From Candidatus Marinacidobacterales bacterium (GTDB lineage: Bacteria; Acidobacteriota; Vicinamibacteria; Marinacidobacterales; SMYC01): a DNA stretch of 64,000 nucleotides. Under the pieces are notes generated by a model. It was not told where the DNA came from and did no database searches. It worked only from the letters and a program-made list of their open reading frames with translations. Location of the stretch: NCBI GenBank assembly GCA_965224085.1, contig CBDCYI010000011.1, positions 1,216,001 to 1,280,000 of the forward strand. Direction: 5' to 3'. A program made the position numbers and the translations under genes. This document shows positions 1 to 64,000 of the stretch, one piece after another (the stretch's first letter is position 1; each line of letters begins with the position of its first letter).

Positions 1-1016
1 AGCGACTTCTGTCGAGGGTACGCGTACAGGTCACCCTTGCGGACACCCGTACGGATCTTGTGTGAGGGTAGGGCCAAAGGGCGACTACCCCGCTTGATCT
101 TGTATCCCAAGAACTCGAAGCCGTGTGCAACGTGAACGATACGAGTCTTCTCCACGTTCAAGGTTACACCCAACGTCGTAAGGATCATCCGGGCTTCGGC
201 CAGCACCTTCTGGGCCTCTGCCTTGGTGCAGCATGTCACGACCCAGTCGTCGGCATACCGCGTCAGGCGATAGCCACGATGGCGCATCTCCCGATCAAAC
301 GGAGTCAAAAGGACGTTACTTAAGATCGGTGAGACCACACCGCCTTGCGGTGCACCTTGCTCGGTCGGGAGCCGTCTCCCCTCCGCCATGCAGCCTGCTT
401 TGAGCATGCTGCGAATAAGACGAAGGACGCGACCATCCGACACTCGCTTGGCAACAAGAGCGAGGAGCTTCTCATGGTCCACAGTCCCAAAGAAATTGGA
501 AAGATCCGCATCCACGATCCACTCGTAACCCTCTTCGATCTCTTGCCAGATCTTGCGTAAAGCATCCTTTGTCGATCTTCCTCGTCGATATCCGAAGCTG
601 GCGGCATCGAACACCTGCTCGAAGATCGGTTCCAACCGGTTCTGCAGTGCCTGCTGACACACGCGGTCATAAACGGCCGGAATGCCGAGCGGGCGGAACT
701 TTCCCGGTTGTCCAGCCTTGGGAATGAGTTTCTGCCGAACAGGTAGTGGACGATAGGCATCGGTCTTGAGCTCCTCATGGAGTCGGTTGAGGTGCGCATC
801 AAGCTGCTCCTCAAACTCGTCCAGAGTTTGTCCATCGATGCCACCGGCACCCTTGTTCCGCTTCACTCGGTTCCAGGCCAGCTCCAAGTTCTTCCGCTTG
901 TATATCTTGTCCACCAGAGAGTGGACCTTCCTCTCACCCGTTGGGTTCAACCAGGCCGACAGTTTCCTCGGACGATCACTTCTGGGTCTTTCACTAAAGG
1001 AACTTATCCGCGTCAT
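1..1016 (-). CDS. ltrA: Group II intron reverse transcriptase/maturase (inner intron, left copy; cut by the window edge)
   Basis: Mirror of 4501-5516; contains RPLGIP, PQGG and YADD. Confidence 0.9.
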   Translation of the reverse strand, partial: MTRISSFSERPRSDRPRKLSAWLNPTGERKVHSLVDKIYKRKNLELAWNRVKRNKGAGGIDGQTLDEFEEQLDAHLNRLHEELKTDAYRPLPVRQKLIPKAGQPGKFRPLGIPAVYDRVCQQALQNRLEPIFEQVFDAASFGYRRGRSTKDALRKIWQEIEEGYEWIVDADLSNFFGTVDHEKLLALVAKRVSDGRVLRLIRSMLKAGCMAEGRRLPTEQGAPQGGVVSPILSNVLLTPFDREMRHRGYRLTRYADDWVVTCCTKAEAQKVLAEARMILTTLGVTLNVEKTRIVHVAHGFEFLGYKIKRGSRPLALPSHKIRTGVRKGDLYAYPRQKS

Positions 1017-1639
1017 CGCCCTTACTCGTCTGTCATCCTTGTTGTCACCAACCACCTTTGCCAGCCCCCTTCCCCAGCCCACTCGGCTGCCGATCTCTCG
1101 ATCACACGACTTTCACCGCGCTTCAGGTACTATTGGGCTGTCCGACGACTCACCCGGCTTCACTTCCCATTTCGCTCTCGCTTATAGGGTCGCTTATCCC
1201 GACGCCACTCGGGAACCCAATGAGCCCTCCTGGGGTCACGTCCAGATCTTCCGTACCGTGCCGTCCGCAAACACCTTGATTCGGTGGGTGAATGAGAACG
1301 CCTTCGCCTCCATAGTGCAGGCTCGACCTTGCCCCACCTTTGGCCGACCGGTTCATCAACGGGGTCGCCCCCTCGATTACGGCCCGGTACTGCTCCGCAT
1401 ACCCTTCAGATTCCACCTCGCGGTGGACACCCTGTCCTCCAGTTGTCCAGTGGACAGAACCCGAACTTAGGTACATCCCCTTGGCAGTAGCCATCGTTTC
1501 CAACTTCGTGCCCGTTTAGGGTTCTCCTTATCCGCGTTCCCCGGCCAGCGAGGCGTTACCCCCGCTTTTGGATATGGCGCTCCTCATCCGAGCACCAGAG
1601 GGACTTCAACCTTCCTGATCTGGACGCTGCCCAGCACAC
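1..1639 (-). mobile_element. Inner group II intron, left copy (partial)
   Basis: Mirror of 3878-5516; GTGTG start at 1639 on the minus strand. Confidence 0.9.
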
Positions 1640-2035
1640 ACTATGAATCGGTCCGACTTCCGGCCTCAGCTCAGCACCGCGCTTCGGTTTTCCCTTGCGC
1701 GACGCCCCCATCGGTGACCATTCCGATGGACCCGGCCGGACCTCCTGGGTCCCGAAAGGAACTCTTCGTACGTGATGTGGTCCACGACCCCGGCGGAGCG
1801 TAACCATCTCGCGATAGCGATGGCCCACATGCTGCCTTCATTGACGGGAATCAACTCGGCCTTCCGCGATATTCAGCATTTCGAGGCTACATTCACACAC
1901 CCTGCACGACCCCTGTCTACGCTTCGGACCCCGCGTTGCCACGACGCCCGCAAGACTCGGTCCCGACCTGTCCGCTACGACTTTTGGTCGGATTGGACTT
2001 CCACCCATAGGCTCCTTTCAGTTAGCCCAGCGCAC

Positions 2036-3481
2036 TCCCGCCGGCTGTTGAATTTGGGGTAGCGGCGGCTCCTTGGCCGGCCTAAGAATAGGTCTGCCAA
2101 ACAACCGTCTCCAGAGGGGGACAAGGAGCCACCAATGCCTAGGAAATCAAAGAAGCCAGTAAGAAAGCAAACGCACTCGCCTACGGGCAAGGTAGTTGGC
2201 CAAGCCGGTCAGATACTGCTACCGATGATAGCTGGGATCGCGGCCACGAAGGCGGATCTGACGGAATGGGTGTACGAGCAAGGACTGACAGCTCTGCACC
2301 TACTGCTCAGAGAGGACGCCGAGGAGGTCGCGGGGCTCAAGGGCAAGCACGAGAAGGAGCGAACTCATAACCACTGGGGGAGCACGAACGGAGAGCTGAG
2401 CTTCGGTGGTCGTCGCATCCAAGTGTCGCGACCTCGAGTGCGTTCGAAGTCTGGTGAGGAGGCGTCGCTTCCACACTTCGAAGCCTTCCGCGAAGAAGAC
2501 CCGCTTCCAGAGCGAGTGTTGAATCAGATCTTGGTGGGGGTATCGACCCGAAATTACGAACGGAGTCTGGACAAACCCGCGGCCAAGTTGAAGTCTCGTG
2601 GCACGAGCAAGAGTGCCGCCAGCCGTCACCTCGTAAGCCAGACGACGAAGAAGCTCGAGCAATACCTGTCTCGGCGGCTAGAGGAGTACGAACTTGCGGC
2701 ACTGATGATGGATGGCCTTGAGGTGGCCGGCCAGACCGTCGTCGTAACTCTCGGTATCACAATAGATGGAACGAAGGTGCCCCTGGGTATATGGCTGGGC
2801 TCGACGGAAAACTCTCGGGTGTGCACCGCGATGTTGCAGGACCTTCTCGAGCGAGGCTTGCGCGTCGATGAGTCGATTCTCTGTGTAGTGGACGGAGGCA
2901 AAGGTATCCGCAAGGCACTCGTCGACGTGTTGGGGGATCTCGCGGTCATCCAAAGGTGCCAGATCCATAAACTCCGAAATCTTCGCTCGTACCTTCCCAA
3001 GTCTCGTCACGCCTACGTGCTCCAGACGATGAAGAAAGCCTACAAGTGCAAGAGTGCCGACAAGGCGCGCAAGCGACTTCAGGCATTGGTGTCGTGGCTC
3101 GAGCGAAACAGCCACGATGAAGCTGCCGGAAGCCTTCGCGAAGGGATGGAAGAGACGCTCACGGTCGTGAAGCTCGCTCTGCCCGAGTTACTTCGCCAGT
3201 CTCTTGCCACGACGAACGCCATTGAGAATCTCAACGGAACCATTCGAAGAGTATCGAGAAACGTCAAGCGTTGGAAGAGTCCTTCGATGGTTCGCCGATG
3301 GACCGCTCTCGGCGTCGTCACGGCGGAGAAGAAGTTCCGGCGTATCAAAGGCTATCGCCATATGGGCGCTCTCGTTCACGCGCTTAGAAGCAAACAGAAA
3401 TCTCTTGACAGCGATGAGTTTGCTGCCTAAGAGTATTCACAGGTGCCGCCGCTACCCGACCAAATTCAACAGCCGCCGGGA
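2036..3481 (+). mobile_element. IS256-family element core; both TIRs interrupted by introns, and the outer 7 nt of the right TIR (CATCCCC) are displaced to 7408-7414
   Basis: Imperfect inverted repeats 2036-2069 (tcccgccggctgttgaatttggggtagcggcggc) and 3445-3481 (gccgccgctacccgaccaaattcaacagccgccggga); removing the intron restores ...CGGGA|CATCCCC. Confidence 0.88.
2135..3430 (+). CDS. IS256-family (Mutator-type) DDE transposase
   Basis: 431 aa; GVSTR, MMDG, VVDG, QRCQIH (CxxH) and TTNAIENLN motifs. Confidence 0.95.
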   Translation: MPRKSKKPVRKQTHSPTGKVVGQAGQILLPMIAGIAATKADLTEWVYEQGLTALHLLLREDAEEVAGLKGKHEKERTHNHWGSTNGELSFGGRRIQVSRPRVRSKSGEEASLPHFEAFREEDPLPERVLNQILVGVSTRNYERSLDKPAAKLKSRGTSKSAASRHLVSQTTKKLEQYLSRRLEEYELAALMMDGLEVAGQTVVVTLGITIDGTKVPLGIWLGSTENSRVCTAMLQDLLERGLRVDESILCVVDGGKGIRKALVDVLGDLAVIQRCQIHKLRNLRSYLPKSRHAYVLQTMKKAYKCKSADKARKRLQALVSWLERNSHDEAAGSLREGMEETLTVVKLALPELLRQSLATTNAIENLNGTIRRVSRNVKRWKSPSMVRRWTALGVVTAEKKFRRIKGYRHMGALVHALRSKQKSLDSDEFAA

Positions 3482-3877
3482 GTGCGCTGGGCTAACTGAA
3501 AGGAGCCTATGGGTGGAAGTCCAATCCGACCAAAAGTCGTAGCGGACAGGTCGGGACCGAGTCTTGCGGGCGTCGTGGCAACGCGGGGTCCGAAGCGTAG
3601 ACAGGGGTCGTGCAGGGTGTGTGAATGTAGCCTCGAAATGCTGAATATCGCGGAAGGCCGAGTTGATTCCCGTCAATGAAGGCAGCATGTGGGCCATCGC
3701 TATCGCGAGATGGTTACGCTCCGCCGGGGTCGTGGACCACATCACGTACGAAGAGTTCCTTTCGGGACCCAGGAGGTCCGGCCGGGTCCATCGGAATGGT
3801 CACCGATGGGGGCGTCGCGCAAGGGAAAACCGAAGCGCGGTGCTGAGCTGAGGCCGGAAGTCGGACCGATTCATAGT

Positions 3878-5910
3878 GTGTGCTGGGCAGCGTCCAGATC
3901 AGGAAGGTTGAAGTCCCTCTGGTGCTCGGATGAGGAGCGCCATATCCAAAAGCGGGGGTAACGCCTCGCTGGCCGGGGAACGCGGATAAGGAGAACCCTA
4001 AACGGGCACGAAGTTGGAAACGATGGCTACTGCCAAGGGGATGTACCTAAGTTCGGGTTCTGTCCACTGGACAACTGGAGGACAGGGTGTCCACCGCGAG
4101 GTGGAATCTGAAGGGTATGCGGAGCAGTACCGGGCCGTAATCGAGGGGGCGACCCCGTTGATGAACCGGTCGGCCAAAGGTGGGGCAAGGTCGAGCCTGC
4201 ACTATGGAGGCGAAGGCGTTCTCATTCACCCACCGAATCAAGGTGTTTGCGGACGGCACGGTACGGAAGATCTGGACGTGACCCCAGGAGGGCTCATTGG
4301 GTTCCCGAGTGGCGTCGGGATAAGCGACCCTATAAGCGAGAGCGAAATGGGAAGTGAAGCCGGGTGAGTCGTCGGACAGCCCAATAGTACCTGAAGCGCG
4401 GTGAAAGTCGTGTGATCGAGAGATCGGCAGCCGAGTGGGCTGGGGAAGGGGGCTGGCAAAGGTGGTTGGTGACAACAAGGATGACAGACGAGTAAGGGCG
4501 ATGACGCGGATAAGTTCCTTTAGTGAAAGACCCAGAAGTGATCGTCCGAGGAAACTGTCGGCCTGGTTGAACCCAACGGGTGAGAGGAAGGTCCACTCTC
4601 TGGTGGACAAGATATACAAGCGGAAGAACTTGGAGCTGGCCTGGAACCGAGTGAAGCGGAACAAGGGTGCCGGTGGCATCGATGGACAAACTCTGGACGA
4701 GTTTGAGGAGCAGCTTGATGCGCACCTCAACCGACTCCATGAGGAGCTCAAGACCGATGCCTATCGTCCACTACCTGTTCGGCAGAAACTCATTCCCAAG
4801 GCTGGACAACCGGGAAAGTTCCGCCCGCTCGGCATTCCGGCCGTTTATGACCGCGTGTGTCAGCAGGCACTGCAGAACCGGTTGGAACCGATCTTCGAGC
4901 AGGTGTTCGATGCCGCCAGCTTCGGATATCGACGAGGAAGATCGACAAAGGATGCTTTACGCAAGATCTGGCAAGAGATCGAAGAGGGTTACGAGTGGAT
5001 CGTGGATGCGGATCTTTCCAATTTCTTTGGGACTGTGGACCATGAGAAGCTCCTCGCTCTTGTTGCCAAGCGAGTGTCGGATGGTCGCGTCCTTCGTCTT
5101 ATTCGCAGCATGCTCAAAGCAGGCTGCATGGCGGAGGGGAGACGGCTCCCGACCGAGCAAGGTGCACCGCAAGGCGGTGTGGTCTCACCGATCTTAAGTA
5201 ACGTCCTTTTGACTCCGTTTGATCGGGAGATGCGCCATCGTGGCTATCGCCTGACGCGGTATGCCGACGACTGGGTCGTGACATGCTGCACCAAGGCAGA
5301 GGCCCAGAAGGTGCTGGCCGAAGCCCGGATGATCCTTACGACGTTGGGTGTAACCTTGAACGTGGAGAAGACTCGTATCGTTCACGTTGCACACGGCTTC
5401 GAGTTCTTGGGATACAAGATCAAGCGGGGTAGTCGCCCTTTGGCCCTACCCTCACACAAGATCCGTACGGGTGTCCGCAAGGGTGACCTGTACGCGTACC
5501 CTCGACAGAAGTCGCTCCAGCACTTCAAGGATCAGATTCGGCGACGGACCTGTCGCAAAGCTCCTGTGAGTACGCAGCAGCTAATCGACGAGATCAACCC
5601 GGTTATTCGCGGTTGGGGTCTTTACTATCATAAAGCTCACGTCCGCAAGCTCTTCGCGCGTCTCGATCGTTGGATCCTGCGACGTATCTGGTCGCATCGG
5701 TTCAAACGCTGGCGCTGTCGGGGGTGGAAGCAGCTCCCGGAGCGTCAGCTCTACGATGAGATGGGCCTCGTACGCTTTGTCTTCCTGATTCCTTCCATCA
5801 AGCCGCGATGAATAATCCAACCTTTGTGAAAGCCGGATACGGGAAAACTGTATGTCCGGTTTGAGCGGCGGACGGGGGTCAGCGCTGCGGTGCGCCCCCT
5901 CCGACCCGAC
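3878..5910 (+). mobile_element. Inner group II intron nested in domain III of the outer intron
   Basis: GTGTG at 3878; domain V gaaagccggatacgggaaaactgtatgtccggtttgagcgg and end ccgacccgAC at 5910; its removal restores catagt|actgaggaag; EBS1 ACTATG (4201-4206) pairs with CATAGT. Confidence 0.92.
4501..5811 (+). CDS. ltrA: Group II intron RT/maturase (inner intron), no obvious HNH endonuclease
   Basis: GAGGIDG, RPLGIP, FGYRRGRS, DADLSNFF, PQGG, RYADD, FLGY and RGWGLYY maturase region; start codon uncertain (4435 or 4501). Confidence 0.95.
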   Translation: MTRISSFSERPRSDRPRKLSAWLNPTGERKVHSLVDKIYKRKNLELAWNRVKRNKGAGGIDGQTLDEFEEQLDAHLNRLHEELKTDAYRPLPVRQKLIPKAGQPGKFRPLGIPAVYDRVCQQALQNRLEPIFEQVFDAASFGYRRGRSTKDALRKIWQEIEEGYEWIVDADLSNFFGTVDHEKLLALVAKRVSDGRVLRLIRSMLKAGCMAEGRRLPTEQGAPQGGVVSPILSNVLLTPFDREMRHRGYRLTRYADDWVVTCCTKAEAQKVLAEARMILTTLGVTLNVEKTRIVHVAHGFEFLGYKIKRGSRPLALPSHKIRTGVRKGDLYAYPRQKSLQHFKDQIRRRTCRKAPVSTQQLIDEINPVIRGWGLYYHKAHVRKLFARLDRWILRRIWSHRFKRWRCRGWKQLPERQLYDEMGLVRFVFLIPSIKPR

Positions 5911-5937
5911 ACTGAGGAAGCTATCGAAGGCAACGAG

Positions 5938-7317
5938 ATGGTGGAGGGAAGGGATCGGCCTGGAGGGAACCCACGGGAGAGGGCTAAGGTCCGGACACAG
6001 CGCCGGGTCGCCTTACCGCCAAATCTCACGCGGGTGAACGAAGCAGCGAAGCGAGATAGAAAGGCTCGGTTCACTGCGTTGCTGCATCACGTGGATCACG
6101 AAGCGCTCTATCGAGCGTTTCGTCGGTTGAAGCGCAGCGCAAGCGCTGGTGTCGACGGAGAGACTGTCGCCGATTACGAGAAGAACTTCGTGAGCAACAT
6201 CAAGGATCTTTGCTCGCGGGTACACGCCGGTCGCTACCGACCACTACCGGTGCGGCGCGTGTACATTCCTAAGTCGGATGGCGGAAAGCGCCCTCTTGGC
6301 ATCCCCGCACTGGAAGACAAGATTGTCCAAGGAGCGGTAGCCGAGGTTTTGAGCGCCGTCTACGAAGTCGATTTCATCGGGTTCTCGTACGGGTTTCGGC
6401 CCGGACGGAGCCCGCACCAAGCGTTGCACGCGCTCCACACCGCGCTCATGACGCAACGCGTGAACTGGGTTCTCGACGCGGACATCCGCAAGTTCTTCGA
6501 CTCGGTGGACCACGAGTGGTTGATGCGGATGCTTTCGCACCGGGTCGCCGACAAACGCATCCTTCGACTCATCCGTCAGTGGTTGCGAGCCGGCGTACTG
6601 GAGAAAGGAGAGTGGAGCGAGACAACTGAAGGGACACCGCAAGGGGCAGGTGTGAGCCCGCTCTTGGCTAACGTCTTTCTGCACTACGTTCTAGATCTGT
6701 GGGTTCATCGATGGCGCCGGCTCGAAGCACAAGGCCGTATTTCCATCGTGCGATACGCTGACGACTTCGTCATGGGCTTCCAGCATCGGACCGATGCCAG
6801 CAGGATGATGAGAGCGCTCAAGGAGCGACTAGCCCGATTCGGGCTTGCGCTCCACGAGAACAAGACCCGTTTGCTCGAGTTCGGGAGATTACCTTCCTTG
6901 TCACGCGAGCAACGGGGCCTTCGGCGGTGTGCGACGTTCGCTTTCCTGGGTTTCACTCATTATTGTGGGAGAACCCGCGATGGCCGTTTCGTCGTGAAGC
7001 GCAAAACGCAGAGCCAGCGGCTACGAGCCAAACTCAAGTCGCTACGGCTTCGCGCGAAGCAACGTATGCATGCTCCAGTCGCCGTCCAGCATCGCTGGCT
7101 TTGCCAGGTGCTGCGCGGTCACTACGCGTACTACGGACTTCCCAGCAACATCCGCTCTCTCCAATCCTTTTCTGAGGAGGTGACACGGTTGTGGTTTCGA
7201 AGCCTTCGTCGGCGGAGTCAGCGCCGAATGACCTGGCCTCGTTTTCACTTGTTGTTGGAGCGCTTTCCCCTACCAGTCCCTCACCTCACTCCGTCCCGAC
7301 TACCTTGCCTTGTCTGA
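5938..7317 (+). CDS. ltrA: Group II intron RT/maturase (outer intron), no obvious HNH endonuclease
   Basis: RFTALLHHV, RPLGIP, YGFRPGRS, DADIRKFFD, PQGAG, RYADD, FLGFTH and GHYAYYG; the track start 5890 lies in the inner intron, so the true start is at or after 5938. Confidence 0.95.
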   Translation: MVEGRDRPGGNPRERAKVRTQRRVALPPNLTRVNEAAKRDRKARFTALLHHVDHEALYRAFRRLKRSASAGVDGETVADYEKNFVSNIKDLCSRVHAGRYRPLPVRRVYIPKSDGGKRPLGIPALEDKIVQGAVAEVLSAVYEVDFIGFSYGFRPGRSPHQALHALHTALMTQRVNWVLDADIRKFFDSVDHEWLMRMLSHRVADKRILRLIRQWLRAGVLEKGEWSETTEGTPQGAGVSPLLANVFLHYVLDLWVHRWRRLEAQGRISIVRYADDFVMGFQHRTDASRMMRALKERLARFGLALHENKTRLLEFGRLPSLSREQRGLRRCATFAFLGFTHYCGRTRDGRFVVKRKTQSQRLRAKLKSLRLRAKQRMHAPVAVQHRWLCQVLRGHYAYYGLPSNIRSLQSFSEEVTRLWFRSLRRRSQRRMTWPRFHLLLERFPLPVPHLTPSRLPCLV

Positions 7318-7414
7318 TTTCGGGTATACCTTCAGGAGGAGCCGAGTGCGGGAAAGCCGCACGCTCGGATCTGTGAGGGCGAAAGCCGAATGGCTGAGCT
7401 ACTCGACCATCCCC

Positions 7415-7821
7415 CTCACGGAAGCCGAGGCGGTGAACTTCCGCGAATACCTGTCGCGGGGTGGGTTCGCGATTTTCGATGACTTCGACGGCGAATGGGA
7501 TTGGCAGGTCTTCGAAGCGAACATGGCCGAGGTGCTCCCTGGCCGGCACTTCGAGCTCTTGGAAGAATCCGATCCCATCTACCAGAGTTTCTTCTCCATC
7601 GAGGATCTCGACGTCATCACGCACCCTATGGGTCACGCCTATCCGCCGATGTTTTTCGGCATCCGCGACGACGCCGGCCGCCTGCAGGTCGTGGCCAACT
7701 TCAACAACGACATCGGGGACTACTGGGAGTGGTCGGACCAGGGTTGTGGTACCCGATTGACTTGTCGAACGAAGGCTACAAGCTCGGGGTCAACTACGTG
7801 ATTTACGCACTCACGCATTAG
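7415..7821 (+). pseudogene. 3' half of a DUF4159-like gene disrupted by the IS256/twintron insertion
   Basis: REYLSRGGFAIFDDF...NNDIGDYWEWSD then (frameshift near 7745) SNEGYKLGVNYVIYALTH; begins right after the restored IS end. Confidence 0.75.
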
Positions 7822-7897
7822 CGGGGACCGAGACTCCTCGGTCGTGAACGCAGACGGAACCGACGTCACTCTTTTGACGTGTCACCCGGGCAGGGAT

Positions 7898-9046
7898 TCA
7901 TTCAGACGTTCTAGTCGGTGTCAGTCTCAGCATGCGCCCGGTGCTGTTGCCTTCGTCGTCCTCGAGGACCCAGATGGCGCCGTCCGGCCCATCGACGACG
8001 CTCCGAATCCGTGCACCCATGTCGTAGCGCTCGACCTCGCGGGCACCTTCGCCGTCCAGCTCGATACGCATGATCGCGCGGGACGAGAGCCCCGCGACGA
8101 ACGCATCACCGCGCCAGTCGGGGAACAGGTCGCCGCGATAAATCATCAAGTCGCCCGGCGAGATGACGGGTGTCCACCACACGGCCGGTTCCTCGAACTC
8201 CGGATGCGTGTCGTGGTCGGGTATCTCACGCCCGTCGTAATGGTCGCCGTTGCTGACGATCGGATAACCGTAATTCGCTGAACGCATGACGCGGTTCAGC
8301 TCGTCGCCGCCCCGCGGCCCCATTTCGATATCCCAGAGCTGACCGTCGAGACCGAATGCCAGCCCGAGCACATTGCGGTGGCCGAGCGACCAGATCTGCG
8401 GATAGACCCCTTCATCGTCGACGAGCGGATTCTCGTCGTAGTGGTCGACGAAGGGATTGTCGTCCGGAACCGAACCGTCATCGTGCAAGCGTAGGACCTT
8501 GCCCAAGTTCGCCTGCATGTCCTGGGCCGGTGTGAATTTCTGGCGGTCTCCAGACGCGATCCACAGGTAACCCTCGTCGTCGAACAACAGCCGGTGCCCG
8601 TAGTGGCCGTAACCGACGACCTTGGGATACTGGCGCCAGATGACCTCGAAGTCGGACAGTCTTCCGCCGCGCCTGGTCTCGGTCAGCACCGCTCGGGCGA
8701 CGGCTGCGCCCCGGCTATCGCCCACACCGGACTCGGCGTAGCTCAGGTAGATCACGTGGTTCTCGGCAAAATTCGGGTGCAGAGCGACGTCACCCAGGCC
8801 TCCTTGGCCGCCGTAAGCGACGTCCGGCATACCGCGGATGCCCCGGGACTTCTGGCCGTCCTGGGTGACGATGAACAAGTTGCCCTTCTTTTCCGTCACC
8901 AGCATGCGGCCGTCCGGTAGGAAGGCGAGGGCCCAGGGCTCGTCAAATGAGGTGATGGGCTCGATCTCGAAGGGCAGCTCCATTTGTGCTCGTGCCCCAG
9001 CCGTCATGAACATGCTCAACCCGATCACGGAGAGTCGTCTAAGCAT
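7898..9046 (-). CDS. PQQ-dependent soluble aldose sugar dehydrogenase (YliI/GSDH-like)
   Basis: Signal peptide; PWALAFLPDGRMLVTEK, GQGGLGDVALHP, SLGHRN, GPRGGDELN, NYGYP. Confidence 0.9.
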   Translation of the reverse strand: MLRRLSVIGLSMFMTAGARAQMELPFEIEPITSFDEPWALAFLPDGRMLVTEKKGNLFIVTQDGQKSRGIRGMPDVAYGGQGGLGDVALHPNFAENHVIYLSYAESGVGDSRGAAVARAVLTETRRGGRLSDFEVIWRQYPKVVGYGHYGHRLLFDDEGYLWIASGDRQKFTPAQDMQANLGKVLRLHDDGSVPDDNPFVDHYDENPLVDDEGVYPQIWSLGHRNVLGLAFGLDGQLWDIEMGPRGGDELNRVMRSANYGYPIVSNGDHYDGREIPDHDTHPEFEEPAVWWTPVISPGDLMIYRGDLFPDWRGDAFVAGLSSRAIMRIELDGEGAREVERYDMGARIRSVVDGPDGAIWVLEDDEGNSTGRMLRLTPTRTSE

Positions 9047-9623
9047 TTGGTCGCCTCGTTTGTTACGCGTTTTTTCGATCGATATGTCGTGTAGACAGAT
9101 TCATCACCGCGATGCGACGCCGGTGCCATATTCGTTCAGACCCTCCACTGTAACGAAAGACGCCAAGCCGCGCCAGCCGCTTTTCGCTCTCGCCGGATGG
9201 AGCTACGGGGAGCGTTCTTATATAGAGGATGGCAGTCTCCTTGGAAGGCGGCTGGCTTCCGCGATGGTCCTCGAACGGCTGGAGCTCCTCAAACAGGTGC
9301 GTGGGTCCCCGACGTGCACGGCGGGCGCTGCCCATCTTGTAGAGCAACGAGGTGGACCCCGGCGTTCGTACCGAGGGCGTGGCGCTCGAAGTAGAGGTGC
9401 CACCCGAGGAGGGTAGGACAATCCGCCGTAGTTGTGCTTATCGGTGGCGAGCCACGGGGTCCGGCACGCATCCCAGAGCAATGAGGAAGACGAAAAAGAT
9501 CAGCAGGGTAGAGGAGAGAGGCCGCGTCACTGAACGTTTAGAAACGCACCCCGTCACGTTCGATGTCACGGCCCAGGCGGTCATATTAAGAAGGATGAGA
9601 ACGGGGAGCCGACGGGAGAATTC

Positions 9624-10560
9624 GTGGAGCGAGCACCGCCACAGCTACTCGACCTCATTCCATCGTTGGCTCCGATGACCGACTATGAGCTCAGTCGCAA
9701 TCTGGTCGAGGGAACCCAACTGGCGGTGGCCAGCGGACTCACCACGCTTCACGATGCGGGCTCCGGGACGAGCTACGAGGACGTACAAAGGGAGCTTAAG
9801 CTCTACGAGGTGGGTCTCCTCCGCGTACGGATCAATCAGATGGTCAACGAGGAGGCGGCCAAAAAGCTCGGCAAGCCGCTCAACTACGAGAACAAATTCT
9901 TCGTTCAGTCGGTCAAGACGCTCTTGGACGGAGCCTTGGGCTCGAGGGGTGCTCATTTCCTCGAGGAGTACAGCGACTATCCGGAATTTCGCGGGGAGCC
10001 CAGACGATCGGAAGTCGAAACGACTCAATCGGCGGTTAATCTATTGAACATCGGCTTCAACATGAGAATCCATACCATTGGCGACGCGGCCAATCGGATT
10101 GCACTCAATGCCTTCGAAAAAGCTCTGAAGGAGACCGGGACCGACGGCAAGGATGCCAGGTTCGCTCTCGAGCATTGTCAGGTGCTGACTCCCGAAGACA
10201 TCCCTCGACTCGCCGAGCTCGGTGTGATCGCGTCGATGCAGCCGCTTCATGCAACCGAGGACATGCACTTCGCCGAAGCCCGGTTGGGACCGGCGCGTAT
10301 GGAAGGTGCCTATGTTTGGAAAACGCTGCTGGATTCCGGTGTCGTGGTCGCGACAGGAACGGACTATTCCGTCTCTCCCTACAATCCTTTTTATACGTTG
10401 CACGCCGCGGTGACCCGGCAGGACCGGGACAATAACCCTCCCGGTGGCTGGTTCCCCAAGGAGGCCATGAGCCGGGAAGAGGCGCTACGGGCCGCCACGA
10501 TGGCGGGCGCGTACGCGATGCACGCGGAAGGCGTCCTGGGGTCGATCGAGGTCGGGAGCT
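9624..10560 (+). pseudogene. Amidohydrolase 3 (YtcJ-like) internal fragment
   Basis: DGALGSRGA, IHTIGDAAN, LEHCQ, ASMQP, GTDYSV, GSIEVG; N-terminus missing and C-terminus cut. Confidence 0.8.
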
Positions 10561-10581
10561 GGCACGACGACGATCCCGGGG

Positions 10582-10758
10582 TTACGGCTTCTTTCGGCGT
10601 TTTGCCCAGGCGGCCGCCCCGATGCCGAGCGCGACGAGTGCGATCGTAGCTGGCTCGGGAATGCCTGGGCCGGGCAGGGGGCCGGGCTGGGCGAGAGCGA
10701 CGCCCGAAAGGCTCATCAACAGTGCCGCGATCGACGCTCGCTTCACGATTCTCTGCAT
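10582..10758 (-). CDS. Minimal PEP-CTERM protein (58 aa)
   Basis: Signal peptide ending ALA, then QPGPLPGPG, IPEPAT, a TM helix and KRRKKP. Confidence 0.8.
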   Translation of the reverse strand: MQRIVKRASIAALLMSLSGVALAQPGPLPGPGIPEPATIALVALGIGAAAWAKRRKKP

Positions 10759-11277
10759 GTCCGTCCATTCCCTTTCGTCCAAAATAGCAGTGCTTGGATG
10801 CAATTCGCGTACCTCCGAACGAAAGTGCTTTGATTTCTATTTTTTACAAGCCGTTCGGGATAATTAGGCGGTGCGAAAACTGTAATGTTTTTCGACAACA
10901 ATCGCGCCGGAGCAGTCAAGCAACCAGTGTACTTCTTGATACTTGCGGCCAAACTCCGTCTTCCGTAAGAGATTCCGACGCCTCGTACCACGACGATGGT
11001 GAATCGCCACGTGACGCCAGCACGGTCGGTCCTTTAGTGAAGCGCTGGCGACGTTTGGTCGCCGCGGCAAAATTGCCTCACTCGTTCAGGGTCGACGAAC
11101 AGTACGTAAGCCGCCGGCATCGCGAGGAATTGCCAGATCTGGAGCGTCAGCGCGATACCCAGATGAAAGAAGAATCCGGCCAGAAAGTACCACGGTTGGA
11201 AGCGTCGCATGTGGAGTCCGATCTTTAGCTTTAGCGAGGGCGGGAAAGAACCCTCCCGCCGGCTCCAGCCGAGCGGG

Positions 11278-12237
11278 CTAGAGCAGCGCTTGCAAGCGCG
11301 GAGAGAGCGTTGAATCGAGCTGGGCGAGTAGGGTGAAGGGTCGGCGGTAGCCGCCGAACGAGAAGTACTCGGTCAGTGAGCCGATCCGCACTTGCCGGCG
11401 TGTGAAGACCTGCTTGAAGTAAAGCTCGAGGGAGCCGCGGTTGGGCCAATGACCTTCGACTTCCAACTCCACGTCGCCGAAGTGCGCCTCGAGATCCTGA
11501 CGGATCTCGGGCAGGCGCTCTTCCACCGACCGTGCGGTGACGCCGATCTTGTGCAGCTGGGCGCTGTCTGCGCGAACGCGAAGCAGGTACAGGCCCAGCG
11601 AGAACAGGCGCGCGAGCTGCGCGCGATAGAGCCGTACGTCCATCGCGTTTCGTTCGTCCCCGTCGCGGGCGACGTCCTCGAGTCGATCGAGCTTCCTGAG
11701 GGCCGCGCGTTCCTGCGCGCTGGCGAGCTCGCTCAACGTAAGGCGGTAGCGCGTGGCTCCGGCGATCTGCTCGCCCCATGCGGTGTGGCGGTGCGAGCCA
11801 ACCCCGTTCACCCAGCGTTCACCGCGGGGGACCTCTTCGATGAGCTGTGCGTCGACGAGGCGCGCGAGTGCCGAGCGACGCCAGCCCCGGAGCGAGGTGT
11901 GGTTGATCGGGCACCGAAGCAGTTGCGCGCACAGGCGCAGGTCGGCGCGACCGAGCGGCTCCAGGGTCGCGAAGTCGTCGTAGAGCGGAACGCGCGCCGA
12001 GGCCCGCTCGTGTGACTCGCGGCACGTGGCGCCGTCGTGCGCGAAGTGTGGCGCGAGGATGCGGCCCTTCTTGGCGATCAGCCCGGTGGAGCAGTACGGA
12101 CAAGCGAGCGCCGTTCGACCCCGTTCGACCACTTCGACGGCGATGAGCTCTCCGGCGGCATCAACACCGTGGTGCAGGAAGCGGCGCGGGACGTCCCGGC
12201 TACTGTGCCTAGCAGATCGAACCCTTGCTCTCGGCAT
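11278..12237 (-). CDS. CoiA-like Zn-finger plus GIY-YIG/T5orf172-type nuclease domain protein
   Basis: CPYC...HFAH...C at the N-terminus; LYLLRV...HKIGVTARSVEERL...LE at the C-terminus. Confidence 0.7.
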   Translation of the reverse strand: MPRARVRSARHSSRDVPRRFLHHGVDAAGELIAVEVVERGRTALACPYCSTGLIAKKGRILAPHFAHDGATCRESHERASARVPLYDDFATLEPLGRADLRLCAQLLRCPINHTSLRGWRRSALARLVDAQLIEEVPRGERWVNGVGSHRHTAWGEQIAGATRYRLTLSELASAQERAALRKLDRLEDVARDGDERNAMDVRLYRAQLARLFSLGLYLLRVRADSAQLHKIGVTARSVEERLPEIRQDLEAHFGDVELEVEGHWPNRGSLELYFKQVFTRRQVRIGSLTEYFSFGGYRRPFTLLAQLDSTLSPRLQALL

Positions 12238-12396
12238 AGTTCGAATACCCGTTCAAAAGACGCCGCTACCACCAGCGGCATTAGAACATAGTTCGTGATC
12301 CGCCCGCGCCTCGATGGTGCCCTGCATATCGTTTCGGATGATGCGTTGCCCGTTCCGTCTTTGCGGATCGGCGCCGAACCTCGTCGGCGGACTTCG

Positions 12397-13401
12397 CTAC
12401 TCCGGTTCGTCGCCCGCTGATGTCGTCGCGATTCTCTCGACGAGCGCGAGGTTCACTCGGTCTGATGAGGCCTCCCACATCCGGCGCGCAAGGCCCTCGA
12501 GCTGGTTGCGGTCGGGGCGGGTGATCGATACGCCAGCCGCCACCAGCGCCTCCAATGCGGATTCCTCCGCGCGACGATAGGCCTCGCGTTCCGCGGCCAC
12601 GGCCCTTTTGGCCGCGAGGCGAACCGCTTCCTGCTCTACGGCTGAGAGCGATTCGAAGACGCGCTCGCTCATGACCAGAGGCGCGACCAGATACATCCAG
12701 CCGATCTCGGCCCAGTGCGGCGCCACCTCGTAGAAGCGTTTCGAAACATAGTTGGAGCGTGCCGCCTCGGCGCCGTCGATGACCCCTTGCTCCAGTGCGG
12801 TGTAGACCTCGCCGTAGGCCATGGGCAGCGGGCTCGCTCCAAAGGTTTCGAAAGCTCGGAGGTGCAGAGGATTCTCCATCGTTCGAATCTTGAGGCCGGT
12901 CATGTCCTGGACCGCATCGACTTGGCGGTCTCTCGTCATGAGATGTCGCAAGCCCACGTCGAAGTACCCGAGTAGGCGAAGTCCCTTCGCGCGCAGCGGC
13001 TCACCGAAGCTCTCTCCGATGGGACCGTCCAGAACGCGGTACATGTGCTCGCGGTCACGAAACAGATAGGGAAGGTCGAAGACGAGGAGCTCCGGAGCGA
13101 ACGTGGCCAGGGGTGCGTTCGACGGACAGGCGAGCTCGACCGCGCCGACAATTGTGAGCTCGATGACCTCGCGCTCGCTTCCGAGAGCGCTATTGGGGTA
13201 GACGTCGACGACGATGCGCCCGTTGGTTGCCCTCGCGAGCTCTTCGCCGAAGACTTCAAGACCCAGCACGGTCGGCTCGTTCGGCGCGCTGGAGGAGCTC
13301 GCCTTCAGGACGAGGACCGAATCCCGCTCGGACCCGCAGCCCGCTCCCGCGAGGCAGACCGCGACCAAGAGGGCCAAGAAGGAATGACCTCGACGCGTCA
13401 T
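12397..13401 (-). CDS. dctP: TRAP transporter substrate-binding lipoprotein
   Basis: Lipobox LAGAGC; VYPNSALG, GLKIRTM, PMAYGEVYTALEQGVIDG. Confidence 0.92.
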   Translation of the reverse strand: MTRRGHSFLALLVAVCLAGAGCGSERDSVLVLKASSSSAPNEPTVLGLEVFGEELARATNGRIVVDVYPNSALGSEREVIELTIVGAVELACPSNAPLATFAPELLVFDLPYLFRDREHMYRVLDGPIGESFGEPLRAKGLRLLGYFDVGLRHLMTRDRQVDAVQDMTGLKIRTMENPLHLRAFETFGASPLPMAYGEVYTALEQGVIDGAEAARSNYVSKRFYEVAPHWAEIGWMYLVAPLVMSERVFESLSAVEQEAVRLAAKRAVAAEREAYRRAEESALEALVAAGVSITRPDRNQLEGLARRMWEASSDRVNLALVERIATTSAGDEPE

Positions 13402-14669
13402 AAGAGCCCGAACCAGCGGGGAAGTATGGTGACCGTCTCCGGGACGAGGGTGATCAACACTTGGACGGCGATCATGGCGGCGATCGGCCGAACCGTCCAG
13501 CCCGCGACGTCACTCACGCTCTGACCCGCGATCGAGCAGGCGACAAAGAGCGTCGCTCCGTAAGGCGGCGTCACCATGCCGATACACAGGTTGACGGCGG
13601 CCAACACTCCGAAGTGCACCGGGTCGACGCCGAATTGGATCGCGAGGGGGAACAGGATGGGCATGATCACGATGATCGCGGAGATGCTCTCCATAAACGT
13701 GCCGACGACGATCAGGACGATGTTCGCCGCCAGGAGAAACGAGAGCTGGCTACCCATCGAGGATGACAACGCCTCTCCCAGCCGATCGGGCACGCGCCCC
13801 ACCGCGATGATCCACGCCAGCAAGAAAGCGGTGGTGGCGACGAACATCACCACCGAAGAGCGCAGCGCCGCGGTGACCAGCAGTCGCTCGAGGTCTTTCA
13901 GTTTCAGCTCGCGATAAACGATGAGCCCGACGACTAGGCCGTAGGCGACGGCGATCCCCGCGGCCTCCGTGGCGGTGAAGACGCCTGCGAGGATACCCCC
14001 GAGCACGAGGACCGGCATGCCGATAGCGGGGAGCGCCTGCCAGAGCGCGGCCGCAAAGGAAGTCTCCTCGAGGACTTCCGTTCGCAGCTTGCGCTCGTAC
14101 CGCCGCGCTTGGTCTAAGCTCGACGCGACGAGGGCGCCGGCGATGAGAACGCCCGGCAGCATCCCGCCAATGAAAAGCGCGGCGATGGACGTCTCTGTGA
14201 CGTAGCCCATGACTATCATGATGATGCTCGGCGGAATGATGGTGCCGATCGCCCCGCCGGCGGCTTGAAGCGCCGCCGCGAAACCGATGGGATAGCCGCG
14301 CTCTCTCATGGCCGGGATCATCATGGAGCCAACGGCTGCGGTGCTGGCGCTGGAGCTTCCCGAGATCCCGGCGAAGAACATTGACGACGTGATGGAGACG
14401 ACGGGGAGTCCGCCCCGCAGACGCCCCACGATCGCGATGGCCCGGCTCGAGATCCCGCAAGCATTCATCAGCTCGCCCGCGAGAATGAAAAGCGGCACCG
14501 CCATCAGCGCCCAGGAGTCCAGGGCCGCGAAGGCTCTCTGCGCGATGACCTCGAGGGGTATCTGCCCGTTCACGAGCAAGGCGGCCGCGCCACTCAAGCC
14601 GATGCCGAAGGCGACCGGCACGCCCAGAGCGAGCAGGAGGACGAGGCTGATGAAAACGGCGGCAATCAT
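13398..14669 (-). CDS. dctM: TRAP transporter large permease
   Basis: LMAVPLFILAGELM, GISGSS, IIPPSI, VFTATEA, GVDPVHFG, TPPYG; ATGA overlap with dctQ. Confidence 0.92.
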   Translation of the reverse strand: MIAAVFISLVLLLALGVPVAFGIGLSGAAALLVNGQIPLEVIAQRAFAALDSWALMAVPLFILAGELMNACGISSRAIAIVGRLRGGLPVVSITSSMFFAGISGSSSASTAAVGSMMIPAMRERGYPIGFAAALQAAGGAIGTIIPPSIIMIVMGYVTETSIAALFIGGMLPGVLIAGALVASSLDQARRYERKLRTEVLEETSFAAALWQALPAIGMPVLVLGGILAGVFTATEAAGIAVAYGLVVGLIVYRELKLKDLERLLVTAALRSSVVMFVATTAFLLAWIIAVGRVPDRLGEALSSSMGSQLSFLLAANIVLIVVGTFMESISAIIVIMPILFPLAIQFGVDPVHFGVLAAVNLCIGMVTPPYGATLFVACSIAGQSVSDVAGWTVRPIAAMIAVQVLITLVPETVTILPRWFGLL

Positions 14670-15145
14670 CGACGCGTTGCTCCCGCCGCGGGGCTTTCGC
14701 GTCGCCGTTGTTCGACGAAGAGCGAAGCCGCGACCGTCGTGATCAAGAGCCCGCTCGTCGGGACGGCGAGATAGGGCCAAATCATCGAGATGCCGAGGGC
14801 CGGAGAGACTTGGAGAGCCGCGACCGGAAGCATCCGGAGTCCGAATACGGTGAGCAGCAAGCCAAAGAGTCCCACGAGAAGATGATTCAGCGATCGAATG
14901 AGTCGCTTTGGCGCGGGGGGGAGCCGAGGCGTCAAGTAGTCCACGGCAAGGTGCAGGCCTTTCCGAAGGCAGATGGGCGACGCCAGCAGAACGAGCCACA
15001 CTTGCAGATACCGCGCAAGCTCCTCCGTCCAGCTCGGCGGCCTGCCGAGCACGTATCGGGCCACCACCTGGTACACGACGAGGGCTGCGATGGTCGCCAG
15101 GAGGGCTGCTATGATCTTCTCGAGCTTTTTGAGCAGAGAGGTCAC
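14666..15145 (-). CDS. dctQ: TRAP transporter small permease
   Basis: QVVARY, WTEELARYL, HLAVD; about four TM helices. Confidence 0.9.
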   Translation of the reverse strand: MTSLLKKLEKIIAALLATIAALVVYQVVARYVLGRPPSWTEELARYLQVWLVLLASPICLRKGLHLAVDYLTPRLPPAPKRLIRSLNHLLVGLFGLLLTVFGLRMLPVAALQVSPALGISMIWPYLAVPTSGLLITTVAASLFVEQRRRESPAAGATRR

Positions 15146-16206
15146 CTCAGAGAGGCCTCCGGCTTCAGGGTGTCGATGAAGATTTCCCTGCCGGTGCGTG
15201 AGGACTCGTAGATCGCAGAGACGATGGCGAGGGAGGCCCGTGCGTCCTCTCCGATGAGTATGGGATCGCGATCGTCACGAACGGCGTCGGTCATGTCCTG
15301 AAGTTGAACGCGATGACGCGTCTGTGGGTACGCCCAGGGATCGTCGATGTCGGTGAGAGGCGAGGGTGGATCGACTTCTTCCTGAGGATAGTCCTTGACG
15401 TCCCAGAGAAGAATCTTGTCGTATTGCGCGTTCGCCACGACGCTCCCGTTCTCGCCGTGGATCTCGAGCCGCGATTTGAGGGCCGGGCGTACCGAGGTTG
15501 TACTCTCGATGACGCCCATCGCGCCGTTCTCGAAGCTCACGAGCGCCGCGGCGGTGTCCTCGACTTGGATCACGTGCCGCTTCGTCGCGACGCGACCCAT
15601 GACCGATTTCACCGGCCCCACGATCCATTGGAGTAGGTCGATGATATGGATGGACTGCGTCATCAGGCATCCGCCCCCCTCGAGCTCCCGTGTACCTCTC
15701 CACGCCGCGGAGGCGTAGTACGCAGCCGTCCGTGAGGACTTGTCGATGGCGTCCGCGAGATGGATCTTGCCCAAAGCACCCGAGGCGACGAGCTTCGTCA
15801 GCTTGGCCCCGACCGAGCCGAAACGCATCTGGAAAATGACTCCCAGCTTCGTGCCGTTCTCCCGACAGACACGGATCATATCGTCGGCCTTCGCCAGCGT
15901 GGTCTCGAGTGGCTTCTCGACCAGGACGTGCTTTCCGGCCTCCGAGGCCGCGATGACGATCTCTCTGTGGGAGCCGGTGGGCGTCAGCACGCAGATGACG
16001 TCGACGGCGTCGTTGTCGAGAAGGTCTCGATAGTCCGTGGCCCAGCGTTCCACGCCGTACTCATCGGCAAAGCGTTGGACGTTCTCCTCGTTTCGCGAGC
16101 AGACGGCTACGAGCTTCGCCTCGTCGACGAACGAGAGTTCCCTGGCGTGGAAGCCCCCGGCCATTCCCGTTCCTACCAGGCCAAAGCCGACGATTCCGTT
16201 TTTCAA
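15142..16206 (-). CDS. Gfo/Idh/MocA-family oxidoreductase
   Basis: GLVGTG, AGKHVLVEKP, GGGCLMTQSIHIID. Confidence 0.92.
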   Translation of the reverse strand: MKNGIVGFGLVGTGMAGGFHARELSFVDEAKLVAVCSRNEENVQRFADEYGVERWATDYRDLLDNDAVDVICVLTPTGSHREIVIAASEAGKHVLVEKPLETTLAKADDMIRVCRENGTKLGVIFQMRFGSVGAKLTKLVASGALGKIHLADAIDKSSRTAAYYASAAWRGTRELEGGGCLMTQSIHIIDLLQWIVGPVKSVMGRVATKRHVIQVEDTAAALVSFENGAMGVIESTTSVRPALKSRLEIHGENGSVVANAQYDKILLWDVKDYPQEEVDPPSPLTDIDDPWAYPQTRHRVQLQDMTDAVRDDRDPILIGEDARASLAIVSAIYESSRTGREIFIDTLKPEASLR

Positions 16207-16575
16207 CTCGCTCCTCCGGATTCGGGATGGTGAAGCTCGGGACTCGACGACCCGTCAGGAACGCGTCACCGAGCTCTTCGGAAACGCCGGGCCGCCATCT
16301 GAAAGAAGCGAGGCGGTACCGACGCATGCGACGGTGATTCGCCGCACATCGTATCACCGTCTTCATTTCCATTATTTGGTTGCCGCGCATCCGCTGAGCG
16401 TTACGGGTTTTCGCGGGAGCAATGGGAGCTCTCTCGGGCTCCAACACTGTGGGTGGTCGGCGCCGCTCTTCCGACTGTGATACACCGAGTTACGAACCAT
16501 GAGCCTTGAAAGGGCCCAGCCCCTTGGGCGCCGCGGAGGGCTCTGGAGAGCGCGCAACCGTAGGAGGACGTCGGC

Positions 16576-17010
16576 ATGAGTAGAACCGCCATAGCCTTGT
16601 TCGTCGGGATCTTGCTGGGAGCGGCCGGGGCGCGGCTGTACGTCCCGTCGTCGGAGGCCACTTCGGAGGAGCAGGCCGAGCCGGAGACTCCCGTGACGCT
16701 TCCCGACCTTCCCGAGCCGTACTATAAGGTGCTCTTCGAAAACGACGCCGTGCGCATCGTCGATCACCGGCTTGCACCAGGAGAGAGAGAACCCGAGCAT
16801 ACCCACGCGCCCATGGTGGGCTACTTCATACAGGGCGCCACCGTGATGGTTACCGAAGCCGACGGCTCCACCTCGGAGGTGACCCTCCCGACCGGCCGGT
16901 TCGGCGGGGCGGACAATCGCACGTGGTGGACGCATTCACTGGAGAACACGGGGGACACAGCCCTCCACTCCATCCTGGTCGAGTTCAAGAACGAGCAGCC
17001 GAGACGCTGA
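16576..17010 (+). CDS. Membrane-anchored cupin-domain protein
   Basis: RBS aggagg; N-terminal TM; VLFENDAVRI, EHTH, HSLENTG. Confidence 0.75.
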   Translation: MSRTAIALFVGILLGAAGARLYVPSSEATSEEQAEPETPVTLPDLPEPYYKVLFENDAVRIVDHRLAPGEREPEHTHAPMVGYFIQGATVMVTEADGSTSEVTLPTGRFGGADNRTWWTHSLENTGDTALHSILVEFKNEQPRR

Positions 17011-18479
17011 ACGGCTGCGACTCCGTCCGGATAATGGGATGGGGATAGGCGGGTTCGCTCGGCTCTCACCGGTTGATCAGTAGTCGAACATCTCTCCGTC
17101 CAACCTCGGTGTATGGACTGGCAGTCGACGCGCCGGCATGAGTTGCTCGAACGCGTATCCAAGGGCCAGCAACCGAGCTTCACTGAACGCCGGCCCAATA
17201 AAGCTGATAGCAACGGGCAACGCCGGATCGGAAGTAAATCCCGCAGGGACGATGAGGTCAGGCCAACCCGCGGCATTCGCAAGATGCGCGGCGCTCCCCC
17301 GACCAGATCCGGAGGATCGCGACGGACGCTCGGCCTCCTCGATGAGAGAAGATGGTCGCGTGCGGGTCGGTACGATAAAGGCGTACAGCTCCATGTCATG
17401 CAGGTACCACTGCAGACTGTCTCGCACGATCTTCCGGCCTTCGTTTAACGCCCGAGCGTACGGCACATCCTCGGTCGTTCCTGCTTCCAGCTCTCGCTGG
17501 TAAGACTCCAAACGATTGGGATTCGGCACCCAGCCCTCTGGCGTTTCTTCGGTTATCTTTTCCGTCAATTCAATGACATCGGCATGGGATTTTGGGAGAC
17601 CATTCGGAAGATTCTCGAGGTAGGCGGTAATCTGCTCTGGAAATTCCGGGTTGCGTATGCCGCGATACAACCCTCCGGCCAAGCCCGATAAGAAACGGGG
17701 AAACTCGACGTCCACAATCTCCGCGCCGTGATTACTCATTACCCGCGATAGCCGTCTCGATCACGGCATCGACACCGGGATCGCTTCCCATATAGTCTCG
17801 CAAAACACCCAGACGGGCCCCTTTCAAAGCACCCGGATCGAGCGCATCGGTGTACGTGTCGAGAACGTGATCGACAAGCACTTCGGTGGCCGAATCGCGC
17901 GGGTCCCTTCCCGCCATGACCTCGAGCACAACGGCAAGGTCGGCGACATTGCGCGCCATGGGTCCAACCGTATCGAGGGAGAGTGAGAGGGGGATAATGC
18001 TGCCACGACCGGTGAGGCCGAATGTCGGCTTGAGGCCGGCAATCCCATTGGCTGCGGAAGGCCCACGAATCGATCCGCCCGTGTCCGTGCCCACTCCGAA
18101 TACGGCAAATCCCGCCGCAATGCCGGCACCCGTTCCGCCGCTGGACCCGCTTGGCGAGCGTTCGGGATCATGCGGATTGCGAATTTGACCGCCCAGTGTG
18201 CTGATCGCCGCACCGCTGGCAAACTCGCTCATGTTGGCCTTACCGATGATGATACAACCCGCTTCCCGCAAACGCCGCGCCTGCTCCGCGTCTTGTTCGG
18301 GTTGGTAGTCGCGCAGTGCGTAGAATCCCGCCGTGGTGGGAAGATCTTTCGTTTCTACATTGTCCTTCAAGAGTACCGGAATACCATGTAGCAGTCCTCG
18401 GGGGCCATGCTCCAAGCGTTCCTTGTCGAGGAGTCGCGCTTCGGCCAAGGCTTCCGGATTCAGGGTGATGATTGCGTTC

Positions 18480-18925
18480 GGGGCTTATATACATGACTAG
18501 ACAAGCCCCTATTTGGATTCACGAATCAGAAAAAAGCCCTCATAGATGAGCAAGGAGACCGCAAACGGCACCATAACCAGCCACAAGGTCCCGCTCTCCA
18601 GTCCACTGCCCGCCATCTTCGCCAAGTAATTGTAGGCGTATAAATGAACCAGCGCCCCCACCAGGACCGTCACCACGAGCCGAGGCCATTCGGTTTCGCC
18701 CCGCATCGAACCGAGGATTTTCTCGATGAAAACGAGTACGAGGGCGACGACTGCGAAAGGGTCGATCCAATCGAATATGGGCTTGGCCGCAGCGGGATTG
18801 ACGGCGTAGAAGAAGTTGTTGAGCGTCAAAACGAAAGCTACGGCGAGCATGAAGCATCCTTTTAGTGACCGCATATTTCATCTTCTCCTATTCTTCTGTC
18901 GTGTCTAGTCATGGATATAAGCCCC
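18480..18925. mobile_element. Non-autonomous mobile insertion cassette (24-bp TIRs, 8-bp TSD, one passenger gene)
   Basis: TIRs ggggcttatatacatgactagaca (18480-18503) and tgtctagtcatggatataagcccc (18902-18925), 23/24 matching; TTGCGTTC duplicated at 18472-18479 and 18926-18933. Confidence 0.93.
18509..18874 (-). CDS. Hypothetical small membrane protein (about 4 TM), cassette passenger
   Basis: 121 aa with four hydrophobic stretches; RBS aggag 10 nt upstream; fills almost all the space between the TIRs. Confidence 0.8.
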   Translation of the reverse strand: MRSLKGCFMLAVAFVLTLNNFFYAVNPAAAKPIFDWIDPFAVVALVLVFIEKILGSMRGETEWPRLVVTVLVGALVHLYAYNYLAKMAGSGLESGTLWLVMVPFAVSLLIYEGFFLIRESK

Positions 18926-19591
18926 TTGCGTTCAGTGCCGGTCCTTCTTCTTCGTAGGCTTCGATTCGAGCAAGAACGAGCTCCGTGAGCCGCTCGCTGG
19001 TAAGCGAACCTGCGGTCATGGCCTCCTGAATCTCGAAGATGGTGGCAGAGGTGAGATCGAATTCGGCGGCCTTGGCCGGGCTCGCTATCGACGGGACAAA
19101 GGCTGCTAGCACCATCCCGGCGGACGCATTGAATCTGAGCGCTCTACAAATTGTCATCAAGTCGACCTGTACCTGTTTCAAATGGAGACCGGGGAGCAAT
19201 TCCTGTCATTTTTTCCGAAGCGTAACACAGCGCAGCGGAGCAGCACACGAGAGGGAGATCGCCCTCGGGCTGGCTAAGCTAACCTGGACGCTGCCAATCA
19301 GACCGAGGTCTCGCATGGTGGATTTCTGTCGCTCGGGCTGGTTGGTCAGGAGAACTTCCCGAGTTGACGAGCCCGAACGACGGAATCCTCTGGGTTCAAA
19401 GCGAGTGTTGGCGCAGCGCCTCACATCCACGCCGTCGTTTCCAGGGACCGAATCGGGTTTCGCCGGCGTCCGCTGCACAGCGTCTCCCAAGGCAGCCGCC
19501 AGTATGAGAGAACTGCTGATTGGCGAAGCGAGCACTAAGCCGTGGTGCTGTCGCCGCGAGACAGCTGGCGGAAGCGGGCCACGCGTGCACT

Positions 19592-20230
19592 TCAAGAGGC
19601 CGCCGAGAGGCTCGCAAGCAACACGCGCGAGTTGGCGGACGAGGAATCCCGTGCGGGCGGTTCACGTCGAAATCGTTCAGCTGGCCAAGCTCCGAAAGCT
19701 CCTCGTGGGACAAACGACGAGACATCTCTTTGAACGAACGGCTCGACGCGCGCACTCCCGACTTCGAGAAGCACGAACGGTCTCAGGAGCCCGCGCAGGT
19801 CATCCGCCTGTCGTGGTGGGTAAACGACGCGGACATCCGCGGATCGCCAAGTCGGATCGGCGGTTTCCACATTGAGTACCACCTCGGCTCCCGGTACGGA
19901 GAGATTCGAAACCAGCGCATCGAAGTAACTTTCTCTCTCTCGCGTCGCCGCTTCGCCCTCGCTCTTCCAGTTGCCGACCATGGGAACTGCATCCACTCGA
20001 CCGGGTTCGATCTTGAGATCCAGGTCCTCGGAAAACCGCCCGATGAGCGCAAAGCCTTTTGACAGTGACGTGCCTCCCTTCAGCCAGAGCTCGAATCCCG
20101 TGTCGAGAAGAGCCCAAAGGGTGTGCGTAACCCAGTAATCCTTTTCGACGAGGGCAAGGGAAAGGCTACGCTTGTCAGCAACGATACGGACGAGGGCGTC
20201 AAAATCGGGATCCTCGTGTACGAAGCTCAC
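19592..20230 (-). pseudogene. abiEii: AbiEii-type nucleotidyltransferase toxin, C-terminally degraded
   Basis: VEKDYWV, KGGTSLSK, RFSEDLDL motifs; frame degenerates after about 19700. Confidence 0.8.
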
Positions 20231-20745
20231 GCGTCAGCGTCCGCAATCGCCGACTCGACGCGCTCGAAGGTTTTCTTGGTTCCGTAGCGCACGGCCACGT
20301 CATGTAGTCGGGCTCGGTCGAATCTCCCGTGACGAAGCGCGCGTGCGAGGGTGACGGCCAGATCGACGGGGGACGCCGAAGCCTGTTCCGGATGCTCGAA
20401 AAGATCTACGACGAACCACTCGGGGCTGGGTCTCCTGGGAAACGCCACACGCCGAAGCCGAAACCGTCGTCCCCCCAGGTCGAACGTTCCCGAGCTAAGC
20501 ACCAGTGAACACGAATGGCGAGCCGTCGAGAAACGCACGGACGAGCGCTCCATCCGTGGGTGGAACGGTACCGAATCGACTCCGCGAGGGATGGGCGAAG
20601 AGCCCGTGCGCGAGACGGACAAGGCGACACTCGCGAACGAGACGGTTAGCCAGCCGCGGAGCATTCACCCCCCAGCGCGCAAACTCACGCGTGCGGTACA
20701 CCCGCCCTGGCTTCAATTTTGGATTCGACGCTGTCGGGATTGTAT
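20227..20745 (-). pseudogene. AbiEi-type antitoxin, frameshifted
   Basis: LKPGRVYRT...LVRLAHGLF in one frame and FRLRRVAFP...YGTKKT in another; overlaps the toxin start. Confidence 0.65.
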
Positions 20746-21350
20746 TTATTATCCTGAAATAATAGTACCATATATACCCTAACATATCAAATACGCTTGT
20801 ACTTAGAACGGCTTCTGCCGTCGAACGAAGTTTCACGCGCGCCGCCAGAAAGACCACCGGACCCATTCCAAGTCCGATCCGGCGGAAGGAAGAACGATGC
20901 CTGAACGAGACCGTGGACGTCTTGGTCGAGCGCGGTCTAGTCACTTCGGGCGAAACGCTCGCCCGGGTCTTGCCACAGATGACTTCCGGACTTCGCGCCA
21001 TAGGGATCACGGAACCGACGCTAGGCCAACTGTACGCTGGGATCTATCGAGCGTTCCGGAGGCGGCGGTCACTGCTCCTGCTGAATCTCCAGAAACAGAT
21101 CCAAGGTCGAAGAGCTACCGTGGGTCGCGGCAATCGAGCGGTTTCGCAGTGACAGCCTGTCCAGCCGAGAGCTCGCAAGGCAGACGCTCGAGGAAGTCAC
21201 CATTTTTAACGCTGACCTCATTTCCGCAGGCGATTCTTCCGAACAAGCTCCTCCCACGAGACCATCCGATGCCCGTCGTTTTCTTGGGTGGTCAAAGACG
21301 AAACATTGGCTACTGGAAACGCTGAAATGAACGCTCATCGCTGCGAGAAC

Positions 21351-21500
21351 ACACCTGCGAGGATGCCTCCGAGCACGAGGACCGGCATGCCGATAGCGGG
21401 GAGCGCCCGCCAGAGCGCGGCGGCAAAGGAAGTCTCCTCGACGGCTTCCGTTCGCGGCTCACGCTCGTACCGCTGCGCTTGGTCCAAGCTCGACGCAACG
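21351..21500 (-). repeat. Diverged copy of an internal dctM segment (13981-14130)
   Basis: 137/150 identical by manual alignment, same orientation. Confidence 0.9.
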
Positions 21501-21602
21501 GCGTCCTGAGCTCAACGACGTAGGTCGTTGATAGCACACCCTCACGAGTAGCCACGAGCGACAGGTTTCAGGAGAGACGCCGCACGTGAGAGGGAAGAAT
21601 TC

Positions 21603-22100
21603 CTACTTGATGAGGTACAGCTCATCCTGTGGCGGTGACAGGTACTCGACTCCATTTTCGGTGGCAATTGCCTGCTCGTGATCCCACCAGAACAGATACT
21701 GGTCTTCGTGCTCGGAGGAGGGCCAGGGCAGATAGATGAAGTATTCCAGAACAAAATGGTGGTTTGGCGGAAGGGGTATGTCCCACATCCATTCCGGGCC
21801 GTTCGAGCCAATCCTGGGACCGAAATAATTCTCGAATTTCCTCTCGCGGGCTCCTTTCCCCATGCCATGGCAATCGATATTGAGGTTGGCCGTGTAGTTC
21901 CTGACGATTTCACGAGGCGTAAGCCCCACCTTGATGGTCTCTGCCAGGATCATGTCGACCTTCTTGTACTCTGCCCAGATTCGCTTGATGTCCGCAGGCG
22001 GTTGTGTCTCTCCCTCGCGGAGCACATAGGCGTAGGTTCCCTGACTCGGGGCTGCAACGATATCGCCTCGCTGGATCGGCACGTTTTCGTGGCCCGCGGT
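21603..22100 (-). pseudogene. C-terminal fragment of an M24-peptidase-like protein
   Basis: YAYVLREGETQPP, CHGMG, FVLEYF, HEQAIATENGVEYLSPPQ. Confidence 0.55.
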
Positions 22101-22107
22101 GCGCCCC

Positions 22108-22929
22108 CTATGTGAAACCCCGGTGCCTCTCCGGCGAAAGGTGGTCACGCCGACTGTCGTCACCCATAGCGAGCGCGATGTCGCCCGCGCTTTTCAGGCG
22201 TTGTTCCTTCCTCTTGCGCAGGCAGCGTTCGAGCAATCGGCGCATCGAAGGCGTCGTGCTCTCCGGCAGCGCCTCCCACTCCGGTGTGCGCTCGACGATT
22301 TTGGCGAGCGTATCGGTCACGGTCTCTCTGGCGAAAGCTTTCCTTCCCGTGAGAGCCTCATAGAGACAGCAGCCGAACGCCCAAGTGTCCGTCCGTTTGT
22401 CGATGGTCTTCCCGCGCGCTTGCTCCGGGCTCATGTAGGACGCGGTGCCGATGATGACGCCGAGCGCGGTGCCTCTGGTCAACGTGGGAGACTGAGACGA
22501 ATCTGGCGCCGAGTCTTGCTCGCCAACGAAGGCTTTCGCTAAACCAAAATCCAAAATCTTCGGCTTCCCATCCGGCAAGATCTTGATATTCGCGAGCTTC
22601 AAGTCCCTGTGGATGATCCCCTTGTCGTGCGCGGCTTCCAGGCCTTCAGCGATCTGGATGAACAACGGGATGGCCTCATCGATAGAGATCGGGCCTTGCG
22701 CGATCCTCTCCGCTAGCGTCTCGCCTTCCACCACCTCCATCACCAGAAACTGCTGGCCGTCGTGCTCTTCGAATCCGTGCAGCGTCGCGATGTTACTGGG
22801 CTAGGAGCCGCGCTTCGCGCTCGAAGCGGTCCAGACGTTCTTGGTCTCGCGCAAACTCCTCGGGTAGGACTTTGATGGCGACATCTCGGCCAAGCTTGAT
22901 GTCGCGGGCTCGGTAGACTTCACCCATGC
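22108..22929 (-). pseudogene. Ser/Thr protein kinase remnant
   Basis: [36 protein letters not shown]; small deletion near 22800; 5' end replaced by an intron. Confidence 0.88.
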
Positions 22930-24085
22930 GTGCGTCCAGCTAAGGCTGGCGTGTTCAGTGGGAGTCAGTCCCACCGGGGCAAGAGCCAGAAGCCCCGTAG
23001 CTTGGATAGCAGGAAGGAGGGAAACCGAATGACCTGAAGCCTATCGACAAAGCCATCGTAAGGGATGGTGAGCGAGTCATCGGGCCGTAACGCAAGTGAA
23101 CGCAGAAGTAGCCTCGAAAGAAGTCACTCCGGAGGCCGAGCCCTTGTTTGGGGGGTGAAGGCAGCATGGGACGTCGCAGATTGGCCGAAGCGTCCTCGCA
23201 CTCCGGCGGGGTCGCAGCGACAGCACGGTGACAAGGACACGCTAAGCAACTGGAGAGGCCCTCCTCGTCCCATAGGGAGACCCGTGAAGCAACGCCGTCA
23301 GTATAACCGGCATCCCCCGGGAAATCGGACGGCAGGCGAGAGGGAGTCGGAGGGGTCCATATTAGCGATGAAGCGGAGTAATGCCCGTGGAGCGAAGGGG
23401 CCCTACTGTACAAGGAATCTTTTGACCAATGGGAGGCAGAGGCGATGACACAAGCGCCGATAGAGCTGCAAGACCTGAGACGAAAGATATATGCGAAGGC
23501 GAAGGCGGATAAGCGCCATCGCTTTTGGGGCATCTACGTCCACATCTGCAAGGAGGAAACGCTTCGCAAAGCCTACGACCGGGCAAAGGCCAACGGCGGC
23601 GCCCCGGGAATTGATGGGGTGACGTTCGAGTCCATTGAGGCCTCGGACGGAGGGGTTGCGAGTTTCGTCGAGCAGTTACGGGACGAGTTGGTGAGAGACG
23701 ACTACCGGCCCCAGCCGAATCGGCGCAAGGAGATACCCAAGGACGGCGGCAAGAAAGTCCGCGTGCTGGGTATTCCCACGATCCGAGACCGGGTGGTGCA
23801 AGGTGCCGTCAAGCTCATCTTGGAGCCCATTTTCGAGGCAGACTTCCAACCAGGCTCGTTTGGGTACCGGCTTAATCGGAGTGCTCATCATACGATACAT
23901 CGGGTCGTGGTGAGCATCACTCAGGAAAAGACACGCGTCATCGATTTGGATTTGAAAAGCTACTTCGACAATGTCAGGCACCACATATTGATGGAGAAAG
24001 TGGCTCGTAGGGTCAGCGACCGACAAGTGCTTCGCCTGTTGAAGTTGATGCTCAAAGCGAATGGCAAGAAAGGAGTTCCTCAGGG
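22930..24085 (+). mobile_element. Third group II intron, 3'-truncated, antisense to the kinase gene
   Basis: GTGCG at 22930; gtagcctcgaaa and gggagtcggaggggtcc domain I-III motifs; no domain V/VI. Confidence 0.88.
23445..24085 (+). pseudogene. ltrA: Group II intron RT, truncated at PQG (no YADD)
   Basis: GAPGIDG, RVLGIPTIRDRVVQ, DLDLKSYFD, GVPQG, then unrelated sequence. Confidence 0.9.
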
Positions 24086-25243
24086 CTCGGCCGCATTGTG
24101 CGGGTAGGCGTTCCAATCGTCGATGCGCCCTTTCCACGCCGGGCGGTAGTCGAGCCGGGCATGGTTGCCGTAAATCGTGTAGGTGAATGTTGACACCAGC
24201 ACACACAACGACGCCCGCGGTTTGCCGTGAAGTGCGCACACGAAAAAAGGCATCGCGTCGTAGTGGTCACCGCACACGATACGCGCGGCGTACACGCCGC
24301 AGGGGAGATCCTCCGGGATGGTGAACGAGAAGTCCGTCTTCCAGCCGAAGTCATAGATGTCGTCTTCGTGAAAGTGAATCGCGCCGTATTGCCCCGGTGC
24401 GTGACGCCAGCACATCTCGTTACCGTCCCAGCGCGCGCCGGTCATAGCACGCGCCGGCAGGTTGATGAGCTCACCGTGGAGCGCCAAAGCGGTATCTTCG
24501 ATGCGGGTGGTCGAGATACCGCGGCTGAAGTCCCATGCGGCCACCGGAGGGTCGAGGGGCGTGTCGGCGGAGAGAGCTTCCGCAGTGAACGCACGAGCGA
24601 AGATACGAGGGGAGTCGATCTTTCCGTTGTAGAGGTGGCTTGCGGTATCCTTCGTGAACAGGATCTGGTCAACGGCTGACGTGTCCGCGTCCGTGTGCAT
24701 CGTGATCCAGAACTCGCTCGCCACCCCGTCCGACAACGGCAGGCTGCCGACTCGGAGCTCTCCCGCGTCGGCATGAAGCGCCAGAAACACCCGGTACCAG
24801 CGTCGATGGATGAGAGCAGAGCCGGTGCTGACCTTTGCGCCCCCCACGCGCCCCTCGATGCTCCCGGTACTGTCGAGCGACAAGCGGGCGAGCGACTCGG
24901 TGCCGGCGCCCAAACACATGATTACCTGCTCGCCCCCTCCGACAGCGGTCGGCCAGATGTCGGCAACCAGAGTGAAGGAATCCATCGACGGGAGACGGGC
25001 GGCGGTTTTGATGAGCGCATACGAGCCGGGTGAGAACGATTGCTCGCGAGAGGGATAGCTGCCCTCGAACTCGGACGCTACCGGATTCTCGATGAGACCG
25101 GGACCGGCCGGATTGGGATCGGCGCATACCACCCGCACCAGCCGTGCGTGGTAAGGATCGCGCGAAAGGCTGCTGACCTTGAACTCGATGCTTTCGCCGG
25201 CGCGCACCGACAATCGATTGGTATAGCCGATCAATGAAAGCAT
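24086..25243 (-). pseudogene. N,N-dimethylformamidase large-subunit-like protein, 3'-truncated
   Basis: GYTNRLSVRAGESIEFKVSS, GAIHFHEDD, STFTYTIYGNH; ends at the junction with the truncated intron. Confidence 0.8.
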
Positions 25244-25284
25244 GATAAGGATCCTCTCTCGCAGCCTGGCTGGAACGCAATTGC

Positions 25285-25314
25285 CCTTACAGAGCCCTAC
25301 AGAGCCTTACAGAG
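25285..25314 (+). repeat. Three tandem 10-bp direct repeats (CCYTACAGAG) in a divergent intergenic region
   Basis: ccttacagag ccctacagag ccttacagag. Confidence 0.85.
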
Positions 25315-25323
25315 GATGCATCG

Positions 25324-27012
25324 ATGATTCGAATGTCGCTCGTCGCCGTTACCGTTATTGCGCTATGCGCCTGCCTCCCGCTGTTTGCCCAAGAGCCCGA
25401 ACCCGCGCCGTCGCTCCGGCCCCGTGTGGATGCGGTGTTCTCCCGCTGGAACAGCACCAACAGTCCGGGCTGTGCGGTCTCCGTCGTCAAGGACGGCACG
25501 ATCGTCTATGGGCAAGGCTATGGGATGGCCAACCTCGACCACGACGTTCCCATCCGCACTGACACTGTCTTCCACGTGGCCAGCGTGTCCAAAGAGTTCG
25601 CCGCGGCCGCGATTGCGCTGCTGTCGCTAGCGGGGAAGCTCTCTCTCGACGATCCGATCCAGAAGCACTTGCCGTGGGTCGCTGATTTCGGACACGCGAT
25701 CACCATTCGCAATCTCGTACACCACAACAGCGGCTTGCGAGATCAGTGGAGTCTGCTCGGAATGTCCGGGTGGCGCTACTCGAAGGACCAGATCACGAAC
25801 GACGACGTGATCTATCTGATCGAGAGGCAGCGGGATCTGAACTTCGTGCCCGGCGATCGGTATCTCTACTCCAACACCGGCTATACGCTGATGGGCTTGA
25901 TTGTGAAGAAGGTGAGTGGACAGACGCTGCGGGAATTTACGACGGAGCGCATCTTCAAACCCCTTGGCATGACGCGAACGCACTTCCGCGACGATTTCTC
26001 CGCAATCGTGAAGGACCAGGCCTTCGGCTATCGCTGGGACGACGACACGAAGGCGTTTCATACGAGCGTGACCAACTTCGATACCGTGGGTGCGACCAGC
26101 CTCCTCACGACCGTCGAGGACATGGCCCGCTGGGATCGGAACTTTATCGATCCCGTGGTCGGCGGACAGGCATTTCTAGACCTGATGCACCAGCGTGGGA
26201 TTCTCAACGACGGCGAGCTTCAGGATTACGCCTTCGGATTGGTCCACGGCGCCTATCGAGGGCTCCCGACCGTCGGGCATGGCGGCTCCGACGCCGGTTA
26301 CCGCGCCCACTTTGTTCGATTCCCGGACCAGAGCTATAGCTTCGTCACGCTCTGTAACCTCGCGCAGACGAATCCAGGGCGATTGGCGCGGGACGTTGCG
26401 GACATCTATCTCGAGGAATACCTCGAGTCTGTCACCGAAGAAACGGCAGCCGAGATGAAGCCCGTCGCGCTGACGGACGACGCCATGGCGCGCATCGAAG
26501 GTACCTACTTCTCCGAGAATCTGGCGATCGTCCTTCGGGTCCAACGCGACGAGGAGGCGCTCCGGCTCAGCTTCGGTGGCCGACCGTTCGAGATGATCCA
26601 CACGGGAGACGGTAGGTTCGCCGTCCCTGAGATGGGCCGTGCGATGCGGTTCGAACCTGCCACCGGCGCCGTCGAACGTGTCCGGTTCTGGCTCGTCGGC
26701 GAGGAGCACGACGCCGAGTCTGCGATGAAGCTGGCCCCGTCGGAGATGGGCGAGGCCGCCTTGCAGGAGTTCGTCGGAAACTACAGCAGTCCGGAACTGC
26801 CCGTGACCTATCACATCGACCTGAAGGAGGGGCAGTTGACCATCCACTGGCTCAAGCGCGCCCCTCGACCGCTCACGCTGGTAAGCGCAGACTGGCTGAC
26901 GGGAGACGATGTCGGCAGTCTCCGTTTCCGGCGTGACGCCAGCGGGCAGATCGCGGGATTTACCCTCGATTCCGGGCGAGTCCGTAACTTCCGATTCGAG
27001 CGCGTGAGGTGA
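25324..27012 (+). CDS. Secreted serine hydrolase, beta-lactamase/AmpC-like family
   Basis: Signal peptide; ASVSK (SxxK), YSNTGY, HGG. Confidence 0.9.
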   Translation: MIRMSLVAVTVIALCACLPLFAQEPEPAPSLRPRVDAVFSRWNSTNSPGCAVSVVKDGTIVYGQGYGMANLDHDVPIRTDTVFHVASVSKEFAAAAIALLSLAGKLSLDDPIQKHLPWVADFGHAITIRNLVHHNSGLRDQWSLLGMSGWRYSKDQITNDDVIYLIERQRDLNFVPGDRYLYSNTGYTLMGLIVKKVSGQTLREFTTERIFKPLGMTRTHFRDDFSAIVKDQAFGYRWDDDTKAFHTSVTNFDTVGATSLLTTVEDMARWDRNFIDPVVGGQAFLDLMHQRGILNDGELQDYAFGLVHGAYRGLPTVGHGGSDAGYRAHFVRFPDQSYSFVTLCNLAQTNPGRLARDVADIYLEEYLESVTEETAAEMKPVALTDDAMARIEGTYFSENLAIVLRVQRDEEALRLSFGGRPFEMIHTGDGRFAVPEMGRAMRFEPATGAVERVRFWLVGEEHDAESAMKLAPSEMGEAALQEFVGNYSSPELPVTYHIDLKEGQLTIHWLKRAPRPLTLVSADWLTGDDVGSLRFRRDASGQIAGFTLDSGRVRNFRFERVR

Positions 27013-27199
27013 AGCCCGCTGGAGGATCACGATCCCGCAGCTCACCACCACACGAGCGGGCTCTGACTGGGGAAGTGTCGCCTCGATCGCGGTCGTCATC
27101 GCCGCGTCGGTCACCGACAACGCTTCCGGGGCTGTTACGGGAGTCGATCCTGTAAGATCCGTGGGCGCCGGGAAAGTCGCCGACCCGAGGAGAACATCC

Positions 27200-28807
27200 A
27201 TGCTGATCTTCAATCCCCGTCATACCCGTCATCCCCGCCAGGCGGCGAGGCTTCGATGGTCCGTGCTGGCCCTAACCGTTTCTGTGCTCATGCCCGGGTG
27301 CTCGCCCGAAGAGGAGAATGCCGAGGAGAATGCCGAGGAGAAGGCCGGCCAGCCCGGATTGACCCGGCATCCCAACGTCCTTTTCATCTCGCTCGACGAT
27401 ATGAACGACTGGGTGGGGCCTCTGGCGGGGAACGACCAGACCATCACGCCTTCGTTGGATCGGTTCGCAAGACAGGGCGTCACGTTCCGGCGCAATTATG
27501 CCCCAAGCCCTGGCTGCAACCCTTCCCGTTCCGCCACCCTGACGGGTTTACACACCTACCGGTCGGGGATGTATTCGAACTACCAGGACTGGCGGAGAGT
27601 GCCCGCGCTGCAACAGGTCCAGACGCTCGGCCAACACTTCCGCAATGACGGTTATTACACGGCGGGCGCCGGCAAGATCTTTCACTACGAACAGGTCGAT
27701 GCCATCGGTTGGGACGACTACTACCCGAGCATCAAAAACCCGATGCCTGCGGACGACCTTCCTGAAACACGGCCCGTCAACATGCCGCCCTTCGAGTTCA
27801 TGTACGGCATGTTCGATTGGGCACCGCTCTCCATCACCGAGGAAGAAGCCGCTGATTTCGAGACCGTCACGTACATCACCGAGCAGTTGGAGAAAGAGCA
27901 CGACAAGCCGTTCTTTCTCGCCGCCGGCATCTATCGTCCTCATCTCCCCTGGTATGTACCGCAGGCATACTTCGACAAGTTCCCAATCGAGTCCATCAAA
28001 AAGCCGGCGGTGCTCGAGGACGACATTGCGGACCTGGGGCCGGTCGCCAGGGAGCTCATCGGGCGTGGAGGCGACTACCACCGTCACGTGGTCGAGGCCG
28101 ATCAGTGGAAAAAGGCCATCCAGGGATACCTGGCGTCCATCGCCTTTGCCGACGCGATGGCTGGACGCCTGCTCGACGCCCTGGAAGAAAGTCCTCATGC
28201 CGACAACACCATCGTCGTGATCTGGTCGGATCATGGATGGCAGTTGGGGGAGAAGTCGCATTGGAGAAAATTCGCCCTGTGGGAAAACGTGATTCGCACG
28301 GTTCTGATGATCCAGGTTCCCGAAGGGCTTCTGGCGATGCCACAGGGATCGGCGGTCGGCGAAGCGACGGACAACCTAACCTCGCTCCTGGACATCTACC
28401 CGACGCTGGTCGAGCTGTGCAACCTCTCGGAGCGCGATGACCTCGACGGGGTCAGCCTGGTCTCGTTGCTGGCCAATCCCCGGCAAGAGACGCCGCGATC
28501 GGTGATCACCACATACGATTACGGCAGTTACTCGGTTCGCAGCGGACAATGGCACTACATCCGCTACATCGATGATTCCGAGGAGCTCTACGACCTTGTC
28601 GACGACCCCGAGGAGTGGACCAACCTGGCGTCAGACCCGCGCTTCGCGCAGACCAAGGGTGAGCTGGCCGCGTCCATTCCCGAGGATCCGATCGACCTGC
28701 CCGAAGAATCGTTGCTGGAGCTTCAGGAACACCATGTTCCTCCGTTCAGGTCCAAAGCCTATTTCTTCAGCCCGGAAAGAGCGGAGTGGATGAAGAGGTT
28801 CGAGTGA
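27200..28807 (+). CDS. Sulfatase (iduronate-2-sulfatase/choline-sulfatase-like) lipoprotein
   Basis: PNVLFISLDD, CNPSR formylglycine motif, GKIFH, WSDHG, LGEK; lipobox-like MPGC. Confidence 0.92.
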   Translation: MLIFNPRHTRHPRQAARLRWSVLALTVSVLMPGCSPEEENAEENAEEKAGQPGLTRHPNVLFISLDDMNDWVGPLAGNDQTITPSLDRFARQGVTFRRNYAPSPGCNPSRSATLTGLHTYRSGMYSNYQDWRRVPALQQVQTLGQHFRNDGYYTAGAGKIFHYEQVDAIGWDDYYPSIKNPMPADDLPETRPVNMPPFEFMYGMFDWAPLSITEEEAADFETVTYITEQLEKEHDKPFFLAAGIYRPHLPWYVPQAYFDKFPIESIKKPAVLEDDIADLGPVARELIGRGGDYHRHVVEADQWKKAIQGYLASIAFADAMAGRLLDALEESPHADNTIVVIWSDHGWQLGEKSHWRKFALWENVIRTVLMIQVPEGLLAMPQGSAVGEATDNLTSLLDIYPTLVELCNLSERDDLDGVSLVSLLANPRQETPRSVITTYDYGSYSVRSGQWHYIRYIDDSEELYDLVDDPEEWTNLASDPRFAQTKGELAASIPEDPIDLPEESLLELQEHHVPPFRSKAYFFSPERAEWMKRFE

Positions 28808-29058
28808 ATGGTGGGCATAGCTCAATACACGCTTTGAAGCCTCTGTTTAAGCGCTCTGGGAATCGTTCGGGACGAACGATTACAGCGTGACCTTTCTTCT
28901 TGCCTGGTAAGCCAGCCGACTGCCCGAGCTGGCCTTCCCCGAGTTTGCTTGGGTCTTGAGAAAATGGGTTCGCCGATTGGATGGCGAGGCTCGGGGAAGC
29001 TCAGTCGTCGTCGGGCTCTGCGGATCTGACTGGGCAGAGCTCGTTACGATGGGATCTT

Positions 29059-30291
29059 CTACCGGCGTCCTGCGGGTACCAGCCTCACGATCGGCGTTGG
29101 CGCGCCATCGAAGCCGCGCGCGTCGCCGTCCACCGCCACGTAGATCAGTCCATCAGGGCCTTGCCGAACGTCGCGGAGGCGACCCATCCCATAGATCAGC
29201 GTCTCTTGCCGGACGACCCGCTTTCCCTCGAGCCGGAGACGGACGAGCTGCTGTCCGCGCAGGCTCGCGACGAGCATGTCGCCCTTCCACTCGGGGAATC
29301 GCTCGCCCGTGTAGAAGAGCATCCCGGAGACGCCGAGCGACGGCACCCACACGTACGTCGGCGGCTCCATACCGTCTTTGTGCGTGCCCTTGTGAATCGC
29401 CAGGCCGGTGCGATAGTGCACGCCGAAACCCACCACAGGCCAACCGTAATTGAGACCTGGTCGGATGAGGTTGAGCTCATCACCGCCCTGTGGGCCGTAC
29501 TCGTTGAGCCACACGTCGCCCGTTTCGGGATCTAGCGCAAGTCCCTGGGCGTTGCGGTGTCCGTAGGTCCAAATCTCTGACAGCGCCACGGCCCCACCGA
29601 CGAAGGGATTGTCGGTAGGCACCCGGCCGTCGTCGTGGAGCCTCACCGTCGTCCCATTGTGGTTCGAGAGGTCCTGGGACGGGTGCTTCGACAGGTCGCC
29701 GGTGGACGGCCACTGCCGATCGCCGAGGGTCACGAAGAGGTAGCCGCTCCGATCGAATGCGAGTCGTCCGCCCCACTGCGAGCTTCGGTCGCTCCCATTT
29801 CCGAACGCGTCGGCGTGGAAAATCTCCTCGACGTCCGACAGGCGCTCGTGCTCGAAGCGCCCCCGCGCCACGGCGATATTGCCGAGACCGTCCGCGCCGG
29901 GCTTCGTGTAACTGAGGTAAAGAAGCCGATTCGAAGCGAAGTCGGGGTGAAGTATGACGTCGCGCATGCCCGCTTGCTCGCGCCCGTCCATCGACATCGC
30001 GCCGCGCCCCAGCGCGAGAACGTCGGGCAGTCCGGCGACCGGCTGGGGTAGCAACTTTCCCTGACGCACGATTCGCAGCCGACCGGGACGCTCGGTGACG
30101 AGCAGGTCCCGCTCGGGCGTGAAGGCCATGGCGAACGGGTGGACGAGGCCGGCGACGACCATCTCGATCGTGAAGTCGTGGTAGGCGGTCTGGATCACCG
30201 AACCGACAGGCGACTTCTGGCCTGCGGCGGCTTGCGACCAAACGCCGAGCGTCAGCGCGACGGGCACGATGGCTCGGTTCAACCTGTACAC
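29059..30291 (-). CDS. PQQ-dependent soluble aldose sugar dehydrogenase (second copy)
   Basis: LLVTERPGRLR, TYGHRNAQG, GPQGGDELN, NYGWP. Confidence 0.9.
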   Translation of the reverse strand: MYRLNRAIVPVALTLGVWSQAAAGQKSPVGSVIQTAYHDFTIEMVVAGLVHPFAMAFTPERDLLVTERPGRLRIVRQGKLLPQPVAGLPDVLALGRGAMSMDGREQAGMRDVILHPDFASNRLLYLSYTKPGADGLGNIAVARGRFEHERLSDVEEIFHADAFGNGSDRSSQWGGRLAFDRSGYLFVTLGDRQWPSTGDLSKHPSQDLSNHNGTTVRLHDDGRVPTDNPFVGGAVALSEIWTYGHRNAQGLALDPETGDVWLNEYGPQGGDELNLIRPGLNYGWPVVGFGVHYRTGLAIHKGTHKDGMEPPTYVWVPSLGVSGMLFYTGERFPEWKGDMLVASLRGQQLVRLRLEGKRVVRQETLIYGMGRLRDVRQGPDGLIYVAVDGDARGFDGAPTPIVRLVPAGRR

Positions 30292-30342
30292 GCGGTTACC
30301 TCACGTTCAAGTCTAGGAAATCGGGCCGTACGTCCAGGGGAG

Positions 30343-31446
30343 TCATGCTACGTCGAGCACGGGATTGGCAACAACCTCGCTTCGCGGCGTGATCCCCAAT
30401 CCAGGTGCAAGCGACGCGGCCATTCGCCCCCGAGCTCTTTGCGGCGCTCCCTCGGCGGTACGGACCGTCACGTAGCTATTGAAATCGGTTGCTGTAAACA
30501 GGAATTCCGTGGGAGTGCTATGTGCCAGGTGAGCGATCGCAGCCGTCACGATGTCGCCTCCCCACGCGTCTTCGATCGTCACGGCGATGCCCAGCGAGAC
30601 GCATAGATCACGGGCCTGCCGCGTCTTGGTAAGCCCGCCAAACTTGCCGATCTTTAGATTGACGACGTCCATCGCGTGATCGGCACTGGCACGCAGTAGG
30701 ATGTCCATACCATCAATCGATTCGTCCAAAACGAATGGATGGTCCGTGCGATGGCGAATTGCCAAACACTCGGCGTAGCTGGCACAGGGTTGTTCGATAT
30801 AGACATCGATATCGCGCACTTTGCGAACCACTCGAGCGGCTTCGTGCATGAGCCATCCCGTGTTGGCATCCGCGATGAGCTTGTCTCCGGTCTCCATTAA
30901 GTCCGCGACCGCGCGTATACGTTCTACATCGACGTCGGGATCTCCGCCGACCTTCAGTTGGAATCTTCGATAGCCCTCGGAGCGATAACCGGCGACTTTC
31001 GCCGCCATCTCTTCGGGAGATTCTTGAGAGATAGCGCGGTAAAGCACAAAGTCCTCGTCGTATCGTCCGCCCAACAACGCGCAAAGCGGCATTTGACAGC
31101 TCTGACCGAGAATGTCCCAGCACGCCATGTCCAAAGGCGATTTCACGTAGGGGTGGCCCTTGAGGGCCGCGTCCATTAATTGGTTGACTCTTCCTAGCTG
31201 AGTGGGATCTTCTCCGATCAAGTGCGGAGCAAGCTTCGCAATCCCTGCTCGCACACCCTCTGCGTACGACGGCAGATAGAACGGACCCAAGGGACATATT
31301 TCGCCATGGCCCACGATGCCGGCATCGGTCTCGATTCGGACAATCGTGCTGTCAAACACCGAAACCGACTTGCCGCCGGACATGTGGTAGCTGCCCTCAT
31401 GCAGCGGCAGTTCGACTCGATAGGCCGTGATTCTTTCAATCTTCAT
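30343..31446 (-). CDS. Enolase-superfamily (MR/MLE) enzyme, cis-3-hydroxy-L-proline dehydratase / hydroxyproline-betaine epimerase-like
   Basis: [36 protein letters not shown]. Confidence 0.85.
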
Positions 31447-31448
31447 TC

Positions 31449-32333
31449 TTAAGCCTCGGTTGAATCACTGGCGTGATTCTTAGTACGGAACGCGTCAGCC
31501 AGAGCCGAGATTCCGGCATAGCTAGCAATGACGACAACGACCCATCGCATGACATCGAGGGGCAGTGATGTGACAAAGTACGCGGCAGCTAGTACCGCCG
31601 GGATTCCACCGATGGTCAATCCCAGTGCGACTTTGACGTTTAGCCGCGTCGATCGCAAGAACCAGAAACTGCACACCGGCATAATAAACGCCGCCGCCCC
31701 CATCATGACCGGAAATGCCGACTTCGGATCGAGGCCCAGCAAGCTGAACAGAACAACGGACGGAGCATACATCCCGATTCCAATGGTCTGTAGAGCGGCA
31801 AATACGAAAAATGCGAACACTGCGAAAGCGAAACCGAAAGCGCCGAGAGACTCCGACCCCGAATAGTTGTCGGGCATTCGGCCTAAGCCTGTGGCCGCAA
31901 AGAATGCTGAGCCGATGAGTAGCGCAAGGCCAACACCTATGCGAATGGGTCGACCTGGAAGTCTGATCACGATAGGCGCACCGAACGCCGCGCCCATAAT
32001 GGCCGAGAGAATGCAGGCCAGCAGCAAGCGAGGGTCCACCTCGACAATTTTGATAAATATCAGCGCCTGAGTAAGCACTGGCAACGCGTGACCCACGTTG
32101 AGTGTGGCCGGAATCTCTACGTCTTCAGTGAGTTTCCGGATTCTAAACCATGCAATCGTCGGCGCAAACGAGCCGATGCCGAGTGTATCGAAGAAATTAG
32201 TTATAGCCCCAAGTGCTACGCCTTCAGCCGTCGTTGATATTGACCCCAATGTGGATCTTGCCCGTCGCAAGAAAAACGTCAAAAAAGCGATGCTCACCAG
32301 GCCGAGCAGTAGTAGCAGAATGATTCGAATCAT
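31449..32333 (-). CDS. TauE/SafE (TSUP) family membrane protein
   Basis: [12 protein letters not shown] and IGIGMYAP repeats; multiple TM helices. Confidence 0.8.
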
Positions 32334-32559
32334 TGCCTCGCCGCAGTCAGATTCGTTGCGTCATGGTGGGAGCTCTGGATAAATCTCCTCATATCGCTCC
32401 CGACGCGGGTCGCTTTCTCCCATGCAGCTCGAGATATAAAAAGGGAGTTGGTAAATTGTATCGCGCTCTGCGGACCAGCTAGCATCGATGTCGACCACCA
32501 CCAAGCCTAGCTCGTCGTTCGACCTACAATTCCAAGATTGCTTCGAGACCGGTACCTCA

Positions 32560-32757
32560 TCTTCGAAGAACTGTTCTCACCCTAGCCGCCAAAGCCGCAA
32601 CCACCGATCGAAAATCGGCGTCCTGCGCGAACAGCACGCGTCCGAGTTCCGTCGCTTGCTGAAGAAGGGAAGTATCAGCTAGCTCTGACGTTCGTCTTCA
32701 TAGCAAGTGAGCACATCGACGCCGCGAGCGCGAAGGCCTTCGGTGATCGCCAGCGGC
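32560..32757 (-). pseudogene. DUF5615 PIN-like toxin fragment
   Basis: AITEGLRARGVDVLT...ATELGRVLFAQDADF with an internal stop. Confidence 0.6.
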
Positions 32758-32964
32758 GACGCAAGGATTTTCAGGGCTTGCGCATGTGGTCTCTATTGGT
32801 CGTTTTTGCTCGGTTTTGGTTTGTTTGCTTTCATTCGTGCCCCTACGGGTAGGCCGAATCGACCAGCACCGACCAGAAGTCACGAGAAAGACGGGTAAAG
32901 TCGGGGCAAAGTCACACCGCGAAGTTGCCCTACCTGGAAGTCGCGTCGTAACATCCACATCGTC

Positions 32965-33270
32965 GTGTCCCTCAAAGCCGGTCAGAAGCTCGCTCACTAC
33001 GAGATGATCGAGCCTATCGGTAAGGGCGGGATGGGTGAGGTCTTTCGCGCTCGCGACACGAAGCTCGACCGCGACGTAGCCATTAAGGTGCTCCCTGAGG
33101 GGCTCACGCTGGACCAGGAGCGGGTCACTCGCTTCGAGCGGGAGGCCAAGCTTGTCGCGGCGCTGAACCATCCGAACGTAGCAACGCTCCATGCGCTCGA
33201 GGAGTTCGAAGATGAGCGATTCCTCGCGATGGAGGTGGTTCTCGGAGAGACGCTGTCGGAGATGATGCAG
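32965..33270 (+). pseudogene. Ser/Thr kinase N-lobe fragment
   Basis: IGKGGMGEVF, VAIKVLP, RFEREAK, LNHPNV; ends at GETLSE. Confidence 0.88.
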
Positions 33271-33347
33271 CTCCGAGCGCAAGCGGTGGGGAGCGGGCCG
33301 TCCCGGGCGGTGTCGTGCGTCCTCCTCCCGAGGGAAGCCAGTCATTC

Positions 33348-34658
33348 ATGAGCACTGCCGCCGAACAGCCTCAGCCGCTGACGGACATTGAGTACAAGCT
33401 GCTGCTCATCGCCTACATCCACACGCAGCCGGACGACGCGCTCAACAAGGGCCGCGTCATCAGCACCCTCTTCGCCTCCGCCGGCCCGGTGGGCAACAAC
33501 CCCGCCTCGATGCCCCAGCTCCTCTCCGAGCTGAAGGTTGAGAACATCAGCCAGATCGAGTCCGCGGTGAACGACTTCGCGCTCAACGCGAAGAAGGACC
33601 TCATCATCGCGCTGAATAAGACGCGGACCTCGATCCTCAACGCGCTCCCTCCCGACTTCCCGGCGGGCTCGCGCGAGGAGTCCGACGTCGCGGTCAAGCC
33701 GGTCCTCAGCTCCGTCGCGAAGAAGGTCCAGGCGATGCAGGCCGCCGCGAAAGAGGCACCGCCGCCGCCCGTCGAGGCCGGCGAGGAGCCGCTCGGACCC
33801 GCGCCCGCGCCGCTGGTCCGCGCGATGATCTGGCAGCCGCCGATCGTCTTCACGCACGCGCAGAAGCTGGGCAAGGACACGACGCTGAAGCTGACCATGC
33901 TCTTCGACGGCGACGTGGTGCTCGGCGCCGGCATGCTGATGTACCGCATCCGTGTCGAGGGTCAGCAGGTTCGCGTGATGCACTACGAGATGTACGGCGA
34001 GCCTCGCGTGAACGAGGACGTCATGTTCCCGATAGGGCAGCGCATCGTCATCGGTCGCGGCTCGAAGGCGAATCACCAGCGCCCCGACCAGGACGCCGAC
34101 ATGAGCTCGCGCGGCCTCTCGCGCCTGCACGCGGCCGTGACGGTCAGCATGTCCGCACAGCTGAACATGCTGATGTTCGAGCTTCTGGACCTGGGCTCGA
34201 CGAACGGCACGCCGGTCTGGTGGAACGACCCGCAGGGCGCGCCTCCCGTCGCCATGCAGAGCCGTCAGGTGCTCGACAACGTGCACGGCCGCTCGCTGGC
34301 CACGCCCGTCGCCGGCGGCGACGTCTGGCTGTCCGCGGGCTCCATGCTCTACCACCTCGCCATCGGCGGCGGCGTCATCCAGATCAGCCACCACGGCGCG
34401 AACTTGCAGGGGCTCGCTCCGATCGCGCCGCGGCAGCACCCGGTCGGGACGCCCCTCACCATCGGACGCGACCCTGCTCTCGCACACCCGATCGACGATG
34501 AGCACCCGGGCGCGACCGGCTTGTCGCGTAAGCACGTCACCGTGCACGTGCAGGACTTCGGCGGCGGCCAGCTCCACCTGCGCGTCGACGATCACTCGTC
34601 GAACGGCACCACCGTCTGGTGGAACCCGCCGGCCTCGGCCTACGCCGGCTCGAACTGA
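33348..34658 (+). CDS. Protein with tandem FHA domains and an uncharacterised helical N-terminus
   Basis: Two FHA signatures: IGRG...LSRLH...GSTNGT and IGRD...LSRKH...SSNGT; very high GC3. Confidence 0.8.
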   Translation: MSTAAEQPQPLTDIEYKLLLIAYIHTQPDDALNKGRVISTLFASAGPVGNNPASMPQLLSELKVENISQIESAVNDFALNAKKDLIIALNKTRTSILNALPPDFPAGSREESDVAVKPVLSSVAKKVQAMQAAAKEAPPPPVEAGEEPLGPAPAPLVRAMIWQPPIVFTHAQKLGKDTTLKLTMLFDGDVVLGAGMLMYRIRVEGQQVRVMHYEMYGEPRVNEDVMFPIGQRIVIGRGSKANHQRPDQDADMSSRGLSRLHAAVTVSMSAQLNMLMFELLDLGSTNGTPVWWNDPQGAPPVAMQSRQVLDNVHGRSLATPVAGGDVWLSAGSMLYHLAIGGGVIQISHHGANLQGLAPIAPRQHPVGTPLTIGRDPALAHPIDDEHPGATGLSRKHVTVHVQDFGGGQLHLRVDDHSSNGTTVWWNPPASAYAGSN

Positions 34659-35216
34659 CATCGAACCTGGAGCGGAAGGCGGGACGCATCATCCCGTGGG
34701 TAGTAGAGCGCAATGCAGTGGCGGCGGGATAGACTCATTAACGATTTCTGTAACGGGACTCCGAGTTGTTGACGACCTGGTTCTCGAGAGCCTCGAAGGA
34801 CGTCGGGTTTCGGTTGTCTTCCGGAACGCATCGATCGCCTCGTCGAATCGCCGCGTGCTGATGTAGGCGTCGCCGAGCCCGCCCCCGGTGAGTGGCGCTC
34901 GTGGCTTGAGCGCGAGTGCTCTTCGAAATGAAGCGATGGCTTCCTCGAAGTCCCGACGAGTCATCGTCGAGGAGACGCACGAGCGAGGCCTCGTGGCCGA
35001 GACCGCCTCCACCACGCTCGAAGGCCTTTTGATTTCCATCGAAGCGGGAATCGAGTTGATCCAGCACTCCGAGGTCGTCGGTCATCGAGAGATCACGGAC
35101 GAGCTTGTCGAGCTCATTCGGCGAGCGCGAGATCATCTGTTCTCTACTCCCGAACAAATACATCTGAAAGATCTGGAAAGAGGATCTCGAGGAACGAGAG
35201 GAAGCAAAACCGAGAC

Positions 35217-36131
35217 CTAATGCAGGAGCGCATAGATGACGCCCAGCACGCCAATGCTTACAAGAAATGCTGTCGCCACGTTGAAGAATCTGCTCTCCGT
35301 TCCGACCCTGGTCAACACCTCTTGAGGGGTGCCCCTGTACACGATCAAGTTATGTCCCCATCGACGCTTTTCGGCCGTCAGTCCGTCGCGCTTGGCGTCA
35401 TAGGTGCCGATGATAGACATGACTTGGTTAACGGGGAGCACCTCTTCCTGGTAGTGCAGGTTGGCGCCCGTTCCAAGATCGGTTTCCATGCAGTAGTCCC
35501 TGTGCACCTCGTCCAGCTCCGTGTGTCGGGCTTCGAGGAGGCTGCCCTGGCGTTCGCGCTGGCCGGCGGAGGTCGCTGTCGTGGCGATCTGTGTAATCAG
35601 GGCACGCCCTTCTGCCAGCCACTCGTCACCGTGCGCCTCTTGCCTGAGATCATCCTCAAAACCCGGCAAGTTACAGAGACGGAGGCTTCTATCCGCGTTG
35701 TCTACCTTGCACCGGGCCATATGAAACCCTTCGGCAAGGACCACGATCGAGTGCTGTCGGTGCGAACCGGCCCCCCTTGAAGCAGCAATTCTATAGGTGT
35801 ACGCGGCGCATGGTTGGGCGGTAAAGGGGGACTGGAGAGGCTCTCCTTGCACGCGTACCATGCCGTCAAAGACTACGACATCTCCGTCACGAAGTTCCGA
35901 CTTGCCGCTCCTCGTGCGTAGTACTCGAAGATTCAACATGTCCGCGGTGTGCCAGTAGAGCAGGACGAGACCGAGAACAAAGCAAGTACCGGAGATTAAT
36001 CCGATGGCAATCCCGGCGCGGGATATAACAAAGGAAACAAGGGCGAACCAGACGACGAGAAGCACCGCCGGCGCAATCAGCGAGCGATAAAAGCGCACAT
36101 TGCGAGACGGTCTCTCAGTGGCTCCTACCAT
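35217..36131 (-). CDS. Hypothetical membrane protein, possible integron-type cassette gene
   Basis: 304 aa; two N-terminal and one C-terminal TM; starts 18 nt after an attC-like site. Confidence 0.75.
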   Translation of the reverse strand: MVGATERPSRNVRFYRSLIAPAVLLVVWFALVSFVISRAGIAIGLISGTCFVLGLVLLYWHTADMLNLRVLRTRSGKSELRDGDVVVFDGMVRVQGEPLQSPFTAQPCAAYTYRIAASRGAGSHRQHSIVVLAEGFHMARCKVDNADRSLRLCNLPGFEDDLRQEAHGDEWLAEGRALITQIATTATSAGQRERQGSLLEARHTELDEVHRDYCMETDLGTGANLHYQEEVLPVNQVMSIIGTYDAKRDGLTAEKRRWGHNLIVYRGTPQEVLTRVGTESRFFNVATAFLVSIGVLGVIYALLH

Positions 36132-36149
36132 GACGCAATTTTCATCTTC

Positions 36150-36238
36150 ATTGAACGCAAAGGCAAATGGCTGCGGACCGAAGGTTGCGACTCCAACGCG
36201 TAGCGACCTACCCGCTAGCCTCCAGCCTTTGGTTGGGT
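36150..36238 (-). other. attC-like recombination site
   Basis: Minus strand ACCCAAC-CAAAGGC...GCGG / CCGC...GCCTTTG-C-GTTCAAT: RYYYAAC and GTT cores around an imperfect 89-bp palindrome. Confidence 0.55.
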
Positions 36239-36978
36239 GCTAGATGCAGACACACCGATGCCAAAAGGCAATATGGAGACGATCTTGGCGATGTTTCTGG
36301 TCGTTTGCGCGTCCAAAACTCCCGTTCAGCCGATGCATGATGATTGTCTGCTGACAGATTATGACATCGTTGAACGAACCCAGTCCTCCGTATATCCGCC
36401 TCCGGTGAGCTCGCGGAGGACGTAATCGGCTCGGGAGGTATCGGAAGAAGCTGAGCGTGTTGTCCGTCGGCCGAGGGTGAGAGGCGCTAGCCAGTTGTCG
36501 ACCTTCGTTGGTCAGGATCGCTCTTTCGTCGCGTCGCATCCACTTGAAGCTCAGTAGGTGTCAAGCGGTGATACCGAGACGTCAACTACGATTGACTCCA
36601 ACTCGGACGAGCGAAACCACCTCGGCGTGCTCGACTTGCCGAATCTTACCTTGCAAGGCTCCAGGCAATGTCAACGGGCGTTGACGATCGCTTTGGATGC
36701 CCTCTCCACCATCCGTACGACCTCATGTGCCTCAACCCCGTGACGGGTTACGCTTGCAACGGTATCGACGGCCTCGATGAACTGGCCCTATGGGCTTCTG
36801 GTATCTTCCACGTCGACGTCAGGGGGACCTTAGCTCATGCACGCTGAAAGAATTGAGACGGGCACGGCCCGGAGCCATGATTTTTCCTATCCCTGGCCGG
36901 GAAAGACGACCTATGGCGCGGTCTCGTTATCTTGAGTGACGACCCGACCGTCGATAAGAGACTTAGAAGGAAACAATA

Positions 36979-38205
36979 GTGAGAAAGCATTGCTTCGCCG
37001 CTCTACTTCTTCCTCTCGTTTTTGTTCTCGGGAATATTTCAAACGGCTGGGCCCAGCCCGGCACCATCGTCGTTCGCGCAGCACACCTCATCGATCCGGC
37101 AGCTGGCCGGAACATTGATGACGTCGTTGTTGTCATCGCTGGCGAGCGCGTTGCCGATGTCGGTTCGGGTTTAGCGGTTCCGCGCGGAGCGCGTGTCGTT
37201 GACCTCGGAGATGCCACGCTCCTGCCCGGACTCATCGATGCCCATGCGCACATCACCTTCCACGCCAGCGACTATTACGAGTATCTCTTTCGAACGAGTC
37301 CGATCGATCTCGCGGTGACGGCTCATGTCTATGCCCGTCGAACGCTCGAAGCTGGCTTCACCACCATCCGCGACGTCGGGGCTTCGGAGTTCATCGATGT
37401 TGCGCTCCGCAAAGCCATTGATGCGGGAGTCGTCGTGGGCCCGCGGATGCAGGTCTCGGGTCTCGGGATCAGCGCAACCGGAGGCCACGGCGATCTGAGC
37501 GGGTTCTCGCCGTACTTGAGCTTCGCGCAGTTCTCGAATATCGCAGACGGCGTCGACGAGATCCGCCGCATGGTGCGCTTCAACATCAAGCACGGGGCGG
37601 ACCTCATCAAGGTGATCGCCGGCGCCGGCGTGCGCTCGGAAGAGGAGTCCGTCGGCGCGCCGCAATTCACGCAAGAGCAGCTCGACGCCCTGGTGACCGA
37701 GGCCACGATGTGGGGGAAGAAGGTTGCCGCACACGCCCATGGGGCTGAAGCGATCAAGCGCGCGATCCGCGCGGGCGTCGCCTCGGTGGAGCATGCCGGG
37801 CTCATCGAAGACGTCTACATCATCGAGCACGCCGATGAGATGGGTCTCCCGGAACAAATGATCGAGAAGGAGCGAGAGTTCCGGCGGCACCAGTCGGCGA
37901 ATTGGGGGCGCGCCATGCGCGAGGGTGTTAAGTTTGCTTCTGGCACCGACGCCGGTGTGTACCCACATGGAGAGAACGGCCGGCAGTTCGCTTACCTGGT
38001 CGAGCAGGGCTTTTCGCCGATGGAGGCCATCCGGATGGCGACGGTGTACGCTGCCGATCTCCTGGGCTGGTCCGATCGAGTAGGGCAGGTCGCTCCGGAC
38101 TCTTATGCCGATCTCATCGCGGTCGATGGAGATCCCTTGAACGATATCAGTGTGCTCGAGCGTGTTCGCTTCGTGATGAAGGGCGGGGTGGTCGTCAAGG
38201 AATGA
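36979..38205 (+). CDS. Secreted metal-dependent amidohydrolase (Xaa-Pro dipeptidase-like); possible short internal deletion
   Basis: PGLIDAHAH, AGFTTIRDVG, AHAHG, VEHA, GTDAG. Confidence 0.85.
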   Translation: MRKHCFAALLLPLVFVLGNISNGWAQPGTIVVRAAHLIDPAAGRNIDDVVVVIAGERVADVGSGLAVPRGARVVDLGDATLLPGLIDAHAHITFHASDYYEYLFRTSPIDLAVTAHVYARRTLEAGFTTIRDVGASEFIDVALRKAIDAGVVVGPRMQVSGLGISATGGHGDLSGFSPYLSFAQFSNIADGVDEIRRMVRFNIKHGADLIKVIAGAGVRSEEESVGAPQFTQEQLDALVTEATMWGKKVAAHAHGAEAIKRAIRAGVASVEHAGLIEDVYIIEHADEMGLPEQMIEKEREFRRHQSANWGRAMREGVKFASGTDAGVYPHGENGRQFAYLVEQGFSPMEAIRMATVYAADLLGWSDRVGQVAPDSYADLIAVDGDPLNDISVLERVRFVMKGGVVVKE

Positions 38206-38531
38206 GTCGCTCTGCCCTTCCGACAGGCAGAGGCTCTATATTCTCTAAGGCAAGGGGATCTCCAAGGACGGGGATCTCCTCGACCTCGCCGTGGCTCAGC
38301 AGGCGTGAGGTTGCCACCCGCCTATTCTCGATCGTCAGTGCATTGTAGTGACCCTTCTCGTTGGGGCACCTACTTGGGGGCAGTATCACGGCTCGAGCCG
38401 AGCGTCGCCGCCCGCTCATAAAAGGAAGGCACCTTTCGCCCGCCCGCCTCCTTTGCCCAGAGAGCGTCAGCAAATGAACAGTATTGCGTTATGAGGAATT
38501 CCTTGAGGCGCGGTCAGCTTCGCCAGGACCG

Positions 38532-39053
38532 CTAGCCCCGTCGGCGGCGGCGGTAGGCAATTAGAAGGATCGAGCCGAAGCCGGCCAGCGCAAGAGTCGA
38601 GGGTTCGGGTACAGCCGCGGAGCTAGGCTCCACGAAGGTCTGAAACGCGAAGTCATTCGCAAACCCGGGGACAGTCCACGTCGTCGTAAAAACTCGTCTG
38701 TACGCCGAGCCGTCCGCGTAGTTATTCGCCGCGCCACCGGTGGAGCTGCCGGTCCAACTATATGCGGGATTGTCGCCCGCGCTTCGCAGCACCACCGCCA
38801 TAACGTCTCCGGACGTCACACCGAGGGCGAGCGCGGTGAGATCGATGCTCGTGAAGGTCGTCGGGATTGAACCGAGCGGGAACATGGTCGCTGCAATCGA
38901 CAAGCTGGCAAGAATGTTGCCTCCGGCGTTCGGTTCGGTGGGAGCACCCCCGGTTGTCGTCCGGATATCCAGAAGGAGAGGCGCGGTGGTGCTGGTAGCC
39001 GGGTTGCGCCCTACCATCACGTCGATACTCGTGAGGACGCCAGTGATCCCCAC
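38532..39053 (-). pseudogene. PEP-CTERM protein lacking its N-terminus
   Basis: C-terminal VPEPSTLALAGFGSILLIAYRRRRRG; no signal peptide. Confidence 0.75.
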
Positions 39054-39224
39054 GGCAAATTATCGAGCTGTAAAGAACTTCGACATTTCTAGACGAGAGA
39101 GGTGCTCCTTATGGTTTCAAAAGGGATTCGACTGTACTACTGGCCCGAAATGCCTTCGTCTATTTCCGGTCAGGGCGTGCGCTCAGCGAGACGGGGTGGG
39201 GGAGAGAGCGTGAACGACGATCAC

Positions 39225-39460
39225 GCCCAGCGCAGAGCGTCGAGGGGGTGGACGCTCGCCGCGCCGGAAGGTAGCTCGCGAGCAACGAGACCGCGGCGAG
39301 ACAGAGCGCAACGACGCCGTACGTCGTGACGTCTCTCGCGTCCACACCGAAGAGAAGCGAGGACATGAGCCGGGTGAGAAAGAAAGCCGCCACGACGCCG
39401 AGCGCGACGCCGAAAGCGGTCAGTTTCGCGCCATCTCGAAGGACGAGACGGCTCACGTTA
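39225..39460 (-). pseudogene. ABC/FtsX-type permease C-terminal fragment
   Basis: LTRLMSSLLFGV...ASYLPARRAS. Confidence 0.75.
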
Positions 39461-39695
39461 GCTGGAGTTGGTGGCCGGAGACGATCCCGCCGAACTCCCG
39501 CTCGCTTTCTTGCCACTCGTTAGAGAACTCCTCACAGAGCTCGCCCGGGCGCTGTGAGAAAGTCGATGACGAGTCCAAAGGCCTTCGTAATCGCCGAGCC
39601 AAGACCAGGCGGCCGCTCGATCTTCATGAGGCACGAATCGGTCACCACCAGCTGACCGTTCGAGGTTGGTTTCGGCGAAGCGAGTAGCGGGCACG

Positions 39696-41687
39696 CTAGT
39701 CGCGCCCCTGCATCTTGAATAGTCGCGCCGCGGACTCGAGAGCGTCCCGATCTCCCACGGCAACGACGGCGTCGCCGACACGGAATCCGAACGCCGGATC
39801 GGGTCGATAGAGGGCCTTTCCCGAACGGATAACGGCGATGACGATCGCTCCCGTGACTCGCCTCAAGTTCAAGGATGTCGGATTCTGGCCGAGCGCCGCG
39901 GCTCCATCCTCGACTTCGATGATATCGAGCGCTCCGTGGATGCCGAGGTGTTTGAGGGCGTCGAGCTTCAAGTCGGAGAGCGCGTCCTCCCGCAGGATGC
40001 GATAGTGCTCGTTTCTCACTGCGTCGAGCTCCCGATGCACGACGTTCGTCGGAATTTCATAGAACTCGAGAACGCGAGCAAAGAGCTCGAGCGTCGCTTC
40101 GAATTCTTCGACGACGACTTCGGATGCGCCGAGCCGCATGAGCTCGTCGATCGCGAGCACGTACCGGGTGCGTACGAGTATCCGCGCCGCGGGGTTCAGA
40201 CGGTGCGCGTTGGCAACACCCAGTCGCTCCTCCGTCGGTGCAGCGATGGCGAACACGACGACGCGAGCACGTGCGATGCCGACTTTCTGAAGCGCTGCCT
40301 CCTGAGTTCCGTCACCAAAGAGGACTAGATCGCCCTCCTCGCGGCCGCGGCGAACAGCTTCGCCGTTCTGCTCGAGGACGACGTAAGTCAGACCCGCGGC
40401 CCGCAGAACACGCGCCAGATGTCGGCCGCTGAGACCGTAGCCGACGACTATCGCGTGATCGCGAAGCTCGGCGATCTCATCCTGCTCGGCCGATTCGACG
40501 GAAACCTCGGGGATGCCGAGAAATCGCGAGAGTCTCTCGGTAACCGGCTTCGCGCCGGCAACGAGAAACGGCGTCAGCATCATCGTCAGCACGGACGACG
40601 CGATGAACAATTGGTAGTCGTTTCCCGCGAACAGCCCCAACGGGGCCGCGACGCTGGCGAGAATAAAAGAGAACTCTCCCACCTGCGCCAATGAAATCCC
40701 CGAGACGAGGCTCGTCCGGAAACCACGGTTCAAAGTCAACACCGCGACCGTCGTGAGCACAATCTTCAAGAGCAGGATCAATCCCGTTCCGAGGGCGACG
40801 AGAAGCGGTGCTTCGGTCACGTATCCGACATCAAGAAGCATGCCGACCGAGATGAAGAAGATACCGCTGAAGGTATCCCGGAACGGGCGGACGTCCGAAA
40901 CCGCCTGGAGACCGTACTCGGATTCCGAGATCACGAGCCCGGCCAGAAACGTGCCGAGCGCCAAGGACAGGCCGAAGCTCGCCGTCACGAACGCGGCGCC
41001 CGCACCCACGAACGCGACGCACAACGTGAATAGCTCCCGGTTCTTCAACAAGACGATGCGATCCAGGAAACGGGGAACGACGATGCGTCCGGCCAGCATG
41101 ATCGCGAGGACGACGATGAGACTCACTCCGACTTCTGTCCAGAGACTCATGCCAAGGCCGGCGCCCGCCTGCGCGAGGACGGGCACGACCAAGATCAGGG
41201 GAACGACACAGAGATCCTGGAACAGCAGAATCGATACGGCGACGCGCCCGGCAGGGGAGTCCAGCTCGACGCGGTCGGCGTAGAGCTTCAGCACGACCGC
41301 CGTGGAAGAGAGAGCGACGAGAGATCCGTAGAACAACGCGCGGTTCCAGGGAGCGTCGAGCGCCCATCGCGCGGCGAGCGCAGCCGAGAGGAGAGTGAGC
41401 GCCACCTGCAAACTGCCGCCCTGAAGCACGAGCCGACCGAGTCTCGCGATACGCGCCAGCGAGAACTCGAGCCCGATCGTGAAGAGAAGGAGCATGACCC
41501 CGAGCTCCGCCAGTGTCGAGACGATGTCAGCCCCCGAAATCAACGCGAAACCGTGTGGCCCGATCGCGATGCCGGCGAGCAGGAAACCCGCGACCGTGGG
41601 CAGACGGGCGCGGTGGGCGAGGGCCGCGACGGGGATCGCGACCGCGAGCAGAATCACGAGATCTCGGAGGACACTCAGCTCATGCAC
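39696..41687 (-). CDS. CPA2/Kef-type cation:proton antiporter with TrkA-N and TrkA-C domains
   Basis: AELGVMLLLFTIGLEFS, LSSTAVV, LFQD, AQVGEFSF, IVVGYG. Confidence 0.93.
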   Translation of the reverse strand: MHELSVLRDLVILLAVAIPVAALAHRARLPTVAGFLLAGIAIGPHGFALISGADIVSTLAELGVMLLLFTIGLEFSLARIARLGRLVLQGGSLQVALTLLSAALAARWALDAPWNRALFYGSLVALSSTAVVLKLYADRVELDSPAGRVAVSILLFQDLCVVPLILVVPVLAQAGAGLGMSLWTEVGVSLIVVLAIMLAGRIVVPRFLDRIVLLKNRELFTLCVAFVGAGAAFVTASFGLSLALGTFLAGLVISESEYGLQAVSDVRPFRDTFSGIFFISVGMLLDVGYVTEAPLLVALGTGLILLLKIVLTTVAVLTLNRGFRTSLVSGISLAQVGEFSFILASVAAPLGLFAGNDYQLFIASSVLTMMLTPFLVAGAKPVTERLSRFLGIPEVSVESAEQDEIAELRDHAIVVGYGLSGRHLARVLRAAGLTYVVLEQNGEAVRRGREEGDLVLFGDGTQEAALQKVGIARARVVVFAIAAPTEERLGVANAHRLNPAARILVRTRYVLAIDELMRLGASEVVVEEFEATLELFARVLEFYEIPTNVVHRELDAVRNEHYRILREDALSDLKLDALKHLGIHGALDIIEVEDGAAALGQNPTSLNLRRVTGAIVIAVIRSGKALYRPDPAFGFRVGDAVVAVGDRDALESAARLFKMQGRD

Positions 41688-42368
41688 GTTCTATCGGAGC
41701 ATAGTCCGAATCGCACAGTGCGCGATACACGAGCATGAATCGCTTCGAGCCAACGTTTCGTCCGCGTATTTCGTTCGGGCTACCGTTGTTAGAGAGTTGA
41801 CGACCCGAAGGAGCGTGGGATGGTGAACCCTGATCGACGTGAGTTCCTCGCGAGTTTTGCCACGCTCGATCGGCTTTCACTCGAAAAGACCGAAGCCGAC
41901 CTCGTCCTTAAAAACGGCAACATTATTACATTACTGTCGACAACGACCAGCCAAATGCAGAGGCGGCCACGATCGCTCGAGACCGGTTCCTCGCCTTGGG
42001 GTCGAACGACGACGTCCTCAACCTTGTTACGGGACGTACGCGCCGCGTCGATCTAGAAGGCCTTCGCTTCTGATGAACCGCGCCCGCGAGGCTCACGCCT
42101 CATCGCTGGCCCAGTCGCTCACCGTCAACGCGACGTTCAACCCTTTGCGTTCCGACCCACGCTTTCAGGACCAGCGCCGCCGGATCAACCTGCCGCCGGA
42201 GTGAGGCATCGCGCCCCGCTAGTTGGCACCCCCCTCGTAGTTGCGGAACGTGTTACCTGCTTGCAGCGACATAGGAACGTGCCCGCGATCGTAGCTCCAG
42301 TTCCGAGTGAACTCAACTGGCTCCGTTTTGGAAGGAGGTTTTCAACGGTGCATTTCGTCTGTGTAAGT

Positions 42369-42643
42369 GATGACGTCAAAGCTGAACTGGCCTCAGTGCT
42401 GGGGACTGGGAGTTGGTCTTCACCGACTACACGGAGGCACGCATGGAAGAGCGTCTTTGTACCGAACTCGACGTGCGTCGTATGATGGAATATGCGAGCG
42501 ATTTCGATCGTGGGAAACGGGAAGGACGATGGGAGATCCAGACTCGCTTTCGCGGGAACCCGTGGAAGGTGATCGTCGAGCCCGACCCGGAAAGGAAACG
42601 TCTCGTCGTCGTGACCGTCTATTCGGTGGAACCAAAGAAATGA
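42369..42643 (+). CDS. DUF4258-like putative toxin (frameshift near 42400)
   Basis: ELVFTDYTEARMEER...WKVIVEPD...VVVTVY; ATGA-coupled to the next gene. Confidence 0.6.
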
Positions 42644-42909
42644 GAGATGTTTATCTCGAAGTGACATACCGGCACGGAAGTCCGTGGGTTGCCTACCTGT
42701 ATCTTCCCCGCATCCCGGGAGACAAGAGCGCTCGCTGTGTCGAGGTTGAGCCGGACATGGTTCTGGACATCAACAACGAAGGAAAACTCATCGGGATCGA
42801 GTTCACCACGCCAGAGCTCGTCACGCTCCAGGTCGTCAACAGGGTTCTAGAAGATTACGGATTTGAGCCCCTCGACGCTTCTGACTTGAAGCCGTTGCTC
42901 GCCGCGTAG
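42640..42909 (+). CDS. DUF2283-like putative antitoxin
   Basis: AYLYL...MVLDINNEGKLIGIEF. Confidence 0.7.
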   Translation: MRDVYLEVTYRHGSPWVAYLYLPRIPGDKSARCVEVEPDMVLDINNEGKLIGIEFTTPELVTLQVVNRVLEDYGFEPLDASDLKPLLAA

Positions 42910-43064
42910 AAGGTGTCGCGAGCTCCGTCCGGAGCGAGCTTGCCTCCCGGGGCTCGTGGCCAGTCTTCCATCACGTCGGCTCGACGCGTCGTCGAGGGCC
43001 ATGTGCACGACAAAGGGGCCCGCACTCGCCAGTGCCGGCCCCTTTCTTCGTAAGCGGACTCGCC

Positions 43065-43469
43065 CTAGCCCTTGAAGCTCTCGCGCAGCGCGCCCAGACC
43101 GGCGGCGTAGACATCCTTGATCATCGAGACCGTGTCCTCGGCCGGCCCGGCGGACACGTCGAAGCTCGAGGTCCACTCCACAGCGCAGCCGCCATCGGCT
43201 TCGACAACCTTGATCGTGGAGCGGTAGTCCTCGACCGGAAGGGGGCTTTCGACGATCCGGTAGCTGTAGGAGCGATTGGCGTCGTCGATATTGTCGATCG
43301 CCTCGTCGATCTGGGCCCCGTTGGCCAGGGTGCACTGGCGGGCCTTGCCGTCGAGCGAGCTCTTGGCGATGGCGGGGTGCCAGGAACTGATCGCGGCGGG
43401 GTCGCCGATCTTGGACCAGACGTCGTCGGCGGATGCGGAAAGGTGGGTGAGAACTGTGACGGTATGCAT
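43065..43469 (-). other. SRPBCC/polyketide-cyclase-family protein
   Basis: ASADDVWSKIGD, WHPAI, YSYRIVESPLPV. Confidence 0.85.
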
Positions 43470-43588
43470 TGTGGCCTCCTCATGGCTTGGGTTTGTTTTC
43501 ATGGTGGACCCAGGCTACAGAAGATCCCGAATGCCTACATCGGGAAGTTCCCCTATAACGGCGAAAATAGGGGAGTTCCCCGATGCCC

Positions 43589-45130
43589 TTACTTGATGCA
43601 GAGACCGTACTCGACCGCAAAGATCGCCGCGCCGGGCCGATTGCGAGTGCCGATCTTGTCGTAGATGTGACCGACGTGGTGCTCCACCGTCTTGGCGGAG
43701 ATGAACAGTTTGTCCGCGACCTCTTTGTTGGACAGGCCCTGGGCCATCAAGCAGATAACCTCGGCCTCCCGCTTGGTGAGTTCGGCCGGCAAGCTCTTGT
43801 TGCTCGCTCTTCGACCGCTCACCGCGTCCAGTACCGCTCTCACCGCCATCCTGTTGAGCCGGCCCGACTCCGCCATGGCGAGAAGCTCCTCGGAAGCCTT
43901 CTCCGGAACGAGGGCGTTCCGGTGCGGTCGGTCCTCGAGCATCGCGTGGTAGCAGTCGGCGGCCGCTACGATCGCACATTGCAGATCGGGGTTTTCCACC
44001 TGACGGTGATAGCCGGAACCATCGGCCCGCTCGTGGTTCGACGAGGCCAGCTTGGCATAGCGGGCCAGGGCCGGTGACATCTTGAGGATGCTGTCGGTCA
44101 AAAACGTGTGCTGCTCGACTTTGGCCCACTCGGAGAGGGTGAGCTCGCCGGGTTTGTCCCAGATCCCGGCCGGGACACCGACCCGCCCGAGATCGTGGAG
44201 ATAGCCGGCGATCAAAAGCTCCTCGCATTGGTTCTTGTCGAGGTCGGCGGCCGCGCCGGCCCTTGCCGCCAGCTCCGCCACTCCGGCAGAGTGGCCGAGC
44301 GTGTAGACCGAGCGGTGATCGACATTGTGAGCGCAGGCCTTGGCCGCGTCGACCAGCTTATCGGCATCCGTGCGCCAGTCTCCGGGCGCCTCGTCCAGGA
44401 ACGCATCGAGGAGCGTCGCCGACCCGAATCCCTCGAGGAGCTCGTTACGACCGGTGTTGATCGCGTCGCAGAGCTCCGGATCGAAGTGACCGCCCTTGCG
44501 GTCGATGATGAGCCCGAAGGCGGCATCCGCTCCCATGCTCCGTCGCAGGAGCTCGAACGTCGTCGTGATGTGACCCGGGCCGGCAGGCAGATGTTCTCTC
44601 CGACCACACCAACCGGAGCACCACCGCCATCCCAACGTTCGTTGACTTGCGCCATGGCCTCGACGACCACGGGTGGCATACCCACGTCCGTGGCCAACTT
44701 GGCACCCAGCTCACAGTGGGGCCGGGTCAACGACTTGACCATCTCGGGATCGCCGGAAGCCTCACCGATCGCCTGGAAAGGGGCTTGTCGGTCCTCACTA
44801 GGCGCGTCGGTGGCCATGGTCTCGTCGAGACGAGCGAAGACATCCTCGACGTTGACGAGGTCACTCATCCAGGCCCCGCTAAAAGCCCTCGGGGTCTCCG
44901 AGGGAAGGGCCCCGTACCTCGGTTAAGCCAACCGAACAACCGATGAAGCGCAGCAGGCTCGCGTAGAACAGCTCGGCACACTGGTCCTCGCGCAGCTTCA
45001 GGCGCTTGCCGAGCCGACCCGCAAACAACGCCGCTCCGATGCCGGTCTCCGCAGGCGCTCCAATTCCGAGGTTGGCGGCAACGGAGATCGCCCCAAGGAC
45101 CTCGGAGAACTTGATCGTGGCGTCAGACAT
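43589..45130 (-). pseudogene. HD-GYP plus LuxR-HTH regulator with several frameshifts
   Basis: LLRFIGC, ERWDG, HDLGRVGV, HERADGSGY, LTKREAEV...ISAKTVEHHV spread over several frames. Confidence 0.85.
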
Positions 45131-45493
45131 ACCCGAAGTCGTAAGCGACAGGAAACTCCATCGTCTATAGTGAAGCGCGTCGCGCCAATTTTTGTCGGCT
45201 AGCGTGCGGGCGAAGCCGGTTTGGCGAGGCTGGGCGAGGATATCAGAGTGATGGTGTCCCCGGAAAGCCGGCTCACACCGCCTCAAAGAGAGGGGGAGGG
45301 ATCGATGTCCACCCCAGTTGACTCCTCCTGGCTCCTTACCTAGGAGCCGGTCACGTTTCAACTCACCCGGAACACCATTACTTCACTTACGTTCGTCATC
45401 ACGTAGGAATCCACGTTGCAGAGCGATGCGCGCGCGCTCCCCGTGTCGTCCCTAATTCGAATAGCTGGCCCTACTGAATTGCGGGGAACGGAA

Positions 45494-46012
45494 TCAGCCG
45501 TCCGCGCGTTCGGCCTGCTCGATGATCTCCACGAGCAGGCTCGGTCGGATGTGGAGGGTCGACACCTTCGGCAAGGATCTCAGAATGGCGATCACCGTCG
45601 GACGCTCGCGCTGACCACGACGAATCGAACGCAGCAGTACGCCCAGTGTTCCGTGCGCACGATAGCCGAGGGACTTCGCCGCAATCCGCGCGGCGGCGTC
45701 GTCTGTAAGCAGGAGGGCATCGGGGCGTTGCTCCATGCAGCTCAAGGCAGCCTCTTCCCCGCGGTCTAAGCTCAGGGTCCGCACGACAGAACGGAAGAAC
45801 GGGCTCGTTGAGGTGGCAACCTTCAAACGCTGAACCTCGATCGCGGGGTTGGTGAGCGCCGTCGGCCTGTGGGCTTCCACCTCCTGGCACACGACGTCCG
45901 GAACCCAGAGCGCAACGAAGTCGGCGAGAAGATCCACGCAACCGAGCTCGTCGACGTGGATGAGCGGCCCGGCGTCACAGACAACCTCGAGAGCGTCGTC
46001 AGTCGGTGCCAT
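45494..46012 (-). CDS. PIN-domain (DUF3368-like) toxin
   Basis: VVCDAGPLI, LDRGEEAAL, LTDDAAAR, GTLGVL. Confidence 0.82.
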   Translation of the reverse strand: MAPTDDALEVVCDAGPLIHVDELGCVDLLADFVALWVPDVVCQEVEAHRPTALTNPAIEVQRLKVATSTSPFFRSVVRTLSLDRGEEAALSCMEQRPDALLLTDDAAARIAAKSLGYRAHGTLGVLLRSIRRGQRERPTVIAILRSLPKVSTLHIRPSLLVEIIEQAERADG

Positions 46013-46205
46013 GGAGACCCCATTCCACGTCCTCGCGGATGAGATCCTGCATCAGATCACCTCGATGCGAATCGAGGAAGCGACGCAACGCATCAAGGAC
46101 CAACTCGTCCGTGCTTCGAAACCACCCGGCGTCGACCATGGACTGCATCTCTCGCATCACGCTTTCCGGGAGGTCCGCCTGAAGAGTACGATTCTGGTCT
46201 GCCAT
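45999..46205 (-). CDS. Ribbon-helix-helix antitoxin
   Basis: 68 aa; LVLDALRRFL; overlaps the PIN gene. Confidence 0.75.
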   Translation of the reverse strand: MADQNRTLQADLPESVMREMQSMVDAGWFRSTDELVLDALRRFLDSHRGDLMQDLIREDVEWGLHGTD

Positions 46206-46341
46206 GTCTGATCCCCGTTACCCATAGTAGTTTACCGTACTGGATCGGTGCGTTGCAGCTTAAGCAAGTCGAGGAACCTTCACAAATGTGGATTAGCTTC
46301 TACACGAGGAAAGCCGCGATGAATGGCGACGACGAGCCTAG

Positions 46342-48343
46342 CCCATGTTTACCCTTTATGGGCACCCTAACGCTCGTAAGTGACTGAATTCAAAGGAACG
46401 GGGGTTGAATTTGCCCAAAACGTAGAGACAGATATTGTGCTTTGAGCGCCATTAATACGTTGTAATCGTGGACAATGATATGTAGTATGCGTGAGGACAG
46501 GTTATGTTCTTCCGCATCGTTCGGGCCGCAGGCGGCAAAGGGGTTCAACATGAGTATGTCCGCCTGGTCGAGTCGTATCGGGAGCACGGCAAGCCGAAGC
46601 AACGCGTAGTGTGCAACTTGGGGCGCAAGGATCTCCTAGTTGCCAATCTCGACTCCCTCAATCGGTTGCTTGGGGCCGGTGAACCGGCCGACACCGAGCG
46701 AGCAGCCGAGCAGATCGCGGGGGCAGACGCGTGGGATTGGGGTCCGATGGTGGTGACGGCGACGCTGTGGCGCGAGCTCGGACTGGAGCAGATTCTCGAC
46801 CGGCTCGGAGGCCGCGGCAAGCGCGACGGAGTGGCGCTAAGCGAGCGAGCTTTGGTGCTGGTCGCCAACCGGCTATGTGCTCCGTCAAGCGAGCACGGTC
46901 TGGCGCGCTGGCTCGAGACCGACTTCGTCTGCGACCGGCAGGGGCGGCGGTGGGTGCCGCAGTGGCGCGATGATGGGGAGCGGCGAGCGAGTCGCTCCCC
47001 GCGGGTTCGCGTGGAGTTTTGCCAACTCAAGCAATGGTACCGAACGCTCGACCAGCTGCATGCCCGCAAAGAACAGATCGAGAAAGAGCTGTTTTTGCGC
47101 TTGCGGGATCTGTTTTCGCTTGAGGTTGACATGGTGTTTTACGACCTGACGTCGACGTACTTCGAAGGTCAAGGCCCTCCGGGGCTCGGCGCCCACGGCT
47201 ACAGTCGCGACCGCAGACCGCGTAACCGGCAAGTGCTTGTCGGTCTGGTGATGGTGGACGGTTGGCCGATCGCCCACCATGTTTTCGCCGGCAACTGGCG
47301 TGACGCGAAAACGGTGCCGCAGGTGCTCAACGATCTCAACGAACGATTCGGTTTGCACCGCGTGGTTTTTGTCGGCGACCGAGGGATGGTAACGAGCGAC
47401 AGCCTGGCGGTGGTGCGCTCGCGCAAGCAGGGCTATCTCGTCGGGCTGCAAAGACGACGGCGCGAGGAGGTCTATCGTTACATCGAGCGCGCCAGCGGAG
47501 AGTGGATCGACTGCCCTGGTGGCATCACGGTGAGCGAAAAAGCCGAGCCACCTAAGACTCGTGTGCAAGAAGTCCGCTCCGAGCAGTCTGGCGTGCGCAT
47601 CTTCGTCGTTCACAGCGACGAAAGGCTCGCCTACGAGCGCGGGCAGAGGCTGCGGGCCATGGGACGTGCCCGTGCGGCATTCGAGGCCCTTGAGCGCCGC
47701 GTGCGCGAGGGACGATTGAAAGCCCCCGAGAAAATCGGTGCCGCCGCCGCGCGCATACAGGCACGCCACCACGGTCACCGTTACTACGACTGGGAGTACA
47801 AAAACGCTCGCTTCCGCTTCTTCGAGCACCCGGACAACCTCAAGCGCGAGCAAGCCTACGAGGGTAAGTACGTTATTCAAACCGAGGAGCAAAACCTCTC
47901 TCCGGTCGACGCCGTGCGCCTTTACAAGGACCTAAACGAGGTCGAGCGAGCCTTCTCATGCCTTAAGGATGTCATTGAGATGCGTCCCGTTTACCACCAG
48001 ACCGATGAGCGTGTGGAGGCACATCTTTTCGTAGCTACGCTGGCCTTCCTTGTGCATCGGGCTCTTGAGAAAAAGCTCAAGGTCGCCGAACTCGACCTGT
48101 CCGCAACCGAGGCACTACAAGCGCTACGCTCGGTCCGGCTCGTCGACTTACAGCTGGGTTCTGGGCGGACCAAGCGCGTCGTCACGCGCGGCACCGCTCG
48201 CGCCAACTCGATCCTGACTGCACTCGGAATCGTTGAACGCGACCCGCCAGCCTTCTCCGAGGAGGTGCTGTCAGCGTAGAGACAAACCGCGGATCTCAGT
48301 CCTTTGTTTATGATGACTTAGAGACCTAAAAGGGAAACATGGG
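46342..48343 (+). mobile_element. IS1634-family insertion sequence
   Basis: TIRs cccatgtttacccttt / aaagggaaacatggg, each flanked by CTAG. Confidence 0.88.
46504..48279 (+). CDS. IS1634-family transposase
   Basis: YVRLVESYR, FYDLTSTYFEG, GYSRD, VGDRGM, VERAFSCLK, RPVYH. Confidence 0.93.
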   Translation: MFFRIVRAAGGKGVQHEYVRLVESYREHGKPKQRVVCNLGRKDLLVANLDSLNRLLGAGEPADTERAAEQIAGADAWDWGPMVVTATLWRELGLEQILDRLGGRGKRDGVALSERALVLVANRLCAPSSEHGLARWLETDFVCDRQGRRWVPQWRDDGERRASRSPRVRVEFCQLKQWYRTLDQLHARKEQIEKELFLRLRDLFSLEVDMVFYDLTSTYFEGQGPPGLGAHGYSRDRRPRNRQVLVGLVMVDGWPIAHHVFAGNWRDAKTVPQVLNDLNERFGLHRVVFVGDRGMVTSDSLAVVRSRKQGYLVGLQRRRREEVYRYIERASGEWIDCPGGITVSEKAEPPKTRVQEVRSEQSGVRIFVVHSDERLAYERGQRLRAMGRARAAFEALERRVREGRLKAPEKIGAAAARIQARHHGHRYYDWEYKNARFRFFEHPDNLKREQAYEGKYVIQTEEQNLSPVDAVRLYKDLNEVERAFSCLKDVIEMRPVYHQTDERVEAHLFVATLAFLVHRALEKKLKVAELDLSATEALQALRSVRLVDLQLGSGRTKRVVTRGTARANSILTALGIVERDPPAFSEEVLSA

Positions 48344-48551
48344 CTAGCTGCTAGCTACGGCGAGGTCGCCGACTCGTAACACGATGAACGGTCTACGCGA
48401 ATGTGAATGCCGTGGCGGGGCTCGGCATTCAGGGCCAGTTCATCTACATTAATCTAATGATCAAAGAGCGAAGTCGCCAGTCCAAGCCCTGGGCGCTCGA
48501 GGACCTCCTGCTGCCGGCCCCGTTTGCCGCCGTCGGCGATTGGATCCTCTG

Positions 48552-51104
48552 TCAGCTCAGTGTCTGGGCGATACGCTCAACCGTCTCAGCGAGCGACTCG
48601 AGACGCGTTCGGTCCCGTCCGCTGGCCGACGCGCTCTCGCTCGAAAGCTCGGTCGCGATGGCCTCGAGCTTCCGGGCGGTTTCTGCGTCCTTCGACGCGC
48701 TCGTAAGCAGCTCGTCCGCACGGTCGAGAGCGGCCGTCAGCGCGTGGGAACGCGCCGCCGCGATGGCCTGACCGCGCTCGAGCTGATCCAGGTAGGCGCG
48801 CGCCACGGCCGGGTGGGCGGGCCAGTCGATGCGGCGCTGCTGCTGAGCGTTGAACACTTCCGGCGACACGAGCGCCGCGGCGTCGATCTCGTTCTGGGTG
48901 ACGTGCTCGCTCGGCAGCAGCTCGAGAACGTCGAGGCCACGCGAAATCTCGGTGCCGTAGATGAAGCCGTCGTACCAATACGCGGACCAGTAGCCACCCA
49001 TCACGAGCGCGTTGGGGTCGATCGGTCCGCGGTCGAAGAAGGCGATCTCGACCGGTCTCTCGGAGTCCGTGAAATCGAACACGGAGATCCCGCCCTGATA
49101 CCAAGCCTGGACCATGATGTCGCGCCCGGGAACGGGGATGAGAGAACCGTTGTGCGCGACGCAGTTCTCCTCCTTCGATTGTGGGGCCGGCAACTTGTAG
49201 TAGTTGCGGAACTGGAGCTTCCCGTCGACGATGTCGAAGATCGCATTCGCGCCCCAATTGTCGGGATCGAAGGCTCGGCATCGCGGACGTCCTCCTCCGC
49301 CCCACTCGTCCGTGAAGACGACCTTCGTCCCGTCGTTGTTGAACGTGGCAGAGTGCCAGTAGGCGAAGGCCGGGTCGACGACCTGGTCCAGACGGACGGG
49401 ATTCGCGGGATCGGAGATGTCGAGGAGGATGCCGTTTCCGGAGCAAGCGCCCGCGGCCAGACCCAGCTCGGGATACACGGTGATGTCGTGGCACTGGTTG
49501 GTCTGGCGGGATCGCTGTGTCTCCGGACCGTGATCCCCGCCCTTCCAAAGGCCGGCAATCGCGCCACTCTCGGGGTCGGCGAAGATTCGGGGCCGGCTGA
49601 CGACGCGCGCCTCCTCCGGCCGGTCTATGGGAACGCGGATGACGTCGATGCTGAAGAGTGCCGTGTTCGGGTCCTGATCGGCGTCGGTGCAGCCCTCGAG
49701 CTCTTCCTTCGGGCGGACCGAGCTCGTGCCCGAGTTGTAGACGTAGATGTTTCCCTCGTCGTCGGGGTCGCTCACCAGGGTGTGGGTGTGCGAGCCGCGG
49801 CAAGTCTGCACCGCGGCGACCTGCCTCGGCAATCGCAGGTTGCTGATGTCGAAGATGCGTACGCCGCGAAAGCGCTGCTCGCTCACCGGCTCCGCCACGC
49901 CCTGCGTCCCGCAGTCGAGCCGCGCACGCGTCTCCTGCACCGACATGAAAAGGAGATTTCCGTAGATGGAGACGTCGCCCTGACCGCCGGGACAGACAAT
50001 TGAAGCCAGGAGCTGCGGGGAGAGCGGATCCTCCACGTTGTACGCGTTGAACCCGTGATAGTTGCCCTCGATCACGACGCCCCTGGCGAAGGCCAGATCG
50101 GTGTTCGCGAAGTTGAGAATCCCGGGTCGAATCGAATCCTCCTCGTCCTCTTCGATTTCCGCTGGCATTTCTTCGCTCGTCTGCTCTGCTGCGCCCTCGG
50201 CCTCGGCGGCTTGCTCTGCCTGCTCCTGATTCTGTTCCTGGTTACGTTCCCGTTCACGCTCCTCTCTCCGCGCCCGGGCGCGCCTCTCCTCCTCGCTCTC
50301 TCTGGGGCGGCCCGCGGGAGCCTCGGGATCGTAGAAGCCGTCGGGCTTGGGGAGGGTGGCGACCAGCTCCAGATTCAGCACTGCGTCGCGGGCGCTGCGA
50401 AACCCGGCGGCGAGAGTCGCACGCGGATCGGGCGAGAATCCGGCGAGCATGGCATCCATCCGGTCGATCTCCATGGTCTGATCGGCCGTGATGTCGGACG
50501 TGAAAGCAAAGAGCTGGGAATCTTGCGCCGCGCCTCGCTCCGAGAGCAGCTCCTCCACCATGTCGAGCGCACCCTGGTGGTGCTTGATCATGTACCGCAG
50601 GAAAAGATCATCGAACTCCTCCCCGCGCGCCATCTCGAGTTCATTCAACTCCTCGGGCGTCAACATGCCGGGCATCAAGGTCGCGCCGTGGGCATGATGG
50701 GCATCTACGCTCGTCACCTCCAAGCTCCGCTCGCGAAGCCACTCTTGCATCATCCGGATCTCGTCTTCTTGGGAAAGCTCGATCCGCTTGCCGAGCTGTT
50801 GCATGGCCTCGCTGTTGCTCCGCGACGCGAGAAGCTCGGTCATCTCGAGAGCCTGGGCGTGATGGGAGATCATTCCCTGCATGAAGCGCACGTCGGCTTC
50901 GCTGAATTGCAGGCCGGCGAGGTTCGAGGCCTCTTCGGCGGAGATATTGCGACTCGGATCGCCGGGAGCGCCCGGCTGGACGATCGGCGGCTGTTCCTGA
51001 GCCTGGCTCTCCACCGCTCCGATCGGCAAGAGCGCCAAGATCAAATTGATGACGATGGCGGCCGGCGCCGCGAGCCGCCGGACAAAGGGTTCCTCGAGAC
51101 TCAT
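48552..51104 (-). CDS. Secreted DUF305 plus LVIVD-repeat protein
   Basis: DVRFMQGMISHHAQALEM and MIKHHQGA (DUF305); CPGGQGDVS, CRGSHTH, CHDITV, YWHSATF, CVAHNGS. Confidence 0.88.
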   Translation of the reverse strand: MSLEEPFVRRLAAPAAIVINLILALLPIGAVESQAQEQPPIVQPGAPGDPSRNISAEEASNLAGLQFSEADVRFMQGMISHHAQALEMTELLASRSNSEAMQQLGKRIELSQEDEIRMMQEWLRERSLEVTSVDAHHAHGATLMPGMLTPEELNELEMARGEEFDDLFLRYMIKHHQGALDMVEELLSERGAAQDSQLFAFTSDITADQTMEIDRMDAMLAGFSPDPRATLAAGFRSARDAVLNLELVATLPKPDGFYDPEAPAGRPRESEEERRARARREERERERNQEQNQEQAEQAAEAEGAAEQTSEEMPAEIEEDEEDSIRPGILNFANTDLAFARGVVIEGNYHGFNAYNVEDPLSPQLLASIVCPGGQGDVSIYGNLLFMSVQETRARLDCGTQGVAEPVSEQRFRGVRIFDISNLRLPRQVAAVQTCRGSHTHTLVSDPDDEGNIYVYNSGTSSVRPKEELEGCTDADQDPNTALFSIDVIRVPIDRPEEARVVSRPRIFADPESGAIAGLWKGGDHGPETQRSRQTNQCHDITVYPELGLAAGACSGNGILLDISDPANPVRLDQVVDPAFAYWHSATFNNDGTKVVFTDEWGGGGRPRCRAFDPDNWGANAIFDIVDGKLQFRNYYKLPAPQSKEENCVAHNGSLIPVPGRDIMVQAWYQGGISVFDFTDSERPVEIAFFDRGPIDPNALVMGGYWSAYWYDGFIYGTEISRGLDVLELLPSEHVTQNEIDAAALVSPEVFNAQQQRRIDWPAHPAVARAYLDQLERGQAIAAARSHALTAALDRADELLTSASKDAETARKLEAIATELSSESASASGRDRTRLESLAETVERIAQTLS

Positions 51105-51524
51105 TCTGTGACCTCCGATCGATTCCCGCCCCAACGTTTTCGCGCCGTATTCTAATCCACGCCGCGAATCCACGCACCCCAACCGCCGCGATGGACGCCG
51201 TGTCTCTTCGACGAAGCCGTCGCCCCAATCAATCCGCCCGCAAGGCGCGACTGGCTTCCAGGCTCGATGCTCGTCCAGCCGGGACGAGTGAGGTGATGAA
51301 GGCGTTTAAGGGAATGTCAGCGCTGCCTTCATCACGGAGCTCCTCCGGCGCACGACGTAGTTTCATCTCGAGCGAGATGGCGACGGGCGCCTGTCGTCCG
51401 ACGATATCGCGAGCGCGATCGACGAGATGCTCGTGAGCCAAAGCCGTCAGTTTCACCCGTAGCGGACCGGCGAGATTGTTGCCTGGCCGCAGAGCGTAGA
51501 AGTATGCTGCGGCCCGTCATCGCC

Positions 51525-53218
51525 ATGCAATCCCTCGCTGCTCAGCTCGCCCACTTCCTGCAAAAGGACACCAGTCGCCAGAACCTCCGTACATTGGCAC
51601 GGCTGCTGGTCGTGCTGGCCATCCATCGTCGCGGTCTACAGCTTTGTCTTCCACCTGCTCATGCTGCGAGAGGGACGCGAGCACAGCTGGTTCACCGGGA
51701 TTTACTGGACCCTGACCACCATGTCGACACTGGGCTTCGGAGACATAACGTTCAGCTCGGATCTGGGACGCGTGTTCTCGATGTGTGTGCTGCTGACCGG
51801 AACGGTCTACATGCTGATCCTGCTGCCGTTCTCGTTCATCCGGTTTTTCTACGCCCCGTGGATGGAGGCCCATGCCGAGTCGCGTGCGCTGCGCCACGTG
51901 CCCGCCCGCACCAGCGGCCACGTGGTGTTGACCAACCACGATGCCGTGACCAGCACGCTGATCAACAAGCTGACCCAGTACGGTTACCCCTACGTTCTGC
52001 TCGTCCCGAACCTCAGCGAAGCCCTGCGCCTGCATGATTCGGGCTTCAAGGTCGTCATGGGTGATCTCGACAATCCCGACGTCTATCGGAAGCTGCAGGT
52101 GGAGAACGCAGCGATGGTGGCGACGACCGGCACCGACCCCGTCAACACCCACGTGGCCTTCACCGTGCGCGAGCTGACCACAAACGTGCCGATCATCGCC
52201 ACCGCGGACGACCCCGCATCGGTCGACATCCTCGAGCCGGCCGGCTGCACCCTCGTGCTCGAGATACCCAAGATGATGGGGCAGGCGTTGGCGCGGCGTT
52301 TGCACGGAGGGGATGCCAGGGCGCACGTGATCGGCCGCTACGGTGAACTGCTGATCGCCGAGACCACCGCGACCGGCACCCCGATGGTCGGCAAGACCCT
52401 GATGGAGATCGGGCTGCGCCGCGAGCTGGGGCTGACCGTCGTTGCCGTTTGGGAGCGCGGCGAGTTCAAGACAGCGCTGCCGAAGACGACCGTCAGCGCG
52501 AACACCGTCCTGGTGTTGGCCGGCACCCACGAACAGCTGGAACGGTTCAACGAGAAGTACCGCGTTTACAAGTTCTCAAAGGCGCCGACGGTGATCATCG
52601 GCGGAGGCCGCGTCGGCCGCGCAACGGCCCGTGCGCTGGCCGAGCGGGGCCTCGATTCCCGCATCGTCGAGCAGAATCCGGAGCTGGCCCGCGAGTCGGA
52701 CAAGTTCGTGGTGGGGAGCGCCGCCGAGCTTACGGTTCTTCAGGAGGCGGGCATCGAGCAAGCCCCTGCGGCGATCGTCACCACCCACGACGACGACATG
52801 AACGTCTACCTGACCATCTAGTGTCGTCGCCTGCGGCCCGATATCCAGATCATCAGCCGGGTCGCGCTCGAGCGCAACATCCCCAGCCTGCACCGAGCCG
52901 GCGCCGACTTCGTGATGTCCTACGCGTCGATGGGAGCCAACGCCGCCTTCAACTAAGCACGGCAACACGCTGATGATCGCGGAGGGCCTCGACGTGTTCA
53001 AGGTCAGGATGCCCGCCGCGCTGGCCGGTAAGACGATCGCCGAATCCGGCATTCGCCGCAAGACGCGATGCACGGTCATCGCCGCAGAGCGCAACGGAAA
53101 GACGCAGCTCAATCCGGACCCGACGCAGCCGCTACCCGCCGACGGCGAATTGATCCTCATCGGCAGCGCCAAAGGCGAACGCCGCTTCCTCGAGACGTTT
53201 GTGAGAGAGCGGGCGTGA
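51525..53218 (+). pseudogene. TrkA-domain potassium channel protein
   Basis: TMSTLGFGD filter; TrkA-N/C repeats; frameshift near 51620, stops at 52819 and about 52954. Confidence 0.85.
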
Positions 53219-53515
53219 CGCGTGTAACTTCTCGTCGGACCGCTCGTAGCAGATGTCGAGATTCGCGGTGACAAATAGCGTCGTATTGCATCACCGGGCT
53301 CAGAACGATCACGAGCGTTGCCGAAGCGATCGAGGCGGGACGGATCGAGTGCGGCATCGATTCACTGTCTCCGGGGATTGCGGCACCTCGTGGCCTAGGC
53401 TACTCCCAGCGTAGTAGAGCGTGTAGGGGATGGACGCTTGACGCTTCGCCGCGCCGGGAGGTAGCTAGCGAGCAACGAGACCGCGGCAAGAAACATCGCA
53501 ACAACGCCGTACGTA

Positions 53516-53594
53516 TTCCTCGAAACTCATTTCGTGACGTCCGATCGATTCCCGCCCAATATTTTCGAGCCGTATTCTAATCCGCGCCGCGAAT
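53516..53594 (-). repeat. Diverged copy of the 5' region of the DUF305 gene (51090-51169)
   Basis: About 71/80 identical by manual alignment. Confidence 0.85.
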
Positions 53595-53970
53595 TGCATG
53601 CACGTAGCCTCCGTTTCCCCGCGCATTGGAGAAATACCCGAGGGGACGTAGCGCACGTAGGTCCCTCCCTCGATCACGACGCGCGGCTCGCCGGACTCGA
53701 AGGAAAGCGCGGCGATCTTGGCGTCGTCGAAGCTCGTGATTCGATCATCGGCTGCGATTGCGCGCCCCGGTGTCCGGTGGGTGAGAGTTTGCACGTCACC
53801 GCCGTCGGCCTCGCGGGGTCGACGGCAGAACGTTGGCATTTCGCTTAGGCAAATGCAGGTAAGCGCTCGTCGCTGGTGTCACAAGCGGCGATGCTGGATC
53901 TAAAGAGAGTGTTTTCGCAGCTCGATAGAGCCCGAGCCGTGAAGATTGGGCTGGTTCTCCGCAAAACGCG

Positions 53971-54008
53971 AAAAGTCCGATCCCCTCTAGTGAGGTGATC
54001 GGGCTTTT
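53971..54008. terminator. Probable bidirectional intrinsic terminator
   Basis: aaaagtccgatcccctc-tagt-gaggtgatcgggctttt long stem with A/T tails. Confidence 0.7.
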
Positions 54009-54057
54009 GAACATAATTCCCGAGTTGTTGCCTCTCCGCGTTCCCGAAGGGATCCCA

Positions 54058-54400
54058 TCACTCTGCTGCAAAGCAGTAGAAAAGCCCGTTACCCCCTGTC
54101 CCGACCAGATCCTCCTGGCTGCAACCCCGCGACGGATGCGCCATATTCCATGGGCTACCGGGCGTCGTACGTCGAAAGCGATCGTGGTGCCCGACCATGG
54201 CACTACCCTCGCCGGACATGGTCCTGACGGTCGTCGTGGCTACGGCGCGATGAACCCCGATAAGGGAATCCCTAACTTGGGCCACCCTGGCAATCGTAAC
54301 CGGTCGAGCCGCTGCCCCAGCGGATTCCTTCGGCCGCGTCCGACGTGGGCACGAGTTTCAGCGCGTCCATTCTCGTCCGGCGGGGTGGGGGAGTCGATCG
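54058..54400 (-). pseudogene. C-terminal fragment of a lectin-like secreted protein
   Basis: AMVGHHDR...WNMAHPSRGCSQEDLVGTGGNGLFYCFAAE. Confidence 0.55.
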
Positions 54401-54513
54401 TGTAGGCCTCCGTCACGTCGGGCTCGGTGTAGATCGCTTGGACCTCTTCGTAGCCTGCGACGCCGATGCGGATCGCAGCCGGCATGGCTTCGATGCCGCA
54501 GCGCAGAAGGATA

Positions 54514-54789
54514 TCAGCCGCGCCGAGCTTGGAGCCGAATGTACTCCCTCAAGGCTTCGTTGATGCGAGTCTGGTATTTGTCTCCACGAGCCTTGAACCA
54601 AGCAATGACGTCTTTGTCCAAACGTAGTGTGATTTGTTGCTTCACCGGCCGGTAGAACTTTCCGCGCTCACGGACCATGAACTCCTCGATCTCCGGGGCG
54701 TCGGGATCGCCAAGATCGATCGGTCGGTCTTTCAGCTTCTTCAGCTCCGCCCGCCCTTCTTCATCGAGATAGATAGAATCGTCTTTCAC
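54514..54789 (-). CDS. brnA: BrnA antitoxin
   Basis: FYRPVKQQITLRLDKDVIAWFK...YQTRINEALR. Confidence 0.9.
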   Translation of the reverse strand: MKDDSIYLDEEGRAELKKLKDRPIDLGDPDAPEIEEFMVRERGKFYRPVKQQITLRLDKDVIAWFKARGDKYQTRINEALREYIRLQARRG

Positions 54790-55044
54790 GCGGCGTCGCT
54801 TGCCTTGCGGATATGATACGGATGATTTCTTCGCCATCATCGTCCTCGCGGAACGAGTGAGCCACATAAAGGATCGCGACTCGACGCGCCCGATAGTCAC
54901 CCATCGCTCTTCACCGTAGTCGAACCGATCGTCCAGGTACGATAATACGCCGGGATCCCGGAACACGAGCGCAGCGTGCTCGAACCGGAGGCCGTGCTTC
55001 TCTCGATTCGATGCGTTCTTCTCCTCGTCCCATTCGAAGGCCAC
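54761..55044 (-). pseudogene. brnT: BrnT toxin with a 1-nt frameshift near 54880
   Basis: FEWDEEKNASNREKHGLRF, YGEERWVTIG; IRIISAR lies in another frame. Confidence 0.85.
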
Positions 55045-55846
55045 AAGCCGACTACACTTAAGTAATTCTACTATAGTAGTTACATAATTGCAATTATACG
55101 TGCGTGAGCTGCTTTCGCCGCGAGCCAACCGGCAGCCAACGACGGAATTCAGCACAGGTGCCATGCGTCGCCGGCGAGCGCGGAAACTGGCTGGACACCA
55201 CCCCTGGCAGGGCGCGTGTCCTCCTGCAGGCGTCATTTGACACTATTGCGGACTCCCATCGGGGTGGCGGCGACCCGCGACCGTCGCTCACAATATCCGG
55301 CAATGAACAGGAGAAGATCCGACCAGCCGACCGTGTGCCCGTAACGATCACGCCGCGTCAACGAGACTTGATCACCGAGCATACGTTCGCGGAGCCAGAC
55401 TCGACGGAGCCGCTTCGGCGGGCGGTGGCGAAAGGCCGCAAGCTCGTCGTGAAGTTTCGTAGACGGGCGTTTAGGGCGCCTTGTGTGTGCAGAGTCCGAT
55501 AAGATATATTATGTTAAATATTATACAAAAAAGAGAGGAGAGCCACGGGGTACGGGTTATTCGAAGCGAAAGGACGGGCCTGCGAAGTGCCCGTGTAAGG
55601 AGTACCTATAGACGCGGCCGTGGCTCCGACGGCTACCTCGGCCTTCGGCCGAGGCTTGCGTGTTGAGCCGAGACACCAAGACCCGTTCGCGGCTATCGAA
55701 GGCTCATCTGGAGGTCGGCATCGGACTCCGCGAGCTCCACAACGCGCCTTGAGAGCGCTAAACGAGCAAGTTCTGTATCGATATGCACCGACATCTAGAA
55801 ACCGTCGTCTTCAACTTTGAGACGTCGAATCTCCGCTTCGGGATCG

Positions 55847-56053
55847 TTACCGTGGAATAAATTCAAACAAGCGCTCGAGGACCTTGCGGCGGTCTTTGCG
55901 GCTCGTCGCCGGCACACCGAACGCGCTATTCCGTTGGCTCACGACCGCCCGCCGGATGGCCTCAGACACGGAACACCCGTATCGCATGGCGAGTTGCCGC
56001 GCCGCATGCCGTGTCTCGTCATCTAGTATCAGGGTTGTTCGCGATGATGGCAT
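55847..56053 (-). CDS. RHH/CopG-like antitoxin (partner toxin not recognisable)
   Basis: RTTLILDDE...SVSEAIRRAV. Confidence 0.55.
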   Translation of the reverse strand: MPSSRTTLILDDETRHAARQLAMRYGCSVSEAIRRAVVSQRNSAFGVPATSRKDRRKVLERLFEFIPR

Positions 56054-56259
56054 GTTTTGGATGCTCGCTTATAGCCCCTCAAACGATGGAGGAAGTGCAG
56101 GACCCGCTTTCAAACCTTCCGCACAATTTTACCGCGCGCATTGTTGGGACGGCTCCGGCTTCTTTTTGGCGACCGTCGGAAACCATCCAGAATGACAAAT
56201 ATTGACAATAAACGGGCGCTACAGTATTCTTCTTTGAAACCACAAATGGAGGCGCGTGA

Positions 56260-56508
56260 ATGTCTACTACGCTAAATCTTTCACTGACCGATGAGCTGCG
56301 CGCGTTCATCGACGCCAACTGCGGTGACGGCACGCTGTATGCCACACCCAGCGAATTCGTGCGCGATCTTCTGCGACAACGAAAGATTCAGCTAGATGCC
56401 GAGTCTGCTCGGGACGGTATCCTTGCGGGCTATCGCGACGCAGTTGACGGTCGCGTCGTTGAGTTCCGAGGTGACCTGCAGAGCCTTCTAGATAAAGCCG
56501 TACGGTGA
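56260..56508 (+). CDS. parD: ParD-like antitoxin
   Basis: TLNLSLTDELRAFI...YATPSEFVRDLLR. Confidence 0.82.
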   Translation: MSTTLNLSLTDELRAFIDANCGDGTLYATPSEFVRDLLRQRKIQLDAESARDGILAGYRDAVDGRVVEFRGDLQSLLDKAVR

Positions 56509-56888
56509 GCCGGAAGCAAAAACGGCGCGGCCGGCTACATCTTGCAAAGAGAGCCATCTCTGACCTGCTTGAAATCGAGGCTTATTCCATCGAGCAATGG
56601 GGCAAACGAGCGGCCACCAAATATCTCAAGGAGATTGAGGTAGGCCTGCAACTCATCCGAGAAGATCCCGGCATACTGCGTCCGCTGGAAGGCTTGCCGG
56701 CACAGCTTCGTTTTTACCGCGTGAACAAGCATTTTCTCGTGTGTGATGCTGCACGTGAATCGACCGTCGTGCTGACCGTCATTCACGGAAGCATGGATCT
56801 TCCCAACCGTCTTGGGGAGCTCGTGCCGCAACTAGCAACTGAGGTCGCGATGCTGCGCGATCAGCTGGACTCCAGCCGCAGAAAGTGA
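56505..56888 (+). CDS. parE: ParE/RelE-family toxin
   Basis: AISDLLEIEAYSIEQWG...VIHGSMDLP; GTGA overlap with parD. Confidence 0.85.
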   Translation: MSRKQKRRGRLHLAKRAISDLLEIEAYSIEQWGKRAATKYLKEIEVGLQLIREDPGILRPLEGLPAQLRFYRVNKHFLVCDAARESTVVLTVIHGSMDLPNRLGELVPQLATEVAMLRDQLDSSRRK

Positions 56889-56924
56889 CGTCCCCGCGCC
56901 CAGCCTGGTGCTCGCGTTGCATGG

Positions 56925-57104
56925 TTAGTGTCTCGTCCGGGGATGGTGGAAACCCCTCGCCTTCAGGCGAAGAAAAGATTGTCGATGTCCCCGAAGGGGA
57001 CGAGACTCCCCCGACTGAAGTCGGGGGGTTGAGAATGAAGCGGGCGCATGAAGTCGACTTCCAGTCGACGCGCCCGCGCAATCCACCGGCTTAAGCCGGT
57101 GGTT
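56925..57104. mobile_element. Palindrome-rich non-autonomous element (IS200/IS605-end or REP-like)
   Basis: Five hairpins: tcgccttcaggcga, gtccccgaaggggac, cccccgactgaagtcggggg, gcgggcgc...gcgcccgc, ccaccggcttaagccggtgg; part recurs at 61822. Confidence 0.6.
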
Positions 57105-57133
57105 GATTTAATTATTTGTGGGAAAGAGCCGCT

Positions 57134-57451
57134 TCAACTCTTCGGCCCAATTCTGGACGAGAACCAATTCGGTCGGCGGCCGTTGAAATACTCCATCCCA
57201 AGGGCTTCCACTTTGGGTTTTTCGTCGAGGCTTCCCTCTTGCTCCGTACGCAGGTTCAGCACAGCCTTGAATCCAGCCTTCTGAACGGCTTCGAGTGCCT
57301 CGTCGGTCGGTTGTCCCGCGGTAGCGATGTCGGGACGCAGCCGATAGTAGTTCGGGAGGCTCGACTGCTCCTCGAGCGGATCGGATTCTTGCGCGACGAG
57401 GAGGCTGGCCGCAAGGAGCGTCACGAGGGCGAGGACGGATCTTCCCATCAT
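57134..57451 (-). pseudogene. DUF442/protein-tyrosine-phosphatase-like protein, truncated and joined to a kinase C-terminal remnant
   Basis: IATAGQPT...GFKAVLNLR...LGMEYF, then VQNWAEELKRLFPTNN in another frame. Confidence 0.7.
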
Positions 57452-58377
57452 AATTTGTCTAGAAAAGATTGCACGTTCTTGTGGAACAGAAACAACGCGT
57501 CGGCGTCGCCGCTTTGCTCGGTGAAGTTGTAGTTCTTGCCTTTGCGGACTTTCAAATTCATATTCTTGTTGATGTAGTCCACTTCGAAGCGCTCGAGCGA
57601 CCCGTATGGAATGGCAAAGGAGTCTTTGTGATCCGTTGCGTAACGAATGCCGTTCGCGTCCGCGATCAATACTCCCTTGCAATTGCCGAAGCTGTGCTTG
57701 TGGACCATGGGGATGGATTCGTTGAAATCGGCGACCGCTTGCTGGAAGTCGACCCGCACATTGCGATGGCCGGCGGTGATCGTAACCTTCTCCGCGTACA
57801 TCTCGTAGCCCTCGGCGGAAACAGTCAACTGATACTCCCCCGCGGTCACGCCTTTGATCGTGATGGGCGTCGTTCCTTTGTATCGCCGGTCGAGAAACAC
57901 CGTAGCGCCAGGGATATCGCTTTGAACGCTCAAGCTCGGCGGCAGCAAGTCGAGCGACGCTCGCATCTCGGCTTTGCGTCCGGGACGCACGCGCACGTCC
58001 TCGACGAAATCCTCGTAACCTTCTTTAGTCACACGGACGCTGTACATGCCGATATGGATCTCAGCGTTCTCGAAGGGCGCGGAGCCGACGAGCTCGCCGT
58101 CGACATACACTGAGGCGGCATCGACGTTCGCGGTCACGACCAGCGCTCCGAAGGCTGGGAGGTCTGCCTTCCTTTCCTTCGGAGGCGGCGGCGGAGGGTC
58201 TTCATCCTCGACCACGGGCGGCGGCGCCTCGACGACTTCGGGCTCGGGGGAAGGCTCAGAGCTGCGGTTCAGGAACCAATAGACTCCCCCCATGGCCATG
58301 AGGATCACGATCGAAAGGGCGAGCAACTTCCCTGCGCCTGATGTCGATTCGCTATCGTCTGAATGCAGAAAACTCAC
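57448..58377 (-). CDS. PEGA-domain membrane-anchored protein
   Basis: TM and Pro-rich linker; two PEGA repeats (ASVYVDG, PGATVFLD...GTTP). Confidence 0.85.
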   Translation of the reverse strand: MSFLHSDDSESTSGAGKLLALSIVILMAMGGVYWFLNRSSEPSPEPEVVEAPPPVVEDEDPPPPPPKERKADLPAFGALVVTANVDAASVYVDGELVGSAPFENAEIHIGMYSVRVTKEGYEDFVEDVRVRPGRKAEMRASLDLLPPSLSVQSDIPGATVFLDRRYKGTTPITIKGVTAGEYQLTVSAEGYEMYAEKVTITAGHRNVRVDFQQAVADFNESIPMVHKHSFGNCKGVLIADANGIRYATDHKDSFAIPYGSLERFEVDYINKNMNLKVRKGKNYNFTEQSGDADALFLFHKNVQSFLDKL

Positions 58378-58415
58378 GGAACGATTCTAACACGCGTGAC
58401 CCGGCGGTTTGACGC

Positions 58416-58924
58416 TCAGCCCGGACGTCCACTGACGACGAAACGGCAGCAGTCGTCCCCTTTTGCCATACACTGTACTTCCATACCGTCCGTCTCTTTG
58501 TCGAATAGTGTCATGGCAGCGCCCTGAAGAAATCCAAGCACGGTGTAGCAGATGGGCTGCGTGGACGGGCCGTAGACTTCCGCGAAAGGCGAGCCAACAA
58601 CCTTGAACACGACCTCTTGGTTCTCGAGGTTGACCATCTCCGTCGACATTCCCCCCACCCCGACTGGGTCAGCATGTAGCTGACCGCATGCGCGACTTGT
58701 TCCGTCGAGTAGTTGAAGGCGTCGCGGTAACGACTCGCTAGCGAAGCACCGTCACCGAACGCCGTTTGGGTCATGATCTCGACGACTTCCTGGGGGAGAT
58801 GGGCTTCGATCTTTTTTTGGAGCTCGACGACGAGCGTTGGCGACATCATCACGTAGCGGGCACTCTGAAGCGACAGCGCTCCGTGCTCGGGATGGAAAGT
58901 AAGATTGCCAAGAAGCTGGTTCAC
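58416..58924 (-). CDS. V4R (4-vinyl reductase) domain protein, frameshift in a C/G run near 58655
   Basis: SGWG then PICY...EVQCMAKGDDCCRF. Confidence 0.78.
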
Positions 58925-58930
58925 TCGGAC

Positions 58931-59401
58931 TCACCTGCTGTGAACGGTCTCGCCAAGCCCCCAATACTCGCGAGTACAAAAGACCAAAGGCCTACCTTCA
59001 TCTCCCATTTCCGCACGTTCGACCCCTCCGAAAAAGACGGTGTGATCTCCCTGCTCCGTTTGCTCTACGACTCTGCAGTGCAAGTAGCCAAGGCAGCCGT
59101 CGAGCTTGGGCGACGTGTACGCCGCGAACTGATCCTCAGAGCTGAGCTTGGGACTCGCGAAATGGTCGGAGACGGCGCCTTGCTTCTCCGATAATACGTT
59201 CACGACGAACGGCCCTTTGGCGATGGCGCTCAGGGCGCGGGATTCCTTCATGATACAGATCAGGATGCGCGGCGGCGTCAAACTGACCGACGTAAACGAG
59301 CTCACCGTGATTCCCCGCGGGCCTTCGTCTCCTTGGGCGGTGACGACTACGACCCCTTGCGGGAAGGCGCGCATCACGTCGCGAAGCGAAATCTCACTCA
59401 T
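58931..59401 (-). CDS. Flavin reductase (HpaC/RutF-like)
   Basis: GVVVVT, GITVSSFTSVSLTPP, GDHTVFFG. Confidence 0.9.
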   Translation of the reverse strand: MSEISLRDVMRAFPQGVVVVTAQGDEGPRGITVSSFTSVSLTPPRILICIMKESRALSAIAKGPFVVNVLSEKQGAVSDHFASPKLSSEDQFAAYTSPKLDGCLGYLHCRVVEQTEQGDHTVFFGGVERAEMGDEGRPLVFCTREYWGLGETVHSR

Positions 59402-59419
59402 GGTGGTTTTCCTCAGTCC

Positions 59420-59884
59420 TCATTCTTCTTCGAAATCTGCTGACCACTCGATGCCAATGCATCCTTTGACGCTCATCGCTGCGGGACAGCCCCGTTCGTG
59501 CACGTCGAGAGCTCGCTCTGCCTCCGCCTTTTTCCCGCGCGGAAGCCGGATTCGATAATGTACACGCATACGGGTAATCTTGATGACGCCATCGAAGTCC
59601 TCGATGTCGCCCTCGACGTCTGCGGACAGCTTATCCGGGTGGCTTGGAATACCGCGCACTTCCAGCGCGCGCCCTAAGGTCCCCGTCAGTCACCCGCCGA
59701 CAGCGCCCACGATGTAATCGAGGGTCGCCGGAAACTCTTCCTCAGGTTCGATCCCGTAGAACTCTTTGATCCCGGAATGAACCCCGAAATGCACCGGGGC
59801 CTCGAACCCTTCGATATAGGCCCTGCGATGCGGTCCCTTGTCTTTCTCGATGCGTACTCGCGATGTATGAACGATTTTGGGCAT
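59420..59884 (-). CDS. OsmC/Ohr-like selenoprotein (Sec at TGA 59690-59692)
   Basis: The two track ORFs are in frame: DYIVGAVGG-U-LTGTLG...GCPAAMSV; SECIS-like hairpin cgcgcgct-GGA-agtgcgcg at 59653-59671. Confidence 0.82.
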
Positions 59885-59887
59885 GGC

Positions 59888-60334
59888 TCAGCTACTCACG
59901 TAAATGTAATCCCGCATAATGTTCGTCTCGTCGAAATAGATGAAATAGATCATGTCCCCCGCGGCGTAAAGCCGCAATTGGGGCCATTGCCGCGCCTTGC
60001 CGATAATCTCTTCCGCGCGCTCGGACGCCCAGGTCGAGACGGCACGTTCGAGATCTTGCTTCGACTCCACGATGGCGGCCAACGGAGCCTTTTCCTTTAG
60101 CCCTTCCGTGACTTGGTAGACGGTCGGGGTTTGCACGAGCATCCGCCGTAGCCGCGTGTCGTGTAGGTTCCTGCGACGGATATCGTAGCCGAGCTTCCCG
60201 AGATATAGCGCCGTGCCAAGCCCTCCGATGGTGACGGCAGCCGCGACGGCGAGAGCAATGGCAACACGTTTGGGTGGGCTCGACTCCCGCTTTTCGAACG
60301 CGGGTAACCGAAATTCCGGATTGGCCATTTCCAT
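59888..60334 (-). CDS. Hypothetical membrane-anchored protein
   Basis: 148-aa ORF with an N-terminal TM, 3 nt upstream of the OsmC-like gene. Confidence 0.65.
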   Translation of the reverse strand: MEMANPEFRLPAFEKRESSPPKRVAIALAVAAAVTIGGLGTALYLGKLGYDIRRRNLHDTRLRRMLVQTPTVYQVTEGLKEKAPLAAIVESKQDLERAVSTWASERAEEIIGKARQWPQLRLYAAGDMIYFIYFDETNIMRDYIYVSS

Positions 60335-60416
60335 ATTTTTAACGGTTTAGGCCTAGATAGATAAAGTAGTACTTCACGTAGGTTGAGCAATCACTTGAAG
60401 AGCGGGGCGTAATCGC

Positions 60417-60950
60417 CTATTGAGGCTCGAAAATTTCAGGATAGAGCTTTTCAACCTCGGCGCCTGGTGCCGCTGACTTCAAATCAAGCTCGATCTCTTC
60501 CGACGCGGGGGCGCTGCAGGCGAAGTCTGTGCAGATTTGATAGCTCACGTCCGCCCGTATCGATTGCTCCCCGGTCACCGCATCCGCTGAAAGCGTAACG
60601 GGAATGCGTATCGCCACGCTACCTTCATACAAGTCGTAGGTTCCGAGGCCCGACAAGTCGCGCGTGACCGCAAGTGGAAAGGACGGCTCCCCGACTACGA
60701 CGTTGTCGCCCGTCACAGCCACCTCGGTGCGGCTTGGTTCCGGTTCTTCAGGACCGTAGAGGTGGTAGCCCTCTTCGATATCCACGACGACGGCGACCTC
60801 GAACCCGTCACCGGGTCGGATCGGTTGTTGGGACGCGACGAGCTCGAATTTGACCGAGCCGTCCCAATCCGGAATCTCGAACTGGTGACCCACGGCAACG
60901 CCGGCGCCGAGCGCCAGCACTAGGGTCACGAACATCTGTCTTTTGTTCAT
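60417..60950 (-). CDS. DsbD N-terminal (Ig-like) domain protein
   Basis: Signal peptide; IEEGYHLY, YEG, YQICTDFAC; ATGA overlap with the upstream gene. Confidence 0.8.
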   Translation of the reverse strand: MNKRQMFVTLVLALGAGVAVGHQFEIPDWDGSVKFELVASQQPIRPGDGFEVAVVVDIEEGYHLYGPEEPEPSRTEVAVTGDNVVVGEPSFPLAVTRDLSGLGTYDLYEGSVAIRIPVTLSADAVTGEQSIRADVSYQICTDFACSAPASEEIELDLKSAAPGAEVEKLYPEIFEPQ

Positions 60951-61486
60951 TCGAGTTTCTTCAGCTCCTCGATAATGGTCGTGGGTGGCGTACGCTCTCG
61001 AAAGTTGACCCAAACGTTGACGAAGCGTACGATGCCCGCGTTGTCAACGATGATAGTGGCAGGATGTGGGATTCCCTTCATCGACTCGCGGCTGACGTCC
61101 GGGTTCAAAAGCCCGTAGGCCTCTATGGCTGACGCTCCGTCACACAGGATGGGATACGACCAATCGTGTTCCTCGAGCCAGCTTGCCGTCTCTGCCGCGT
61201 CGTATTTGGAAATGGCGAGAACGATCGCGCCTGCGTTTTCTATCGCCGTTTCGGACTCTTGCAACTCACCGAGCTGCTTCTTGCAAAACGGTCACCAATC
61301 ACCGCTGCGGAAAAACTCGAGGACGATAGCTTTGTCATCGCGATAGCTCGAAAGCGTGTACGTCTTGCCGGCAGAGTCTTTGAGTGTGAAATCCGGAGCA
61401 GATTTCCCGACCGCGACACTCGTTTGCGCGCCAGCGAACGACAGGACGAACACTAACACTAAGATTGATTTACAAAGAATTTTCAT
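60947..61486 (-). CDS. AhpC/TSA peroxiredoxin-like selenoprotein (UxxC; Sec at TGA 61292-61294)
   Basis: APDFTLKD...FFRSGDW-U-PFCKKQLGELQ in frame; SECIS-like hairpin gcagctc-GGT-gagttgc at 61261-61277. Confidence 0.88.
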
Positions 61487-61536
61487 GGTGCTGCTGTGCA
61501 CTATAGCACAGCGAACACTAGCTTTGGTGTGAAGCT

Positions 61537-61820
61537 TTACACTTCCTGAGCGCCACGCAAGTAGCCAGCGATGCGACTCAGAAGACCAACCTCGGAGGCC
61601 TCGTCGGCCGACGGATCCGAAACGAGTCCGTTAGATGGACCGCACGATTGCTCGTACGAGGCTTGCAGGTCGGTGATCACTTCTTGAGGATTCAGACCCA
61701 GCGAACGCGCATATTCTTTCGTGAAACTCTGGAAGTAGAACTCGCCGGGGAAACGGTCGAAGCGTTCTTCCTCGAGATCCTCGAGGTACATCATGCCGAT
61801 GCGGGTTTCGTTCGCGATGC
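61537..61820 (-). pseudogene. RodZ-like helix-turn-helix protein, 5'-truncated
   Basis: IANETRIGMMYLEDLEEERFDRFPGEFYFQSFTKEYARSLGL; 5' end abuts the repeat at 61822. Confidence 0.7.
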
Positions 61821-61821
61821 G

Positions 61822-61888
61822 GGGGATGGTCGAAACCCCTCGCCTTTAGGCGAAGAGAAGATCGTGGTATTGTCCCCCAGTTACGAGA
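61822..61888. repeat. Second copy of the palindromic element end (matches 56939-56979)
   Basis: 38/41 identical over 61822-61862, with weaker similarity beyond. Confidence 0.85.
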
Positions 61889-62058
61889 TTAACGATTTCG
61901 ATTTATTAGCGACGAGGCCGTGGGATGACGACTTGATAATCTCGACCTCATTCGGCGCTACCGGTAAAATATCAGAGAGGGCGAACGGATGTCAACAGGA
62001 AATCCACAGCCTAAGTCATAGAGCACGTTTTTTTTGTGGAATTCTCGTCCTGGCGGCT

Positions 62059-62883
62059 CTACGCGTCTTCCTGCTCGAGCTCAACGATCAACCCGCGTAG
62101 CGCATCGATGATCTCCCTGCGTTCCACCTGGCTTTTGCGGAACGTCATTTGAAGCCGAAACGGGTTGCCCCGAGGTCCGTACTTGAAAACAAAGTTCTTG
62201 GGGCGGCCGCGCCTCGGCTTGCGCGCCGCCTCCCTTGCCGTGTCGCGATTGAACTCACCCGCAGATATTTTCTCTATGAACGCCGCCATTTTCACGGCAC
62301 TGCCTTGCCTAACTATGTTTAATAACAATGACTTAGAGTTAATGTCGGCGAGCCGACAAAGATTCTTGATGTCTTCGGGCATGACGTTGAGACTGAGCGT
62401 TTCAGTGATACTGGTTCTCGATTTTCCGATACGCTTCGAAAGCGCTTCATGCGTGTAGTTGTGCTCATCCACCAACTGGCCAAACGCCTCGGCTTCTTCA
62501 AACGGAGTTAAATCCTTCCGCTGGATATTCTCGATGAGCGCGAGCTCGATAGTTTCGGCGTCGTCGACGTTGCGCTCAACACAAGGGAGCTCTCGGAGCC
62601 CAGCTTGCAGCGCGGCCTGGTAACGTCTCTCCCCCGAAATGATCTGGAAGCCGCCAACTCGACGCCGAACGATCAGTGGCTCGAGAACGCCCTTCTCCCG
62701 AATCGACGCGGTGAGCTCTCCCAGGTCCCCCATCTGGTGACGCGGCTGATTCGGGTTGGGTGTAATCTGCTCGATCGAGATCATACGGCCGATGGGCGTA
62801 CCCCGGGGGGGACCGAGTTCCTCGACAAAGTGAGCTTCGTTACGAAACTTGACCGTCGTCGGCAATCCAGCTTTTCTAGACAC
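62059..62883 (-). CDS. parB: Chromosome partitioning protein ParB
   Basis: PNPNQPR, GVLEPLIV, SGERRYQA, ENIQRKDL, HTH IGKSRTSI. Confidence 0.95.
   Translation of the reverse strand: MSRKAGLPTTVKFRNEAHFVEELGPPRGTPIGRMISIEQITPNPNQPRHQMGDLGELTASIREKGVLEPLIVRRRVGGFQIISGERRYQAALQAGLRELPCVERNVDDAETIELALIENIQRKDLTPFEEAEAFGQLVDEHNYTHEALSKRIGKSRTSITETLSLNVMPEDIKNLCRLADINSKSLLLNIVRQGSAVKMAAFIEKISAGEFNRDTAREAARKPRRGRPKNFVFKYGPRGNPFRLQMTFRKSQVERREIIDALRGLIVELEQEDA
62343..62358. promoter_or_regulatory. Candidate non-canonical parS site (TGTCGGCGAGCCGACA)
   Basis: 16-bp palindrome with 7-bp perfect arms and a 2-bp spacer, inside parB. Confidence 0.5.
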
Positions 62884-63637
62884 GGGCCATCACCTCTTCT
62901 GAAAGACTGTAGTACTCGAACGCGCCGCTCGAGTGCGGCGCAAAGCTGAAGATCGACTCTTTGTAGGCGGGACTTTCTTCGAGACGAATGCTCCGGCTGA
63001 TCACCGTTTTGAAGACTTTGTCCCCGAACGCTTCTTGAATCTTGTTCGCGACATCGCGTGAAAGTGTTGTTCGCTTATCGTGCAATGTAATGACCACTCC
63101 GATCACTTGGAGATCGGGATTCGGACGGGACTTGACTTTGTCCAAGGTTTCCAATAGGTCGTCCGTACCTTCGAGCGCGTAGTACGAAGACTGGATCGGA
63201 ATGAGCAGATGCGACGCCGCTACCAGCGCATTGACGGTGATGAGGCCGAGCGTAGGCGGCGTATCGATGATAATGAAATCATATTCGCCGCGCACCGACT
63301 CCAGACGATCCCGCAAGCGGAAATGCGCGTCGAAGTCGCCGATGAGTTTACTTTCGAGCTTGGCGAGCGAGATGCGCGACGGCACTACCCAAAGGTACTC
63401 GAGGTCTGCGTTGTGCGTGACCTCCTTGAGCTCTGTGGTCGCATCCGTCAACGCGTCGTAGATGGATTTGTGGATCGATTCGTCCTGAAGGAAGGAAATG
63501 GTCGAGTTGCCTTGAGGGTCCATGTCCACGAGCAACGTCCTTTTCTTTTTGGCCGCGAGCGCCGCCGCGAGGTTGATCGCGGTAGTCGTTTTCCCAACAC
63601 CGCCTTTTTGGTTTGCAATCGTTATAACAATGGCCAC
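62876..63637 (-). CDS. parA: Chromosome partitioning ATPase ParA/Soj
   Basis: NQKGGVGKTT, DMDPQGN, IDTPPTLG. Confidence 0.95.
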   Translation of the reverse strand: MAIVITIANQKGGVGKTTTAINLAAALAAKKKRTLLVDMDPQGNSTISFLQDESIHKSIYDALTDATTELKEVTHNADLEYLWVVPSRISLAKLESKLIGDFDAHFRLRDRLESVRGEYDFIIIDTPPTLGLITVNALVAASHLLIPIQSSYYALEGTDDLLETLDKVKSRPNPDLQVIGVVITLHDKRTTLSRDVANKIQEAFGDKVFKTVISRSIRLEESPAYKESIFSFAPHSSGAFEYYSLSEEVMARV

Positions 63638-63743
63638 GACAATTACCCCGCTCAGGCACAGATCGACGCCGAGTGAAAAAATTTAGAAAAAAGAGTCAGA
63701 GGCTCCCGCAGAGAGACGGGCACCAAGTAGGCGCGACACGCCG

Positions 63744-64000
63744 CTACATTTTGTATTTGCCGAGATCGTCCGGGTTGAGACCTTCCAGCCACTTCTGAAG
63801 TCTTTCGGAATCAGTAGTATCTTTTGATAAATCCAAACCTTTGGCGCTCTCGACAACGTCGTCTTCCACGAAGATGGGAGATTTCGTCCGAAGCGCCAAG
63901 GCAATCGCATCACTCGGTCGGGCATCGATGGCCATCGTCTCACCTTCGCGGTCGAGATAGATCATCGCGTAAAAAGTGTTCTCTCGGAGCTCGCACACAA
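63744..64000 (-). CDS. Bifunctional nuclease (DUF151), 5' part outside the window
   Basis: TFYA...IDARPSDAIALALR...PIFV. Confidence 0.9.
   Translation of the reverse strand, partial: VCELRENTFYAMIYLDREGETMAIDARPSDAIALALRTKSPIFVEDDVVESAKGLDLSKDTTDSERLQKWLEGLNPDDLGKYKM

Follow-up and report, generated by a model that had tools for sequence, protein, structure and literature searches.

How did a DUF4159 gene come to hold an insertion sequence (IS) that carries the same intron in each of its two terminal repeats, with a second intron inside the first, and is this arrangement real? The window (the whole stretch of DNA analysed, 64,000 nt from a Candidatus Marinacidobacterales bacterium) holds all of this unit except the outer portion of its left arm, which extends beyond the window; coordinates are window positions, negative values lying left of the window start.

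Structure of the composite unit

The composite unit was measured at 9,312 bp in three layers (IS256-family IS, outer group II intron, inner intron), in agreement with the original prediction of a three-layer unit of about 9.3 kb with multi-kb inverted arms. Both IS terminal repeats are split at CGGGA/CATCCCC, 7 bp from the tip, by one and the same outer intron; as the prediction had it, the repeats stop at CGGGA and are followed by GTGCG intron starts (3482, plus; 2035, minus), and the right intron ends at 7407, after which the missing tip CATCCCC (7408-7414) resumes. The features are:

-1905 to -1898, and 7415..7422 (+): 8-bp target-site duplication CTCACGGA
-1897 to -1891: left-arm tip GGGGATG (left of window, within C11:1214096-1216000)
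-1890 to -394: left arm, outer intron 3' part (left of window, within C11:1214096-1216000)
1..1639, on to -393 outside window (-): left arm, inner intron; mirror of 3878-5910
1640..2035 (-): left arm, outer intron 5' part (D1-D3), GTGCG reading leftwards from 2035; RF02005 at 1778-2001, mirror identity
2036..2069 (+): inner part of left terminal inverted repeat (TCCCGCCGGCTGTTGAATTTGG...), severed from its 7-bp tip; from intact left ends in relatives
2135..3430 (+): IS256-family transposase, 431 aa, intact frame; PF00872, E 4.5e-42; NF033543, 224.9 bits
3445..3481 (+): inner part of right terminal inverted repeat, ending ...CAGCCGCCGGGA; outer intron 5' exon
3482..3877 (+): outer intron 5' part (D1-D3, start of D4); RF02005 at 3516-3739
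3640..3643 (+): candidate EBS2 GCUG, internal loop of D1; candidate IBS2 CAGC at 3470-3473
3668..3672 (+): EBS1 UCCCG, D1 hairpin loop; pairs with IBS1 CGGGA at 3477-3481
3878..5910 (+): inner group II intron, 2,033 nt, GTGTG...CGAC; boundaries from copies with and without inner intron
4435..5811 (+): inner intron RT/maturase, 458 aa, YADD, true start possibly further in; RVT_1 and GIIM; TIGR04416, 393 bits
5911..7407 (+): outer intron 3' part (rest of D4, IEP gene, D5, D6); RF00029 at 7337-7407, 53.2 bits
5938..7317 (+): outer intron RT/maturase, 459 aa, YADD; RVT_1; TIGR04416, 365.4 bits
7408..7414 (+): displaced right-repeat 7-bp tip CATCCCC, outer intron 3' exon; contiguous with CGGGA in intact ends
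7424..7801 (+): disrupted DUF4159 gene, 3' half; PF13709 profile positions 68-191; frame continuous with left half

Cut-offs were 150 bits for NCBIfam NF033543 and 300 bits for TIGR04416 (both intron RT/maturases). The IS is 1,460 bp long and has imperfect terminal repeats of about 41-44 bp, counting the tip; its duplications are 8 bp in this genome (CTCACGGA and CCCGGCAG) and in relatives, and the transposase frame is intact in all four full IS copies of the genome. The transposase is a DDE enzyme of IS256/Mutator type; members of the IS256 family typically have terminal inverted repeats that match imperfectly, and duplicate 8-9 bp of the target.

The outer intron (3482-3877 and 5911-7407; 1,893 nt) belongs to group II: it opens with GTGCG at 3482, in line with the 5' consensus GUGYG, and has D1 (Rfam RF02005, scoring 140.9 bits both at 3516-3739 and at the mirror position 1778-2001), D5/D6 and an RT/maturase in domain IV; its two parts are contiguous in solo copies, e.g., C11:193420-195338. 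The inner intron is inserted in its D4, 27 nt before the IEP ATG, and was recognised by D5/D6 (RF00029 at 5828-5910, 41.3 bits; gathering score 40) and a weak D1 match (RF02001, 27.9 bits; threshold 32). Pfam gave no endonuclease domain in the outer (RVT_1 only) or the inner RT/maturase (RVT_1 and GIIM only).

Five outer-intron copies lack the inner intron and six carry it, always at one identical site, and a contig joint skipping exactly 2,033 nt was present in 4/4 sequencing runs (Logan contigs); these uninterrupted copies and this joint prove the nesting (twintron). All seven inner-intron copies in the genome are located inside other group II introns. In the RNA run X11 parts of the introns were covered at depth 1-24 and the joint skipping the inner intron was present; this joint says nothing on splicing because the same form exists as DNA. 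The ligated-exon sequence of the outer intron likewise exists as DNA in the genome (intact ends).

Extension of the contig to the left gave everything that had been forecast there: the outer intron 3' end, GGGGATG as the repeat tip, CTCACGGA as the 8-bp duplication, and the DUF4159 5' half. The left flank (...CTCACGGA/GGGGATG/GTCGAG...) mirrors the right side (...CTCGAC/CATCCCC/CTCACGGA), so the predicted target duplication is present. After removal in silico of the unit and one duplication copy a single open DUF4159 frame was obtained, the left half matching positions 2-64 and the right half positions 68-191 of the Pfam PF13709 profile; the gene had been called DUF4159-like and disrupted beforehand, correctly in both respects.

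The inverted arms (left, -1897 to 2057; right, 3460 to 7414) differ by one mismatch in 3,955 compared positions, inside the IS repeat and not in the intron, and are identical over 3,926 nt. This identity in a repeat-rich genome, together with the lack of an arm-spanning contig among the Logan contigs listed, would suit a fold-back or a chimeric join of repeats, and the perfect identity could come in part from assembly polishing. An assembly artefact of 3.9-kb arms is nevertheless extremely improbable: the outer flanks are unlike each other, yet the 8-bp duplication is identical on both and together they restore a single DUF4159 frame; the IS core lacks symmetry, its inner repeats being distinct on the left and the right; a second copy (C4:252499-259783) is bounded by a duplication of its own, CCCGGCAG, and its arms are unequal; and the both-ends architecture is also found in an unrelated MAG (L011). 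The nested intron/IS structure is thus confirmed as real.

Insertion sites and target pairing

In this genome the outer-intron 5' ends lie directly after the IS repeat (11/11) and the 3' ends lead into CATCCCC, beyond which the flanks are unrelated (12/12), which bears out, for all mapped copies, the predicted specialisation on terminal inverted repeats. Among 15 IS ends seen, 12 are invaded (one with only GTGC left of the intron) and 3 are intact, one of the latter being a 20-nt remnant; intact ends read ...CGGGACATCCCC. The notion of two targets per IS held equally, both ends of one IS being occupied in three doubly invaded elements. Arm content differs among the IS copies (twintron/twintron, twintron/simple, simple/twintron, twintron/none), which argues for independent invasions. 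Solo intron copies retain only 17 nt of the IS repeat. An RmInt2-like strategy would favour the lagging-strand template; with respect to GC skew, 4 copies are co-directional and 4 head-on, with no bias apparent among these 8 assignable copies (skew clear on C11 and C4 only).

Two observations at contig ends are recorded separately. A 188-nt contig of X1 and X2 diverges from the reference once past the duplication (L001 6102). The other is from X7, where the IS left end is preceded by CGGGGATG, a loose end of 8 letters only that fits an intact end.

The EBS1 loop had been predicted and was found as TTCCCG at 3667-3672; it covaries with the 5' exon in 19 aligned introns, of which 13 show 5/5 pairs and 4 more show 4/5, with full compensatory EBS1/IBS1 changes in four loci (L010, L011, L012 and L023). 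Candidate EBS2/IBS2 pairs, taken by eye from the alignment, are GCUG/CAGC here, GUAG/CUAC in L009 and L015, and GUGG/CCAC in the Bradyrhizobium group; the EBS2 assignment is tentative and L021 does not fit it. The candidate GCUG fits CAGC, not the invaded CATC repeat variant.

Variation at -6, -8 and -10 of the repeat was considered as escape from the intron. Two full IS ends are uninvaded despite carrying a target variant that is invaded elsewhere in the genome, and in relatives these positions are the plain left/right difference of the IS; the escape reading was dropped on both grounds.

The IS occurs with intact ends and in many copies in 11 related genomes. Of 83 IS ends typed there (51 loci), 72 have the tip CATCCCC and 8 the tip CATCTCC; 80 are intact, the CATCTCC variant included, with 8-bp duplications visible. 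No full outer intron was detected in the 40 related genomes examined: in 39 it was not found, and one holds a 546-nt 3' fragment with the tip.

A single clade unites the introns inserted 7 nt from IS256-type tips, which were found in Bradyrhizobium, Sinorhizobium and several MAG phyla; the target-defined groups all fall within one set of 22 rows (SH-aLRT 96; quick IQ-TREE tree). In 12 of 79 related loci an IS256-type transposase ORF lies directly upstream of the intron, in both orientations. Bradyrhizobium sp. RP6 (L017) has an intact left end, ...GGTCGTG/TCCCCGG, an invaded right end, ...CAGGGA/intron/CACGATC, and the 8-bp duplication TCCAAGCG; in L011 both IS ends are invaded. Across distant bacteria, three different IS256-type repeats are hit at the same 7-bp position. 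The remoter IEP relatives (49-58% identity) have other targets and do not share the specialisation.

Proposed history and alternatives

The best explanation as a whole, held with good confidence, is IS insertion, retrohoming of an intron into both repeats and nesting of a second intron. The 1,460-bp IS would have entered the DUF4159 gene, generating the 8-bp duplication; the 1,893-nt endonuclease-less outer intron would then have retrohomed into each of the two terminal repeats, on the strand reading from the IS interior outwards and exactly between CGGGA and the final 7 bp, CATCCCC. The site would be chosen by RNA pairing of EBS1 UCCCG with CGGGA and by C as the first 3'-exon base, to which a 4-bp EBS2 pairing about 9-12 nt upstream probably adds. 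As the repeats are one sequence in opposite orientations, each IS offers two sites, one per replication strand; the missing endonuclease domain and the analogy with RmInt1 and RmInt2, as these are presented in the text cited (PMC4615759), suggest retrohoming primed at replication forks. The 2,033-nt second intron would finally have homed into outer domain IV, 27 nt before the RT start codon.

Part of the symmetry may have another source, gene conversion, by which the second arm would receive the outer or the inner intron from the first within the same element. The left/right markers at -6, -8 and -10 are alike in all three doubly invaded IS copies (0-1 differences against the canonical 3) and were homogenised in none of six singly invaded or truncated copies; swapped or hybrid ends make up 4/11 typed invaded ends and 0/85 uninvaded ends (Fisher p = 1e-4). 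The kilobase-long inverted arms accordingly appear to exchange sequence in a way that makes the adjacent repeat markers alike. For transfer of the inner intron the outer intron gives long homology on both sides; for transfer of the outer intron, however, the homology tip-side is merely 7 bp. Two copies still have unequal arms, a twintron facing a simple intron, which shows conversion to be incomplete, and the single invaded ends and the clade-wide pattern require retrohoming regardless. Conversion as a partial source of the symmetry is therefore rather unlikely, though it carries appreciable weight.

Since the entire composite is bracketed by the tips and by the 8-bp duplication, the whole 9.3 kb might instead be a mobile unit, its introns being cargo spread by IS transposition. 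This is very unlikely: each relative carries the same IS intron-free in at least 14 places, no two composites of this genome agree in the content of their arms (the right end of one is intact), and the solo intron copies with their 17-nt remnants of the repeat also stand against it.

On the preferred history of retrohoming into both repeats, the effect on the IS can be considered. The IS256 family is described as transposing via a circle with abutted ends (PMC3299598, text cited). The tip is here separated from the inner repeat by 1.9-3.9 kb, which would most likely halt DNA-level transposition; the immobilisation foreseen in the original prediction is plausible. IS copy number was tried as a sign of immobilisation (at least 14 places in each relative without the intron, 6 right ends here); the argument was dropped because the listed matches, being capped, are no measure of copy number and because some intron-free relatives also have few.

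Relation to known introns and meaning

The predicted specialist on terminal inverted repeats stands for this genome; as an idea it is not new, having been published for RmInt2 and ISRm17 (PMC4615759). According to the text cited of Martinez-Rodriguez et al. 2014 (PMC4615759), all copies of RmInt2, an endonuclease-less class D intron of Sinorhizobium meliloti GR4, lie in ISRm17 inverted repeats, there are two sites per ISRm17 on opposite replication strands, retrohoming was shown experimentally and a 4-bp EBS2/IBS2 pairing is tolerated; ISRm17 is assigned to the ISNCY family in the part cited of PMC10194956. The outer intron is similarly endonuclease-less and confined to IS inverted repeats, both of which are used. 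It differs in being probably of class E and in residing in an IS256 element, the classes being set apart by description; further, RmInt2 is one intron in one strain, with no nested second intron reported in the text cited, whereas the outer intron belongs to a clade over several phyla and here carries a nested intron.

The nearest Sinorhizobium relative of the outer intron is an intron other than RmInt1/RmInt2 (IEP stretch of about 451 aa). In the part cited of PMC5894124, S.me.I4 of pRmeGR4b is described as belonging to class E and as disrupted. The Sinorhizobium/Bradyrhizobium intron answering to this description has an IEP 67% identical to the outer IEP, and a copy of it with a broken RT frame is located on pRmeGR4b. 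By this identity to an intron matching a published description the outer intron probably belongs to bacterial class E. The two have the same RNA architecture, and the site of the Sinorhizobium/Bradyrhizobium intron, ...CTACACCAC....GGGA/intron/CACGAYC, is likewise 7 nt from an IS256-type tip; its first bases are GTACG, those of the outer intron GTGCG, and its host is another member of the IS256 family. Many of its copies retain only about 20-26 nt of the repeat.

In Methanosarcina, group II introns home into the ORFs of related introns; the inner intron site differs, being in domain IV just before the RT start of the host intron. Twintrons are known in Methanosarcina acetivorans, Thermosynechococcus and Trichodesmium (review PMC4424553, text cited), and the present case shares with them the site-specific homing of one group II intron into another and nests outside housekeeping genes; it differs in that the nest is found at either end of a DNA transposon. 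Other group II introns residing in mobile elements or recombination sites are RmInt1 (in ISRm2011-2) and the class C introns (at attC sites or terminators), which may restrain the host element (PMC5894124, PMC4424553, parts cited); RmInt1 lies inside the transposase gene, the outer intron inside the terminal repeat, and class C introns use a DNA hairpin and a 3-4-bp IBS1 where the outer intron reads linear sequence by a 5-bp EBS1 plus a candidate EBS2. The literature searched yielded no account of group II introns located at the ends of IS256-family elements. The novel features are the lineage to which the intron belongs (probably class E), the family of the IS it targets, the likeness of left and right repeat markers where both ends are invaded, and the fixed 7-bp position, RmInt2's own tip distance (given in a supplementary figure) being outside this comparison.

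Taken jointly, the observations might describe an endonuclease-less, class-E-like intron clade of at least six phyla that is dedicated to the position 7 bp inside IS256-family tips and disables that IS, with double hits driving repeat-homogenising conversion and a second intron living only inside introns; this combined reading is tentative, and somewhat less than an even chance is given to it. From their position between the transposase-side repeat and the cleaved end, the introns would act as self-spreading IS disablers.

The locus shows parasitism in three tiers, each parasite carrying the next, and indicates that retroelements can specialise on the sequences that a DNA transposon needs for its movement. 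The homogenised repeat markers appear to be a rare natural record of sequence passing between inverted copies of an intron. As a lead for gene targeting, the outer intron would be a natural retargetable RNA-guided element aimed at transposon ends; and if split repeats stop transposition, it would be a natural brake on an IS family that is important also in staphylococci and enterococci.

Structure of the unit and its insertion into a DUF4159 gene

The 9,312-bp unit was correctly read from the sequence alone: the split of both ends of an IS256-family element by nested group II introns is real. Its features in window coordinates are as follows.

Features of the unit
1-2057 and 3460-5516: inverted repeat as seen within the window; it extends past the left edge of the window
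2036-3481: IS core, encoding an IS256-family transposase (NF033543, 224.9 bits; cut-off 150)
3482-3877 and 5911-7407: outer intron of the right arm
3878-5910: inner intron, nested within the outer one (together a twintron)

Each arm contains two group II introns. By blastn against the genome, 3482-3877 was found joined directly to 5911-7407 in other copies (e.g., C11:193420-195338; C4 to C11 are contigs of this genome), and 3878-5910 was present as one copy elsewhere (C9:853579-855616); these copies put the outer intron at 1,893 nt and the inner one at 2,033 nt, the latter inserted 27 nt ahead of the outer RT ATG at 5938. The intron-encoded proteins (IEPs) scored 365 and 393 bits with the group II RT/maturase model (curated cut-off 300); YADD is present in both, and no endonuclease domain was found in either (Pfam). 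The outer domain D1 was assigned to RF02005 (140.9 bits) and D5/D6 were detected in both introns (Rfam). Contigs of four public runs contain a joint skipping exactly the 2,033 nt of the inner intron, which gives no proof of splicing because the intron-free form also exists as DNA.

The window occupies C11:1216001-1280000, and the assembly (6.87 Mb in 12 contigs) allowed C11 to be read leftward beyond it. Position 2057-n pairs with 3460+n over 3,955 positions with one mismatch only (n = 16, inside the IS repeat). The intron 3' end, the GGGGATG tip, the 8-bp duplication CTCACGGA and the other DUF4159 half, all forecast for the left flank by the original prediction, were found there. The left end reads ...GGGGC CTCACGGA/GGGGATG/GTCGAGTAGCT and the right end AGCTACTCGAC/CATCCCC/CTCACGGA AGCCG (slashes, boundaries). 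When the unit was removed in silico together with one copy of the duplication, a single open frame resulted over the junction; the two halves of the gene matched Pfam DUF4159 profile positions 2-64 and 68-191. Arms produced by a fold-back artefact of assembly should have mirror-image flanks; the flanks found instead share a target duplication and make up a single gene between them, and the artefact is disfavoured for that reason. An IS whose tips are cut off from their inner repeats in this way would probably lose its mobility.

At about position 1,200,000 of C11, outside the window and ca. 14 kb left of the unit, the sign of the GC skew flips and the cumulative skew peaks, as at a replication terminus; the invaded IS sits just past this switch.

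Specificity of the outer intron for the IS repeat

Census in this genome (G000): the IS repeat (...TTCAACA.C.G.CGGGA) stands upstream of 11/11 outer-intron 5' ends, and CATCCCC followed by unrelated sequence was found at 12/12 3' ends; the inner intron is carried by 6 of the 11 outer copies with a visible insertion site and is absent from 5. Intact IS ends (...CGGGACATCCCC) occur at C4:895336 and C7:315, a 20-nt remnant of one at C9:533903, and one left end retains merely GTGC of the outer intron; 12 of the 15 IS ends seen are invaded now or were formerly. Two exact CGGGACATCCCC 12-mers outside the IS (C5:319362 and C11:835505) contain no intron; target reading therefore covers more than these 12 bases. 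The transposase frame is unbroken in all four full IS copies.

Full IS copies in the genome
Window: arms twintron/twintron
C4:252499-259783: arms twintron/simple; duplication CCCGGCAG
C5:2148284-2155234: arms simple/twintron
C4:891077-895340: truncated twintron/intact end

Because arm content differs among these copies, it speaks for separate invasions over transposition of the whole composite.

Another repeat (at least 12 copies) contains ...GGTCGGCCGCGACATCCCCGTAAGTCG, a one-mismatch look-alike of the target, and is uninvaded (among others, C4:467012, 577513, 1210931, 1726022, 1738386 and 1809249; C11:400495, 403908, 529448, 1074321 and 1127969). A solo outer intron (locus L002, C11:192401-196400; 874-1029) keeps just 17 nt of the IS repeat and sits where an rRNA operon ends, 38 nt downstream from a 5S rRNA gene. 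Two elements (seen at C9:389670-391169, C5:682237-683736 and many other places), of ca. 1.09 kb (at least 60 genome copies) and ca. 0.9 kb (at least 20), interrupt several IS256 and intron copies and account for most of the truncated ones.

Related genomes: the IS right end was matched in 17 of 40, in 11 of these at 93-99% identity and mostly with at least 14 places listed; in the 11, all right-end matches terminate at the final base preceding the intron. Typing of 83 ends from 51 loci in the same 11 genomes gave: right ends, AGCGGCCGGGA in 50/51; left ends, ATCCGGCGGGA in 30/32; tip, CATCCCC in 72 and CATCTCC in 8; duplications of 8 bp were seen at IS copies in relatives. These uninvaded ends prove the intact form of the repeat and the exact entry point of the intron. 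Among the 40 relatives no outer intron was found bar one 546-nt 3' fragment with the tip, cut by another IS, in a same-genus genome; the 5' part of the inner intron was found in G000 only among the related genomes searched. The unpublished G027 is one of the 40 and enters negative tallies only.

EBS1 pairing: the loop 3668-3672, named from sequence alone, was compared with the last five exon bases in 19 aligned related introns with 5' exons.

Pairing of the EBS1 loop with the 5' exon
5 of 5 bases: 13/19 introns
4 of 5 bases: 4/19 introns
Fit only with a one-column shift, by eye: 2/19 introns (L033, L034)

These pairs, together with compensatory changes across the whole motif (CGCGA with UCGCG, UUGGC with GCCAA, CCGGC with GCUGG), establish that the loop covaries with the 5' exon and had been named correctly. 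A tentative candidate for a 4-bp EBS2 is GCUG (3640-3643), opposite CAGC at -12 to -9; it covaries in part (GUAG with CUAC, GUGG with CCAC).

Possible exchange between arms and location of the inner intron

Three positions tell the canonical left repeat (T, C and G at -10, -8 and -6) from the canonical right one (G, G and C). Swapped or hybrid markers were found at 4/11 typed invaded ends of G000 vs 0/85 uninvaded ends (Fisher p = 1e-4, kin not being independent). Each of the three doubly invaded elements shows this, with ends that differ at 0-1 of the three positions; in 6 singly invaded or truncated elements the markers are canonical. The alike markers are most simply explained if the inverted intron arms underwent gene conversion with each other and the tract extended into the repeat; alternatively, the 5' exon may have been co-converted as the intron moved between ends. 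By gene conversion, sequence would be exchanged between the arms.

The seventh, 'solo' copy of the inner intron lies inside a third kind of intron (host D1, RF02003, at 1177-1313 of L003; uninterrupted host copy, C4:1590845-1591737); thus 7/7 inner-intron copies sit within other introns. A further D1 of the third type was observed in the window:

22956-23095 (+): group II intron D1, RF02003, 118.3 bits

No D5 was found near it at gathering score; it is ca. 72-74% identical to the host intron of the seventh inner copy (C9:853167 onwards).

Intron lineage and published precedent

A lineage scan (one genome per species) gave 79 loci with IEP identity of 49-77%; three exon types recur among the closer loci (at least 58%).

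Exon types among the closer loci
Group a: 5' exon ...TTCAAC....GGGA; 3' exon –; here, L009, L015, L021
Group b: 5' exon ...CTACACCAC....GGGA; 3' exon CACGAYC; 11/14 Bradyrhizobium/Sinorhizobium-group loci
Group c: 5' exon ...TTCCAC....TCGCGA; 3' exon CGGCACC; 3 loci

Group b 3' exons diverge past exactly 7 nt. An IS256-type transposase ORF stands immediately upstream of the intron in 12/79 loci, in both orientations. L017 gives full proof of IS-end invasion in another genus: its left end is intact (GGTCGTG/TCCCCGG), its right end is invaded, and its duplication is TCCAAGCG; at L011 both ends hold inverted intron copies, as in the unit. The habit is clade-wide: groups a-c, delimited by target (20 rows), form one set with L010 and L022 (SH-aLRT 96) in the IEP tree (81 rows, quick IQ-TREE search). 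The targets of farther IEP relatives are different ones.

Sister introns L035 and L036 (one MAG), L028 and L031 (IEP ca. 61-63% identical) have copies whose shared exon sequence amounts to only ca. 18 nt on the 5' side (CTATTGGATGAAATCTGA) and 5 nt on the 3' side (CGATT); their target appears to be a different, short sequence. At L048, near 4429, a 3' exon of just 9 nt is followed by another GTGCGCCGGG intron start, and at L076 (4464-6303) a second copy follows; these distant relatives are head-to-tail or stacked introns.

According to PMC4615759 and PMC5894124, all seven copies of the class D intron RmInt2 are in ISRm17 inverted repeats, its retrohoming was demonstrated in vivo, and its authors argue that homing into the repeats gives twice as many targets, one of them on the lagging-strand template; ISRm17 is placed in the ISNCY family (PMC10194956). 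The strategy was therefore already in print for an intron of a different class and an IS of a different family: a class D intron in an ISNCY element there, a probable class E intron in an IS256-family IS here. Class E is considered probable because the outer IEP shares 67% identity with that of an intron common on Sinorhizobium plasmids, whose pRmeGR4b copy, with a broken RT frame, fits the description in PMC5894124 of S.me.I4 as a disrupted class E intron on pRmeGR4b. PMC4424553 reviews twintrons and the homing of one intron into another. Text searches of the literature found no account of group II introns at IS256-family ends. Retrohoming of the outer intron would be primed at replication forks. 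The outer intron belongs to a new lineage elaborating a strategy with one published precedent.

Follow-up and report, generated by a model that had tools for sequence, protein, structure and literature searches.

A bacterial group II intron clade that appears to home to domain III of other group II introns

The DNA considered here is a stretch of 64,000 nucleotides (the window) from Candidatus Marinacidobacterales bacterium (contig CBDCYI010000011.1, positions 1,216,001 to 1,280,000); features are on its forward strand unless stated otherwise. Close to its start lies an IS256-like (Mutator-family) insertion sequence (IS; 2036-3481 without the outermost 7 nt of each end; Pfam Transposase_mut, 4.5e-42), with a transposase ORF at 2135-3430 and imperfect terminal repeats that include 2036-2057 and 3460-3481. 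A group II intron, henceforth the outer intron (3482-7407), sits 7 nt inside both of these repeats. On the right, it is followed by the IS tip CATCCCC (7408-7414), common to the 3' flanks of all outer-intron copies, and by an 8-bp target-site duplication, CTCACGGA (7415-7422), the same 8-mer flanking the left and right ends; an intact right end of the IS, reading ...CCGGGA CATCCCC, is found elsewhere in the genome (C4:895319). On the left, the 5' segment of a second copy of the outer intron (1640-2035, reverse strand; D1, D2, J2/3 and the start of D3; blastn, and RF02005 at 140.9 bits over 1778-2001) faces outward from the IS, and is itself interrupted by a second copy of the inner intron described below, of which the 5' 1639 nt fall in the window (1-1639, reverse strand) and the rest beyond its start (full copy at C11:1215607-1217639 by blastn). 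The window begins inside a near-perfect inverted repeat of 2057 nt (1-2057 and 3460-5516). RmInt1, an En-minus intron, likewise has an insertion sequence, ISRm2011-2, as its natural home; the outer intron differs in lying in the terminal inverted repeat at either end, where it points outward and leaves 7 nt to the tip.

The 5' segment of the outer intron (3482-3877, delimited by RF02005 alignment and folding) starts with GUGCG and comprises D1 (RF02005, 140.9 bits, 3516-3739), D2, a J2/3 of GUCGGA and the 5' strand of the D3 basal helix (CCGAUUC, 3866-3872); its candidate EBS1 is UCCCG (3668-3672), and its 5' exons end in CGGGA. The 3' segment (5911-7407, delimited by Rfam, Pfam and folds) holds the remainder of D3, including the 3' basal strand GGAUCGG (5952-5958), the ORF of an intron-encoded protein (IEP) with an RVT_1 domain (from the ATG at 5938 to 7317), and D5-D6 (RF00029, 53.2 bits, 7337-7407). 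Between the two segments, at CAUAGU|A, lies the inner group II intron (3878-5910, 2033 nt), which opens with GUGUG and closes with ...CCCGAC, the host resuming at A5911 (ACTGAGG). With D1 of the outer intron upstream, its D5/6 downstream and five uninterrupted outer copies colinear across the site, the arrangement is a twintron, and three levels of nesting are present in this genome: an IS256-like element, the outer intron and the inner intron. The exact boundaries of the inner intron are backed by the five empty outer copies in the same genome and by contigs from which precisely 2033 nt, GT..AC, are missing. A third group II intron in the window (22930-24100), of the RF02003 type, is 3'-truncated inside its RT ORF, and its D3 site (CATATT|A, 23358-23364) is empty.

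The inner intron encodes a 436-aa protein (4501-5811) with RT and maturase (X) domains (Pfam RVT_1, 8.9e-43; GIIM, 1.3e-15) and without an endonuclease domain, whose YADD motif, read from the sequence, is encoded near 5263-5274. The closest solved structure is the GsI-IIC RT (6ar1, 1.4e-68), followed by 7uim (2.8e-63) and the IIB-type RT 6me0 (2.4e-48). Its D5/6 matches RF00029 over 5828-5910 (41.3 bits against a gathering score of 40), with D5 starting AGCCGG, whereas its D1 scores below the gathering threshold for RF02001, or group-II-D1D4-3 (27.9 bits against 32). RNAalifold on 41 relatives delineates D2 as a long covarying helix (4291-4371) and then D3 (4377-4452; basal helix CAGCCC/GGGCUG), ahead of the ORF. 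The element thus unites GUGYG/AY ends, a D5/6 with a catalytic AGC, a domain IV RT-maturase and an EBS1-IBS1 pairing, as expected of a mobile RT-encoding group II intron, and is best explained as an active or very recently active retromobile intron with an endonuclease-less RT/maturase, as far as sequence can tell.

The original prediction had proposed that the hairpin gcct-gcACTATGg-aggc (4195-4211) presents EBS1, ACTATG being the exact complement of the CATAGT that ends the 5' exon (IBS1, 3872-3877). To evaluate this, we ran a blind pairing scan of each column of the first 640 nt against each exon position from -26 to -1, using 41 non-redundant relatives. ACTATG against -1 to -6 came out on top, at a mean paired fraction of 0.98 and with two to three pair types per position, and hence the match goes beyond chance; a seventh pair, between G4207 and -7, forms in 85% of sequences. 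The stem of the hairpin (GCCU/AGGC) covaries in six forms, and the sub-threshold RF02001 match likewise places the loop, GCACUAUGG, in a terminal hairpin. Compensatory EBS1-IBS1 changes occurred in at least five independent cases: CGTAGT/ACTACG (L067-69 and L110), CGTAAT/ATTATG (L058), CGAAGT/ACTTTG (L053), AATGAA/TTCATT (L083) and UACG/CGUA (L075). ACUAUG (4201-4206) is thus the true EBS1, and the proposal is vindicated by natural covariation.

The companion proposal, that CGGTC (4167-4171) acts as EBS2 against GACCG at -14 to -10 of the 5' exon, fared differently. The segment is invariant in 40 of the 41 relatives while positions -10 to -14 vary; the two form a mean of only 2.9 of 5 pairs, pairing being perfect in the window, L028 and L026, and C4167 belongs to a helix with covariation in L058 and L097. 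No other run of columns pairs with -7 to -26 in the same scan of the 41 relatives, and hence an EBS2 was not found. A pairing of GAAUC (4240-4244) with GAUUC, spotted by eye, fails in L026 and L027 and was dropped. For EBS3 there is a tentative candidate, U4246, which would pair with the A at +1; it is suggested by a single covariation event in L075, with A at this position and T at +1 of the 3' exon.

As regards the location of the target in the host, the RNAalifold model of the clade and the host folds together point to the internal loop that tops the D3 basal helix, and there to its 5' strand: C3872 forms the last basal-helix pair and AUAGU the 5' strand of the loop, such that the inner intron lies inside D3, 5 nt past the 5' strand of the basal helix and upstream of the host ORF. 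Single-sequence minimum-free-energy (MFE) folds had favored the 3' strand of D3 or J3/4 instead, a placement that the clade model and host folds overrule. In unconstrained MFE folds of 28 hosts (the third intron was excluded from these counts), positions -12 to -6 pair with a downstream segment in 21, all 21 helices differing in sequence and a few of them probably spurious; the remaining seven show no basal helix. A match of seven out of seven positions is seen in 13 of the 28, and the observed 6.25 of 7 pairs exceeds the 5.51 of a shuffle control by a modest margin. The RF01998 consensus itself holds an upper-case CAUAGU. Over positions -13 to -21, conservation of the host and any requirement of the intron are inseparable.

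Within this genome the inner intron is present in seven 100%-identical copies, six of them at the same site in the outer intron and one in an RF02003-type intron (host B), where the occupied site reads GGTAGT|AGCG. The outer-intron sites are occupied in 6 of 11 cases, and all outer copies, like all inner copies, are identical; a 99%-identical copy of host B carries a precise empty site (C4:1590845-1591737). The seven identical copies together with these precise empty sites imply recent mobility, insofar as it may be read from the genome. The motif CATAGTA otherwise occurs 145 times unoccupied, including in a repeat of ~1.9 kb present in at least nine copies. The original prediction had remarked that the equivalent site in the inner intron itself (AATAGT|ACC, 4383-4391; motif AAUAGU|A at 4383-4389) and that in the third intron (CATATT|AGC, 23358-23366) are both mismatched to EBS1 and both empty. 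That observation holds; however, mismatch as the reason for the emptiness is not supported, because five of the 11 perfect outer sites are also empty, the GGTAGT occupied in host B (four Watson-Crick pairs, one wobble and one mismatch) pairs worse than AATAGT, and three of the 41 relatives have a fully pairable site within their own sequence. Contigs from two RNA runs show the precise 2033-nt skip (the shorter arm of the joint measuring 80 nt in X17 and 32 nt in X18), as does, weakly, one from a run of unspecified kind (25 nt). We set these aside as proof of splicing: the genome itself contains a DNA counterpart of every spliced form, and the X17 and X18 contigs could derive from the empty host-B copy. 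The lack of cover over the inner ORF in X17 and X18 carries no weight in either direction.

Relatives were collected by protein alone, using six peptide patterns from the 4501-5811 protein, so that the search was unbiased with respect to insertion site, though divergent members of other habit may be missed by it. It recovered 13 loci in genomes, from Planctomycetota, Myxococcales and Alpha-, Beta- and Gammaproteobacteria, and 76 on metagenome contigs, many of the loci being short metagenome contigs and some duplicating one element. When their insertion sites are tabulated, 45 of 47 5' junctions share the C(A/G)UAGU|A site (CATAGT in 21, CGTAGT in 17, one-base variants in six and a cut after TAGT in one), only two lying elsewhere, and 55 of 57 3' exons start with A. 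An upstream D1 could be assigned to an Rfam family in 15 of 20 scanned metagenome loci (RF02005 in three, RF02001 in four, RF01999 in two and RF02003 in six) and in 4 of 11 genome loci, the hosts spanning at least four such families; insertion has thus been repeated and independent. In the tree, from which L035, L061 and L110 were left out as long branches, the clade comprises 43 rows (SH-aLRT 99), and the two members outside introns pair with each other (95) and are nested within it. The targets of these two, L075 and L083, lie between short complementary segments as read by eye, and the next-nearest lineages, L093, L094 and L098, sit 4-5 nt past short hairpins. The central claim of the original prediction, an intron specialized for a conserved motif that other group II introns carry in domain III, is strongly supported by this record, which is best explained if the inner intron is part of a clade, widespread among bacteria, that normally resides in group II introns other than itself. 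Taken as a whole, a retromobile intron lineage that homes to domain III of other group II introns is, in our assessment, highly probable.

Other histories might generate such a picture. The window does begin in a near-perfect inverted repeat of the kind that assemblers can make, but we give next to no credence to an assembly artefact, or to a chance ectopic insertion without specialization: the same units recur on four large contigs with different flanks and 8-bp target-site duplications, independent genomes and metagenomes carry the same junction, and contigs from public runs span both junctions. Nor do we think it at all probable that a single ancient twintron was inherited and moved as a unit in place of repeated homing to D3. 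Twintrons can move as composites, as is discussed for another system (PMC2882425), and the identity of the copies leaves room for composite movement of the 3.9-kb unit in some of the six cases. Yet, no fewer than four Rfam D1 families are represented among the hosts, whose D3 helices differ; identical inner copies reside in two unrelated host types of one genome, with empty sites available for both; and a single IS combines a twintron on one side with an uninterrupted outer intron on the opposite side (C4:252505-259775 and C5:2148288-2155231). The data already suggest incongruence between the host and inner-intron trees as well.

A far more serious contender, which we regard as quite possible while leaning against it, is that base pairing plays a minor part and that targeting depends mainly on structure or protein contacts, be it with the motif at the end of D2 and J2/3 or with a stem flanking IBS1, akin to the stem-loop of class C introns, EBS1 merely fitting the loop. 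Several observations sit well with this: the failure to find EBS2 covariation among the 41 relatives, the 145 empty CATAGTA sites, the IIC reverse transcriptases (6ar1 and 7uim) coming ahead of the IIB-type 6me0 among solved relatives of the IEP, the position of L093, L094 and L098 after short hairpins, and the complementary segments around the L075 and L083 targets. Against it, EBS1 retargets with every site change seen (L083, L075, L058, L053 and the L067 group); therefore, pairing is required and follows the target. As for the stem, that reading draws on a handful of sequences and on no statistics.

Returning to homing guided by EBS1, we advance the following mechanism. The excised intron RNA would recognize C(A/G)TAGT|A in DNA, i.e., the last D3 basal pair and the 5' strand of the internal loop, through a 6-7 bp EBS1-IBS1 duplex formed by ACUAUG(G) (4201-4207) and probably a one-base EBS3-IBS3 contact of U4246 with A+1, and would then reverse-splice into the site. 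No covarying EBS2 reads the variable positions -7 to -13, and retrohoming would probably take place at replication forks, as expected for an En-minus protein. Since the motif is conserved across structurally different hosts, one EBS1 could open many intron classes. EBS1 and EBS3 alone are insufficient for the specificity observed: with 145 other CATAGTA sites empty, some further determinant must exist. This might be a reading by the protein or ribozyme of the motif GUCRGA at the end of D2 and J2/3 (approximately -18 to -13), or of a local stem. The insertion may also affect splicing of the outer intron, which, as the original prediction suggested, might proceed only once the inner one has been removed.

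Twintrons and the homing of introns into introns are already known. In an archaeon, Methanosarcina acetivorans, nested introns are described (Dai and Zimmerly 2003, summarized in PMC4424553), and homing is reportedly into the ORFs of related introns (domain IV). The target here is instead a motif of the ribozyme core, in D3 of diverse bacterial introns. In Thermosynechococcus elongatus, TeI4 introns harbor ORF-less F3 introns such as TeI3c (Mohr, Ghanem and Lambowitz 2010, PMC2882425). These twintrons are similar in that introns also target insertion sequences of the same genome, but insertion there takes place in domain IV, between the first and second ATG of the ORF for the host IEP, rather than in the D3 internal loop. 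Their inner introns lack an ORF and are related to the hosts, and the case is limited to one genome. The present lineage encodes its own RT, uses hosts of several unrelated structural families and spans several phyla. With a target in D3 in place of domain IV or the IEP ORF, and hosts of four or more families, it belongs with neither the T. elongatus nor the M. acetivorans kind. The Trichodesmium twintron (Pfreundt and Hess 2015, PMC4649490) and those of plant mitochondria (PMC7049729) are also cases of group II inside group II, with sequential splicing expected or shown; their inner introns lie in domain I or IV at single loci, with no lineage of conserved target.

The inner intron also resembles class C (IIC) introns in lacking an endonuclease domain and an apparent functional EBS2, in having IIC RTs as the nearest solved relatives of its protein, and in the placement of its sister lineages after hairpins. 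It departs from the IIC description in PMC3753933 in its full 6-7 bp EBS1, a ribozyme of ~720 nt, a 34-nt D5 that matches RF00029 and a target that lies within a stem instead of following a terminator. Among insertion after a terminator-like stem-loop, a short EBS1 and the absence of EBS2, only the last is shared. Automated intron censuses discard or miss nested introns (PMC4028801, PMC8919778), and such elements are consequently undercounted. In the literature we found no description of a D3-homing lineage that crosses intron classes; notes in the Zimmerly database might mention D3 twintrons.

Other mobile DNA is the usual refuge in which group II introns evade selection. Here, a whole lineage finds its safe harbor in the ribozyme itself, in a motif under structural constraint: a target that the host intron can hardly mutate away, with one exon-binding sequence opening many classes in many phyla. 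The lineage offers a natural system for studying how an intron locates its target without EBS2, and a test case of whether breaking up domain III forces splicing into a set order or holds back the host intron together with its IS. A bolder form of the hypothesis, which we rate somewhat short of probable, holds that this is a cross-phylum "hyperparasitic" clade, with the D3 internal loop of any host class as its ancestral and near-only habitat, one conserved EBS1, no EBS2 and a structural or protein cue. If so, by splitting a catalytic-effector domain these elements would tie the splicing and spread of host introns to their own removal; in this genome that dependence would extend to the IS element that carries the host intron, resulting in a three-level hierarchy of parasites with its own target-EBS1 co-variation, CAUAGU/ACUAUG as against CGUAGU/ACUACG.

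The window carries on its plus strand an outer group II intron from 3482 (GUGCG) to 7407 (...CUCGAC), with a D1 at 3516-3739 (RF02005, 140.9 bits) and a D5/D6 at 7337-7407 (RF00029, 53.2 bits), and, between T3877 and A5911 of this intron, an inner one of 2033 nt on the same strand from 3878 (GUGUG) to 5910 (...CCCGAC). The D5/D6 of the latter lies at 5828-5910 (RF00029, 41.3 bits), and the sole Rfam match of its D1 is RF02001 at 27.9 bits, below the gathering score of 32. The inner intron-encoded protein (IEP; 4501-5811) combines RVT_1 and GIIM domains, and a domain search of this ORF found no endonuclease domain. The RVT_1-containing outer IEP has an ATG at 5938, in frame with the listed ORF start at 5890; the listed GTG falls within the inner intron, its frame match being fortuitous. 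As ATG 5938, the first of this ORF, itself lies inside the outer domain III, it is only a candidate start. On re-reading the sequence, all sequence statements of the original prediction held: CATAGT at 3872-3877; a hairpin at 4195-4211 presenting ACTATG (4201-4206); CGGTC at 4167-4171 with GACCG opposite at -14 to -10; the inner intron's own equivalent site AATAGT/ACC at 4383-4391; and CATATT/AGC at 23358-23366 in the third intron (a slash marks the insertion point). This RF02003-type third intron (22930-24100) breaks off within its own RT ORF near 24100, giving way there to an unrelated minus-strand gene.

The central claim, that the inner intron targets the domain III (D3) motif of other group II introns, was examined by tabulating the insertion sites of homologues of its IEP. 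Since the query was the protein alone, the search was blind to the insertion site. It yielded 13 loci in named genomes (two Singulisphaera genomes, a Planctomycetota MAG, a Myxococcales MAG, Ectothiorhodospiraceae, another gammaproteobacterial MAG, Caballeronia, Paraburkholderia and Acetobacteraceae, plus two weak matches) and 76 on metagenome contigs. The first 120 nt and the last 110 nt of the inner intron served as similarity queries to place intron ends, giving 47 5' and 57 3' junctions. The 5' exon ends in CATAGT in 21 of the 47, in CGTAGT in 17 and in a one-base variant in six (CGAAGT, CGTAAT, CACAGT, CATGGT and, twice, CATATT), with one further contig cut after TAGT; hence, 45 of 47 lie at or one base from C(A/G)TAGT. 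The two unrelated ends are CCTACG (L075) and AATGAA (L083). The first base of the 3' exon is A in 55 of 57, the exceptions being L075 and L095. The hosts have in common a G-N-C-R-G-(A/C) motif on the upstream side of the site, at about -18 to -13, and ...GAAG-hairpin-GGAG(C/G)GAAGG on the downstream side.

Among the 20 metagenome loci with sufficient upstream flank, 15 have a same-strand Rfam D1 upstream of the junction, distributed over RF02005 (3), RF02001 (4), RF01999 (2) and RF02003 (6); none was detected at L039, L061, L071 and the non-intron loci L075 and L083. Of 11 named-genome loci scanned, four have an upstream D1 match and five (L027, L029, L031, L033, L035) an extra downstream D5/6. 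Additional RF02003 D1 matches directly after or inside an inner-type intron (L067, 4132-4273; L110, 3710-3835 and 6514-6651) suggest, from sequence matches, nests of at least three introns in some metagenome contigs.

Both RNAs were folded for the location of the site. RNAalifold on 41 clade members (single-sequence folds proved misleading) placed the inner D2 at 4291-4371 as a single long, richly covarying helix after D1, and D3 at 4377-4452, closed by CAGCCC with GGGCUG; GUCGGA stands between the two, the ORF begins thereafter at 4501, and the intron's own AAUAGUA is directly 3' of the 5' strand of the D3 basal helix. This layout recurs in the hosts. After in silico excision of the inner intron, positions -12 to -6 paired with a downstream segment in the unconstrained MFE folds of 21 of 28 non-redundant hosts, through 21 different helix sequences, e.g., CCGATTC with GGATCGG in the window (3866-3872 with 5952-5958), GAGGTTC with GAACCTC, GTGCCCC with GGGGCAC, and AGGCCC with GGGTCT. 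A 7/7 downstream complement was found in 13 of the 28, the mean being 6.25 pairs as against 5.51 with shuffled downstream sequence. Taken together, the clade and host folds show that IBS1 is made up of the C that closes the D3 basal helix and the five nucleotides with which the internal loop begins, and the domain III assignment is correct. Further, RF01998 matches the region right after D1 in RF02001-type hosts, and its consensus holds AGAAgUCAGCAGAgGcCAUAGU in upper case; thus, an established intron model includes the target among its conserved features.

The pairing partners were sought by aligning 41 non-redundant members over their first 640 nt and scoring each run of 5-6 columns against each antiparallel run among 26 exon positions. 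By a wide margin, the top score went to 4201-4206 against -1 to -6 (mean 0.98 paired, 2-3 pair types per position), with a seventh pair to -7 formed in 85% of sequences. Compensatory changes accompany it: CGTAGT with ACTACG (L067, L068, L069, L110), CGTAAT with ATTATG (L058), CGAAGT with ACTTTG (L053) and, at the non-intron loci, AATGAA with TTCATT (L083) and ..TACG with CGTA.. (L075). The hairpin stem itself occurs in six complementary versions, and a few copies (L052, L078, L061) have an uncompensated mismatch. This covariation proves ACTATG to be the true EBS1. The proposed role of CGGTC as EBS2 found no such support: it is constant in 40 of 41 members while -10 to -14 varies, giving a mean of 2.9/5 pairs, with all five pairs formed solely in the window, in L028 and, counting one wobble, in L026. 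In the Rfam alignment, the CCG just upstream of and overlapping it pairs with CGG near 4250, a pairing confirmed by L058 and L097, in which both sides change. No other column run in the 41-member scan paired consistently with -7 to -26. L075 has T at +1 and, alone among members, A in place of U4246, a single event hinting that U4246 may be EBS3.

A blastn search of the genome (6.87 Mb, 12 contigs), in which the window is C11:1216001-1280000, recovered seven inner-intron copies, 100% identical to one another. Eleven outer-intron copies retain the D3 site; six hold the inner intron, all at the identical position, and five are uninterrupted (C11:193426, C11:484180, C4:257880, C5:683802 and C5:2148288). 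A different host, an ORF-deleted, 5'-truncated RF02003-type intron (host B) akin to the third intron, holds the seventh inner copy (C9:853583-855615; L003) at ...GGGTCGGTAGT/AGCGTTG. Since this host (C9:853134-856093) lacks its first ~25 nt and most of its RT ORF, the inner intron resides there in a dead host. A 99% identical host-B copy at C4:1590845-1591737 is vacant, as is a more distant one on C5 (CGTAAT/A); the C4 copy, taken from 1590829, retains the GUGCG start.

These copies bear on the suggestion that mismatch to EBS1 leaves sites vacant and protects the intron from itself. Mismatch fails to account for vacancy: five perfect CATAGT/A outer-intron sites are empty, and the inner intron occupies GGTAGT in host B despite a mismatch at -6 and a wobble at -5, while its own AATAGT, mismatched at -6 alone, is vacant. 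The self-immunity claim is thus unsupported. Across the clade, 27 of the 41 members have AATAGT as their own site, which in 24 of these pairs at 5/6 positions with the member's own EBS1; the own site is fully pairable in three of the 41 (L027, L028, L058). CATAGTA without an intron occurs 145 times in the genome, and such vacant sites imply that some factor besides EBS1 and EBS3 must confine insertion to D3, its nature being a matter of inference. Among the 145 are the sites of a ~1.94-kb repeat, probably another IS, present at C4:662270-664200 and at least eight other places, each with a vacant GACAGG-N9-CATAGTA.

The L003 stretch 1-5033 is present in sequencing runs of 10 studies and was compared with contigs from four runs, three of RNA and one of unknown kind. 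A joint at exactly 1499>3533 (2033 nt skipped, GT..AC) occurs in one contig of run X17 (sides of 80 and 406 nt, 3 differences), one of X18 (side of 32) and two of X1 (side of 25). This confirms the inner-intron boundaries; it is no proof of splicing, as a vacant host-B allele is present as DNA in the genome. Ordered splicing, in which the outer intron would be excised only once the inner one has left, stands as a prediction.

In an IEP tree (IQ-TREE quick mode, LG+G4) of 46 rows, drawn from stop-free tblastn segments of at least 380 residues, without the long-branched L035, L061 and L110, and rooted on the outer IEP, a clade of 43 rows (SH-aLRT 99) unites the D3-homing introns. Within it, L075 pairs with L083 (95) inside a 13-row group (100), which makes their insertions outside introns derived retargeting events. 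By eye, each of the two is flanked by a short pair of complementary segments (CGATG...CATCG and GGCC...GGCC), resembling the site's place inside the D3 stem. The sister pair L093/L094 and the more distant L098, 33-42% identical to the inner IEP, are inserted 4-5 nt past short hairpins, where class C introns habitually insert. The closest solved proteins to the inner IEP are IIC reverse transcriptases (6ar1, 1.4e-68; 7uim, 2.8e-63), scoring better than the IIB-type RT 6me0 (2.4e-48) and LtrA.

The outer introns are themselves carried by an IS256-like element, whose Mutator-family transposase is encoded at 2135-3430. A near-perfect inverted repeat of 2057 nt (1-2057 against 3460-5516) represents two twintrons facing outward from it; by eye, the single mismatch (3476 against 2041) is in the IS terminal repeat. 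An IS end without intron reads ...CCGGGA CATCCCC (C4:895319), CATCCCC directly follows all eight outer-intron copies with an intact 3' end, and identical 8-mers flank both ends, CTCACGGA in the window (7415-7422) and CCCGGCAG at the C4 locus. Hence, the outer intron has inserted 7 nt inside each terminal repeat (GGGA/CATCCCC; 3460-3481 and 7408-7414), the ~9.3-kb composite being bounded by the 8-bp duplication CTCACGGA. The outer intron adjoins IS sequence in 10 of 11 copies, and the CGGGA closing its 5' exon has its complement in the D1 loop UCCCG (3668-3672). Interruption of both terminal repeats may immobilize the IS. At C11:486098-487614, IS positions 1-446 run directly into positions 430-1500 of the outer-intron 3' part, a junction that points to rearrangement or inter-element recombination.

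Twintrons and intron-into-intron homing are established phenomena: published accounts describe F3 introns inside domain IV of TeI4 introns in T. elongatus (PMC2882425), nested introns in M. acetivorans (PMC4424553, a review), an inner intron in domain I in Trichodesmium (PMC4649490), and domain IV or I twintrons in plant mitochondria (PMC7049729). Full-text literature searches, with incomplete coverage of older papers and supplements, found no lineage homing into D3 across intron classes, so that an earlier mention is possible; two surveys state that their own pipelines discard or overlook twintrons (PMC4028801, PMC8919778). The proposal of an intron specialized on other introns is strongly supported by the junctions, the several D1 families of the hosts and the EBS1 covariation, which extend it from a single element to a clade of D3-homing introns.

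Follow-up and report, generated by a model that had tools for sequence, protein, structure and literature searches.

The 446-bp segment at positions 18480–18925 of the window (the whole 64,000-nucleotide stretch of DNA that was analysed) is a real and mobile cassette. We read it, with a probability of about 85%, as a mobile insertion cassette (MIC), a non-autonomous transposable element which carries a gene and is moved in trans by a transposase of the IS1595 family. An earlier note on this DNA had described a transposase-free mobile cassette with a real gene, and that description is supported by further copies of the cassette, by an empty insertion site and by purifying selection on the gene. 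Its coordinates and anatomy, comprising the terminal inverted repeats (TIRs), the 8-bp duplication, the split amidase and the 121-aa open reading frame (ORF), were confirmed by recomputation.

The cassette is enclosed by a perfect 8-bp target-site duplication, TTGCGTTC, at 18472–18479 and again at 18926–18933. Its two 24-nt TIRs are complementary at 23 of 24 positions; the TIR at 18480–18503 (GGGGCTTATATACATGACTAGACA) lies at the stop-codon end of the passenger gene, and the one at 18902–18925, recognized by TIR pairing, lies on the start side. From left to right, the first TIR is followed by the 5 nt that separate this end from the stop codon, by the 366-nt gene, by a 27-nt leader with the ribosome-binding site and by the second TIR, and 82% of the cassette is coding. 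The passenger gene (18509–18874, minus strand), which is the sole long ORF fitting within the cassette, encodes 121 aa with four long predicted helices; its assignment draws on the ORF, 71 homologues, dN/dS values and an AF2 model. A putative Shine–Dalgarno box, AGGAGAAG, was read from the sequence at 18882–18889 (minus strand), and its AGGAG core (18885–18889) precedes the ATG by 10 nt, with 12 nt between the core and the right cassette end. The TIR pattern, with up to three mismatches allowed, occurs exactly twice in the window and in none of 100 shuffles. The left TIR had also been suspected of folding with adjacent bases, and together with the seven inner bases (18504–18510) it indeed gives a computed RNA hairpin in the mRNA strand (−15.2 kcal/mol, z −3.0), which was equalled by 3 of 200 shuffles.

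The flanks of the cassette are the two pieces of one minus-strand amidase gene (Pfam Amidase, PF01425), and the insertion disrupts this gene. Excision in silico of the cassette with one duplicate restores the amidase frame (...EEEGPALNAIITLNPEALAEARLL...). The N-terminal fragment (18926–19199, minus strand) has a probable start, MTICRAL, near 19157, where the orthologue in the congener G003 reads MTIFRALRF..., and its frame currently enters the inverted repeat and reaches a stop at 18909. The middle fragment (17732–18479, minus strand) covers Pfam Amidase positions 30–262 (E 7e-74) with 94% identity to G003, and the C-terminal fragment (17077–17739, minus strand), recognized by a Pfam match and by comparison with G003, lies in a different frame. 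This second lesion, which the earlier note missed, arises from a C-run near 17741 that is one C longer than in the intact orthologue of G003; either the frameshift is genuine or the assembly is wrong here. The earlier note had proposed to look for empty-site alleles in reads; an empty site was found in the congener G003, where the orthologous amidase is intact and reads ...gatgatGGCATTCagt... at the site. The contigs of the DNA runs X2 and X4 hold no empty-site alleles, which is not evidence of absence because contigs lose rare variants.

Full pairs of the 24-nt ends number 20, with 5 in G000, 2 in G021, 1 in G043, 11 in G041 and 1 in G042. All are spaced 445–446 bp apart and each encloses the same gene; the window copy is one of many with these ends. 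The same constancy leaves the idea of interchangeable cargo unsupported for these ends; cargo differs only between related ends with a common outer ∼13 nt. We examined 19 independent full-length insertions in these five genomes, which comprise Acidobacteriota and one gammaproteobacterial and one alphaproteobacterial MAG. A private perfect 8-bp duplication accompanies 17 of them, and the remaining two, both in G041, have swapped flanks with each other, as after an inversion between inverted copies. The insertions occupy many different 8-bp sites, mostly A+T-rich. All 11 copies in G041 are within 0–1 bases of each other, and across family and phylum boundaries the cassette is 93–99% identical from genome to genome. 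The bacteria of several phyla that share these near-identical copies are marine. In addition to its five full pairs, G000 contains a truncated copy and a solo end. Solo ends considered as a possible parent (G000 C4:56353, G042 C1:4456277 and L065–L069) were rejected as truncated copies, 49-bp remnants or IS-cut element ends. Plasmid and phage collections gave no cassette match and JGI metagenome contigs gave no exact match to the end pattern; a protein-based scan of the JGI metagenomes returned just two loci, one of the Bryobacterales type and one of the chromosomal type.

Compared with the gammaproteobacterial copy, the G000 copy has 1 difference in the 48 positions of the ends, 5 in the 27 of the leader and 24 in the 366 of the gene, and the leader retains GGAG despite its variation between phyla. 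The ends are thereby shown to be nearly invariant while synonymous sites diverge, which points to constraint on them. Within the gene, the 24 differences divide into 18 synonymous and 6 non-synonymous changes, giving a dN/dS of 0.09; the value is 0.19 against the alphaproteobacterial copy and 0.09–0.23 overall. The 71 homologues (48–97% identity) share conserved motifs in the alignment, with conserved polar residues N19, N20, D38 and E112 and the YAYNYLAKMAGSGLESGTLW stretch. Judged from these comparisons, the 121-aa ORF is evidently a real gene under purifying selection. The prospect that it might be a transposase remnant or non-coding did not hold, given the dN/dS values, the homologues and the lack of a transposase domain in Pfam and NCBIfam searches. 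The ORF is open in 17 of the 20 two-ended copies. A 1-bp deletion that breaks it is common to three of the five G000 copies (two of four independent sites), and these copies moved after the deletion; thus, the gene is dispensable for mobility, and perhaps also for host fitness in G000.

The gene also occurs outside two-ended cassettes. In four Bryobacterales relics with one flank in common, the ends are decayed or deleted and the ORF is still open (dN/dS 0.15–0.22). Nine further loci without inverted repeats occupy one conserved neighbourhood, with a methyltransferase upstream and an SDR downstream; seven of them have an open full-length ORF at 52–60% identity, and the other two (L044 and L045) are frameshifted, with 71–81% identity in their best segments. 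One locus with a partial match at 71% identity (L046) was left out of the analysis. An exhaustive profile search of 1.84 billion proteins gave 25 clusters at E ≤ 0.001, in which the remote full-length clusters belong to no Pfam family; two of the matches, both long repeat proteins, are spurious. The backbone of the passenger protein tree is unresolved and the ancestral form is not separable from it; therefore, no direction of capture can be taken from the tree.

The AF2 model of the passenger (pLDDT 87) shows four helices, and we regard the product as a predicted small four-helix inner-membrane protein. The HMM and structure searches proposed in the earlier note were carried out and gave no Pfam, PDB or fold match. 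Pfam matches remained below the cut-offs (DUF3995 with 16.5 bits versus 34.3 and Proton_antipo_N with 16.2 versus 24.5), NCBIfam matches were far below theirs, and PADLOC, PHROGs (best E 0.029) and PDB sequences returned nothing specific. Foldseek found nothing at E ≤ 0.001 with the model. The best VIA-align match, to voltage-sensor-like and other four-helix bundles, has a Z of 10.5, which is under the level that the tool treats as meaningful for helical bundles, and the ESM Atlas matches are to unnamed clusters only. Regarding expression, a sequence scan found no sigma-70-like promoter within the cassette. RNA-library contigs contain the cassette, and assembled contigs of this kind cannot demonstrate a transcript; the RNA contig of X18 extends only 26 nt past the element end, short of the 31 nt required for a bridge. 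These data are compatible with expression from an upstream host promoter.

PF12762 transposases are present in all five cassette-bearing genomes. The elements that bear them have ends beginning GGG(G/A)ATTATA, 8-bp duplications and an end identity to the cassette of 16–17 of 24 positions. The cassette tip GGGGCTTATATAC matches that of L074, GGGGATTATATAC, at 12 of 13 positions (17 of 24 overall), and the ends of L052 match at 16 of 24, a resemblance at the level of the family rather than identity. An 8-bp duplication also flanks the transposase-bearing elements L052, L070 and L074. The insertion sequence L052 lies in the same position of a 157-bp host repeat, with the duplication TTTGAAAT, as the cassette copies of G043 and of G000 C5/C9:10954, and the copy at G000 C9:506138 is one base off this hot spot, with the duplication TTTTGAAA. 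The family assignment also draws on a presumed end consensus of the IS1595 subgroups (ISNwi1-like and IS1016-like). The tips, the duplications and the common hot spot support IS1595 as the best family for the cassette ends, one of the two family affinities (IS1595 or IS256-related) that the earlier note had suggested. An element that combines these 24-nt ends with a transposase gene was found neither in the five carrier genomes (up to three mismatches) nor in 400 other genomes of the phylum; the closest ends agree at 16–18 of 24 positions, and we therefore infer the helper. L074 itself carries its transposase together with a 261-aa ORF without a family.

Other elements in these genomes were compared as well. 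The ∼1.69-kb ISNCY-family insertion sequence of G000 (∼80 copies) was considered as a helper because its copy at C9:570407–572388 is flanked by cassette-like ends; it is merely nested in an unrelated single ∼290-bp element. The IS1595 members L049, L053 and L059 of G041 were rejected as a source, their ends being unrelated. G021 has ORF-less elements of 613–616 bp with related ends.

In the reading that we prefer, an IS1595-family DDE transposase in the same cell would bind the ends and move the cassette in trans, and the 8-bp staggered cut made by this transposase would produce the 8-bp target duplication. The passenger may have been captured from a chromosomal gene, and it would give the host some benefit, because of which the ORF would stay intact. 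Read-through from upstream, in this case from the amidase promoter, would transcribe the passenger, which would then be translated from its own ribosome-binding site.

It is very improbable that the cassette is an ordinary non-coding MITE with a 121-codon frame that chance has left open because the DNA is G+C-rich. A second same-strand frame in the cassette is likewise open, for 113–115 codons, and the frameshifts in three of the five G000 copies would fit such a MITE; however, chance does not account for the 18:6 ratio of synonymous to non-synonymous changes between phyla, for full-length homologues without inverted repeats that keep the conserved motifs down to about 53% identity, for the open ORF in immobilised relics or for the confident AF2 model. 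As to the family that owns and moves the cassette, another group with GG ends and 8-bp duplications (IS256, ISL3 or ISKra4-like) is an unlikely substitute for IS1595. GGGRMTTATA tips with 8-bp duplications were seen, among transposase-bearing elements, only in those with PF12762/NF033547, and L052 has the exact insertion point and duplication of cassette copies. IS256-family transposases (PF00872) do occur in G021 and no IS1595 element has identical 24-nt ends; however, the IS256-family genes seen are nested insertions inside elements with such tips (L075 and L076).

The target of selection might also be the element itself, in which case the passenger would penalise loss, for example by addiction or by membrane stress. 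In favour of this explanation, gene and ends travel together across phyla and the gene comes with no host pathway context, but we give it little credence: in the immobilised copies of the four Bryobacterales genomes, whose ends are decayed or deleted, the ORF persists under the dN/dS given above, synteny is conserved around chromosomal homologues that lack the ends, frameshifted copies transposed anyway, and 446 bp leaves no room for an antitoxin-like partner ORF. Beyond our preferred reading of an IS1595-mobilized cassette that carries a host-beneficial gene, we tentatively consider a broader history, which we hold to be possible at odds clearly below even. The cassette would be a protein-coding 446-bp MITE serving as a cross-phylum shuttle within one marine host-associated community. 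A Nitrospinota-like chromosomal gene would have been captured between IS1595-type ends and spread at 93–99% identity to Acidobacteriota, Gammaproteobacteria and Alphaproteobacteria, with a rise to 11 identical copies within a single genome and repeated domestication after loss of the ends, all because the protein is advantageous there.

MITE-sized elements are usually taken as non-coding, and annotation pipelines skip them or label their ORFs hypothetical. The cassette is a near-smallest vehicle for a gene, in which a single gene and its ribosome-binding site lie between two ends, and it combines evidence of recent bursts of copying, of transfer between phyla and of a cargo under selection in mobile and immobilised copies alike. 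Its copies drive rearrangement, as in the G041 inversion, and gene inactivation, as in the amidase of the window. The cassette provides a tractable system for the recognition of diverged ends by IS1595-family transposases and for the role of a four-helix membrane protein that is unstudied and widely shared. Literature searches on MICs, IS1595, passenger genes, sponge-symbiont MITEs and insertion sequences and Marinacidobacterales gave no description of the cassette, which supplementary IS or MITE lists could still contain.

Among known systems, MICs such as MIC231 of Bacillus cereus and the qnrS2 and qnrD MICs likewise have IS-like inverted repeats, no transposase and one or a few passenger genes, and they share the target duplication and the presumed mobilisation in trans. 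The IS1595 family, reportedly treated by Siguier et al. 2009 (cited in PMC3129680), has the same 8-bp duplications, GGG(G/A)(A/C)TTATA termini and A+T-rich targets as the cassette, as well as the hot spot occupied by L052. Its members may carry passenger genes; the cassette differs in having no transposase gene, and positions 14–24, the inner half of its ends, differ from those of every transposase-bearing element seen. MITEs are similarly small, with inverted ends, target duplications, many copies and nesting in other repeats; however, they are non-coding by definition, whereas the cassette gene is under purifying selection. The frameshifted cassette copies act like plain MITEs. MIC features are covered in PMC3129680, and the MIC literature further includes PMC5444012, PMC3913671 and PMC2600179. 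Compared with the MICs, the cassette has ends that are IS1595-like rather than of IS231 (IS4) or other types, the search for a cognate IS whose ends are identical was negative, and the cassette is spread over Acidobacteriota and gammaproteobacterial and alphaproteobacterial MAGs. It is only 446 bp long, and its passenger is an uncharacterised membrane protein instead of a resistance or enzyme gene. In summary, the cassette is a very compact, recognisable addition to the known class of mobile insertion cassettes.

The 446-bp cassette (window 18480-18925) carries an inverted repeat of 24 nt at each end (18480-18503 and 18902-18925; 23 of 24 positions complementary) and is flanked by two perfect copies of the 8-bp target duplication TTGCGTTC (18472-18479 and 18926-18933). 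With up to three mismatches allowed, the end pattern occurs at only two places in the 64-kb window, the cassette ends themselves, and 0 times in 100 shuffles of the window. The passenger gene, which encodes 121 aa on the minus strand (18509-18874), takes up 82% of the cassette; the stop codon is 5 nt from one inverted repeat, and the AGGAG box stands 10 nt from the ATG and 12 nt from the other repeat. Both flanks belong to a single gene of the Pfam Amidase family, which shares the passenger's strand, and scripted removal of the element with one duplication copy rejoins the amidase frame. The duplication and ends described by an earlier note, which read the sequence alone, are thus exact in position, and its accounts of the split amidase and the passenger layout hold as well.

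The insertion is real, and the empty site is present in a congener, G003, where the orthologous amidase is uninterrupted (one open frame of ~560 codons). The window flanks match it at 94% and 90% and meet at the 8-bp target, whose empty form in G003 is GGCATTC-like. Contigs of DNA runs X2 and X4 span both cassette junctions without mismatch; these runs may share their origin with the assembly and so are perhaps not an independent check. The empty amidase allele that the earlier note proposed to look for is represented by the intact G003 orthologue and not among the X2 and X4 contigs, none of which joins across the element and from which rare empty alleles may escape. In the source genome, G000, one additional C in a run of Cs near 17741 (17735-17745) shifts the amidase frame relative to G003; this base may be a second lesion or a mistake in the assembly.

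The G000 assembly (6.87 Mb in 12 contigs) contains five full cassette copies, in addition to a truncated one (C9:75667-76045) and a solo end (C4:56353). Two full copies (C5:2294317 and C9:10954) are counted as one insertion, because each lies within a ~13-kb segment present twice (C5:2283773-2296371 and C9:1-13008, 99.7% identity, 540-bp indel). All four independent sites have a private perfect 8-bp duplication. The search for further end pairs that had been suggested also finds copies elsewhere: two identical ones in G021 (same order, other family), one in G010/G043 (other genus), one full and one truncated by another IS in G042 (an Alphaproteobacteria MAG), and 11 end pairs in G041 (a Gammaproteobacteria MAG), all 446 bp apart with 0-1 base differences and every ORF open. 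G002 and G003 have one orthologous copy in common, with one end lost. An even sample of 400 further genomes from the phylum contains no cassette ends when as many as two mismatches are allowed. Perfect private duplications flank 17 of the 19 independent full-length insertions. The exceptions (L029 and L030; G041 C16, 184283-184728 and 201972-202417) are inverted copies ~17 kb apart whose flanks and target duplications are swapped, which indicates inversion of the segment between them, as recombination between the copies would give. Targets are mostly A+T-rich (e.g. TTTGAAAT, TTAAATTA, TTTTTTTT and TACTTTTT), in host genomes of about 60% G+C.

Elsewhere in G041 (L085, C4:390921-392314), two same-orientation copies lie 503 bp apart, the second splitting an ORF that by eye resembles an IS3-family orfA. 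The solo end of G000 (C4:56353-56376; L012 1501-1524) is cassette-type with two mismatches, has an unrelated interior, lies beside an IS3-family (rve) transposase gene and may be what is left of an element that carried different content.

Judged by its sequence conservation, the passenger is a genuine gene. A word-index search returns 71 proteins of 97% to 48% identity, most of 111-127 aa, and N19, N20, D38, E112 and G113 are invariant in a 27-sequence alignment, with the YAYNYLAKMAGSGLESGTLW block nearly so. By Nei-Gojobori counts (own script), the G000 copy differs from the Gammaproteobacteria copy by 18 synonymous and 6 non-synonymous changes (dN/dS 0.09), and from the Alphaproteobacteria copy by 11 and 7 (dN/dS 0.19). 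Between G000 and the Gammaproteobacteria copy, 1 of 48 positions differs in the ends, 5 of 27 in the leader and 24 of 366 in the gene; constraint therefore acts on the ends as well as on the protein. Its other settings also show that the passenger is not just an ORF of the element. In Bryobacterales (four MAGs, L033-L036; also L079), the passenger occupies one common site with its ORF open (dN/dS 0.15-0.22 among these copies); one cassette end has decayed there, and its partner has either decayed too or been deleted. A homologue without inverted repeats occurs at nine loci in Nitrospinota and unclassified MAGs (L037-L045; also L080), between a methyltransferase-like gene on one side and two SDR genes on the other. 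The ORF is open in seven of the nine (52-60% identity to the cassette protein) and frameshifted in two unclassified MAGs (L044 and L045; 71-81% in the best segments). Purifying dN/dS and homologues without repeats argue against a transposase remnant or a non-coding stretch, two of the outcomes that the earlier note had regarded as fatal to its reading. Synteny suggests that the passenger was captured from a chromosomal gene; the protein tree, with an unresolved backbone, gave no direction of capture. The ORF is open in 17 of the 20 cassette copies having both ends. In G000, the C4, C5/C9:10954 and truncated copies have in common a frame-breaking 1-bp deletion outside any homopolymer. These copies lie at different sites and therefore transposed after ORF loss; thus, the protein is not needed for mobility, and selection on it is relaxed in G000.

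AlphaFold2 (27-row alignment; pLDDT 87, pTM 0.79) places helices at residues 2-25, 27-57, 63-87 and 95-120, and we take the passenger to be a small integral membrane protein whose first and fourth helices contain polar residues. The passenger has no family above cut-off in Pfam or NCBIfam, no match in PADLOC, PHROGs or PDB sequences, and no Foldseek match at E <= 0.001. VIA-align matches the model to nothing more specific than generic four-helix bundles (highest Z 10.5), and the ESM Atlas returns only unnamed clusters. When 1.84 billion representatives were searched exhaustively with a profile, just 25 clusters came back, and the few distant full-length members among them likewise belong to no family. 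The HMM and structure searches proposed earlier thus yield a predicted four-helix membrane protein and no family or fold match.

No sigma-70-like promoter is predicted on either strand of 18300-19300. The N-terminal amidase frame stops within the inverted repeat, 35 nt upstream of the passenger ATG, and a separate ribosome-binding site serves the passenger. The foldable left end of the earlier note is borne out as a predicted hairpin in the mRNA strand after the passenger stop, in which the tip of the element takes part (-15.2 kcal/mol, z -3.0); proteobacterial copies have this hairpin minus one pair. RNA-library contigs from run X15 (418 nt, word depth 174, 18508-18925) and from X18, labelled sponge metagenome (18587-18951), contain the cassette and give no transcript start. 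They are a weak hint of passenger expression, since the element is multi-copy, strand and ends are not visible and DNA carry-over is possible.

The ends point to the IS1595 family, as had been proposed alongside IS256-related elements. All transposase-bearing elements found with a GGG(G/A)(A/C)TTATA tip (L052, 1423 bp; L070, 3337 bp; L074, 2649 bp; L076) carry PF12762/NF033547 and 8-bp duplications, and PF12762 genes are present in all five carrier genomes. L074, which encodes an additional 261-aa ORF without family, matches the cassette end at 12 of 13 tip positions and 17 of 24 in all. The cassette-type ends presumably approximate the consensus of the ISNwi1-like, IS1016-like subgroup. L052, the G043 copy and the G000 C5/C9:10954 copy share one insertion point in a 157-bp repeat and an identical TTTGAAAT duplication, and the G000 C9:506138 copy is one base off the L052 insertion point; this repeat is dispersed in G000 in at least 71 uninterrupted copies (e.g. 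C9:506010-506610). The TTTGAAAT site is an insertion hot spot common to the cassette and an IS1595-family IS. No transposase-bearing element with the cassette's own 24-nt ends was found in the carrier genomes, the 400-genome sample or JGI metagenome contigs. G021 also has ORF-less elements of 613-616 bp with IS1595-type ends and 8-bp duplications (L071-L073 and L075).

One of these ORF-less elements is invaded by an IS256-family IS (PF00872). G000 has about 80 near-identical copies, often tandem or nested, of an ISNCY-family IS (NF033593, 454-aa transposase, ~1.69 kb; e.g. C9:570630-572320). One splits a single ~290-bp element (L013, C9:570407-572388) with 28-nt ends GGGACTTATAACGATTGATTGACAAATG and duplication AATAATCG; its ends are like the cassette ends at 17 of 24 positions.

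Overall, the observation of the earlier note is confirmed and its interpretation is supported in part. A search of the published literature found no description of this element; supplements may list such repeats. Cassettes that have IS-like ends and passenger genes and carry no transposase form a recognised category (PMC3129680), and papers on mobile insertion cassettes deal with qnrS2/qnrD and Xanthomonas. The present cassette matches these elements in all structural features apart from a demonstrated cognate IS. The novelty lies in the member itself, with its IS1595-type ends, a length of 446 bp and a single unstudied membrane-protein gene, together with the spread over several phyla, the burst to 11 identical copies and the domesticated relics.
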